Source: Spironucleus salmonicida (lineage: Eukaryota). Taken from it: a DNA stretch of 64,000 nt. The position numbers and the translations under genes are program-made. Below, piece by piece: positions 1 through 64,000 of this stretch (position 1 is its first letter; each line of letters begins with the position of its first letter). The DNA is taken from the NCBI RefSeq assembly GCF_000497125.1, contig NC_090596.1:1488001-1552000 (forward strand), in the 5' to 3' direction. The notes under the pieces are model-generated. The model made no database searches. It was given only the letters and a program-made list of their open reading frames with translations, and was not told where the DNA came from.

Positions 1-35
1 ATAATAAATGATTCAAATTAAAAAATTTAATTGCC

Positions 36-3000
36 TCACAATGCTAATGCTTGCAATTTTAAATTTGGCAGCACTATTTCGTCATCTTCAGGCATAACTT
101 CTAAAATAATCTCGACATTCGCGTCAATTATATTGCCTTCTTTATTTCCAGCTCTAATCACCTCTCTGATCTTCATTAGTTTCTTTTCTGGTTTATCCAT
201 AAAGCCCATAAATAGCGCTCTTGGACCAACAGTAATGGAGTCAATTTTAACTTAATGTTTGTTTTAAACGAAATCTAACACTTATTATATTGTTGGATCA
301 CCTTCCATTATCATTTAATCCCAAACTGTTAAAAATTTACCGTTGCCAATGTCCATTTTTGTACAACATTCATTCTCAGCAATCTATAACAATGGTAGAG
401 CAAAATTCATAAATATTTACTTATAGTCTTCTAGTTTATCAAATTTAAAGCATAATTTAAAATATTCTATTCCAATATGACCACAAATAGCTGCAGTGCT
501 TGTAATCATAGCTGGAATAATATTCCCTGAAACTCTACGAATTTCGTGATTTGACACAGTTGGAATTGAGTACGATTCTGCTCTGAGATTAGCAAACCCT
601 GATACAAACTCAACATGTCCGTTACTAGGATCATCTTTCTCGTATGTTACTGGTATTTAGAGATTTTTAGGTCTATGCTTAATTTAATTCTAAAGGAAAA
701 CCTAAAGATCGGCAATTGACTTCAAGTCGTCTATTTGAGAGCTCTGAGTTGCAAACTAGTCTGCATTAGCTATATTACTATTGATTTATTTAAAATATAA
801 TTCAATTTATTAAATAAGCATAGTTTAATCAATTTAAAATTTATAAATTTAACTTAATATCAATAATAGTCCCTAAATAAACTAAATATGAAATTTATTC
901 TTGATATCAAAATTAATACATTTAGGAGGCCTCTTTTCGGCTAACCAGAATGCGGAGCCATCTTTATTTTTAGAATCTATTGGAAATTATTAAAGCAATG
1001 TTTCCGGACCCTCAAAAAAATACTTTCTAAATAAAGAAAATGCAAATTTAATACATTTATCTTAAGAGTTCATTTCTAATTATGTAAAAGTTAATATTTA
1101 TTATATACGTTTTTTCATAGAAGATTACTCTTTAAAAATATTTTCTGCGAATTCAGTCATTTAATCAGAATTTTTAGAGTTAAATAGTAACTACAAATCT
1201 TCTTATGCCTTCATAAATAAACCATTGAATTCGCTCATAACATAAACTATACAATGAGTAATGTTATTAGGGAAATTATGAATTGTGCATGCCGGAGCTT
1301 CAGAAGTTTATTAGTCCACTGTAGCTGAGTAAATTTGAGTAAGTCTCGGGACTACTATTTAAGTATTAGATTTCTATCCTAATGTACCTGATTCTAGTAA
1401 TGGTTTATTATATTCTACACATTTTCCATCAACAAATCTACGTGTTTCAGTATTATCTAAAGCATTACAAATAATAGTTTGACTGTTCCAAAAATCTGAT
1501 GATAATGGGTTAGATGAACCTACTCTAGCTGTCAGCGCCTCGATATTGATTCCAGGGTTCATTTCCTAAGCTTTTTCCGCAGCGACTGATGATTTCATCT
1601 TTCCAGAGTCTTTTTCCCTGAATAAAAATTATCTTGATAAATTAGAGTTTTCAATTGAATCTAAATCAGTGATAGTGAGCATGGTGTTCTCTTCAGTGCA
1701 AGCACCAGATAAAGCAAAAAGCTTAATAAGTTCACAACCTAATGCTCCAGCTCCAACCAAAAAAACAGATTAATTTTGAATCATCTATTATTTTTTAATA
1801 CCAAATGCAGCTATCTGACCATCATATCGGTTATTTCTTAGCTGAGCATCTTCTGGAAATTCCTTAATTAGTTCAAATGCATCAAAATAGAAGAATTGCT
1901 ATAATGGTGTGAATTTTCCAGATACAGCCTTTAACGCCTCTTACGCACCCCATGCAGCAATAATAGAAGAAACTGAAGCAATTTGTGCCATATTTTATCC
2001 AGCAAAAATATGACATAATCTACGCGATTATTCTGTTTCCACGCATATTTAATTTAATTTCTATACAAAATTACAGACTTATTTAGTATTCCATGGATCT
2101 GTTGGTAATAATTACTCATTTTCATCAATAAATATAAATAATTAGTGTAAAATAGCACGATGATCAAATTTAGCGAAGTCTATCATCTCATCGCAATACA
2201 CAGGTTCAACTTTACATTATTAATAAGGCTTAAACGAAATAACTTTAGGCTCTTTAATTAATAAAGTATAACCACCTCTAACATAGTTAATTTAAAAATT
2301 ATCATCAAGCAGTTTACTCAAAAATATCATAAGATTATTATCATTTGGAACTTATAATTTAAACGCTTTTGGGCCTAATATTTTAATCTTGTATTACTAA
2401 TTATTAAACATCTACATTAGATCTAAAGACAACTATTCATTAACTTTTTCATCTTAAATCAAAGAGAAATGTACATCTTTTACAAGAATTAATATATCAT
2501 CCACATAAGGTGGCACTTCGGCCATTTCAAATGAAATAATAATATCATCTAGAACTTTATCTACCATAACTGAGCTGACAGTTAAGTCTTATACTAATTC
2601 ACCGTCTGTATCTAAAATTGTGAATTTTTCACCAAAATCACAAAATACTCTACCACATAAACCCTTAGTTTATGAAATAATAAATGGAATCTAATTATCA
2701 TGACAGAAAGTAGAAACTTCAGCCACAGTAAAATTTATGGATTCAGTATAGATTATAGCTGAGTATTACAGCAATTGTTTTAAATCTACCAAGTCAATAG
2801 AGAAGGATTATTTTTAAGTATTAAGTGGAGATAAAGCATTTGCGGTGAACTCATCTTTACGTTATCCAATAGATTATGTTGTTAAAAAAGGATGAGAAGC
2901 CAAATCTAAAGATGTAATAAGTGATGGATCGTAAAGAGCGACACTACAACCAGTTAGTAATATATTTTTACCCACTTCAGCACCAGTTCCAGAGCAGCCA

Positions 3001-3092
3001 AGTATTAAAAATGTAGCATTTTACATTCTTGTAAGTGCTTCCTTACCGAAGACATATTCAGTTCTAGAATAATCCCTGCTAACTTCACTCAT
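36..3092 (-). CDS. UBA1: Ubiquitin-activating enzyme E1 (~1018 aa)
   Basis: Starts MSEVSRDYSRTEYVFGKEALTRMQNATFLILGCSGTGAEVGKNILLTG. Second adenylation domain VGAGALGCELIK...DSIENSNLSRQFLFR, ALDNTETRRFVD, PLLESGTLG, catalytic region PACTIHNFP, IAGNIIPAMITSTAAICG. Start and TGA are in frame. Confidence 0.95.
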
Positions 3093-3152
3093 TTATTAGA
3101 GGATAACTTTTATGATTAATTTATATATTAAATATTTAATTTATTGTAAAAT

Positions 3153-5027
3153 ATGAATTCTGAGTATTACATTAAAATAGACAAAAATCAATTACATTTA
3201 CTGGTTGCATAATATCTTTAAGAAAATAATCTATATTAAACTTTGTATAGTCTTAAATCAGAATCAGAAATCGATCTTCCTATTTATAATAAATAACTTG
3301 ATATGTTAAATTAATTTTTCATTGAAGAGTCTTATAGAGATGTATTATAATTTCTTATACAACTTCCAGAGTAACCAGAGATACTAGAAATATTATTTAA
3401 AGTAACATAATTATAATTTTTTGAAAGTTCAGACTACGAATAAAAAGAAGTGCTTTCAAAAGAACTGTAATAATATTATTCATCAATACCATTATAATAG
3501 GTTAATTTATTTAATGAAAGATTAGAAGGTTTCAATTAGGATTAGTTAAAATCGTTTAAGAATGAAATTTTTATATAAATACAAAGATGCTTAGTTCCAT
3601 ATTACAATTAATTTGTTGGTAGTGAATGTGTATTTAGTTAGTTAGAAGGAAGAAGGCTTACAACTATTTGCTAAAACTATTATTAGTTATAATATAAAAT
3701 GATTAAAAAGGACGAAAGACCAACTTAGAAGTCTGTTGATGTAGATATATTTAATGATATCAATATAAGTAATTCTGTATTAGTAGCTAATGATATAAGT
3801 AACTAAGCTACTCAAAATGAAATAACAAAGTGTTCTAATCAACTAGATAATTTATCTTAATAATAATGTAAAACTTCAGACTTTCATTAGTAATTTAACG
3901 AACTACGGGATTTTTAGTAATAAGCTGTTGAAAATGTTAATAATTATACGTAACTAGACCCTACTACATGTTAAAATATATCATAAGAATAAGAGATTTC
4001 AGTAATTTCTGCTGAACAATAATAACAAATTAATTAACCTCGGTATTCACTTAGAGACTCATTTAATAGAATATCTGAATTAAAAAACGAAAATCATAAT
4101 ACTTTGTTTAAGAGAGAATTGTCTACACCTACTATTGATTTTATTTCATCGCCATTAATTTAAAAATAAATCAAATCTAGTTAGTATCATGTAATAAAGT
4201 TATTTTAAGAAAATTCAGAATTTTAAGCTATAATAATATAATAAATTAAACAAAATGGCTTATATTTACTCAAATTCACTCCCCAAACTGTATAAACACT
4301 CAAAAAATACAATCTACCTTTTGATATTGATTACTCAATTATCACTGAAGATAAGCAGTTTATTATAATTGCTAGTTATTCTCAAAAGTAAGTAGCCCTT
4401 TTTGATGTAAATTTTTTCGATCCAATTATCGTGAAAAGCTATGAATTTACAGTTTAGACTAAAATATAAGACATAATTTTATATAAAAATAACATATTTT
4501 TAGCAACACGAAACGAAATTCATGCAATTTCTTTAAAATCTTTGGAACTACTGACGAGCCTAAAAATCGAGCTCAAAAATGACGAATTTGTTGAGTATTT
4601 CCTTCTTGGCCAGCATTTAGCACTTACCACTACAACGCAAATATTTTACTTCACATTTTAGCATAATGTTATTGACGTTAAATAATAGTTTGCATGGGCT
4701 TTTTCTGATGGAATTACCCTTGCAGAAACTGGTTTGTTATGCAATATTAAGCAAAAACTATACTTTGTAGACCTCAAAACAAAACAAAAATAATGTCTCA
4801 ACGACCGGCCGGTTAAGCTAGTCCAAACAGATATTTATTCACTTTTTGGACTTAATTCGTAAAATAAATTGTGGCGTTTTACTTATAGAAATGCAGACTT
4901 TAAAGTATCTTAGAGATAAATAGGATCACAAAATATTGCTTTCATGAAAATTCAAAACGGTTTAGTTTTCTGGATTAGCGAACAAGGGCTCTATGGGACA
5001 GATATGCTGTAATAGTATGTGGTTTGA
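3153..5027 (+). CDS. LisH/CTLH-domain protein with probable C-terminal beta-propeller (WDR47/SMU1-like)
   Basis: N-terminus QLHLLVAQYLQENNLYQTLYSLKSESEI (LisH), then LDMLNQFFIEESYRDVLQFL (CTLH-like); beta-rich C-terminal part. TGA is followed by AGTGA. Confidence 0.6.
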
Positions 5028-5041
5028 AGTGAAAAAATTTC

Positions 5042-6955
5042 TCACATGTATGTAACGCGATTTTTGAGGATTTTCTAAAGAGTGTCCTGGTTGACGAGGC
5101 TGGACCATCTCACTGCATCTTCGTCATCCCAGTAGATTCTCGATGCCTCGTTGACGTCTTTGAACAAAAATTTAAAAACATCAAAATCTCTTGGAGGAGA
5201 TAATGAAATAAGCTTGTCAATTCTAGTAATAATTGGATAATACTTCATAATGAACTTTTCATCTATTAATATTATTTATAATGCTTCTTTTTTGAATCTC
5301 TTAATAGTCTTCTTTGCGTCCTCGTAATCTGTATCAAATTTAATAATACCAGGTTTTATTTTAAATTTATTCATTAAATTTTAAGCTCTAAGTAAATATG
5401 AATCATTAGGAGCGACAACAACTGTAAAATTTTCAATCTCTCTTAATTCTTAATTGATCAGATAATCTAATTTAGGATAACTATGTAAATCAAATTTTAT
5501 AGAACCTTCTTGTAGAGAATCTGTTCTTCTAATATTAATCTATGCCAATTGATCTAGTTTTTATATTAAAATCTTAATATTTAAGTCGCTAAACACAGAA
5601 TCTTATAATATAAAATTAAGCTTTAATAATCCTAACGAGTTTCTTGAACAATTTCCTTCATCATAAATATTGGTTTGCTCTCCGTCTTATTGAACATAAA
5701 TAGAATCTAAATTAATGTCAAAATCCGAATTTTTAAGATCAGGGGTAAATAGCGCATTAGAATATTCATTTTCTACTGACTGCGACAAAACAAACTAAAT
5801 TGATTAAACAGGTTTAAATTTTAATGCTGGGATAGTTAAACAACACAAATCAATATCTTTAATAAGCTTTGGCCTCCTTCCTATTTACGATAACACTTAT
5901 TTGAGTTTAACAATACTTTGAGATGAAATTTTATCTATATTTTCTATGTATACAGTATGAATTCCACTTAAAAATGTAAAATCACAATCATCTTTTTCAA
6001 AATTTCCATATTTAAGAATAGACTATACAGAACCATATATAATATCTGCTTTGCGAATTCTACACATTGCTTCAAGTTTATTCGCTGCTTTTGCAAATTA
6101 AACTCCAAAAATGAATTCTTATTCTTGACAGCCTACCTTGTTTTAATAAAATTAAGGTGGTCTTGTTAAATTAATCCGATCTATATCACTATCAGGTATT
6201 TCGTCTGGTAGAAGTGGGGTCTGTTAAACTTTAAATACGTCTTCAGATTCCTACGGTGCATATTTTTCAAGTTTAATGCGGTTTCTAATATTCTTTTCCA
6301 ATAAATCTGGAATACAACACATGATCGCCTAATTAACTCTCCATGCTGTATGCTAGGTTTCAGCAATAACGAGGACACCTGGATGAGAGTATGAATATAA
6401 GTGCGGTGTTTATTATTAAATTTAACTACAAATTTAGTCTTCTTCTTCATTTTAAGATGTTAATATTTTATTTTTATCATTATTTTATTTTTAAATTTCT
6501 AAAATTTAATCCTAAACTGTTTAGTTGTTATAGGCAACTCTTCGTATATACAACTACAATAAGTAACCTGTAACAGATTTAGCAAATGCTTCACGACACT
6601 AAATTTTTTATTAAAAACTTCTTGACGTGAATAGTAATGATTATCTGCCCGCTAAAATCTCGGCAAGCTGATCCGTTAAATCATTATCATTCTTCAATTA
6701 TTTACGAATTTACTAAGTTGGGATTTTATCTGATTCTATAAAATCACCACCAAGATATTCTCCTGTCGATGATTAGAGGATAGTATTTTAAATTGGAGAT
6801 GGTAGAATTTCAAACGATGATGTTTTACATTTTTTACCAAATGAAAAATGTGGAATAAAATTTGACTTAATATAAAAATATTTATCTACTCCTTCGTATT
6901 CTACTTGTTCTTCCTCTTCATACTCAAAATCTTCCTCAATTAGTTCTTTGTTCAT
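5042..6955 (-). CDS. Hypothetical protein (~637 aa)
   Basis: Long frame MNKELIEEDFEYEEEEQVEY...ILKNRVTYM-TGA under TAR=Gln; no family recognised. Confidence 0.65.
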
Positions 6956-7021
6956 TTAGGGGAGTGGAAGTCTGTGCCATATGTATTATTTATATTATTA
7001 ACTATATTATCAAAGATTAAA

Positions 7022-7603
7022 ATGGAACGAAAGGTTTATAAATGTGGAAAATTTGAAAAATTAGCTCTTTTACATCCACCTCCATGGTACTAAGATAATA
7101 ATACATAACCACCATCGATACCATAGGAAATTATACCTATGCGCATCATTGAAGATAATTTTCCTTATGAACCAATGGGAAATCTATTAACAACTGATAG
7201 AAAGGATTTAATACTAGTGAACAAGTTAAGGAATTAAACAAAGGAGCTATAACTCGATCAGATAGAATTAAAAATTGACGAATTGCCAAATACACCAGAA
7301 GGGTCGTTAGCGCATCTTAAAAATGCAGTTGCGGATTATATTTCAGCAGTTTTATAAATTTTAGATGATGCGTGCCATTAATAAAACCCAATAATAAATG
7401 TTAATGAAGAGAAAATAAGGCTCATTGAGATAATTGATCAACTTAGATGGAGATAAGGGATGAATAATTTACGAAAATAGTGTGAATGGAAAATTTGTTA
7501 AAAAAAACAAATGATAACTAAGATAAGAGAAGTTATTGCAAATTTAGAAAAGGGTAAAGATGAAATTCTAGAAGGTGACTTTCCCAAAAAGCACTATTAG
7601 TGA
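7022..7603 (+). CDS. Probable Mediator subunit MED7-like protein (193 aa)
   Basis: N-terminal LHPPPWY...PPSIP motif, then helices LKNAVADYISAVLQIL...IRLIEIIDQLRWRQGMNNLRKQCEWKI, matching the MED7 pattern (HHLLNEYRPHQARETL). Ends AGTGA. Confidence 0.55.
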
Positions 7604-7654
7604 TAACATTTTCAAAATAATCCTGGGAATAATTTTCTTAAGTCTTATTGTTCT

Positions 7655-8086
7655 TCAGATTCTTCGTAATCTTAATTCTTCCATATTAAATTTTCTAAAA
7701 ATACAGCAGTTTAATCTATCACGTACCTTGCGTTTTACCTTTCGACCACTCTTCTCAAACTTTTCTATTTCTTAATCAATATAAATATCTATTTTCTCTG
7801 CAGTGTATCCTTGCCACACATCTCGTATTTTTTATAAATTTTGAACTTTAGTTTAATATTGCAAACTTTAGGATGAGTTAATTCCTATAGCTAATTAGTT
7901 AATAGCTGACAACTTTTACATTTCTAGGTTATCGATGGTATATAGAGTATTTAATGCAGCTGATAATATTGTAATATTTGGTTCATTATTATATAATTTT
8001 GATGCATGTTATGTTTATGTGCACGATATTTATAATAATGGCTATCTTACAGGACTTACTTTATTAATAATACTTTTTTATTTCAT
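7655..8086 (-). CDS. Small hypothetical protein (143 aa)
   Basis: ATG 8086 to in-frame TGA 7655; ends VKRKVRDRLNCCIFRKFNMEELRLRRI. Confidence 0.5.
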
Positions 8087-8194
8087 TTAATCAAAACATA
8101 CAGATTAATTATAAGAAAATAATATCGGATTTTTACATAAACCTTTACAATAATATATGAAATCTTAAATTATTTGCAATTCAAAATATATACA

Positions 8195-10672
8195 ATGTCT
8201 TTACTATAATAGCTAAAGTTAAAATTGAGAGATGGTAGCTAAAAAGAATCTGTTTAACTGCTATCTTAATTTCATTAAAAGATATAAAGTGAGAGATAAT
8301 AAATTGATGATATTATGAATGAGACTTGTGAAGAAGTTTAGTCAGTTAGGCTAAAATTAGCAGAAATACGAGAACAACATGAAAATATATAAATAGACAA
8401 TAATTTAAATATTAATATCGAATTAGTTTCACTTAAGAAATCAAATAAATACTTAGAGAAACAAATTGGAAACTATTAATTATAAGTGGCTGGTTTGAAA
8501 GCGTAAAATGCCACTTTAACTGATCAAAAAATAGAAATATCAAACATAAATATGTAATTAGAGAAAACATTATACGACCTTAAGTCAACAGATATGGAAC
8601 ATCATGATATAATTAGCAAATTAAAAGCAGATATTATTAAACATTAGTAACATATTGAGTAAGAGAGTGTTTTGCTATCGACTTATTAAGATTAAATATA
8701 AATACTTCAATTAGAAAACGAGACTATTACATAAGAAATTTTTATATAATCTGAGAATATAAAAGATAAACAAGCTGAAAATGACAAGCTACTTTATCAA
8801 TCTAATAGTAACAATCTAGCTATTGCACAATTGACGGAAGATTTAGCAGATGCTTAACTAGGAATGGTAGATGTTTAATAAATGTAAAAAAGAATAAATA
8901 TCCTATAAATGAATAATCGATAATTAGAGTAATAATTATTGCTAGTTAAAGATTTCGCAGTCGAAATTAAATAGTATCTATAAACAGATAAAATAAAGTA
9001 AGATCACTAATTTAATGATTTAATAATTGATTGCTAAAATTCTGTAGATAAAATTAAAAATATATCATATAGATCTGCTAAAAACATAAATACTACTACG
9101 ACTATAGCTGAATCTTGTTAAAATATCAAATTGGAAATTAATTAAATTAAAAATTACATAATTTTGACATAAGAACTAGCTTCAAATACTACATTGTATG
9201 GTTAATTAGAGTTAATACTAGTAAATTAAAAATTATTAAGTGATAATCATAAATCAACTACATGCAATACATTATAAGAAATATAGTAGATAAAAACTGT
9301 TCTAATTCCTGAGTTAAATTAATAATTTAATACTAATAACAAATATATGCAATCATAGTTTAAGAATATTGAAGATCTTTTATTAGAAAAACAAAATGTT
9401 GGATAAATAAATTATGTTTAATACCTAAAAATTATTAATGAATAATTGTCATCATTTTCTTTTTAAGATAACGATTTAGTTGATTAAAAATTATCGATAA
9501 TAAACTAATAACTATAGAAACTTAGTTCATCGCTAAAATATATTTAATCAAATAGTGAAAACAATATCTAAAAGTAGAGTAATCAAAATAATATTTGTTA
9601 ATCTGTTACTGAACTAGTTGTAAACTAACTCTAAGCTTTGGACATCATGAATATCGATAGTTTACCTTAGAAAATAATTTAAATCAATAATAAAATGTAA
9701 GAACTTGAAACTAAATTAATATTTATATATAAATCATAGAAGTTATAAAAATAAATACTAATTAATGATATTGAACAACCATAGATTAACCCATTTGAAG
9801 AAAGATATATTGAAGTTAAAACATTATTATAGAAGTTATAAGAAGTCAAATAAAAAACAGATTCTGAGAATTTAAATAAAATACGAGAACTAACTAGATA
9901 ATAAAATGAGTTAGAATTACTGCTAGGCAGTAAGGAATAAATCTCATAAAATACTTAAACTGAGGGGATACCACTTGGTAATGATTTAATTAATTAAAAA
10001 CTGTAATAATAAATTTTATAGCTTAATTAAGAACTAGACTAATTATTCTAAGAGAAAAATGATCTAGTAACTGCGTAAACATCAATATAAGTACATTCTT
10101 TATCTAATTATAGTAATATTCCCGACTTTATTTAATTTTATACAGTTCCCCACTATGAACCGGATACAATTTTATTATCTCCATAAGAATTAGATACCTC
10201 CAGAATTGATATGCTTAAAAGTTTAAAGACTAAACGACTATTAAAGAAAACTACGTTATAGATGTTTTCTCAAGCATATAAAGAACTTAATTACTTATTC
10301 ACAGATAAGGATATTTCTAAGGCAATAGCATAATAATTCCGAATAACATTCTCGGATGAAAGCTCCTGGTATCTATCATTGCGAAATTTTATTGTAAGTA
10401 AATTTAATATTGCCATGGAACGATTTTTAAGTGTGTATGTAGAAGATATTTTTCTATCTATTTCTCCTGGCTTTTTGGGTGTGATAAAATCTGATGAAAG
10501 AAATTAATTTTTTATGATTTTTAATATACTTCTATAGTTTATTTTAAATGGTTATGAAATTTCTTAATATTAAGCTGGTGTAGGGAAAACACTTGTTTTT
10601 CCTTAGCTTACCAAATAAGGTGAGAAAACAATAAGTGCTTTATAAATAAAAAATGAAGAATTAGGAATCTGA
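8195..10672 (+). CDS. Long coiled-coil protein (~825 aa)
   Basis: Q/E/K/L/I-rich heptad-like sequence with many TAA/TAG Gln codons; start and TGA in frame. Confidence 0.7.
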
Positions 10673-10675
10673 TTA

Positions 10676-11632
10676 TCATTTTATATTTAGCATATGTAAA
10701 TTATCTAACAATTTTGGTCCTAAATTCTATTGGAAATAAATAATCTGTTCAATGTTTAAGTCAGTATCAAGAGGTGAATATCCATTTAATATCATTTATT
10801 ATTTACTAATTTCAAAATTTAATTCAAAAGTAATATCCCAATCCTCCTATGTAATTCTACTTCTGCATGATCTCTCTAATGCTGGTATTTTAAATAATTC
10901 TTCAGGCAAACTACGCTATTGAGGATTTATAACTAATAATTTATCAAGAATTGATACAATTAATCTGGGTAAATTAGAATAATCAGGTATAAATCCTTCA
11001 GATAGCTATTATTTCTATTCGGTTGCAGTACCAGATACAGTATATTTTCCTGTCATAATATAATAAAGTAGAACTCCCAAAGCCCATGAATCTGCCTTTT
11101 GATCATATTCGTTACCTGACCAAATTTCTGGGGCTAAGTAATATGGTGTTCCAGTTATATCTGTAAGCTGCTAATTTTTCTACAATTTTCTTGTCATTCC
11201 AAAATCTGTTAGCAAAGCTCTTGCCTAACCAAATTCTTTCCTGACTAGTACATTTCCAGCTTTGATATCTCTATGAATTAAGTTCTTTCGATGAAGGAAA
11301 ATGCAGCCAAGAATAACATCTGAGAATAATGAAAATAAAACTTATTTATCTAATTATTTTTACGAAAACTATTATAGATCCATTGCACATCTTCTGAAAA
11401 CGATATAAGATGTTGATTTTGAAGAATCCTAAAAATAACCAGTTGGGGATAAAATGCAAGGATGTGACAATCCATACAATATTGATATTTCATTTATTTA
11501 GTTACTTTAGATTTATTAATATACTTATTTTAATGCAACATGTTCCTTTGTCTCTTTATGAATAGCTGCATAAACTTTTCCTTCAGCCCCTTAACCAATA
11601 AATTTCAATATCTGAAAATCCTCTAGATCCAT
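10676..11632 (-). CDS. Ser/Thr protein kinase, NEK-like (318 aa)
   Basis: IGQGAEGKVY, HVALK, IHRDIKAGNVL, TDFG, GTPYYLAPEIWSGNEYDQKADSWALG. Confidence 0.9.
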
Positions 11633-11693
11633 TAAAATATAAAATATATAAATATAAAATATTCATCTATTTTAATTTCCCCTTTAATATTTT

Positions 11694-12398
11694 ATGAAAT
11701 ATGTTGTTGGAATTGATGAGGCTGGTAGAGGTCCAGTATTAGGTCCTATGGTATATGGAATAGCTGCCTATCCTGAATATATACACTATGAGCTCAAAAA
11801 ACTTGGAGCAGATGATTCTAAAAAGTTAACTCATCAAGACAGAGAAAAGATTATTATTAAGCTTAAATCTTAACCAGATTTCTATTGTAATACTATTTCA
11901 ATCTCAGCGCGTGATATCTCGGAGAAAATGCTTAATCCAAATAAGATTTCACTAAACGTATTAGCTTTCACAGCAGCTAGAGATCTACTTATTGAGTTCA
12001 GTTAAAAATTTGAAATATCACATGCGTATATAGACTTAATTTCTCCAGCATCTCAATACGAGCAATTTATTTAGTAGAAACTCCCTGACTTACAAATGAC
12101 AATTTAGGCTAAAGCAGATGCTATTTATCCTATTACTGGTGCAGCGTCCATTGTGGCAAAACTTACAAGGGATGATTAAATTTAAAAATAATGGGGTAGT
12201 GGGTATCCAGGTGACGAAAAAACGATAACTTGGCTTCGAAATGATTAAGATATGCTTTACGGCTTTAGTGAAAATGTTCGTATTTCGTGGAAAACATGTG
12301 ATACATTAATATAAGAAAAGTGCAAGAAATGTGTATTCTTTGGCGATGAATCACTTAAAACTTAGTTGGTTAATAACAAGTATTCAGTTTATATTTGA
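11694..12398 (+). CDS. RNASEH2A: Ribonuclease H2 catalytic subunit A (234 aa)
   Basis: [52 protein letters not shown]. Confidence 0.95.
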
Positions 12399-12426
12399 TT
12401 GAGTATATTATATAATACATATCAAA

Positions 12427-12918
12427 ATGAGCAAAAATTTTTAATATCCTTTAGATCGCGAACTATTCGGATTAAACAAAAATTACGCAACTAGATAATA
12501 ATTTGACATGAAAAAATATAATGCTGAAGTTGCACTTAATGGAATAGCATAATTGAAACTCAAGAAGAGAAAAGTGTTTACTATGATTGAACGATCAATA
12601 GAGGTATAATAGATTTTAGATGAGTCTATTATTTAAAGTAGAATTAATAAATATAATGAAATTACAGGAAATGGACTTAAAGATTTGGACATAGTTGATT
12701 TAGATGTAATCAGCAACGAAGAAGAATAAGTTACTCTAAAAACATTTAAAGTTTGCTCACCATAGCGGCGTATTCTGTATATTTCTAAGGGGAATGAGAA
12801 TGTTACTTCGACAATGAAGAATATATATAAAACGTAATCTCCTTTATAAAATTTGACTGGAATAAAAAGTAAAAGTTTAACTCTGAAAGATTTTTATCGG
12901 CTAGAATAAAGAAAGTGA
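12427..12918 (+). CDS. Small hypothetical protein (163 aa)
   Basis: ATG to in-frame TGA within AGTGA; fills the space between two genes. Confidence 0.55.
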
Positions 12919-12955
12919 ATATATCCTGGAATATAATTATAATATAAAATTAAAA

Positions 12956-13822
12956 ATGCCAACATTAAAAAATATGGGTAATACGTGTTATCTTAATTCT
13001 GCACTATAGCTTATATTTTATTCTAATAACATAATGTAGTAGATTATGTAGTCTAGTTTTCCATCTAATTTAATTATTTCTTAACTTTAGACTATTTACA
13101 AGTAAACCTAATTAGTTTAACCATCTGAATTAAAATAAATTATAGAAGCTAAATATCCCTAGTTTTATGGTAATGAATAATAAGATTCTCATGAGTTTCT
13201 ATCATTTATACTATAAGAACTATTTCAAAACCTCCCTTCAATATAATAACTTTTTTAGTTTTCTGAGCGGTTATAGACAATGTGTACTTGTGGTTATAAA
13301 GTGTCGCAAATAACTACGAATATTTAATTATTATTATCCATCTAGATCACAAAACCTATTAAAATCAAATCTAGGTTTTTCAATTTTAATTTTATTAATG
13401 AAGTACATATACCTGGGGATTCTTTAAATGATTTAATAACGGAATACTTAAAGAAGTAAGTTTCTTTGAACACATGCCCCAAATGTAATGATTTTAATAT
13501 GTATACTTAATCGTCTTTTGTTAGTCTTCCTTAATAATTGCTAATAATAATAACACGATTTACGTATAATACTAAAATATAGGCGTAGATCTAATTTGAC
13601 GAAAATCTATTTCTGTAAAATGAACATTTTAAGCTAAAAAGTGTAATTATGCATGCAGGAACATTGAACTAAGGTCATTATACATGTGTGAGTGAAAAAG
13701 ATGGAAAGTGGTGGGAAATATCAGATGAAAGATAGTATTAAATTAGTTTGGATTCTAGAGATTCAAGGGCATACATATTAAGTTATGAAAAGTAACTGGA
13801 AAGTGTAACTGTTAGTGATTGA
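12956..13822 (+). CDS. Ubiquitin-specific protease (peptidase C19), catalytic domain only (288 aa)
   Basis: Cys box NMGNTCYLNSALQ, QQDSHEFL, His box VIMHAGTLNQGHYTC...WWEISDE. Confidence 0.92.
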
Positions 13823-13856
13823 ATATATAATTATGCTTAAAAAGTAAACAATAAAA

Positions 13857-14468
13857 TCAGTCTATGTACTTATCACACCATCCAATCATAGCATTACACT
13901 GACATATTTATATAGAAATCGCTTTATCTTCTTCTTCAGAATAATTCTACGCATATGTTTCTAGAATAAAGGATTTAAGAGAATCTTTTGTTAGTCCATT
14001 ATTGTTTCTAATTTTGAACTCTAAGGAAAATTTCTTCTCCTAATCACTAACAAGTAAACCGTCAATAACTTTTTTAATAACTGATAAATCAGCTTTACAT
14101 GTATTACTTACTGGGTAAATTTTAGCGATACAGCCTAAATTAGTTCCTTCCGCTTTCCTTTTTAAAAGTTTCATAATAACATCTCGCGGTGAATCCTGAC
14201 CGTCTAGTATAGGCCAGTAAACAAAAAGTAGTCCCTTTGCGCCTGGCAACAATTTATTAAACTTATGCTCTGTTTGTTCTAATGCATTAGGAATCGCTTC
14301 AGTAAACTACTTGAGCAAAGAGTAAATCTCACGAGAAATTTTAAAATTATCATTAATTGATGATGTGACTAGAATTCCTTAAAGATCAGAAAGAAAATTA
14401 TCACCCTTTTCTATCCCTAATGCTTTTTATCTACAATAAAACTATTTTGATCTACCTTATGGAGGCAT
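13857..14468 (-). CDS. THUMP-domain protein, Tan1/THUMPD1-like (203 aa)
   Basis: GILVTSS...REIYSLL, FNKLLPGAKGLLFV, KIYPVSNTCKADL and FSLEFKIRNN match THUMPD1/Tan1 blocks. Confidence 0.75.
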
Positions 14469-15088
14469 TTAGAAAGATAAATAATTATATTATTCAAATA
14501 TTATATTTATATAATATATATATTACATTTTGAAACATAGCAGTAGTAAGGATTACCTTTTTATTAGTCTAATGAGACCAAGAGAAATCTATGTGAGCTG
14601 TAAATAGTGTATAGTAAAATATAAGATATTAGTTTTATCTTTACAATTATCCTTCGCTAAGTATTATAACTTTTTATTACGAATACATATAACCAAAGAA
14701 AGTTATAATTTTAATTCTTATCATCACTAGCCATTATTATTAATAATGTCTCAAATTTACTATTAAGTTGCAGCAATGAAAATAAGTATTCAATAAATTT
14801 AAATAAGGAGTTGTAATTAGAATCATATTTCTATTTAAGGTTAATATAGATTTATTATCACTTAGGTATCTCCTCCTGTATAACAAAAACCAAAATTTCT
14901 TATAATTTTCCATGCATGGATATTATATTAGCATAATTTAAATCTACTGTATTATTGATCTTGGTTATATGATGTCTTAAGAATTTTATTATTACTTTAC
15001 CTGATTACGGTTTTATTTTTATTTGAAAATATTATAATATTATATGACTAAATATAAATAAATTCAAGATATCAATCTAATCTCAAAA

Positions 15089-17467
15089 ATGTCAGCCAAA
15101 GAGCTTTGGCGTTCTAAAACTATGGTATTAACTGAGATAGTATTAAAGCGTGATTCTTCATTCTAAGCTTTAGAAAATGTAATTCCATTAAAATCCTTGC
15201 ATTTCATTGATTCTTAACCCGATGTTCCACCATTCCAAAGACCATTTACTAACAACGTCGTTAAAGTAGCAGAATTAGAAACAAAATACAATTATCTGAG
15301 AAATGCTATCGAAATATCTGCCATCGAAATTCCATAGCCTTAGCCATTTACTGATCATTCTATTTTATCTCTTGAAGAAGTAATTGATAAAGCAATAGTA
15401 GAGCTCAAAAGTCTCTAGGCAGATCTTGTCTAGGCTGAATAGAAGAGAGAAAATGTAGCCGAATAGCTTAAAGTTATACAAAATGCTTCTAAGGTAAATG
15501 CCACATCAATCTCTATAGATCATGTGAACCAAAAAGATGCTCTTATATCAGATGCTGAATAGATGGAAGATGGTCTTATGAATTTACTATTTGTTATTCC
15601 TAAAAAGACCTTTATCCCTTGCATGAGAGGTTTATTTAGAGCTGCCTTTGGTGTTTTACATTTTGAATCAACAGAGTTATCTGACTTGGCTGAGGAAAAG
15701 GAATTAGTTTCTGCATTTATAGCCGGTCAAGAAGCAGTTCGCAGATGTACTAGAATTGTATAATCAATGGGTGGGAGAGTTTATGAATTGCCATAAAATA
15801 TAGTTTAGGCAGAAAACGATACAAAGTCTCAGCTTAATACATACGATACTAGTTTATATTATTCTAAACAAAGAGTTAACGCCATTTTGACTAAAAATGC
15901 TGTTTACATTGACCATTGGAATGAAATAATTTAAACCAATAAAATCATTAATCATACTCTAAATATGTTTACTATTGATAATAGTTATATGCGTGTAACA
16001 GCTTATGTACCAGAAGAGCGATTTGATTTAGTAAAACAACATATAGAGGGATAATTTTAAGGAATGTAATAATTAGGAAGTTCGATAAGAATTATTCCAA
16101 AAGAAAGTTACACCCCTGAGTAACTTAAGACTTAACCTCCAACCTAATTTAACACTAACAAATATACTCATGTATTTTAGAATATTGTTAATTCATATGG
16201 TATTCCTTGTTATAAAGAAATTAATCCAGCATTCTTTTACTTGTATTAATTCCCATTCACTTTCTCGATTATGTTTGGTGATATTGGTCATGGTATTATT
16301 AATGCCCTTATTTCAATGCTTATGTTAATTTTCGAAAAAAGATTACTTAAAGTACGTAACGATATGTTTGAGCTAATTTTCATGGGTCGTTATATCATTT
16401 TCATGATGTCATTATATTCTATAATCTCCGGATTTATGTATAATGATATTTTTGCTCTAGGATTTAATATGTTTAATACAAAATATAACGTATATTAAAG
16501 TCCAATGACTCATACTGGTCCTAATCCTACTTACAATTTTGGTATCGATCCAGCTTGGCATTGGGCTGGTAACTCTATGATCTTCTTGAATTCTTATAAA
16601 ATGAAAGTATCTATTGTTATCGGTATTTCTTAAATGCTATTCGGTCTTATTATTAAGTGTGTTAATCTTGTTAATCAAAAGAAATACATAGATATATTTT
16701 TAGTTTGGATCCCTGAATTCTTCTTTATGTTTAGTTTCTTTGGATATATGGTTTTCTGTATTATATTCAAGTGGTTTGTTAATTGGCCTGGAACTCCAGA
16801 TAATACCAGATCCCCAACTGTCAATGAACCTGCTCCTCCTGCACTAATAAATATGTTAATTTAAATTTTCTTAAGCCCTGGATCAATTGATCCCTCTAAT
16901 TAATTATTCTCCGATATTGATTTCTAAACAAATCTCTAATTAGGAATTTTTGCAGTGGCAGTACTTATGGTAGTTTGGTTAGCCGTGGCAGAGCCAGTTC
17001 ATAAAATTATACACAAAAAGCGTCACCCAGATCCTAATGATGATTCTGGTGTTGGTGATATTATCGTTTAATAAGTAATCCATACCATTGAATATGTATT
17101 AGGAACTATTTCTCATACTGCTTCTTATTTACGTCTTTGGGCTCTTTCTCTTGCTCACGCCTAACTTGCTGAGGTTTTCTTTGATTAGCTTATTGGTTTA
17201 ACAATGGGTATGGTTAAGCCTGGTGATACTGGTTCATATATCATAGCTGGTCTTTCAACAATTATATCTTATGGCGGATGGTTTGGTGCCTCTATTGGTG
17301 TTTTATGCTTGATGGAATATCTTTCCGCTTTCTTACATTGTCTTCGTCTTGCATGGATTGAATTTAATAGTAAATTTTTCGTTGCTGAAGGTTACTCATT
17401 TGAAGGTTTTGGTATCGAGTGTGGTTGGCCTATTGATGTTACTGCTTAAATGGCGAGAGTTGATTGA
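15089..17467 (+). CDS. ATP6V0A: V-type H+-ATPase V0 subunit a (792 aa)
   Basis: [82 protein letters not shown]. Confidence 0.96.
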
Positions 17468-18668
17468 TTAATAAACTCTTTTATATTGTAGATTTACACA
17501 ATTATTGTTCATAAACTTATCCAAAATAGATTGTAATAATAGAAAATGTACTACCAAAATGTAAACTCATTCTAATATTTTAGTTTATAATTAAAAAAAT
17601 AAAATGTTATCTTAAGTTTTATGAACTTACTATTTTCTAGTAGTTTAAATAAAAATTTATAGATAATATTAATGAATTCCTGTGTAAAATGTATTTAAAT
17701 ACAAACTTTAAATATGCTGTTTTATAACTTAATATATTATTTATTTGAATACATTTTATTTAATGGCAGCTTTAATCCTACCAATATTATTTACTTATTA
17801 AGTATTAGCAAAGGTTTCTGATCTAATAATGTTGAAAGAATATGCATATTATTAAATATACCAACACTATTGGTATAATTCATTGAATTTTTCTACTAAA
17901 TATTCATATATACATTACCCAAAAAATTAAACTCATGTAACTTTAAATTATTATTGATTTTGTTAATTATTAGTGAAAAATTCTTTATATCACATATATA
18001 TTTTCTACATACTTTTATTTCTAATACCTGTATGCTTAAACCACATCTTTATTAAATAGTAGTAACCTTAACATCTTAACACTATCTATTATTTAAACTT
18101 AGTATACAATATAATTAGTTATAAAAATTCGGTTAAACATATACAATCTTTCAGCATTACTAATGCTAAACAGTACAGAATTTATTAATTTATTTTTATT
18201 CAATTCAAGAGTATTAAATCCATTATTCTGAATATATTTATGGTACAATATACTGATTCCAGTCTTTAATTTTTAGTAGTCACGGTATAAGTACCATATA
18301 TTTTCATATTATAGAACTAAGGATAGCCTTTTCTAGCCTACTTACCTATTTATTTCATACTACAAAATCTGATCAATATATAAGGTAATACCTACTTGTC
18401 TAATCTGAATTAGTTTTCATATACCGCTAATATCATACATCTGTAACCAGTCACAATACTATTATTTTGTTTTACTGTCATTGAAAATCCATAATTGCAA
18501 TATTACTTCTTATTTTTAGATTACGATTCAATAAAAAGCATAGTCAGTCACTATAAAAATTCATTTATTTATTTTCACGACTTAAAATAATCATATTATA
18601 TAAAAATAACTATATTATCAAAATATTTTAATTCCTTTTAGATCACATCAATTTCTAATTTAAACAGT

Positions 18669-21600
18669 TCATTCTAGCATCCTAAAAAGCTCCGCGTAGT
18701 CAGAGCGTAGTTTTTCTCGTTTAGTTTTCCACTGTTTCCGTTCCGACGAAACGCTAGAAATCTCGCTTTTCAGCTTCACAATCAAAGAATCACCGTGAGA
18801 CCTCTGGCGCTCCTGCTCGCGCCGCAGGACCTCACCACTCAGCGCCTTGAGTTGGTCAATTTCCTTCTGTAAATCGCTGCATCGCAATTCTGCTTTCAAA
18901 ACCAAATTCTGTTCCTTTTTCATCGCTTGATTTGCGCTGTGCGAATCAACCGCAGCGCGCTCTTTTACCACTCGCAGAGCGTCCTGCATCTGGTTGAAGT
19001 TCTGCTCCAATTAAGCCTTTTCATCCGATTTCTGTTTCAAATTCATTAGCATTTATTCTCCTTCAGAGCAAATCTTCAAAGATTTACTTATTGCAGTTTG
19101 TTTTAAAATTGGAAGAGTTTTTTGAGCTAGTTATTGCTGCATTGTTTGCTGAATAATTTGCTGGATTTGCTGTTATGGCTTCGCTTTTTGGGCTGTTCCT
19201 GGGCGTTTTTTGACAGGATTTTAGATTTAAATTTCTCGTTTTATACGTTCAATTTCTGCTTTTTTATCTGACATCAAAGTTGTTATTCTGGCTAGTTCTG
19301 TTATTAACTCATTATCGATTAGAAGTGAGTTGTTAAGATGCTCATAGAGGAATTTCAAAGATGTAGTGATGTTAGTTCCTGAGGATTATAGTTTTTCTTC
19401 AACTTTCTACTGAAGGATTTGAAGACGATATTGAGAGAGATTTCTATATAGAATAGTTTAAATTTTAAGTTCATTGAGTGTGTTAGAGGTTAAGCGGATA
19501 GACTTTTGATAATTTTCCACAATTCTTTAATGGTCATCATTTGGTGTGAATTCAACTAAGTCTATGGTTTTTTACTGATTAATTTATTCCTAATCAACTT
19601 AGATTCCTGCAATTTCAAAAATTTTTGATGATAATTGCTTGTTTGAAATGTTTCTTTCTTCTAGCGCTTCTTCTAACATAGGTTCTGACATATATTAGAG
19701 TTTCAGTAGTGTAAATTCTGTTTCTATCAAAGTTTAGAAGTACGACTATAATTTTTAAATATAATCATCATGAATTTCTTGTCTATACTTTATTTCATTT
19801 TAGATGTATTCTTCAAATTGAGTAAATAGTTGTTGCTCCAACTAGGAAAGTTAATTCATTTAATTAACTGAGAGTGGATTTAATAATGCTTAACTTTTGT
19901 TAAGTACTTCTTTGTCTACTTGCTGAATAACAATTTTACTCGTACTAGTTAGGTTAAGAGTAAGCTCTTATGTTTCACTGCATTATTTATTGATTTTGAG
20001 ATTTTAAAATGTTTTATATGTACTTACCTAAATAAGTGGGCCTTCAAGATCAAATTTTCCCATTACATCTATTAATTTATCAAAATGTACAGGGTATATT
20101 TTAAGCTTGAAGAATTCTCCTTTGTCGCTACTTCTAAATTATATGCTTTGTTCTTATAATTATTGATATTTAATGTCATGAATCTGATTTTCTGGAGCCT
20201 TAAGGAACCCTAGTAACTCTCTTACAAATTTACTATATATGAAATGCACACAATAAGGCACGAAGCTTGCGTGCAAGGTACCTAAGAATATGTAAATTAA
20301 ATCTGCTGGGGTAAAGTTATGATATTAAACTTGTTACTTAAATTAAGATTCTTTTTCTTATTTTTGTATAGAATAATTTGCAGATAATAAATTTTCAAGC
20401 TCAATAATAGGTTCTGATGACAAGCCTATCATTGCAGCTAATTAAGATACTAGTTCTCTAATTTGAGGTTATTAGTTTCGTTCCCTACAGGTTAAAAATA
20501 GTAAATCAGTTATACGTTAATTATCAGTCATCATGAATTTTATAAAATTACTGCTTAAGTCTGAAGAAGAAAATGTTTCATAAACAGTTTTTTCTAATTA
20601 GTCTGGTGTTGAATATAATAGTTGTGAATAATTATTAATATATGATGACAGCGACTAATACGTAGATATTCGCAATTAATGATACATAGATTCAATATAG
20701 ACACTTCTTAAAAATTCAGTTTATTATAAAATCGAAACAGCTGATTCGCTTACAAAGATAGAATCCAATTATTTCTCTTCTAAGAAAATAAATAGAGAAG
20801 AAAGTAAAAATGTATTCTGTTCTTTACCTTTTAATAGGCGAAGTGACGGGGTTTTTGATTATACAAATACTGATAAAGATTAGTTTTTATCATCTTGAAT
20901 TGTTTCTAACTTATCCTTGAATCCTCTTAAGAATACCTATACAACATTAGGTCCTAGTAATGAAGCAGATGAAAGGAGAACAGAATCTTTACATGTATAA
21001 TTTTAGCCATGTAGATCTAAAATTATTCTTTCCAAACTATCATATATAATATGATTTACTGATAATTACGTACTGATTTTAATTGGTTCCCATTATGATT
21101 TTCCTTTACTAGCCAATATAGATTGTAATTCGATTTATGTAAGTGTAGAACATAATGATGCCTCAAATGTTTTTGTAAATTCAAAGAAAAATGGCTATAA
21201 AGAAGATTTTTGTTAAAACTTTAAATATTCACCGGATATACCAAAAATATTAAATGGTGAAACAACTCCATCTAGCCCAAATCCTGAAGTAATATAACTG
21301 TCTAAATTAGACGAATGGTGTGATTAGTAAACGTTGATAAATGATTATGATGTGAATGATTTTGAACTAGAAAGTGTGTAAGGCTGTACATTATAATTAT
21401 GTGATTAATCATATTGTTTATATTGGAAATGTGTCTTGTTTCGACTACGTTTTTCTAGACCCTTTTAATTACACCCTACTTATAATCTAGTAAGTAGATT
21501 TTAAACATCATTAAGTGACACCAATTATCCAATTATATGATTAGTACTAGGATCGATAGAAATATATTATACAGTATTTAATGTGCATGGTTAATATGAG

Positions 21601-24600
21601 GAATATGCAGACGCATAAATAAATTCCTCTTCTTATATAGGTTGAAACTATTCATTTTCTCGGTTATTATCAACAAATAATTAACAAAAAGGAGATTATT
21701 AAATTGGTTGACCTCTTTCTTCTTCGAAAGGATTTACTTGTTTCATATTTTTATTATCTAATTTGAGAGTAATTGGCGTATCAGTAGGAAGTGATTATAC
21801 TTATTGCTAAAAACATCTGATAAACGTTAATTTTTATGTCTATTGATACAATTCAAGACTATCTAATGTAATGTTCGATCCAAAATTTAATATTTCAAAA
21901 TTATATTTAGCTGATAGATTAGATAACAAATTAGATAAATAAACTGCATGATTAAACAATCCTTTTCTAATACACGCGTTTAATGATTATGTAAGACTGC
22001 TTATTAATAAAAGCTCGTTTTTATCTCGCAATTCAATGCATTTATTTAATGCTAATAATGTTTTAGAATATTCTAGTGCACTAGTAACCTCATGTAATTC
22101 ATTTGCAGTCTCAACATTTTGCTTCTTTTAATATGAAATATTCTCTTACACCTTCTTGACATTGAGTCTTATCTATTAAATTTCATTTTCACTTAAATAT
22201 CCAACATTCTTAAATTTGACATTATATTTCATTATTGAAGAAGTATCTCTTCCTTCTAAAAATTCTGGAATTATGTCCATATCAATGGTCTAATCATAGT
22301 CTAATTCTATATCTTAAATATCTGATAGAAATTCTAAATTTGCGGTAATCATTTTACCGCAGTCATATATAGTATAACCATTTATTATATTTCTAGTAAT
22401 TGAATGTCTAACAACACTCTCAAATGTTTATAAAACTAAAAGAATGGAATCTAAAACGATAGAGCTTGTGTTATTAAGGCTCAAAGTTACCGGATGAGGT
22501 AGTATATAAATACTATTTAAACATCCATCCTCATTGAAAATGAAATTTTATTATAGTAAGTTCTTTGTTTACTTTCTGCCTCGATAAATTGGAGATGAGT
22601 CTAACAAAAATATACTCTCATCTTAATTAATTTGATACAACAATGTTCTTAAAATATTCAATAAGCCTCTTATTTGAGCTTAAGATGCAACTTTTTTCGT
22701 CTCAGTAATTACTAAATTACCTAAATTATAAATAATTTAATTTCTATGAGTACATAATATGGCTGAATTTATTTCTTCTGGGTGGTAAGTCTTTAGTCTG
22801 AATAAATATTCATTGTTTAATTAAATAGCAATATTAGCTAATACATCTTCAGACACATTATAATATAGACTGCTTAATATTTATGTAAATGTATTCTCTT
22901 CTTCTTTGATTGCATCAGCCCGTTTAAAGAAATCTAAATTATCATAATACTTAGATTTTTCAAAAATTTAATCATCAAATATGTAAAATTACTAGGAAAA
23001 ACCAGAAGCTATTAATTCATTAATTAATACATAATCTGTTAATAGTTAATTATTTCTTAAATTTGCAATTTTATAATAATTGCAAACAATTTCACAATAA
23101 ACAGAACGACAAAATATACCACAATTGCCATTTAATAGTGTTGAAAACAATGGAAATTCAGCCATTGACTCTAAATTAGCACTAAGCATAACATCATAAA
23201 TATTTTATTATTAACTATTATCCTCATCGAATTCTTTATCAAAACTGAAATCTTTACTGGTAAATAATTCTTCAAAAAATTCTATTTTATTGCTATCATA
23301 ATCATTCATTAAAAATTAGTATAAATAAGAATCTACTGTAGATAAAAATGGCAGGTTATTCGTTATTGAGTCATATCCCAGGATTTCCCTATAAGGGTAC
23401 TTTTTCTCACCTAATTTAACCCTACAGAAACAACTTATAGTCTTCATATCGATTTTTGCCTCAGATACTATCTATACACACTTAATTTCACTTAATCTTA
23501 AGAAATGTGCATGAATCAAAGCTTTGCAGTTTTGTTAAAATGAGTATTGAAAATTTATTAATTTAGCGTAAATAGCAAAAGGTAGAGGGAGAATCGCTGG
23601 AAACCCTTCAAATATCTCAAAATTACAATCTTTAATGAGTTATGAAAGCTATGTTTTTGATGACTTATCTGCTTTTTAAAATAGATCTCGAAGGCACATT
23701 ATACGCGAAAATGCGTCAGTTTATTAAGATTTATTATTTGTAGTAACTGCACCACCAGGCGGAAGTAATAATCCCAAAATTGAACAAAAAACTGTTTCAG
23801 GATTTGATGTCTATTATGATTTTATGATTGCAATTGACTTCTTTACAGCCTCAAAAAGAAGAGTAGGATTGGTTAATAGACCTAAATTTGTTAAATGGGA
23901 AATATTCGACGGAAGTGGAAAGCAATGGTGATTTGTTTCTTTGAAACGTTTATATTATGTAATAAAAAAATGTAGGGATGCTGTAGAAACTGCTAATTAT
24001 ACTGCTTGAACTTACTTAGTTGTATAAATCTCATATTAGAACCATTTTTGTTACTAGTTTTCCAGCTCTTTTACTCCTTAATATACTTTAGGGAAAGCTT
24101 CAGAGGAAAAAATACCATGAATTTCTGTACAATGTTAGAAAAATTTTATAATTATTTCTGGTATAAATTTAAATTAAGAATAGTTTTATGACACATCATA
24201 ATTTCTATTATTAATAGTGAAGTTTTCTGTTTATATGTCATAAAATTTAGGTAATGCTCCAATATCAGTTGAGTTAGTTTTATTTAGCTTGGCCTCATCA
24301 AATTCCGTTTAAATCATAGTATCTAAAATATCAGCTATATTAGATAAAGATTCAGTTACCTACTAAATTTATGTGACTGGATGTTCAATAAATTTAAGAT
24401 TATCTAATATAAATTTTTTAGGATGAATATCCTACAAATCAATGAAAGATTAATCATTTTCTTCTTATACAGTTTTAAGCTTAGAATATTCTTCAAAATT
24501 ATATGGTCTTTATATTGATATCTATTTGATAAGGTTCTGTAGTTCTTTAACTTAATCAACTCCAACGAAAAGGGAAATCTCATATAAATACTTAATAATT

Positions 24601-26897
24601 CTAACCTTTTCTTAAATATACTATAGTTCTTATTTCAATATATCAAAGGTAATTTAAAATAAATCCACCAAATTCTCCACATCAAATTATTAGTATTTTT
24701 CACGGCTTTCAGCTGATAAATTTTCATATAATTACTATTCAGTTTATCTAAATATGTATTTCTATCTATTTAGTATATTATCGTATTTTATCTTACAAAA
24801 ATCTTCGTTAAACATCAAGATCTCTAAATACTTTCTACGACCTAACTCCAATAGCCGTTAGTTATAATTCTGAATAGCCACTTAATCTTATAAAAGTAAA
24901 ACATGAATATCTTCAATTGCCTGCTAAAAAACTATTTTTTAATCTAAATTATTATAACAATAATCACCTTCAAAATAAAAATTTTATTTTGCATCCTTGT
25001 TCTGTTTGATTTAATTATATTTCTACTCAAAATTAATAAATTCTCGAAATTCAACACTACTTTAAAAAATTGTACTTAAATCTACTTAATTATATTGTTG
25101 TTATATTTGCTCTGATACTAATGAATCAATTTTAATATTATCTTAATTAGCCTTTTTGACATCAAATTTTTGTACAATCAAGCTAATAATGCTCTATTAT
25201 TAGATCAATTCTGCATAAATTTCACTAACACGTACAAATCTAATCAAATGTAGCGACTTGACTAGTTGTTCATATCCAGCACTTTCATACCCCATTTGTT
25301 TCACGAAAATAATGTTCTTATATGTTTCATTTTCAATAAATTATTTTGCTGCTTCTTAACGATTTTAAGGATTTGCTCCAGTTAGCAGTCCGAAAATAAA
25401 GTTTAAGGAATATTCTGTCTACTATTTTGCTGAAACTTTCCAGGCAAAAGTTGACGGTGGGTTAAATTATGGTGTGAACGAGCCTAATTACGTGAGATCT
25501 TATTGGTTAATCTTAAGATTTTATGCCTAATTAATATTTTATGTAAAACTCGATTATTTCGTAACTTTTGGGTTATATTCTTTGGGATCATTAAGATTCA
25601 TTTTTTATGGGTAAATTCCAGTAATAGAAGTTGAAATATATAAAGGAGGTTAATGCATGTTTACAACTGCGATTTCATTTGTTGACTAAACAGACGAATT
25701 TGTGTAGCCAATACTAGCGAATGACGGTATAGTACTATGCATATTTTAATTTAGTAGAATTGCTTATTGTAAAATGTCAGATGCATATTTTTCAAAATTG
25801 ATGTCTGAGCCGTATAAGTTTTAGTGTTTTATACTTTCTAGAAGCTCGCGAACTAGCTAGTCTAGCATTGAACCGGTTTAACAAATTTATGTTAATTGCA
25901 ACTAATTTTCAGTTAATTTTTCATCTTCAAATTTTGTATTAATATCTGAAATTTGTGATATTATATCGATAATATCAATTGGATTATATAAATAAAATGC
26001 TTATTACGTTTATTATTCCATACATATTTTGAATACATTTTGTACTATTGTATCTCTATACATGAAATTTAAATGATCGTATCCGATTGAAATAACTTCT
26101 GAGAAATATTATTTGCTTTTTAAACTCTTGAAAATCCGTTACACGTCATCAATAGAAAGAAAGTGATCAGAAGATTGTAAAACTTGTTGTACGTATAAAT
26201 TATTTTCAAATAGCGTATTCGAAATTTTATTTTCAAACTTATTAACTTCATTAATATTCATTAAATTAATACTCTCTACACTTATCGATGTTATATCAAA
26301 GAATTCAGCCAGAGTTTTTTCAGGTAAATTAATTGAGGCATGTTAACAAAGAGATAACACTCTTGTTAGCAATTCTAAGTGCCAATTTTTATGTCTAGAA
26401 AGTTCTACATAACCTATTTCTATACCATTAATTAATCCAAAAGTTTGACCTCTTCTTAAAATAGCCAATTGTTCATTTTTTATTTCTTTTAAGAAACTTA
26501 ATGAATTTTAACAAATAAAATCCAAAAATACAGATACAGAGCTGACTGGCTAAGATGAAGCTTTTAATATCTCTGAAGTTAAGTGTTAAGAATATTAAGG
26601 TGGGAATGCAGGTGCTTAATCGTAACTAATATCATTTAAATCTTCTTTGCATGTGATCTTTTTAGGAACTGGAAAGTTTCTAGATATTGCTTTATGTACA
26701 TCTGATGGCAGTGATACATGTTATGGGTTTTAATCTGGTAATGGAAAATTTAAATGTGCTCTTTCAGAAATAGATTAAAATGTTGTCTAAACATTAGCTT
26801 TATGGAGTAATACTAGAGATTGGTTAACATTTGTTTAACTTTGTTCGGTTAATGCTGCTGTTTAACTTATTAATTTTCCTAGGAGTTAGATGTCCAT
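18669..26897 (-). CDS. Very large hypothetical protein (~2740 aa) with C-terminal coiled coil
   Basis: ATG 26897 and TGA 18669 are in the same frame as track ORF 18669..19010. Sampled internal stretches read as protein under TAR=Gln; not every codon was checked. Confidence 0.6.
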
Positions 26898-27107
26898 AAA
26901 TTGTAATTGGGAAATATATCATACATAATATAATAAATGTTAAATTATTTTAATTTTAGAATGTTGAAAATATGTTTAAAATTGGCAGTATAACTATATT
27001 ATATTTTTAAACAGCTATATGTTAGGTGCTTAGCATTAATGTTAATCAAATAAATTTTGTTTTATATATTATATATTAATATATAAATAACAATATCTAA
27101 AAGTAAA

Positions 27108-27632
27108 ATGAACCACTTAATTAAGCTAGCTAAAACCCGACCTGTATCTTTCCTCTCTGACACCTAAGTCCTAACATATTTCTAATCACCCAATATATAC
27201 CCTTTCAACTCAGCTCCGCTAAAGGTTTATATCACAATTCCTCCTAATTTTCCTGAAAAATCTCCTTCGGTAGGGCTTGAGCCTAGACGGATATGGCATC
27301 CAAATGTAGACTTCTATTCAGGTTCTGTTTGTGCAGATGTAATTGGAGAGAAGTGGCATGCAGAATCACTTGTTTATGTATTAGAATATGCACTTCCACA
27401 GCTTCTTTCTGAACCAAATTTTGTAGATCCATTGAATTTCGAAGTTAAATAGAACGATTGGAAAGAAAAAGCTTATTCATTAATTAAAGATATTGTAATT
27501 AGTAATGAAATTTGGAATGTAGACATTGCTTTTTGGAGTAAATTTGATAAGTTTTTACAAGCTGAGAACGTTAAATAGAAAGAAACTGGCGACTTTATAT
27601 TTATAGACGACTGTGATCTTGATTTAGACTGA
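27108..27632 (+). CDS. Ubiquitin-conjugating enzyme E2, Ubc8/UBE2H-like (174 aa)
   Basis: PPNFPEKSPSVG...IWHPNVDFYSGSVCADVI...LPQLLSEPNFVDPLN, with an acidic tail. Confidence 0.88.
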
Positions 27633-27644
27633 AAAATAAATCTG

Positions 27645-28100
27645 TCACTAACTTAAATCCTAAATAGCTGCAAAGAGTATTTATTCATCTAATTTTTCTA
27701 TTGCGGCTATACCATACCATGTATTTCCCATTACACCTAATGCACATTCTTTAACCTCAAAAACAAACTACTAAATATCAAAAACTCCCACTGATCCTTT
27801 TTTAAGTAAATCTAATAATTCTCTAAGTTTAAAAACTAGGACATTTTTTTATAAAATTGACTATGTTGATAATTTCTATTGTATAAAAATTATTGCATTT
27901 CTGAGTTAACTTTAAAGATTCATAGATGCAAGCTGTTAAACAAGCGATTCCGACGAAAGTTATAAAACTTGTAATTCTATACTAATGGATTTAATAACAT
28001 TTACCAACTACGGTTAAATACTTTCTGCGATAGAGAAATCATTAATTAATCTTCTTTATAAAATTTCTAGAAGTCTTACATAGGTGATAATTCGTTTCAT
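27645..28100 (-). CDS. Small hypothetical protein (151 aa)
   Basis: ATG to in-frame TGA within AGTGA. Confidence 0.55.
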
Positions 28101-28207
28101 TTTTAATTTAACAATATTAATATATATTTTATAATTATATGGTATCTTTATTTTGTTATTTATTTAATATTATATAATAAGTTTTTCATAACATTTTATT
28201 TTACTAA

Positions 28208-28474
28208 ATGTCTAGAGTTGATTTTTTTGTAGAATGCCTATATAAAATCTTAAATGTTGATAACGTTGAGGATGCACAATAATTATTACTGTAATCTATA
28301 ATTAATGATGATGCTATAGCATTTTACACGAACTAACCATCTGCTTAAATAAATTTAAATATATTAGATATTGATGATATGCCATTTGAAGAAATGCAAC
28401 TTGAAAATAACATTTAGCAAGAAAGAACATTTTAATCTCTGCTAGATGAGCTTAGAATGACTACAGAAAAGTGA
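28208..28474 (+). CDS. Small acidic hypothetical protein (88 aa)
   Basis: MSRVDFFVECLYKILNVDNVEDAQQLL...LRMTTEK-TGA (AGTGA). Confidence 0.5.
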
Positions 28475-28854
28475 TTTGTCTGGGTATTAATAGATATATA
28501 TTTATTAGGCAATCAAAACTCACATTCTTATTATTATTAATAAGAAAAATAATATTAAAAGATAAGGAAAATAACTAGGGTTATAAACTTAGTTGGACAA
28601 ATTTTATTGCTCTTGCAAAAAATCAATCTACCTTTATATAGACTGCAGCTTGTCATAATAATTGATAATGTGTATTGAATTTAACTTAGTAGCCATTAGA
28701 TCTAACTTAATATTTATGTCATTTAATTTATTTTATTATAAGGTCATTGTTATAAAATTAAATTATATATAAATTTATATAATATGATAATAAAAATAAT
28801 TTATGATAAATAATAATAAACAATACTATTAGCTATAAATAATTAATTCTTAAA

Positions 28855-29241
28855 ATGACATCGATCTGTTTCTCATAAAATTTAGAGATATCAGATGAAT
28901 TTGAACTTATTAAGAGCAATAAAAGTTTTAGTGTATAGCTACATAAATAATTTACTATCCCTGTAGTTACTTTCAAAGCTAAAAATATTTATAAACCATT
29001 TAAAAGTACTATTATTAAATCTAATAATGTAAAAAGCAAATAGGTATATGAAACAATAAAATTAGATGATTTTAAGTAAAACATAGTAAATTAACTTTCT
29101 ATAAGTAGAGATCTTATAGGGAAAATTAAATGGATTGAAAGATAAATAAACGTTATTGACGATATGATATTAAACTTAATAATAAGAATAGATAATACAA
29201 GAGTAAAGACATTAGCAAAACATAGGCAATAAGTGGGATGA
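28855..29241 (+). CDS. Small hypothetical protein (128 aa)
   Basis: ATG after an AT-rich leader; in-frame TGA with AGTGA just downstream. Confidence 0.45.
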
Positions 29242-29913
29242 AAATAAGTGATTTAATATTTTATCTAATATAAATTGTGTTTAATCTGCTTATTTATTAT
29301 TAAATTTAGATCTAACTACTTCTTTAATACGGCATTTAAAACTCTACAGTAAGTATATCTCACAACTTAATTAGGTATATTTATTAAATTTGATTTTAAA
29401 TTATATTACTGTTATTTTTATTTTTATAAAGATAAAACAATAGTAAGCAATTAGAATATCAAAATTTGTCGACATATATGTAGAAGCTAATATTAATTAT
29501 TTCTAAAACATTAACAAATAAGTACGATATTATGCAATCTTTTTATTTAGTAAAGCATAAATGTCTGGGACAATTTTATTATGAAATATCATAGTAAAAG
29601 AATTACTTCTTTTATGAATATATTATAACTATCTAATAGTAAATATTACTTTATGCTATTCAAATTTAATTATTTTCAATAGATAACTAATTCAAATAAT
29701 ATTCATATATTAATATATACTATTAATAATAGCTTAAACTTAACTTTTTAGCTATATATCCAAGCACCTTATGAATCTGGATTCTTTCTTATCAATAAAA
29801 TTGGACAATAAACTAAGAAATTAAAATTATTATATAATTAAAATAATATAAATATAAATTTATTTAATAATATTATACTATATTTATTATATTTATTACA
29901 CGAATTTTATTAA

Positions 29914-31914
29914 ATGGAGGAAATATTGAAGACATTTTTAAACGCATTTAACATCAACACAATGGATAATTTCGATAGATTTATCATTTATATTAATTCT
30001 AACCTAAGATCAATCAGTTTACGCGAAACAGATATAACCAATTTACTAATTTCATAAGCAAAACCTGAAGATTTAAGAAAAGTTTAGTAATTATTATTAT
30101 CAATTTCTTAGCACACTATGAAAAATAGAAATGCTTTCCTATCTGTGCTCTCTCGTATTGAGAAAAATGATCAACTTAAAGTTGACTTTTAAAAACACTA
30201 AGCTTATGTTCAGATTAAAAAGCCTGAAATAGATATTGAAATAAAACACAATCGAACTATTGTTATGCAAAGTCCAACTAAAATTCTTATTCCAGATATT
30301 GTTTATGCACTAAATGGAATTTCTACAGATAAAATCAAACTAGAAATAGACACAGTTACAGGACTCTATACAATAATCACAGACTTTACCCCTTCAATAT
30401 CAGCATTCTTAGTTGAAATTGGAACAGTATCAGGGCTAAAACTCAGATTATAATAATTAGTGAACTCCCTAAAACTATCTAGATCAAAACCAAAGTAAGC
30501 ATTTTCAGCATTTTGTGTTGAATATTTAAACACAGAATTTTAGCAATAATTACGTTATATTTCAACAATGGATACAATAGAATAAGTTCTTATGGTTGTT
30601 AGAGAAAATCTTCGAATATCGTTGGCTTCACTTTGTTGGGCAGGTGAGTTAATAACTTCTAGCTAACTTAGAGGCTGTATAGATTATTTAAAAGTATTAG
30701 AGCTAGTTTAAACAAGTGGGAATGGAGAAAAACTTCTTGAAGCAGTTAAAATTGAAATGGAAAAGCCAATGCTCATGTTCTTATTATAATGGATCCAATT
30801 TGGCGACTGTTAGGATATTCATGGTGATTTTTTTATCGAAGAAATATCTAAAAATTCAAAAAAAATGGATCTCTGGAACGATTAGTTTAAACTTGTTAAT
30901 GTAGCTGGATAATCTTATGATAAAGTACTTAATATTGGCAAAAGTGTATATTTTCTTCGTAAAATATGTAAAATTATCGATTTTGATTTACTAAACAATG
31001 AAAATTGGTTCGATATTTAATCTCAAATCAAGAACAATTCTGTAACATTCCAGGATATAAATTTTAACGAAACTGAAATATTTGTTAACTAAACTGTGAA
31101 CAATTAGCTCTAAAAGAAATATCAAATTAGCGATTCTCTTGATTTAATCATTAAGGTTTTTTTGGGATTCTAGTCAGATTTTATTACAATATTTGCACAG
31201 ACAATGATGCAAAATGCAAGTAATTAGGTTAATTAAGTTTACCGACTTTCTGCAATCAATTAACTGGATCATTGTATATAAAGCTCGAACTTATAGAACT
31301 GTTTTAATCAAGAATTGCTGAGCCAACTGAATCCTTTTATTCTTCCTAATAATTCGACATTTTCGATTAGTTTTAACGCTATTGAACCGCTTAATTATGT
31401 ATTTTTACAAAAACAAATGTTGGAGTTAAAAGATTGCTTTGATTTAGTAGTATTGACACGGATACTTGAGCTATCGTTGAATAAGGTGGAAAAATAATCG
31501 CGAGTAAAATTATGCCTGTTCAAAATTTAAAATTTGGTTAGATTCTTGGCTGGATTCATGCAGAGCATGTTCGGGATGCTATCAGAGCGAATCTCTGTTA
31601 ATTTTGAGAGGCCATAAAATTAAATAGGTTCATATATCGGTTTTATTACTGAATTTACTGCATCAATTACCGAAATTACCCTAAATGGAAGCCTTAAAAT
31701 GTTTATGAATAAGCTATATTTGATCAGCGGGTAACTAATATCAGATAAACTCAGCAAAATGAAATAGCAACAAATTGGCTAGGTAAGACAAATAGAGGTA
31801 GAAGTTTCTAAAATCGTGAAAGAACTCATATAAGATCTCTAAAGTATTAAAACTGGAGAATTTATTGACGAATTCGAGTTGCTTATTAGCCAATTGCAGC
31901 TTAGTAGTTTCTGA
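29914..31914 (+). CDS. Gamma-tubulin complex component, GCP3/Spc98-like (666 aa)
   Basis: LIPDIVYALNGI, PMLMFLLQWIQFGDCQDIHGDFFI, KVLNIGKSVYFLRKIC and KVFLGFQSDFI match GCP GRIP-domain blocks. Confidence 0.82.
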
Positions 31915-31922
31915 GTGAGGTT

Positions 31923-34619
31923 TCAAATATCATTCATTATCATTATTTATGGTATATCATATATAAAATTTTAGTTTTGCGTCCATCTGAGGCATTAAAA
32001 TTCACTATATTAAACTAAGTTATATTTTCTTATTAGACTTATATCAGGAGTTATATAACCGAATAAAAGTAATTACTGTTGTGAATCTTGATCGATTTGA
32101 TCTTAAAAATTATTGCTCAGAAATTCAAAAAATACGAGAGATTTATTCTGTTCGACATCTTGATATGATTCTATAATAATACAAATTCCTGGTATTACGT
32201 CGCTGTTAACTGCAAATAGAAATAGCATTTAAAGATTCGTAAATAATAGTAAAAGTTAGTACAATCACTTATCTACAATATCCACTAGCTAGATATGTAT
32301 TTTTGGGACCAATCCGTTGAGATTAATATTATTTAAAAAAACACCAGCCTTTGGATCTTTGATGCTGAAATATATTGTATTAAAGAATGAGCTTTTTAGA
32401 AAATTTATATCGTTTACCAGTTCATTATAAACAGGATTTAATATTTGTAGATGTTATAATTCGACGGCATAAACAGTTGTATGTTTTTCTAATTCTGCCC
32501 ATAAAATTGAAATTATTGATTTGATATCATTTTCATTGTAATAATTTAAGATTAGATTTTAGAAATATACACCTTAATTTTTAAATATAATATTAAATTT
32601 ATTAGATATGAGTGTTTGAAGTGCAATATTGTTTTTTTCATTAAATAGCTTTACTTTAAATTGTAAATTTTTTGGGATTATGTGGTTATCTATCGGTAAT
32701 AGTTGAAAAGTAACACCAATGTCTTCAAATATTTCTTAATTTTCAAGAAACATAGTTACATTACGGCTTTTAAATTATAATCTTAAATCTTCGAATAATT
32801 CTTTAACTTTATCAGATAATACCGAAATCTAATGTTAATGAACAAATATCTGATTTTCAAGGCGACTATCAAATTATGATAAATCCAGTTCTACATATAT
32901 ATCAACAATAGTAAGTTCTGTGAAGCTTGTTACTGTAATTTATTACATTAGTTGATCAAAATAGTTTAAATCCTTACTGTAAATTGATTTGTAATCCCAG
33001 ATATTTTTATAAAATATGATTCTGAATTAGCCTTTATGAGTTTTTACATCATTTACGGCTGAATGGCAGCATAAAATAAACTCATTTCTATTTTAGCTGA
33101 GGATTTTTCTTTTACAACGACATTTAATCATTTTCTCCACTTGCGTATAATGAATATCTTTTTAATCCATAAATACAACCTTTCGTTCCTACCAATAAGT
33201 ATGAGGCTATACTAAATTATAATTATACTTATCATGGAACTATGAACCACATTAGATCTCAAACAAACTCATTCGTATAACTAATAATTATATACATAAT
33301 AAATAAACTCACCAATAACCCAGAATGTCACAAAGTCTAACAACTAATGTTTCATCAATTTTACCTTAATAAAAGAATCGTTAATCAACTAGTTCCATTA
33401 ATTCTTTATTTTCGAAAATATTCTTCTTCGAGATTTCGTCCCAATCTAATTGTTTAACTTAACAATATTTTTTTAATAATTCCCTAAGATTTGAATTTTA
33501 AGCAGCATTAAATGCATATTAATAATATTTTCCATCTTGAATTGTTAATATTCCAATTTAAAATTACATATTCTAGCATTTTAAATCATATCTCAAATTT
33601 TAAATACGGTATGACTACAAATTATTATCTACTAAAATAGAATCCTATCTTACCCAAGAACTTTCAAATGAGATTGAAACAACATCTCCAGGCTATAAAA
33701 TTTTAACAGTTTGTATTATAAAAGTTGGAATACCTTGAATTTAAACCAACCTGATTTCCGAGTTATAATTTTCAGAAAAAGTAATAAACTATGACTTAGA
33801 TTCAAAAGCATTGCAGTCGAGTAATATCTATTAACCAGTTTAAAATTAAATATAAAATATTTTAGCTAAAAAGGTTTATAAAAACTCAATTTACTCTGAT
33901 GGTAATTTTCTTTATTAGTACATATAATACACTGCTGAAAAAACAGTTGTTAGTGGTGAAACTACTGCATCTATAACAAATAGAGGAGAACCAATTTGGT
34001 GTTAATCTCCCACAATTAGTTAATTATCAAGCAACTAAACATTAACTACTTGATCTGGGGGTAGGATACTTGTTGGGCAGTACGAATTTAGAATTTAATG
34101 TAAGCAAGGATCTGTAAATTATTGGCCAAAGCCTTAGGTTCTGAAACCTGGACCAATTTCGTCAAATACCTGCTAAACATAATTCACATTTTCAACTTTA
34201 GATTATCTAAGATTTTTTTGCGTTACTGTTTTTGGAGTGTTTTATTTTATTTATTATTTTGGTGTTGATTTTTACTTCATAGGAGTTTTTTAAGAAACAT
34301 TTACATCGTCTCCAGATGTATTATCCGAACTAGGTTCTGAAATATTTTCTAAAAATTCTGCAGTTGAAGGCATAGAAAGAGTAATAGAATTTGAAATTTC
34401 TTTAGAAGTTTACCTATACAGCTTACCTAGAACGTACACTATGTTTTTAACCCCTTCTTTTTTATCAAAAGCATCAGGAAATAAAGCTACTGCAATCATT
34501 AATAGATCTTATATGTCTGGTAAGTTTTATAGTGGTTATAACTATGCTTAAAACTATCTCCTTAGATTTCTATGTTAAAGTTATTGTAGCAAAGTAAAAT
34601 AGTTTTATGGTTTCATCAT
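31923..34619 (-). CDS. Hypothetical protein (~898 aa)
   Basis: Start and TGA in frame; sampled segments read as protein; family not recognised. Confidence 0.6.
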
Positions 34620-34694
34620 TTCTCTTATAAAAGGAAAGATCAATCGATATAAATGACTATATAATAAAATATAATATATAAATTTCGTTTAATA

Positions 34695-34991
34695 TCATTC
34701 TTATAGAAGTTTTTAAATTTTTAATTCATCTTCCATAATATTTATGCATTCTTTTAGTACTAATTATAGCTGTTCTGTTTCCGAATGGTAACTTTTCAGA
34801 TTTTTGATCAACTACTTCTTGTGTGTCGAACTTTCTTTTATGTTGTTAATCTTACATTACATTCTTATGCCACATTAATTTCTAGTATACAGTGGCAACT
34901 CGTTAATATCAGATTTAAATATATATAGATCATTCGTAGCCATATTTTTAAAACTCTATGACTTTTAAGATAATGCCGAACTAGTGAACAT
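34695..34991 (-). CDS. Small hypothetical protein (98 aa)
   Basis: Fully read open frame from ATG to TGA. Confidence 0.5.
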
Positions 34992-35044
34992 TTTAATTTT
35001 TAAAATTATTATCTATTATATGACAAGTCTACTTTATTCCTCTA

Positions 35045-35944
35045 ATGGAAAAGTATACCCTTTTCGCAGATAAGCTTACTGGTAAGCTATTATTCAACCA
35101 ACCTTTAGCAGTTTATACTTCATTAGGAACATTTGAAAAAATAATATACCAAAGTTACTTATATACGTTTTACTGGATGCTAGCGGTTACCAGAATGACT
35201 ATTATAGCAATTTTGGCATTTATTTGGGTAATTCTCTCTTATATTCCTCTTATTAATTTTATATGCAACAGGATATTCCCAAAGCTTATCCTGCTTATCA
35301 ATGGCTACCACCATAGAGTTAAGATACTCCAAGGCACCAAAAGGTTTAACACAAAAATTGATAAAACTGCACTTATAGCGGGAAGACTCACCTCTCCGTT
35401 TGATGTCCTCATTTATGCCTCAAAATTTCACGTTTACCAGGTCCTTGTTCCTGAAAAGTTCCTAACTGCCACGAATCTGACTCCAGGAAACTACGGCACA
35501 CTCACATCGCTCTCAATAGCGTTCTGCAGGATTATGTTTTTAGAGAACTTGATTCTTTAGTAATCAACAGAAAAAACACTCAAAGCTCCTAAGCTGACAA
35601 AGAGAACACTAATTTTCCCAGAAGGAACTTCAACGAATGGCTACGGCACACTTCAAACGTACCTACCTGACACACTTTTTGACCAAAAATAGATCGTCTG
35701 CGTGGCAGCCTCGAGACCCTGGAAGTATATCCCTCTCGTACACGCCAGATTCAACCTGCTATCGCTATTTGATGAGACTGGTGTTTTCAGCGTTTCCTGC
35801 AGCGTGAAAACGGTGGTTTTGCCCACAATTTATAATAGGAAACGTGAGACTGTCAGTAGGGGCCTCGCTAGCGCTAGTGGTGTATAGCTCTGCGAGCAGA
35901 CTATTTCCGATAAACTAGCGTATGTCTCGTAGGTCGACGAATGA
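35045..35944 (+). CDS. Lysophospholipid acyltransferase family protein, Loa1/Vps66-like (299 aa)
   Basis: N-terminus MEKYTLFADKLTG resembles Loa1 MEKY...D..TG; hydrophobic membrane segment; LTSPFD at the motif I position; IFPEGTSTNG motif III. Confidence 0.8.
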
Positions 35945-35988
35945 ACTAATAACTTTATGAATATATTACAATATATAGTTTTATAAAA

Positions 35989-36507
35989 ATGGGAATAGAA
36001 AATACTTGTTGTTCCAAAAATGATGCAATTGCTTAAAATATCAATAGATAGACACAGCTGACCGAATTCGTATCAACTGGTTCCTCTGAGTCGTTTCAGC
36101 AAAACGAAAATGTTTAATCCACACTTATTTTACCTCCTCTGAAGCTAAATTTGATCTCAAATTTATCTCAAGCTTCTGCTCCATAGGAGGTAATTCAACC
36201 ATAGTAGATAGGTTTTATTCCACCAATAAATTTCGTGCAACAGCCTTTCTCTGAAGATTAACCATACTTATCAGACCGGCTGTCAGACATATCTAAAATT
36301 GACTATTGTAATGAAATTAACAACAGGAACAGCGTGATTTAGGAATCAAAGCTTGATTCTAATAATGAGGTTGTTAGCGATACATATTAAACAGTAGAAA
36401 CAGTTGAGGAACCAATGAGAGTGCGTGGTGCACGGCCTAGCGATTCTGGAATTTTTGCAAAGCCATTTCTGTTTATAAAAGAGGGCCGACCGCAGACACC
36501 TGAATGA
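35989..36507 (+). CDS. Hypothetical low-complexity protein with MG...CC N-terminus (172 aa)
   Basis: MGIENTCCSK...; frame read to TGA. Confidence 0.6.
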
Positions 36508-36517
36508 GAGGTATAAT

Positions 36518-36829
36518 TCACTTCAGCAGTTCATATAACTAATCACAGTTAGGACTTAGAAATTAAATTAATGAACCATTATCTAATTTAATCTTTAGCA
36601 AAGCACCATCTTTCACAATATTTTCTATATTATCTCTCTTAATTGTATTAATAGTAGTAGCATTTTATTGAACTCTGATGTACAGTAATGATATAGTTAA
36701 AGTTACATAATTTGAAATCATTTAATCGTTAATTTTAGTTATAGTGGCCTTTATAGATGTTGACTAGATCTCTAACGGCTTTACTGGCTCAAGGTTAAGG
36801 TAATATTGCTTAATTTCATCTAAATTCAT
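36518..36829 (-). CDS. Small hypothetical protein, possibly PH-like fold (103 aa)
   Basis: Fully read ORF ending AGTGA; alternating beta-strand pattern plus a C-terminal helix (inference). Confidence 0.55.
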
Positions 36830-36887
36830 TAGTAAATTTATATTACGATACTTCTTATATTATATAATATACAAAAATTCATTCGTA

Positions 36888-37766
36888 TCACTTTGTGAAG
36901 TAAGGGTGTTTTAACGCATCTCTAGCTGATATTCTCTGGTCAGGATCCATGGCAATCATTTTAGCAAACAGATCTCTACCATACTCATTCATATCAGGCA
37001 AAAGCGCATCTATACCAATACCTGGGAATACTGGGAAATCATCTGACCATTGAGGTAACTCTTTACAACCCTTCCACGTTTTTTCATTTGGGGTACCAAA
37101 AGTTTTGAAGATTTTAAGTATTTCTTCTTTCTCGTTTTTAGCTGGAAATAATGGCTTGCCAGTCGCCATTTCATAAAAGATGCATCCAGCAGACCAAATA
37201 TCTATTCCAGCACCGTACTTTTTGCTTCCTAATAGCACAGCTGGGCACCTATACCATAAAGTTACAACTTCGTGTGTATATGCTCTGACTGGGATTCCAG
37301 CTCCCCTAGCTAATCCGAAATCCGCTATTTTCATTATTGGTTCATCGGAATCGCTGACAAGTAAATTTTGTGGTTTGAGATCACGATGCAGTACTCTTCT
37401 ATTGTGCACATATGCTAAACCTTACAGTAATTAACCCATTAATGATTTGATTTAAATAGGTGTTAAACGACCTTTTTTATCCATAAACTTTTTAAGATCC
37501 AATGTTACATACTCGAATACTAATGTCAATTTCGAATCAGTATGAACTACTGATAGTAAATCTACAACATTTGGGTGCTTAAGTTCTTTTAAAATCGCAA
37601 TTTCACGAATAGCAGTAGCTGGGATTCCTTCGTCTTAGGAATCCAAACGAATTCTCTTCAAAGCAACAGTTTGATTTGTTTCCTTATCAATAGCTTTGTA
37701 GACAACACCGTACGTACCTTCGCCAAGCTAAGCTTGTCTTTAATAGCGGTCTAAAGGATCAGTCAT
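36888..37766 (-). CDS. Cyclin-dependent kinase, CDK1/2-like (292 aa)
   Basis: [46 protein letters not shown]; ends AGTGA. Confidence 0.96.
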
Positions 37767-37884
37767 AAATTACTTTGAAGTGAAAATAAACTATTATTAT
37801 TATATTGTTATAAATTGTATTTTAATCGTATATATCTACATTTAATAATATATAGTAATACTTATTTCATTGAAGAAAATATTC

Positions 37885-38208
37885 ATGGGAAATTGTTTAG
37901 AAAAAAACAAGGCATCTTACTGTGGAGAGCCTATAGAGATAGCTTCCTAATTTTTTGGAGAAAGTAATGAGTTATGTGATAAGTAATTGCAAGCTGTATA
38001 TGATTGTGATTTTGGATGTTCTTTAATTCGGGAATAGGATTCAAATATTTACACCCCTTTAGCCAAGAACTAGTCAAATATAATATGTAAAAAGGATATT
38101 ATATCTTTCAGTCATAAGCCTTCCCAAAAGATAGAAATGTAAACACCATAACTATATTTATCAATTTCAGAGTTTTTAAATAACAGTGGCTTAGAAATAA
38201 GCTAATGA
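37885..38208 (+). CDS. Small protein with MGNC acylation-type N-terminus (107 aa)
   Basis: MGNCLEKNK...; frame read to TGA. Confidence 0.55.
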
Positions 38209-38233
38209 TTCATCAGTAATTAGTAATACGTGA

Positions 38234-38554
38234 TCACTTATATTCATTTGATATAGTTAACTGGTCAAATAGATATCCTGAGGTGCTTCGCCGTGTAAGA
38301 TTATTATTACCATTAATAACTTTGAAACTATCTGGATTTGTTTTCGAAATTTCACTTGAAAAATTGCGTGGTGTGATGAAAGATTAACTTTAAATCGGAG
38401 TATCGGATAATTCCGAAATATTTGATACTTCTTCAATCTGTATTATATTAGAGTCCATTCGCTATATTGTATATCTAATGAAATGCGGGGAAGACTCTTA
38501 CATTGATACTAAGTTTCCTATGTAAGTTTGGTCCTTCGATATACAATGACCCAT
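38234..38554 (-). CDS. Small protein with MGHC acylation-type N-terminus (106 aa)
   Basis: MGHCISKDQ...; fully read, ends AGTGA. Confidence 0.6.
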
Positions 38555-38682
38555 TTTTAATTTATAAAATAACAACGTTATTGGTATACATTATGCATAT
38601 TCTACTGTATTATTTTTATTTATACAAAAAATATTATTTAATCAATATTTAAAATTAAAATACAAAAGAACAAAATGTACAG

Positions 38683-40242
38683 TCAGAAGCAAAAATCAGA
38701 ATTAGCTGATTATGTATCTGGAAGTATAATTTAATCGTAGCTAACATTAGATACTATACCAGAGATTTAATTATTAACACATTCTTTAACTATCTCTTTA
38801 TCAAATAAGTCCTGATGTGGAAGCTATCTTCCCATAGTAACAGTAAAACGATAATATGGAGGATAGTGAATTAGATTGACACAATTCCATGTATACATAT
38901 CCGATGCATCTTTCATTATGCTTGCTAACCAAGTGAATCCCCAAGAAGTAGTAAATGCTGAACCAAAATATTTATTATACTTTTCATCAATCTTAATATT
39001 TAGTTATTCAATTATATTTTACACATCAATTAATGATGTTGGTCTTTCAACAATTTTATGATCTTTACAACACTCTGCCTATATTTAAGCTCTTTATTTT
39101 TCTAGCTCACCTAACTATTCATATAATCCTTTATTTTCTTGCATTATTTTAATTTCTTATAAAATTTCTGGACATATGAAAAGAGTACGTGATTATTCGT
39201 TTCTTGAAACATTAACGTCACCAATGATGTGATCACCTACATACAATATATCTTTTTTTCTATAACCTAATTATAAACAAAACTAATTCATATTACCCAT
39301 AGCATATATTTTATTTTTCTTTAGCTATGTAACCTATTTTAATAATTTGACACCTTAATCATCTACTTCTCTGAATGGAATATTTTTAGTGAAAAAATCT
39401 GGTTTATTTGCATCGACAATTAAATAATCAAAATATTCTTTATAATCTTAACCAATCGCATAAGTAAGCAATGTATGAGTATATTCGTAACCTGAATTAG
39501 TCGCCAAGAATACAATTTTCCCAGATTTTCTCATATTTCTTAGCATAGATTTCATCTAGTCGTCTTTTATAACATAAAGTGAAGGTGAAATCTGTGTAAG
39601 CTATTTAAGAGCATCTTTAGGACCATGGATCATTCCCATCGCCTGATTAATATCTTCAAATAAATTTTAATAACACAATTAATTCTTAGGAATATTTTAT
39701 GTATTATTATAAGATAACTTAACCTTAATTGAATTATTAAGAGGATCGGATATAGATTACAAGTTTTCGAAATATTCTATTAGTTCAGCATATAGAGTAA
39801 TCAAAGGTGCTGCAAAAGCAGTAGATTATAAATAAAATCTAGATGAATTCTCTAACTCATATACAGGTATAGTTCCATCCTGGTAGATTTATTTAAATTA
39901 TTATGGATTGAGCTTAGTTTTTCCATGAAGTACCTTTTAAACATAACCAAATTAATCTACTTTTAGTATGTTTCCTAATTAGGTATCTAAAAATAGTCCT
40001 TTAACACCAAAAAGTTTATCATAAATAATTTCTTATATTCTACTAGGATAATTAAATTTAGTTATTAAGTTTTTCACAGTAAGAGAATACTATAACTCTT
40101 CATATGCTTCAGTATAATTAATGATAGTATAATCCATATCAAAACCTACTGCCTTTATTCTAGTAAAGTCAACGGGCTTATTCACAAATAAACGCTCATG
40201 CGATTGCCTATACTAATTTAAGATACACTGTTAAAGCGGCAT
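38683..40242 (-). CDS. Cytosolic purine 5'-nucleotidase, cN-II/NT5C2 family HAD (519 aa)
   Basis: LFVNKPVDFTRIKAVGFDMDYT, FLATNSGYEYT, YFDYLIVDANKPDFF, YVGDHIIGDV. Confidence 0.92.
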
Positions 40243-40304
40243 TTTTGAATCAGAAAAGCTGTTCTTAAATTATTATATTTTTATGCTTAGGTTTAATTTC
40301 CTTT

Positions 40305-41852
40305 TCACTCCTTTTTTTCCTCTTCTTTTTTCCAATCAATTTTAATCTAGCAAGATCCCTACAAAACTACAATTTGCTCATAAATACCTTCAGAAAACTC
40401 ATTTCCAAATATTTCAATACATTCCAAACCACTTTCTTCGAATAATTTGACTAAAACTCCAAGCAAATTCTCATCGAAAACTATCCCACATCCTGATATC
40501 TCAAGTACCCTAAGCCTCTTCATACCAAATTTAACTACCTGCTTTAAAATTCCATTTGCCAGCAATATAAAGCCTTCACTTTTAATTCCATTGCCAGAGA
40601 GTTTTAGCACCTCTAGCATACAATCCTGGCTTCCCAGCGCTAGACCTAAATAGCTAGCTCCAGCTGCCGTCAACATATTGCCTCTGAGATCGAGTTCGTA
40701 AATTTCAGGTCTCTTTAATCCGGCAGCCTAAAGGCTTAATTTAGCAATGAAATTAACCCCTGAGTCGCTAATTTGGTTGAATGGGAGACTCAACGCGCAA
40801 ATTTGATTAGCCGAATTGTCCAAATTAAACTGTCTGAGGCCCTAGCAGAGAATATCACTTTGCTAACTGTTTAGTTATGATTTATAAATTTTGAGCGTTT
40901 TAAGCTTATTAAGTGACTTAAAGCAAGTTGCAATTTGGGCAATATCTTGATTTCCGATTTTTGAGTTTTTGACTGAGGAGTGAAAAATTGGATCTGGGAA
41001 TGCACGATAATTATCATTTTAGAAGGCTACTTGATTCATTTCTACCATATCTGGCATATTATGGAATGGAAATGCTGATTTATCTTATACAAATTATTAT
41101 TTACGGTTTTAAATGTAAGCTGATAGCGAATCTGAGGCTTAAAGCTCTTTGGAGAGCAAAAACTCGAGATTAAAATCCTTAACTGCTACAGATTTACCAA
41201 TTTCACCTAGTGTTTTAGTTCTTAGGTAATTCTAGCCTCTGTATGTTTCATCTGTACTTGTATTATAATGGAGTGGATGGTTAGTGTTCATTTCGAGGAT
41301 TTGGTTTGGATCCAAAATAAAATCATCAAAAATGAGTGTCAAATGCTCTAAATTTGGAAAATTAATCAGAATTTCGCTGTAATTGAACTAATCTGGTTAT
41401 AATCTTAGTAATAAAGAGGTTACTTCAAACCCAAACAATTAACTTGCGTTTAAGAGAGGATTTTCGTCATTTATTGGAAATCCATTATATTATTGACCAG
41501 ATGCTAAAGTTTCGATAACATTACGAAGATAACTTAACCGTGCCATTTCTGGCTCTTATGGTACTATTTTAATACCAAAATGATGGGTGAGTCTTAATTT
41601 CCAAAATGCATCTATATTTAGTGTGTATACTTAAGATAATAAGACATCTTCAGGTAATCTTTAAACTAGATCTGCTATTATTTTATCAGGAGCATTCAAA
41701 TTTTAACAATTCGACTTTATGAACTCAGGCATAAGCGATGTTAAAGAAAGTTCATACAATGATGGTATAATTTTCAAAGAAGGTGTAGGAATATAATCAC
41801 CTCTCTGAGCTCTAGTAGCATAAAGAGATTAAACTGTAAAGGAAAGATCCAT
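40305..41852 (-). CDS. RI-like LRR protein, probable dynein regulatory complex subunit DRC5/TCTE1 (515 aa)
   Basis: IPSLYELSL N-terminal block; DIAQIATCFKSLNKLKTLKI...LSLPFNQISDSG; LDLRGNMLTAAG; LKLSGNGIKSEG repeats; ends AGTGA. Confidence 0.7.
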
Positions 41853-41901
41853 TTTGCGGAATTTAATTATTAATTATTAGCATATAATAATGACGACCTT
41901 A

Positions 41902-42318
41902 TCACTTTTGATGTTATTTATTTGCATCAATAACACTTTGTACCTCATCGTTTCTAGTGTGCTCATTCTTTATAACCTTATTAAGAACTTCTATTTCATT
42001 AAAATTCTGATTTAATTTAGATTCTAAAATCTTACACTACTCGTATACATCCTTGTCTTAATCTAATTTCGATTATAGCGCATAAACCTCATTTGAATTA
42101 AATATAGAATTTTACTATAGTATGTGTGTCTTTTCAATTTAAATACGGATAATTTCTAATTTTTATTACATCTACAAAATCTTGTGATTTTTCTCAATTG
42201 TCATTGATGACAACTCTAACTAGCTGAAAAAAAATTCATTGGAGGCTAGTATTTATTATTATTAATCCAGATCCTACTTTATTAACTTATCTTGAACTTG
42301 ATTTAAATATGTTTACAT
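41902..42318 (-). CDS. Small coiled-coil protein (138 aa)
   Basis: Fully read ORF, Q/E/K-rich, ends AGTGA. Confidence 0.6.
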
Positions 42319-42375
42319 TACTTAAATAAAATATATATCAATAATATATATTAAAAATTTATACTCCAAAACATA

Positions 42376-44097
42376 ATGAAAACCTTTCGGCCTAACTCAA
42401 ACCTAAGTCATAAACGCCCTCCATCAGTACTATCGAGACCACCAAATATATCAAAACCAGTTCATTACCCTAAGCAAAGTTCAATTATTATTCCATAGCC
42501 GTTATTACCATTGTATACTTTGGACACACCGACATAACTTCAAAAACTAATCAAAGATGTAGAAGAACTAACAGGATTGGTTGATTTATAGATTAAACTT
42601 TTAGATTTCGATGAATTTTAAGAAGTACTGCAATCTTGTAGTAAATTAAGATACATTACAGACTAAAAAGAAAATCTCATTAATCAAATGAATCATAATA
42701 TGGCCTATAGGACATTAGAACTCGATGTAGTGGAAAGAAGCTTAAACTAATTGGATGAAAACCTTTCCAAAATTGATCCTTCTGACGAATCAATTAATTA
42801 TATAACAACGTTATTTGATGAAATGAAAGATGAAAATTTAAATTTTAACCCTTATAAAATACTAATTTTCTAGCTTTAATAATCTCTAGCCAAAGTATAC
42901 AGCGAAATGTATTTTGAAATTCTCAATTTGGAAATAAATGTCAAATCCAAAAGATTTATAGAGACAATGACCGCACTTATGGTAAATAAAAAATTTTTTC
43001 AGGAAAAAGATACCACTACTACTAAAAATGGTGTGATTAAGGAGTTTTTCGAACAAAATGTGTGGGTAAAATTGTTACCTGCAAAGAATTTTTCTCATCT
43101 TAAAGTTGTTAAACAGTTTGAATCTCTTGGTACAGATTTTTCAGTTTTTGGTGCAGCGTTTTATGAAGCTATTGGTACTAATTTACCAGATTAATATAGA
43201 ATTCCTTTATTACTATAGAAAAACTAATTGCCACTTTGGGTGTATTATTTTGAATAATTAGTACCAAAAGACTTATATGATAAGTTAATTTCAGTATTAA
43301 GTGCTAGCTCCAGTAAGAAATAAAGATATTTAATTAAAAAATAAGGAGAAATTCAATTAGTATTTGATGTTTTGAGTTCGAATTTATTAGAATGCTAATA
43401 ACGAATTAACATTTATAAATAGGATATGAAAAAGCAAAATTAGCCTGATAACTAATCTTTAGTTAATAGGCTGCTTAAACTAAAGATATAATTAGAATAA
43501 CAAGGATCTGCTCTTGCGTTAGAGCTATAAAGTATATTTAAAACTATTTAATCTATTGACATTACATAACTAACAAATCAGTAACTTTAAGACATAAAAG
43601 TGGCATAGATATTAAAAAATTAAGATATGGTGGGATAACCTATAAAATAGGTTTGGTTAGATGACTAAATTTTAGAAATTATCTTACTTGAATAAGCAGC
43701 TACTATGCATCTTCTTAGTTACAGTAACACTAATGTAATTACGTCTTTAGAGCCATTCTTAGATCAAATTAATGATAAAATATTATAATTAGTTGTAGAG
43801 TTAGAGTAATTTAGTGTGTAGTAAAGGTACGAAGCGCATAGGACGTTGTTACGAAATTACTCATAAACACTATAGTAATAACATACCTTAGAAATATAAG
43901 CAAAGAAAAAATAAGTTCATAGTTGTCCTACAACATTAAAAGATTTATAAAATGCTTAAATTAAAAAGAGAGAATCATAACAATGTTTTAAAAGTTTTAA
44001 CAATTAGAAAAAATTAACACAGAAATAAGAATCACTTAAAAAAGAGATTTAAAAAGTTGGAAGATAAACGGTAAAAGAATCCAGTTTTTACGAATGA
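42376..44097 (+). CDS. Hypothetical protein with Pro-rich N-terminus and coiled coils (573 aa)
   Basis: In frame with track ORF 42907..43194; ATG and TGA consistent. Confidence 0.65.
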
Positions 44098-44139
44098 AAA
44101 ATATTTATGATTTTGCTAATATAGGATAAAAAATAAATA

Positions 44140-45897
44140 TCATTTTCTGGGGGGTGGACCAGTTCTAAGAACTCCAGCATTTATAAGTCTCTGTAATTTC
44201 TTGCTTACTGCAGGGTCGCTTAAGAAATGTTAGGCCTACTGGGGATTTTACTAGATTACTTGAATCATTTAAGACATACCTGGGTCTTATGCTAAATTCT
44301 GCATATCTGGATCAGCCATCGCAATATTGGCAATTTCTTACATTTCTTATTCAGACAATTAGCCAGATTACATTTCATGGATTTTCATGCTAGTTTTCTA
44401 GAATCCATCCATCGCCTCAGCATTTTATGAATCTAACTAAATTACCTACTAATATGTCTCAACAGATAAATAATACTACTTACGTAAACGCTCGATTTAT
44501 GCTTTACGGAGAAGAGCTTTCAGATGGTTAGGATCTTCTTTTAACACTTTCTCACAATCTGCATACGAAGGATGGATTTACCCCGCTTTAAATAATGCAA
44601 GTGATCTATTGTTGTGCAACTAAATAAATATAACCTTTGAATCTGCATCCATTAAGTCGTAAGGAAGGTGTGCAATACCTTCGGTAAACTTTTCAGCAGC
44701 TTCAATGAATTTATTAGCTTTAAATAATTCATTACCTGCATTTTTCATATTAACTGCTTCTTCTGGACTATAAATAGATTTTTTCTTAAAAGCTGAAAAT
44801 TCATCCTCAACTTTATTTAATAAAGCCAAAGTAGTTTTATCTCTGAACTCAATCATAGAATCTTTCAAAACACGGATGGCATCTTCATATCTGTTAAGCT
44901 TATAAAGAGCAGAACCCTATTTTGATAGAGATTTTGCCATTTCTTAAAAGCTAGAAGATCCAGAATTCTCTCTACCGAACTGATATGCCTCCTCAGCCTT
45001 AGCTAAGGACTCCTAAAATTTACCTTGCTTAAGTAAGGCGGTAGCAATATTGTTTAAGAATGTAATATTTTTAAATTCTTCAAATGCTTTTTCATAACAT
45101 GTGATTGCTTCTTCATATTTAGCTTCCTTGAAATATACATTTCCTTGATTTTTAAACTCATCGGCTTTTATTTCCTCAGTAGATTTCATAGGTTTTGCCT
45201 CCACTTTAGGTGTTTCTACTTTAGGCTAAGCCTATTTTTCAGAGCAACAAGATCCTCCTGTATTTTAACAGCATGAATCTCCGCATTAATTATTATTTGG
45301 ACAAGATTTTTATTCTTATTATTGCATCATAGCCCCCATTCCCATCATTTCAAGAATAACATTCATTAATACTTTATCTGATTAAGCAGCCATCATAAAG
45401 TTAGGACTCTATCTTGCTGTATTTAAACGCACAAATAAAGTTGGATCTTATATTACCATTTATGAAACCTTGGGATTTCCAGCAATTTTCATTCTGAGTT
45501 CATCTTCAGTACGCCCTAATAATTAATACTGCATTTGATTTTACATATCACCAATAAAAGCTTCCCTTCTTTGAGCAATCAAAGGCTCATTGGGATCATT
45601 GGTAGCACCGTCTGTTAGTGCCTATAATGCCTCATCGCTTTTACCCATAGCATTTAATGAATCTGCGATTCTTACATAGCCCTTTCCAAAAGCTGGCTTA
45701 ATTTAAACGCATTATTTTCCATCTTCTAAAGCTTTTTCAAAATTTTTAGCTTAATAATAAATATTAGATCTATTACTATATAAGATGTGGTTTTCTGGTT
45801 CAATATCGATAGCTTTAGAGTAGCATTATATGGCAGTAGCATAATCTCCAATTTTAACTGCAGCGTTACCTTATTGTTTAAGTTCATCAACTGACAT
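44140..45897 (-). CDS. STI1: Hsp70/Hsp90 organizing protein STI1/HOP (585 aa)
   Basis: TPR1 ELKQQGNAA...NHILYSNRS; TPR2A ADEFKNQGNVYFK; TPR2B KNAGNELFK; C-terminal DP region MADPDMQNLAQDP...LQRLINAGVL. Confidence 0.93.
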
Positions 45898-46916
45898 TTG
45901 ATAAGAAAAGGAATTTATTTTGGTAAATTCAATTAAATTGATACTTATATAATATAATATTAGATATATATTTAATTTATTTTTAATGTTTTATAATTTT
46001 AATTAGTTCAACTTTGATAGAGGAATATTTAATATCAATTTATCTATTAAAACAATAATTTAATCGATCTTTACTAAAAACATATAATATCTCTTGCAAA
46101 ATAAGTATTTTTATTTTTAACCAAATCTAGAAAATTAAATTATAAATATATAAAGTACAATGCGTATAGCACTATTATTTTTATCAATCCTTATTGATAG
46201 GAGCATGTATTTTACTTTTAATATAAAGACTAGAAGGTTACATTAATTATTTTATTAATTAATCATTTTAGCGTATTAATATACTTACAGTTTTTTATTT
46301 TTGAATTAAAATAGTTATAGGATTAAAATTCAGTCAATACTCGTTGTAGATCATATTACCATACAATCCATTAAAAAAATTAAGAAAAAGTTTATTTCTA
46401 AATAATCGAATCAACACACAAATGAAAAATGATAAACATGATTATATTATTCATTTAAAAAGGCAAATAGCATTCCAAGTTTATCTTAGTAGAATTTTAT
46501 GGCATCGTAAAATGGTTTATTCGAGTATAACTATACTAGTAAAATAATTTTAATGATTACCTATTATATTATTCCAATTATATTATATGAACATTCAAAT
46601 CACTTATATTACTACATTATCTTTAATTTTATATTTAAATGATATATACCAGGTATAATTTAGTTTTATATCTTAATTTAGGGAGGCATTATATGAAATC
46701 TTAAAATAATATTTTTCATAGCATAAAAGTGATAAGCCACAAAGTTCCTTAATCACTATAATAATATTTAAACTTAGATTTGACATTTCGTGATTTTATA
46801 ATTAGTTTATTTTTATTAAAATTTAGTATTTGTTGTTGAATATACGATTTATGAAATTTCAAATTGATTTTAATAAATATAATATATAATATTTTGATAA
46901 AATAAGATCTATTTTA

Positions 46917-49382
46917 ATGCCAATTTATCTGGATCACAACGGAACTACCCCTATGTGTTAAGAAGTTTGCGATGAAATGTCTAAACTGCTGTAAATTTAA
47001 GATGGGAAAACATTTTGTTTTGGAAATCCATCATCCGCACATATATATGGGTTTTAAGCGAAGGAGAAGCTAGAAGAAAGCAGAAAGCACGTTGCAGATT
47101 TGTTTAATATTAGCAAAGATTTCGTATATTTTACGTCTGGAGGCACAGAATCGAATAATATGGTCATCATTGGACTATCACAATTAAATGAAGGTAGAGA
47201 AATCATTTCGGGCCCGTGCGAGCACCCATCCATCGAGGAACCAATTATTTACGCTAAAAGGGCATATTCTGTGAAACACAAAATTCTAAACTGCCTCAAG
47301 ACAGGCGAGCCGGATGTCGCCCAGCTAGAGTCGCTGCTTTCACCTCAAACCTTCTTGGTGACGACAATGCTTGCCCAGAACGAAATCGGAACGCTCACCG
47401 ACACACAAGAAATGTACTACACGATCAAATCCTACAACGAAGCGCACGGCACCAGCATCCTCTTTCACGTGGATGCATCCCAGGCGGTGGGGAAGACCGC
47501 TGTCGCCTTCTGTTGCGATTTGATGACGATTGCACCACACAAATTCTACGGTCCACGCGGCATCGGTTGCCTGCTTAGCCGCTAGCGGCCCCCAAAAATC
47601 GCCTACGGGGCGCCACAGGAGCGCTCGTGCAGGCCGGGGACCGAAAACCTGCTGGCGATTGTAGGAATGGCCAAGGCGTGCGAAGTTGCGGGGCGCGATT
47701 TACAGGTGAGAGTGCAGAGTAGTTGCCGCAAGGTACAGAAAATGTACGACGTGCTGCAGGCATCGAATCTGGACTTTGCGGTGAACGGGGCCGCGGGTAT
47801 TTTGCTAGAAAACGGGAAATTTGCATCCCACTTTTCGTAAAATGAGCAGATTTGCATTTCAAATACACTTTCCGTCTCTTTTAGGAACTGCCCAGCTAAT
47901 TCCATCATTTCGAGCCTGGCTGACAGCGTTTGTATTAGTGCTGGTGCTGCATGCCATAGCGATCGAATTGATATATCGTAGACCCTAAAAAGCATCGGGT
48001 TGGACTAATAATATGCTATGGGGACGATCAGAATTAGTGTAGGCGAGTTCGTCAGTTTGGAAGAGGCTGAAATTGGCATTTAGAAGATTATTTAGGTTGT
48101 TAAGTATTATTAAAGTGGAAATATGATGCGATTAGACGAGTTATCAGCGTTGACCTCTAGCTTACAGCCTGAAAATTCAGTTAAATCTGAGGAAATTGTT
48201 CTTTAAAATGTGGAATTGTAAATTGAAAAATACCCAGACACAGTGTAAAATAGTGTAGCTTTAACTGAATCCTGTCCCGTTATTTCTAAGACCTAAAATT
48301 TATTAAATTTGACCTCTGGATTAGGATGTGCATGCAAATTACGGCCATAGGCGTTGAGCAGAGTTCTCCAGTCGATAAATTTTGGAAAAGATCCAAATAT
48401 TTTGGTCTCATAAGCAACTGCTGATGATGCATGCGTTTATTAGCTTGATAATTAGCTTTTAGTTTCTACTACGGATTTCTTTTCGCCAGTTATTGATGAC
48501 GCATATTTATTTGGTAAAATTTCTGCTGCAAATGCCCTATCAGATGTTTATGCTATGAATTCGAAGCCTATTTTTGCAATCGCTATAGCTGGTTTCCCAA
48601 GCAACAGAATGAGCGAAGACTCTATGATTTAAGTTATTTAGGGGGCTGTTGATAAGTGTCAAGAAGCTGGAATAGTAATTAGCGGAGGACATACAATAGA
48701 GAGTATTGAGCCGTTCTTTGGACTGTGCGTTAATGGTATTTAAAACAGAATCGAAAAGATTAAACTTAACAGAATAGAAGAAAAAGTATGTCAAAACGAT
48801 ATTTACCTAGTGATGACGAAAAAATTAGGTGTTGGTATGCTGACAACCGCAATGAAAAGAGGCTTAATCTAAAACCGCTAAAATTATAAAGAAATATATG
48901 ATGAATTGGTTTGGAATATGGAGACACTCAATATTATTAAATAAGAGTTACCTGATCAAGTTGTTGCTTTAACTGACATTACAGGTTTTGGTCTAGCAGG
49001 CCATTTATCGGAAATGTTAATATAAGATGGCTTGAGTGCAGAAATTTATACTAAAAGCATTCCAGTCCTTAAAGGAGTATAGCAAATTTATGATTTGTAC
49101 CAAAAAATAGTTCTAACTAACGAAAACAATAAGATTTATGTTGCTAACAATAATTTTAAGCTTGATGATGTTCCTTTTTTTACTGATTTAGTCACTGATG
49201 CCACAACTTCAGGAGGATTACTTTTTGCTGTAAAAGGGTGGAACACAGCTACAGAAATAGCTGATTTATACGATGGCACTATCATTGGTCATGTTTTTAA
49301 GAGCGATGCATCATAGTAAATATTATTAACAGATGATAAGGCGAGAGAGAATGTACAAAGAGGCATAGGCTTCTTTAAATGA
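46917..49382 (+). CDS. Fusion of a NifS/selenocysteine-lyase-like PLP enzyme with selenophosphate synthetase (SelD), 821 aa
   Basis: N-half [67 protein letters not shown]-half GLGCACK, DDAC, TTDFFSP..DD...[36 protein letters not shown]. All in one frame with a TGA at the end. Confidence 0.93.
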
Positions 49383-49416
49383 TTTACTACATTTCATTTT
49401 CCGTTTCTTTTCAATA

Positions 49417-51120
49417 ATGAACCCTTAATTAAAAATTGAAAATGTGAGTTTTGTCCAACCGTCTCTACCTATTATTACAGCTGTAATATAATATAAGGAG
49501 ATGACTGTTATAAGTAGGTTCTCATAGCGCGTAGATTTCTTAATTGATAATTGTACTGTTCGATAGGTATATTTGCCAGGTTTCTATATTAAATCAATAA
49601 TGCCATCTAAAGATGGTATATACGTTCTTCCAGCTAACTTTGCTGGTTTATTACTGATTAAAGACAACGAACTTTTCCCAACTGTAATTCCTCTTTCTGC
49701 TTAGCCAGTAGATTTCTACACGTCTATAGAAACTGACAATATTGTGCTTAAATATGCATAAGATGTTTAAATTGTAGATTAGGAGATGCGCGTTATTAAA
49801 CGTTTTAATTGCCTACCAGGCTGTATCGACTGTCTTGTCTAAAATCTTGTACTTACAAAAATACTAGTATATGGTGACCAACTATAGCTCATTGACACCT
49901 AAACTGGAGAAACTGACGAAATTGAAGCATCAGGTTACGCTGTATTTCAGTTAAATGTTATCCATATCGCTCAGACTAAAATTATTGCAACCTACGATCT
50001 TGATCTCGATTTAATTTAGGAGACCCGTGTTCCATTTTTCGTTAACAAAATATCTATTCTTTCCTCACTCTCATTAATGGCAGGAGGTGGAACAAATACA
50101 GCAATTTTCACATTCCAGCAGCGTACTCTTCAGCTTAAAACAAAGTTCAGCTCAGTATCATCAGAACTAGTAGGTGGTGTTGAGACTGTTCAACATTATT
50201 AGCTTTTTGAGAAACTATGCTATTCACGAATCATCAACAAAACTACACTCCAGCCAACTACTTTTGTCCTTTCAGACCCTTTAAATCCGTAATTTTTAGA
50301 TAATTCTATTTTAGTTCGCTCATATCATGGTCTTGATTTTCTTAAAATTGAAAATGGATAAACTGTCATTTAAAAGCGCTTAAAGGCGAGTGGGAACGAG
50401 CAGTTTTTCTCAGTGATGGATGGTTCGAATTTGGGAGTATCAGATCGATCAAACGGATTAATTGTAGATTTTGCTGGTGTTTAAAATAGTTATTTGGTAA
50501 GTTATGCTGGGGAAAATGTAACAAAATGTTTTAGAAATGGAGAATTTATTAAAAATTTACCACTTTCTCTGGCAATAGCAAAATATGAAACAGGGTTTAT
50601 TTTGGCGTTTCCTAACGGCTTCTGCACTTGTGATTTAGACTTTAATTTAATGGCATTCAATAGATATGATGTTGGGGGTTAAAAAGTAATTCTGGGCAGC
50701 TTTGGTAAGCGTATTTTGGCAGTAATTGGAGGGATTTAGGTTGTTTTGATGGATTTGGAGTTGAAGATTTTGATATAATAACGTAGTGCACCGATTTTCG
50801 GATTTGAAATAGGTATGGATGAGATTGTTCTTAATAAGTTTAAGTAATAGGTAATTGTTAGCTTGGAATTATCTGTTTTACAGGCGTTTACAAAAACACA
50901 TGTGATTGGTTCTCATGTAGTCAACGGAAAAATCTATAGTTTGAACTAATATGGATTAGATAGCATGAAAAATAAAAGAGGTGATAGAGAAGGAATTTGG
51001 TATTTTGCTGGTGTACAACAGAATGGAATTATATACTTATTTAATAGGAACCAGATATTTGCTGAATGGGAACTGATTCACGGATCGACGTATGGGAAGG
51101 CTTTCCGTAGTTTGGATTGA
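49417..51120 (+). CDS. Beta-propeller-like hypothetical protein, weakly DDB1/CPSF1/SF3B3-like (567 aa)
   Basis: In frame with track ORF 50494..50682; repeated short beta-strand pattern; FLDNSILVRSYHG resembles a DDB1-family block. The family call is tentative. Confidence 0.55.
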
Positions 51121-51197
51121 GGGTCTTTATTAATTTTTTAAGTTAAATTTTAGAAATAATAATAATATATATTTTATAGTAAAATTTGAATTCTTGC

Positions 51198-52217
51198 ATG
51201 CCAGTTGGTCTTCAAAATTAAGGGAATACTTGCTACATGAACTCAGCATTACAGTTAATCACAAACTCAAGTTATTTGAGAGATGCTATATTAAGGTAAG
51301 ATAATCAATATGCATCAGCCTTGAAAAAAATTATTATTGCAAAGAGTAGTATTATCCCTAGAGAAATAAAAACACTTATGGGATTAAAGTATAGTCGTTT
51401 TCATGGATATTAATAATAAGATTCCCATGAGTTTATTTCACTTTGTCTAGGAATGTTGGAAGATGAAGAGGGTGTAAAAAATAAATACTATGAAGAAGTT
51501 AATTATGACTGTCCAATGTAAGAGGGATATGAAAAATATAGAGATTACTGTTTAAAAAGACAGACCTCAGAGATGTAGGAGCTGCTTAGATATTATAAAG
51601 TTTTAGATACACAGTGTGAAAATTGTGGTACAATAGGGTATAGTTTTCATGAGGATGAAAGTATTATCTTAAAAATTAAACAAGCTTCATAGGCAGGGAA
51701 AGACAAATCATAAGGATATATAAGTAGCTTTACCTTATTTTTTGGTGGTTCATCTGGCGAGCCAATTGATATGAATACATTGCTTGAATCATATTTTGCA
51801 ATAGAGACAACTGATAGGATTTGTAAAAAATGTAACTAATGTAAATTATCAACATAATTGAAGCTATGGACACTTCCAAAGTAGTTACTTATTGTTTTTG
51901 CAAGGTTTACTGGTAAGTTTACCAAATTGAACAACAAAATTAATTATGACTAAATTGTTAGTCTTAACAAATATTTCCATAATGATTCGCCATATAAAGA
52001 ATAAGAATAATTTAAGCTTGAAGCGGTATCATTACATTCGGGTTCTACATCAGGTGGGCATTATACTGCTTTTGTAATAGATGATGAAAATTCCATGTAT
52101 GACTGTAATGATAGTTGTGTATCAGAGACAACTAGTGTAATAAACGATCCAAGAGCATATGTTTTGAGCTATGCTATGTTAGAAAATTCAAATATAGTAG
52201 AGACCCAGGAAGAATGA
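51198..52217 (+). CDS. Ubiquitin-specific protease (peptidase C19), catalytic domain only (339 aa)
   Basis: GLQNQGNTCYMNSALQ, QQDSHEFI, CENC...CKKC zinc ribbon, VSLHSGSTSGGHYTA...CNDS. Confidence 0.93.
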
Positions 52218-52303
52218 CGTTTTGCATTAAATATTTTTAATTTTCTATATAATTGAATTATAATATATAATAAACAAATATATTCGGAATTTCATCCGCA
52301 AAA

Positions 52304-55300
52304 ATGTCGTATATCGTACGAGATATGGCTCCTTCAGATTATGAATAGTGTCAGCAGTTGATTCAGGAGACGTTTTACTCGTAATTATTTGCAACGAAAT
52401 CTCTTGAAGATCTTCACTAGAGTTGTGCATATGCAACTGTAGCGATGTCATCTGCCGATAATACTATTGCTGCTTTTTTAATTATTTCTCACAAACCATA
52501 ATTTTTTGCGGATTTACCTATGAAATAGCAGCCCGGGTCTCCCCCTGGAATTAGATGTCCAGTTACACCTAGTTAATATGTTTAGTCATATTATGAAGTC
52601 ACTCTTCCAGAATTTACTTCCCATTATGCTAGATCATTTGGTGCTGCAATAGAACATCCTACTGCATTAAATTTATTAATTCAGTGTTATTTTAACTATG
52701 ATCCTTACAACGAGGCCTTATTATTTGTATAGCATCCTTATCAAAGCCTGCCAGTTTATGCACGAGAAGTTTTTCCCGAATTATAAAGAACAAATCCTCT
52801 GCCATCAGGATGCTGTAGCTATTTATGTTGCATAAGAGATGATGTTCTTGCTCCGCTCCTTGTCAGACCTTCTGAGATGAAAGACCACGATGATTTAGTT
52901 TTAATTTTTGAAGCTTAAAATACAAATCTTCGAGAAAAGTATGGTGAATTTTTTGTTGCAGATCTTATTACAGGTGCCGAGGAGGAGCCAGCTTAAAAAA
53001 TAGCATTAGTAGGTCTTGATTATGAAAGCCCAGGGTCAGAAATACGGAAACCTGTTTCTTTTATGTATGCTGAAAAATTTTCTCCTTTTAACGAAGAAGA
53101 TGCTCAAATATTATAAAATTTATAGGTAACTCATATGTTAGAAAGATACGGAATGTAATCAGTACCGCCTGATTGTATTGCTTTTATCAGAGCAACTGCA
53201 ACCTTGCCCTAAGCTGAATCTAGATGTGCTGATTTAATTAATTAAGTTTTTGAACAGTGGGAAGATGTTGAGGCTTTACTTTTATCTCTTCCTTCTTCAT
53301 CAACATGTACAGATATGTAGATATTAAGATTATTTACACTGGTTGACCCAAGATCTCCACTATCTCCTAGAGAATCTCTATTTATTTGCCATAAATCATC
53401 TTCGCTTAATACAATTAGTGTTCAAGCTCTATAAAATAAAGAATAAGTTGATGCAATATAACACTACATATTAGAATCTTTATCTCATTAAAATTTGATT
53501 AATTCATAGTAAGCATTTTATGAAAATTTAGAAATTCTTTAACCAGATTCAACACATGGTACTGTTGTTGCTTTTGGATGGAATGATGGTAAAAAGGTTC
53601 CAGTGGCTGTAGCAGTATGCGATTTAACTGTTGGTTGTTTATAAGATGATAAAGTGCTCAAAAACTATATTGAAGAATACGAAAAACAGGCACTATAAAA
53701 ATCAGAGGGTAGAATATGTCATAAAGATATTAAGGTAGATATAGAGAAGAAATATTATACCACTGAATCTATATGGAATATGGCAGAATGTTTATAGTGT
53801 AAAACTTGGTGTAAAATACATTATGACGAACCCCTTGAAAAATTTGCTTATTTAAGAGGTTTGATAATAGATCCTTTATATATTTAGTTTAAAGATTAAA
53901 TTATATCCTCCTTTTTAAGACAATGTGGAACAGATGGATTTTTACTGTCTGTAGGATTTGAATAACAATAATTTATTAAACAAGTTTATAAAGACGATTA
54001 GTTCATATCTTTTGAGGCCGATCCTAACTCTATTTTCACTCATTTTGAGAAGGATTTGTTTAGATCTTCCGAATATGTAGAATCTGTTAGAATATTACCT
54101 GATCCATTCAGAACTTTTTATGATGGTTAAATTGGTTCAAACTATGGAGCACAACCAAAACCACCACCATAAAATGCTTCTTGTGCAAATTCAATGTATG
54201 GACCAGAATCTGATTTACATAAGAATAGAAAAGAAGATGAAGCTAGCTTCAATTTAAAATCTCTATAAGATCAATAAGCTGATATTGCATTAGCTGCAAT
54301 TAGGGGATTATCCCCTAAGTTTAGTTTATTTATATTACGACCATTAACTTAGATGGCTATTTTTATTCCTCCAGTGTCTATTTCGAATTCTGATGAACCA
54401 TCTAAAATGATTATTAAACAACCAGTTACATTGACTGATCGATTAGTTATTATAGGTAATGGTATGGGGTTATTACATATTTTATCCACTTTATAAGATT
54501 GCCACCACATTGCAAAATTTAAAACAATTAATATTATTCATCCAGCACCAGGTATTCTCACACCATATAACTTTGAAAACATCTAAGAGTATCCATATGA
54601 CCACGGAGAAACTTTAAGTTATGTTCGTGATCGTTGTGTACAGTTGTTCTATGATGTATTTATTGGAGATATGCAAGAAGTAGATCTTCAAAATGGTCTT
54701 ATTAAGCTTGCATCAGGCTCAGAAATTAGTTTCGACTTGCTATTAATTTGTCCAGATGGTGCTGATTCTGAAAGTTTAAGAGCATGCTCATTTTTCAATT
54801 TAAACTCTGCAGTATCTTTCAATTACGGAGTGGTTGATCCAAGTGATCAAGGTAAGCAAGTCGGTTTATTTTAAGCAGGAAGCACAATATCATAAATTAA
54901 TGATAGAGGATATAAGGATTAAGATATTTGCTAAGTTTTGTGTGAACCGAAGAATTACATGCGTCTTTTAAGCTCATTGTATACTGAACATCATAGTCCC
55001 CCATTAGAATTGATAAGTACTAAAAAGTAAAAAGAAGATGCTGAAAAAAATAAAGTTAACAAATCTCCATAGAGAATGTAAGTCTATACAGCTTAAACAG
55101 AGGCTGATTTAATTCATAGTATTCGAGCTAGATTGCATGCTAGAACCTTTTTTAGATTTTTAACTAAAGATAAACCATTAATGAAAAGATAGTTAGCTGC
55201 ATTATTTTCTTCAACTTATCTATAAAACTTTAATTGGTCTGTTATGAACCTTATTTCTACAGGAATTAAGAAGCAACTAGAATTGAAAAAAGATAAGAAA

Positions 55301-64000: not shown

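What the first reader, a model, noticed from the sequence alone, without database searches (positions are those of the whole stretch)
46917..49382. Single-polypeptide selenium supply enzyme: NifS/Sec-lyase fused to selenophosphate synthetase
Seen in sequence: one 821-codon frame holds a complete class-V PLP enzyme (PLP Lys in HKFYGPR, catalytic Cys at 47952), a ~60-70 aa linker, and a complete SelD (GCACK at 48324-48338). The fusion is invisible in the standard-code ORF track. Established: NifS-like enzymes and Sec lyases release selenium from selenocysteine and can feed SelD, which makes selenophosphate for Sec synthesis or tRNA 2-selenouridine; these are normally separate genes. Inference: the fusion channels toxic selenide directly and implies an active selenium-utilisation pathway in this anaerobic flagellate. 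I recall sporadic NifS-SelD fusions being reported in a few bacteria and protists, possibly including Spironucleus, so novelty must be checked.
Basis: partly seen in the sequence, partly recalled or inferred. Interest (0 to 1): 0.8.

Follow-up and report, generated by a model that had tools for sequence, protein, structure and literature searches.

The report
Known NifS–SelD selenium enzyme fusion
One gene of this anaerobic flagellate joins a selenium-releasing enzyme to the enzyme that makes selenophosphate; the reading is correct, but the same fusion was already described for Spironucleus and is common in bacteria.

Summary
Observation confirmed. window:46917-49382(+) is one 821-codon frame under table 6, with 30 TAA/TAG read as Gln, no in-frame TGA and a TGA stop. 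It holds a class-V PLP NifS-like domain (res 3-383), a disordered linker of about 56 residues, and a full Cys-type SelD (TIGR00476, 289 bits against a cutoff of 125).

Contigs of 4/4 runs bridge the linker without change, and one carries a poly(A) end 14 nt after the stop.

The fusion is not new. It is published for Spironucleus salmonicida (PMC3916229, PMC6397501) and other protists (PMC4561486). All 117 best bacterial-type hits checked are fused.

Both halves nest in bacterial clades together with Hexamita, Chilomastix and, for SelD, Kipferlia and Aduncisulcus. This fits one old transfer of an already fused gene.

Three small additions:
- A P/A/H signature at the three Sec-versus-Cys specificity positions.
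- A conserved linker cysteine (C453) in the fornicate forms.
- A wider fornicate distribution than the "recent gain" inferred in 2010.

Selenium channelling and the Sec machinery of this genome could not be tested.

The parts
46917..49382 (+). Whole gene: 821 codons + TGA, read with TAA/TAG = Gln (NifS-like + linker + SelD)
   Evidence: contigs of 4/4 runs cover 46929/46952 to 49326/49396 with 0 differences, 0 gaps, no joints
46917..48116 (+). NifS-like class-V PLP domain (res 1-400), group I, P/A/H subfamily
   Evidence: Pfam PF00266 res 3-383, 6.7e-45. PDB T. maritima NifS 1ecx 3.9e-46 over res 1-399. pLDDT mostly >90. Nested in the 99* P/A/H clade
47223..47228 (+). H103-P104: PLP-stacking His followed by Pro, at the position of human Sec lyase D146 (Lys in generic group-I desulfurases)
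   Evidence: Mapping (papers) and the alignment (T. maritima NifS has EHK here). Pro in 127/128 fused and 120/120 nearest free relatives
47541..47543 (+). K209, PLP-binding lysine (AAA); A206 at K-3 is the V256-equivalent
47952..47957 (+). C346-H347: catalytic cysteine (TGC) of the mobile loop, followed by His as in Sec-specific lyases
   Evidence: Aligned to the catalytic Cys of T. maritima NifS. C and H in 128/128 fused and 120/120 free relatives. pLDDT <50 at 346-350
48117..48290 (+). Linker, res 401-458: disordered and unconserved. Distance from the NifS envelope end to the Gly-rich motif is about 70-80 aa here, against 20-29 aa in 120 of 134 fused relatives
48273..48275 (+). C453 ('ESCP'), linker cysteine conserved in fornicate-type fusions
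   Evidence: A Cys 7-25 aa upstream of the Gly-rich motif in 6/6 named fornicate sequences and in unnamed P0184, P0127/P0275, P0130/P0276. Only 3 of 138 bacterial-type sequences have one 8-32 aa upstream
48291..49379 (+). SelD (selenide, water dikinase) domain, Cys type, plus a short C-terminal tail shared with Hexamita
   Evidence: TIGR00476 res 463-773, 289.4 bits > 125. E. coli SelD 3u0o 5.3e-62. AIRS and AIRS_C. Tail:
48318..48338 (+). Gly-rich N-terminal loop of SelD, G468-K474 (GLGCACK), with C471 = E. coli Cys17 and K474 = Lys20
   Evidence: alignment; invariant in A1/A3; C471 codon TGT, so Cys not Sec; pLDDT <50 at 469-475
49380..49396 (+). TGA stop and a very short 3' end; the poly(A) loose end starts after 49396
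   Evidence: X2 contig ends at 49396 followed by 11 A (table 7). PMC2874811 (passages) describes poly(A) sites close to UGA in Spironucleus
46851..46916 (+). In-frame upstream ATG with 22 extra codons; probably not the start
   Evidence: Listed, sequence. Homologues start at the Met of 46917. No contig reaches it (contigs cannot show a start)

Best explanation
This is the nuclear gene of a diplomonad for a bifunctional NifS-like / SelD protein. The organism is most likely Spironucleus salmonicida or a very close relative.

Shown here: one open frame, one contig-bridged message, both domains complete, and every catalytic residue retained.

Inferred mechanism:
1. The N-terminal PLP domain splits selenocysteine (perhaps also cysteine) into alanine and a selenium atom. 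That atom is held as a sulfoselenide on C346 of its mobile loop.
2. The flexible linker of about 56 residues keeps the SelD domain next to it. The selenium passes to C471/K474 in SelD's mobile Gly-rich loop, possibly via the conserved linker cysteine C453.
3. SelD uses ATP to make selenophosphate.
4. In Spironucleus this product feeds Sec-tRNA synthesis (PSTK/SepSecS, per the literature) for a few selenoproteins such as SelW, and perhaps another selenium use.

Origin: the gene was acquired as an already fused gene from anaerobic bacteria, early in Fornicata. It then gained a NifS insert, a longer linker with the Cys, and a C-terminal tail.
For: Frame and code.

Domains and residues. K209, C346, H103, D186, Q189, R372, C471, K474, D504, D520, N539 and D543 are invariant in A1 and/or aligned to E. 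coli SelD and T. maritima NifS.

Model: mean pLDDT 83.1, two confident domains, disordered linker, and low confidence exactly at the two catalytic loops.

Message: 4/4 runs have one contig over 46929-49396 or 46950-49326 with no differences, gaps or joints, and one has a poly(A) loose end.

Eukaryotic setting: HOP/STI1, UCH, CFAP61, V-ATPase a, E1 and kinases as neighbours.

Fusion is the rule among relatives: 2863 hits with E<=1e-3 among 8000 scored; of the 120 listed, 117/117 bacterial-type plus P0002 and P0003 carry both domains.

Bacterial-type SelD: 213 bits to E. coli SelD against 76 bits to human SPS1.

Trees:
- Careful SelD tree (49 rows): window+P0003+Hexamita+P0121 at 100/99*; with Aduncisulcus, Chilomastix, Kipferlia and P0184 at 100/99*. 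A 96/91* split puts them with 15 of 17 NifS-fused SelDs, away from 18/18 free SelDs.
- NifS tree with K/S/T outgroup (55 rows, quick): P/A/H clade 99*, with the fornicate halves (98*) nested in it.

Literature (passages read):
- PMC3916229: the fusion plus the Sec machinery in S. salmonicida.
- PMC6397501: expressed, log2 change of about +1.5 with O2.
- PMC4561486: NifS-SPS fusions of protists explained by transfer from bacteria.
- PMC3266270: delivery of Se from the mobile Cys segment to SPS Cys17 is proposed.
Against: - No assay, so channelling and Sec preference are inferred.
- The Sec machinery could not be looked for, because no genome is held. The window itself has no tRNA or Rfam match and no other selenium gene.
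- The kind of the four runs is only guessed. They come from one study and are kept as contigs, which cannot show transcript ends or rule out a second, internal start.
- The NifS half of the window protein sits on a long branch (2.04, 1.31).
- It reaches no NCBIfam cysteine-desulfurase or Sec-lyase cutoff. One of two SelD equivalogs is just missed (NF002098, 275.9 < 299).
- Free-standing members of the same P/A/H NifS subfamily are not next to selD. This holds for 0 of 21 loci, some with short flanks. The subfamily as such is therefore not shown to be selenium-dedicated.
- The organism's name is inferred, not read from a record.
Confidence: 0.85

Rival explanations
1. The NifS-like half is a general cysteine desulfurase supplying sulfur for other pathways, for example thiolation or Fe-S work. 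SelD takes free selenide from elsewhere. The fusion is then a co-regulation device, not a selenium relay.
For: Bacterial NifS-like enzymes generally act on both Cys and Sec (PMC3266270, passages). Free members of the same P/A/H subfamily have no selD nearby in 0/21 loci, and their neighbours are varied; only a DsrE-like ORF recurs, in 4/21.
Against: - Fusion to SelD occurs only inside this subfamily: 8/29 P/A/H loci against 0/51 loci with other signatures. It is kept in thousands of sequences.
- The Lys that human Sec lyase needs in order to gain desulfurase activity (D146K) is replaced by Pro. The His after the catalytic Cys is as in Sec-specific lyases.
- S. salmonicida already has an organellar IscS for Fe-S clusters (PMC6006210, passages).
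Confidence: 0.1
2. The protein's selenophosphate serves mainly a use other than selenocysteine. Candidates are 2-selenouridine in tRNA or a selenium cofactor (the 'third trait').
For: Xu 2014 reports only three SelW-type selenoproteins, plus three identical homologues of a gene linked to Sec-independent selenium use (PMC3916229, passages).
Against: The same paper reports tRNA-Sec, PSTK, SepSecS and the Sec elongation factor. Mariotti 2015 finds selenoproteins and Sec machinery in all genomes with extended SPS genes. Nothing here tests it, since no genome is held.
Confidence: 0.1
3. The frame is an artefact: bacterial contamination or a mis-assembly joining two genes, or a pseudogene that is open only because table 6 removes two stops.
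For: Under table 6 many spurious long ORFs appear in this A+T-rich window. Both halves are of bacterial type.
Against: - 30 in-frame TAA/TAG lie inside well-aligned domains. Their positions are Gln-enriched to the same degree as the CAA/CAG positions, which no bacterium would tolerate.
- The neighbours are eukaryotic.
- Contigs of 4 runs reproduce the junction exactly, one with a poly(A) end.
- Hexamita and Chilomastix have the same architecture and shared inserts.
Confidence: 0.01

Closest known systems
Spironucleus salmonicida 'selenophosphate synthetase - NifS fusion protein' (Xu et al. 2014, PMC3916229; SS50377_16780 / EST43726.1 in Stairs et al. 2019, PMC6397501)
   Same: Architecture, code-6 host, bacterial affinity and proposed role (Sec lyase feeding SPS). 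It is probably this very gene. In a search of 5.8 billion proteins, no separately named Spironucleus sequence appears beside the window's own masked entry, and the next hit is Hexamita at 42%.
   Different: Identity cannot be read from a record, because names of the window's own proteins are masked. The 2014 text places the NifS part 'in its C-terminal end', whereas here NifS is N-terminal. It also says the fusion was otherwise known only from Caldithrix abyssi, which is now outdated.
Bacterial/archaeal NifS-SelD fusions of about 732-745 aa (Caldithrix abyssi, Geobacter sp. FRC-32; Zixibacteria, Calditrichia, KSB1, Bacteroidales MAGs)
   Same: Same domain order, 36-41% identity over 94-100% of the length. 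Same P/A/H signature and mostly the Cys-type SelD loop. Both halves of the window protein nest among them.
   Different: - Short linker: 20-29 aa in 120/134.
- No linker Cys: 3/138.
- No insert after the 'NG' motif of the NifS half.
- No C-terminal tail.
- Standard code.
- Geobacter's has Sec in SelD (PMC4561486), whereas this one has TGT Cys.
Hexamita inflata 'Cysteine desulfurase / Selenide, water dikinase' (P0002, 815 aa) and Chilomastix cuspidata P0131 (814 aa, transcriptome)
   Same: Orthologous fused forms. They form a clade with the window protein in both halves (98*; 100/99*). They share the NifS insert and the linker Cys. P0002 also shares the long linker and the tail.
   Different: Only 36-44% identical overall. 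The window's NifS half is the most divergent.
NifS-SPS fusions of Naegleria gruberi and Acanthamoeba castellanii (Mariotti et al. 2015, PMC4561486)
   Same: Protist genes with the same architecture, explained by transfer of a fusion made in bacteria.
   Different: Not compared here. No sequence by those names was among the hits I looked up, so whether they share the fornicate inserts or the linker Cys is unknown. That paper's text holds no 'Spironucleus' or 'diplomonad'; its supplements could not be seen.
Separate Sec lyase (SCLY) + SPS2 of animals and trypanosomatids; E. coli NifS-like proteins (CsdB/SufS, CsdA, IscS) + SelD
   Same: Works alike. A NifS-like PLP enzyme loads selenium on its catalytic Cys and hands it to the Cys/Sec of the SPS N-terminal loop (PMC3266270, passages; Lacourciere 2000 as cited in PMC3916229 and PMC4561486).
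   Different: - Two proteins that must meet in trans.
- Animal SCLY has D/V/H at the three specificity positions, whereas this protein has P/A/H.
- Animal SPS is only distantly similar: 76 bits against 213 bits for E. coli SelD.

Membership tests
Class-V PLP aminotransferase fold, group-I NifS-like proteins | Match to Pfam PF00266 above its gathering score | tested here: met
   154.1 bits against 21.5, res 3-383
Class-V PLP aminotransferase fold, group-I NifS-like proteins | PLP lysine, PLP-stacking His, Asp/Gln at the pyridine ring, substrate Arg, and catalytic Cys in a long mobile segment (group-I consensus SSGSACTS as quoted in the preprint) | tested here: met
   K209, H103, D186, Q189, R372 and C346 are invariant in A1 and in 248 relatives. 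The segment reads SAGAACHS. It is aligned to the catalytic Cys of T. maritima NifS. Roles of D186, Q189 and R372 are recalled, not tested
Cysteine desulfurase equivalogs NifS / IscS / DndA / SufS / CsdA (NCBIfam) | Score at or above the curated cutoff of the model | tested here: not met
   TIGR03402 235.1 < 530.75; TIGR03235 226.2 < 480; NF010611 208.1 < 548; TIGR02006 202.6 < 643.2; sufS 71.3 < 475.1
Sec-specific selenocysteine lyase of animals (SCLY) | Asp at hSCL 146, Val at 256, His at 389 (Collins 2012, PMC3266270) | tested here: not met
   P104 / A206 / H347: only the His agrees. The Lys of generic desulfurases is also absent, so specificity cannot be read from sequence
Bacterial Sec lyase SclA (NCBIfam NF040779, group II) | Score at or above the cutoff | tested here: not met
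   54.3 bits < 525
SelD / selenophosphate synthetase (selenide, water dikinase) | Equivalog model TIGR00476 above cutoff; AIRS + AIRS_C domains | tested here: met
   289.4 > 125, res 463-773. PF00586 and PF02769 both above cutoff. A second model, NF002098, is just below its cutoff (275.9 < 299)
SelD / selenophosphate synthetase (selenide, water dikinase) | N-terminal Gly-rich loop with Cys or Sec and Lys (E. coli Cys17, Lys20), and the Asp/Asn metal-ATP ligands | tested here: met
   C471 and K474 aligned to Cys17 and Lys20. D504, D520, N539 and D543 aligned to E. coli D51, D68, N87 and D91. All are invariant in A1. The ligand roles are recalled. Enzyme activity is not testable here
NifS-SelD (NifS-SPS) fusion proteins | NifS-like domain N-terminal to SelD in one reading frame | tested here: met
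   same order in 117/117 bacterial-type hits and in P0002, P0131
NifS-SelD (NifS-SPS) fusion proteins | One message across the junction | tested here: inconclusive
   Contigs of 4/4 runs (one study, kind guessed) bridge 48100-48300 unchanged, and one ends in poly(A). Contigs cannot exclude an extra internal start. Published RNA-seq treats the S. salmonicida gene as one unit (PMC6397501)
NifS-SelD (NifS-SPS) fusion proteins | Genome also holds selenophosphate-using machinery (tRNA-Sec, PSTK, SepSecS, eEFSec; or SelU; or YqeB/C) | not testable with these tools
   No genome held. Nothing in the window. Reported for S. salmonicida in PMC3916229, PMC1805757 and PMC2874811 (passages)
Eukaryotic-type SPS2 | Closer to eukaryotic/archaeal SPS than to bacterial SelD | tested here: not met
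   E. coli SelD 213.3 bits and A. aeolicus 160.8, against human SPS1 76.4 and a 'putative selenophosphate synthetase' chain (5l16) 57.9. Nested among bacterial fused SelDs

The most novel reading that the evidence does not exclude
The fornicate NifS-SelD proteins are a derived three-cysteine selenium relay. A Sec-preferring lyase carries the P/A/H signature: no thiolate-stabilising Lys, and His after the catalytic Cys. It loads selenium on C346, passes it to a conserved cysteine in the long flexible linker (C453), and from there to C471 of SelD, so that no free selenide is released.

The fused gene entered once, near the base of Fornicata, not recently in Spironucleus as inferred in 2010. It was then lost in Giardia and S. 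vortens. On this reading the P/A/H signature would mark a large, unrecognised family of selenium-dedicated NifS-like enzymes in anaerobes.
Probability: 0.2. Interest if true: 0.55.

Novelty: already known. Interest (0 to 1): 0.27.

Why it matters
The gene is the entry point of selenium into selenoprotein synthesis in a fish-pathogenic diplomonad. A fused Sec lyase would let the cell recycle selenocysteine from ingested prey or host protein without releasing toxic selenide. That idea, and the gene, are already in print, so the finding adds no new kind of system.

- The fusion is a widespread bacterial design, not a rarity.
- It is shared by several fornicate lineages, so the acquisition is older than proposed in 2010.
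- Its NifS half belongs to a subfamily with an unusual P/A/H pattern at the three positions known to govern selenium-over-sulfur choice.
- The eukaryotic versions carry a conserved linker cysteine.

The last two points give cheap, direct mutagenesis targets for how selenium is told from sulfur and handed between enzymes.

Tried and rejected
- **Own-genome searches** for tRNA-Sec (RF01852), SepSecS (PF05889) and SelU (TIGR03167): no genome is held. Nothing can be said about the machinery.
- **Window scans:** ARAGORN and Rfam found 0 tRNA and 0 families. Pfam on 27 further ORFs found no other selenium gene.
- **Prior notes of this scan:** none for this genome or by sequence.
- **Sequencing runs:** no RNA holder is listed. 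The four holders are of guessed kind and come from one study. The intergenic stretch 45887-46928 had no cover in them, and depths differ between genes.
- **Complex prediction** of the two halves (answer): not folded under a rule of the tool, so no verdict. Not pursued further.
- **Neighbourhood test of the P/A/H subfamily:** I asked whether the signature marks selenium enzymes by looking for selD beside free-standing members. The result was 0/21, with unrelated neighbours, so that support is rejected. A first version of the neighbour script crashed.
- **First NifS tree** had no outgroup, so it could not show nesting. It was redone with one.
- **Rejected readings:**
  - Ciliate origin. Code 6 would allow it, but both halves group with fornicates, there are no joints in 8.5 kb of contigs, and poly(A) lies next to the stop.
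  - Sec-type SelD. The codon is TGT.
  - Start at ATG 46851. Homologues start at 46917.
- **Searches for a published fornicate-wide account** found none.
Full report
**1.

Read with NCBI table 6, window:46917-49382(+) gives 821 residues and a TGA stop. Thirty in-frame TAA/TAG become Gln and there is no internal TGA. With the bacterial/standard code the longest ORF of the region is 161 aa, so a standard ORF track cannot show the gene.

Family matches:
- Pfam finds Aminotran_5 (res 3-383, 6.7e-45), AIRS (503-608) and AIRS_C (631-797).
- NCBIfam's SelD equivalog TIGR00476 matches res 463-773 at 289.4 bits, against a cutoff of 125.
- Against solved structures the best matches are E. coli SelD (5.3e-62, res 462-773) and the T. 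maritima NifS-like protein (3.9e-46, res 1-399).

- K209 in HKFYGPR.
- C346 (TGC) at 47952.
- GCACK at 48324-48338, with C471 (TGT) aligned to E. coli Cys17 and K474 to Lys20.

The code-6 reading is supported by the gene itself. In 77 fused homologues the 30 TAA/TAG positions hold Gln in 263 of 1931 filled cells (13.6%). The background is 3.1%, and the 20 canonical CAA/CAG positions give 16.2%. Examples are 65/77 at Q478 and 54/77 at Q47.

**2. Anatomy**

The AlphaFold2 model, built on a 78-row alignment, has mean pLDDT 83.1 and pTM 0.69. It shows two confident domains (about 1-400 and 476-805). pLDDT is below 50 only at 346-350, 403-413, 415-458, 469-475 and 808-821. These low-confidence stretches are the linker, the C-terminal tail, and exactly the two catalytic loops. 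The paper on human Sec lyase describes the group-I Cys segment as mobile or disordered in crystals (PMC3266270, passages).

An in-frame ATG 22 codons upstream (46851) exists. However, homologues begin at the Met of 46917.

**3. Setting**

The window's other ORFs with Pfam matches are ordinary eukaryotic genes:
- E1 ubiquitin-activating enzyme
- UTP25
- two kinases
- two UCH peptidases
- V-ATPase subunit a
- a gamma-tubulin complex protein
- 5'-nucleotidase
- an LRR protein
- HOP/STI1, directly upstream on the other strand
- CFAP61, two genes downstream
- Sec1

There is no other selenium gene, no tRNA and no Rfam family in the 64 kb. No whole genome is held.

**4. Transcript evidence**

Four runs of one study hold 87-88% of the sampled words. 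Their kind is not on record and is only guessed to be RNA.

I laid them on window:44000-52500. Each has one contig over the gene: 46929-49396, 46952-49396, 46934-49326 and 46950-49326. These contigs show 0 other letters, 0 gaps and no joints. The X2 contig ends at 49396 with a loose end of 11 A, 14 nt past the stop.

So the junction 48100-48300 is bridged unchanged, with no TGA, frameshift or intron, and at least one run looks like poly(A) cDNA. Contigs cannot show starts or exclude an additional internal start. Uncovered intergenic stretches and depth differences are not used as evidence.

Independently, Stairs et al. 2019 list the S. salmonicida 'Selenophosphate synthase, NifS fusion' as one gene induced about 1.5 log2 by oxygen (PMC6397501, tables read in passages). 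Roxström-Lindquist et al. 2010 describe poly(A) addition close to the UGA stop in Spironucleus (PMC2874811, passages).

**5. Relatives**

A full-length search gave 2863 proteins at E<=1e-3 among the 8000 candidates scored.
- The best non-self hit is Hexamita inflata 'Cysteine desulfurase / Selenide, water dikinase' (815 aa, 42%).
- It is followed by fused proteins of about 732-756 aa from uncultured bacteria and one Thorarchaeota-labelled MAG, at 35-41%.
- My phmmer check found both domains in 117 of 117 of P0004-P0120.

The SelD half alone, scored against 1.84 billion representatives, gave 7241 hits. Its best matches include:
- Kipferlia bialata: partial, with a remnant of the NifS C-terminus.
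- Aduncisulcus paluster.
- Chilomastix cuspidata: 814 aa, fused.
- Fused bacterial forms.

*SelD tree.* A careful IQ-TREE analysis of the SelD half used 49 rows and 328 columns, with support given as UFBoot/SH-aLRT.
- It joins window + P0003 + Hexamita + P0121 at 100/99*.
- It joins that group with Aduncisulcus, Chilomastix, Kipferlia and unnamed P0184 at 100/99*.
- A 96/91* split places them with 15 of the 17 NifS-fused SelDs sampled, and apart from all 18 free SelDs.
- The rows were a hand-picked subset of the 80 used in the quick tree, which agrees.

*NifS tree.* For the NifS half, a quick tree used generic K/S/T desulfurases as outgroup (55 rows).
- It recovers a 99* clade of 34 rows: 17 free, 12 fused and 5 that I labelled eukaryote-type.
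- Inside it, window + Hexamita + P0003 + Chilomastix form a 98* clade.
- The fifth row, unnamed P0127, groups with a prokaryote-labelled fusion and may not be eukaryotic.
- The window's NifS half is on a long branch (1.31; 2.04). Quick-tree stars deserve less trust with such rows.

*Reading.* The congruent placement of both halves fits one transfer of an already fused bacterial gene into an early fornicate. So do the shared derived characters: an insert after the 'NG' motif of the NifS half in the window, Hexamita, P0003, Chilomastix and P0184, and a longer linker and C-terminal tail in the diplomonads.
- This matches the general explanation of Mariotti et al. 2015 for protist NifS-SPS fusions (PMC4561486, passages).
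- It then requires losses in Giardia and S. vortens.
- I found no paper stating the wider distribution (searches; supplements not visible).

**6. Which organism**

The tools mask names for the window's own proteins. The evidence is:
- the code;
- the fornicate placement as sister to the Hexamita group;
- the poly(A) position;
- the absence of any separately named Spironucleus hit in a collection that does hold Hexamita and Kipferlia.

From this I infer, at about 85%, that the window is S. salmonicida or a very close relative. The gene would then be the one described by Xu et al. 2014 (PMC3916229, passages).

That paper reports the fusion together with tRNA-Sec, PSTK, SepSecS and the Sec elongation factor. 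It also reports three SelW paralogues and three copies of a gene linked to Sec-independent selenium use. It proposes that the NifS part is a Sec lyase letting the parasite use ingested selenoproteins.

Two statements there need updating. The NifS part is N-terminal, not at the C-terminal end. The fusion is far from unique to Caldithrix.

**7. How it most likely works**

*Shown here.* All residues needed by both enzymes are kept.
- K209, H103, D186, Q189, R372 and C346 are conserved in the NifS half.
- C471, K474, D504, D520, N539 and D543 align to E. coli SelD Cys17, Lys20, D51, D68, N87 and D91.
- This rests. The roles of the Asp/Asn residues are recalled.

*Established.* NifS-like enzymes form a Cys-bound persulfide or sulfoselenide, and can supply selenium to SelD, whose N-terminal Cys/Sec is the proposed acceptor (PMC3266270, passages).

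*Inferred.* In the fusion, the tether of about 56 residues keeps the two mobile loops close together, so that selenium moves from C346 to C471 without free selenide. SelD then makes selenophosphate for Sec-tRNA synthesis.

**8. Two details that go beyond the papers I read**

*(a) A P/A/H pattern at the specificity positions.* Collins et al. 2012 identify three positions that separate Sec-specific human lyase (D146, V256, H389) from generic enzymes (Lys in group I or His in group II; Ser/Thr; Thr/Ala).
- Using the mapping (H145/D146 follow each other; K259 is the PLP Lys; H389 follows C388), the window protein has P104, A206 and H347.
- The same P/A/H pattern holds in 127/128, 127/128 and 128/128 fused relatives, and in 120/120 of the nearest free-standing NifS-like proteins.
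- T. maritima NifS shows K/S/T in the alignment.
- Among 80 prokaryotic loci, 29 have P/A/H and 8 of these are fused to SelD. None of the 51 loci with other patterns is fused.
- However, the 21 free P/A/H genes have no selD in the flanks held, and their neighbours are unrelated. Only a DsrE-like ORF recurs, in 4 loci, with Pfam confirmed for 3.
- The pattern therefore defines the subfamily in which the fusion arose. Absence of the thiolate-stabilising Lys, plus His after the Cys, hints at a preference for selenium. That is not shown.

*(b) A conserved linker cysteine.* The otherwise unconserved linker carries a cysteine (C453, 'ESCP') 15-17 residues before the Gly-rich loop.
- A Cys 7-25 residues upstream is present in all six named fornicate sequences, and in unnamed P0184, P0127/P0275 and P0130/P0276.
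- It is absent from unnamed P0125, P0128 and P0129.
- Only 3 of 138 bacterial-type sequences have one.
- It could be an extra relay or resolving cysteine. This is speculation.

**9. Earlier notes of this scan**

Earlier notes in this scan on bacterial NifS-SelD fusions reached the same verdict of 'real but already described'. One note, on a cysteine-bearing carrier domain fused before SelD, is an interesting parallel to the linker cysteine. I did not test it.

**10. Verdict**

The object is already known: published for what is very probably this organism, and common in bacteria. Interest is low to moderate. The refinements (older fornicate origin, P/A/H signature, linker Cys) are leads for bench work, not a new kind of system.

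Noticed in passing
window:58226-61073: A 2.85-kb pure (TATAA)n microsatellite, about 569 copies at 97% matches. It accounts for the 3-12% G+C dip at 58-62 kb and creates huge spurious ORFs under table 6.
   Followed up: partly
window:48273-48275 (C453) and the same place in P0002, P0003, P0122, P0131, P0272: A conserved cysteine in the otherwise unconserved, disordered NifS-SelD linker of fornicate-type fusions. It is nearly absent from bacterial-type sequences: 3/138.
   Followed up: partly
window:49380-49396: A poly(A) loose end begins 14 nt after the TGA stop (X2 contig). The upstream minus-strand gene (HOP/STI1) likewise shows a T-run plus adapter just beyond its end at 44127. This fits the published idea that UGA doubles as a poly(A) signal in Spironucleus (PMC2874811).
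   Followed up: partly
window:49501-51120 (+): The gene directly downstream (539 aa from the ATG at 49501) has no Pfam match. Contigs of all 4 runs cover 49424/49452-51094/51122. Function unknown.
   Followed up: no
window:18669-26897 (-): A 2742-codon ORF under table 6 has no Pfam family at E<=1e-5. It may be a large lineage-specific, coiled-coil-like protein.
   Followed up: no
L011:3742-4092, L012:1132-1449, L013:7126-7443 (and L037): A small DsrE/DsrF-like ORF lies just downstream of free-standing P/A/H NifS-like genes in 4 of 21 bacterial loci, with Pfam PF02635 confirmed for 3. It may be a sulfur or selenium relay partner.
   Followed up: partly
P0127 / P0275 (unnamed, 819 aa): This fused homologue has a Gly/Asp-rich insert of about 9 residues directly after the catalytic Cys-His of the NifS half.
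   Followed up: no
window:12956-13822 (+) and 51066-52217 (+): Two ubiquitin C-terminal hydrolase (UCH) paralogues lie in the same 64-kb window.
   Followed up: no
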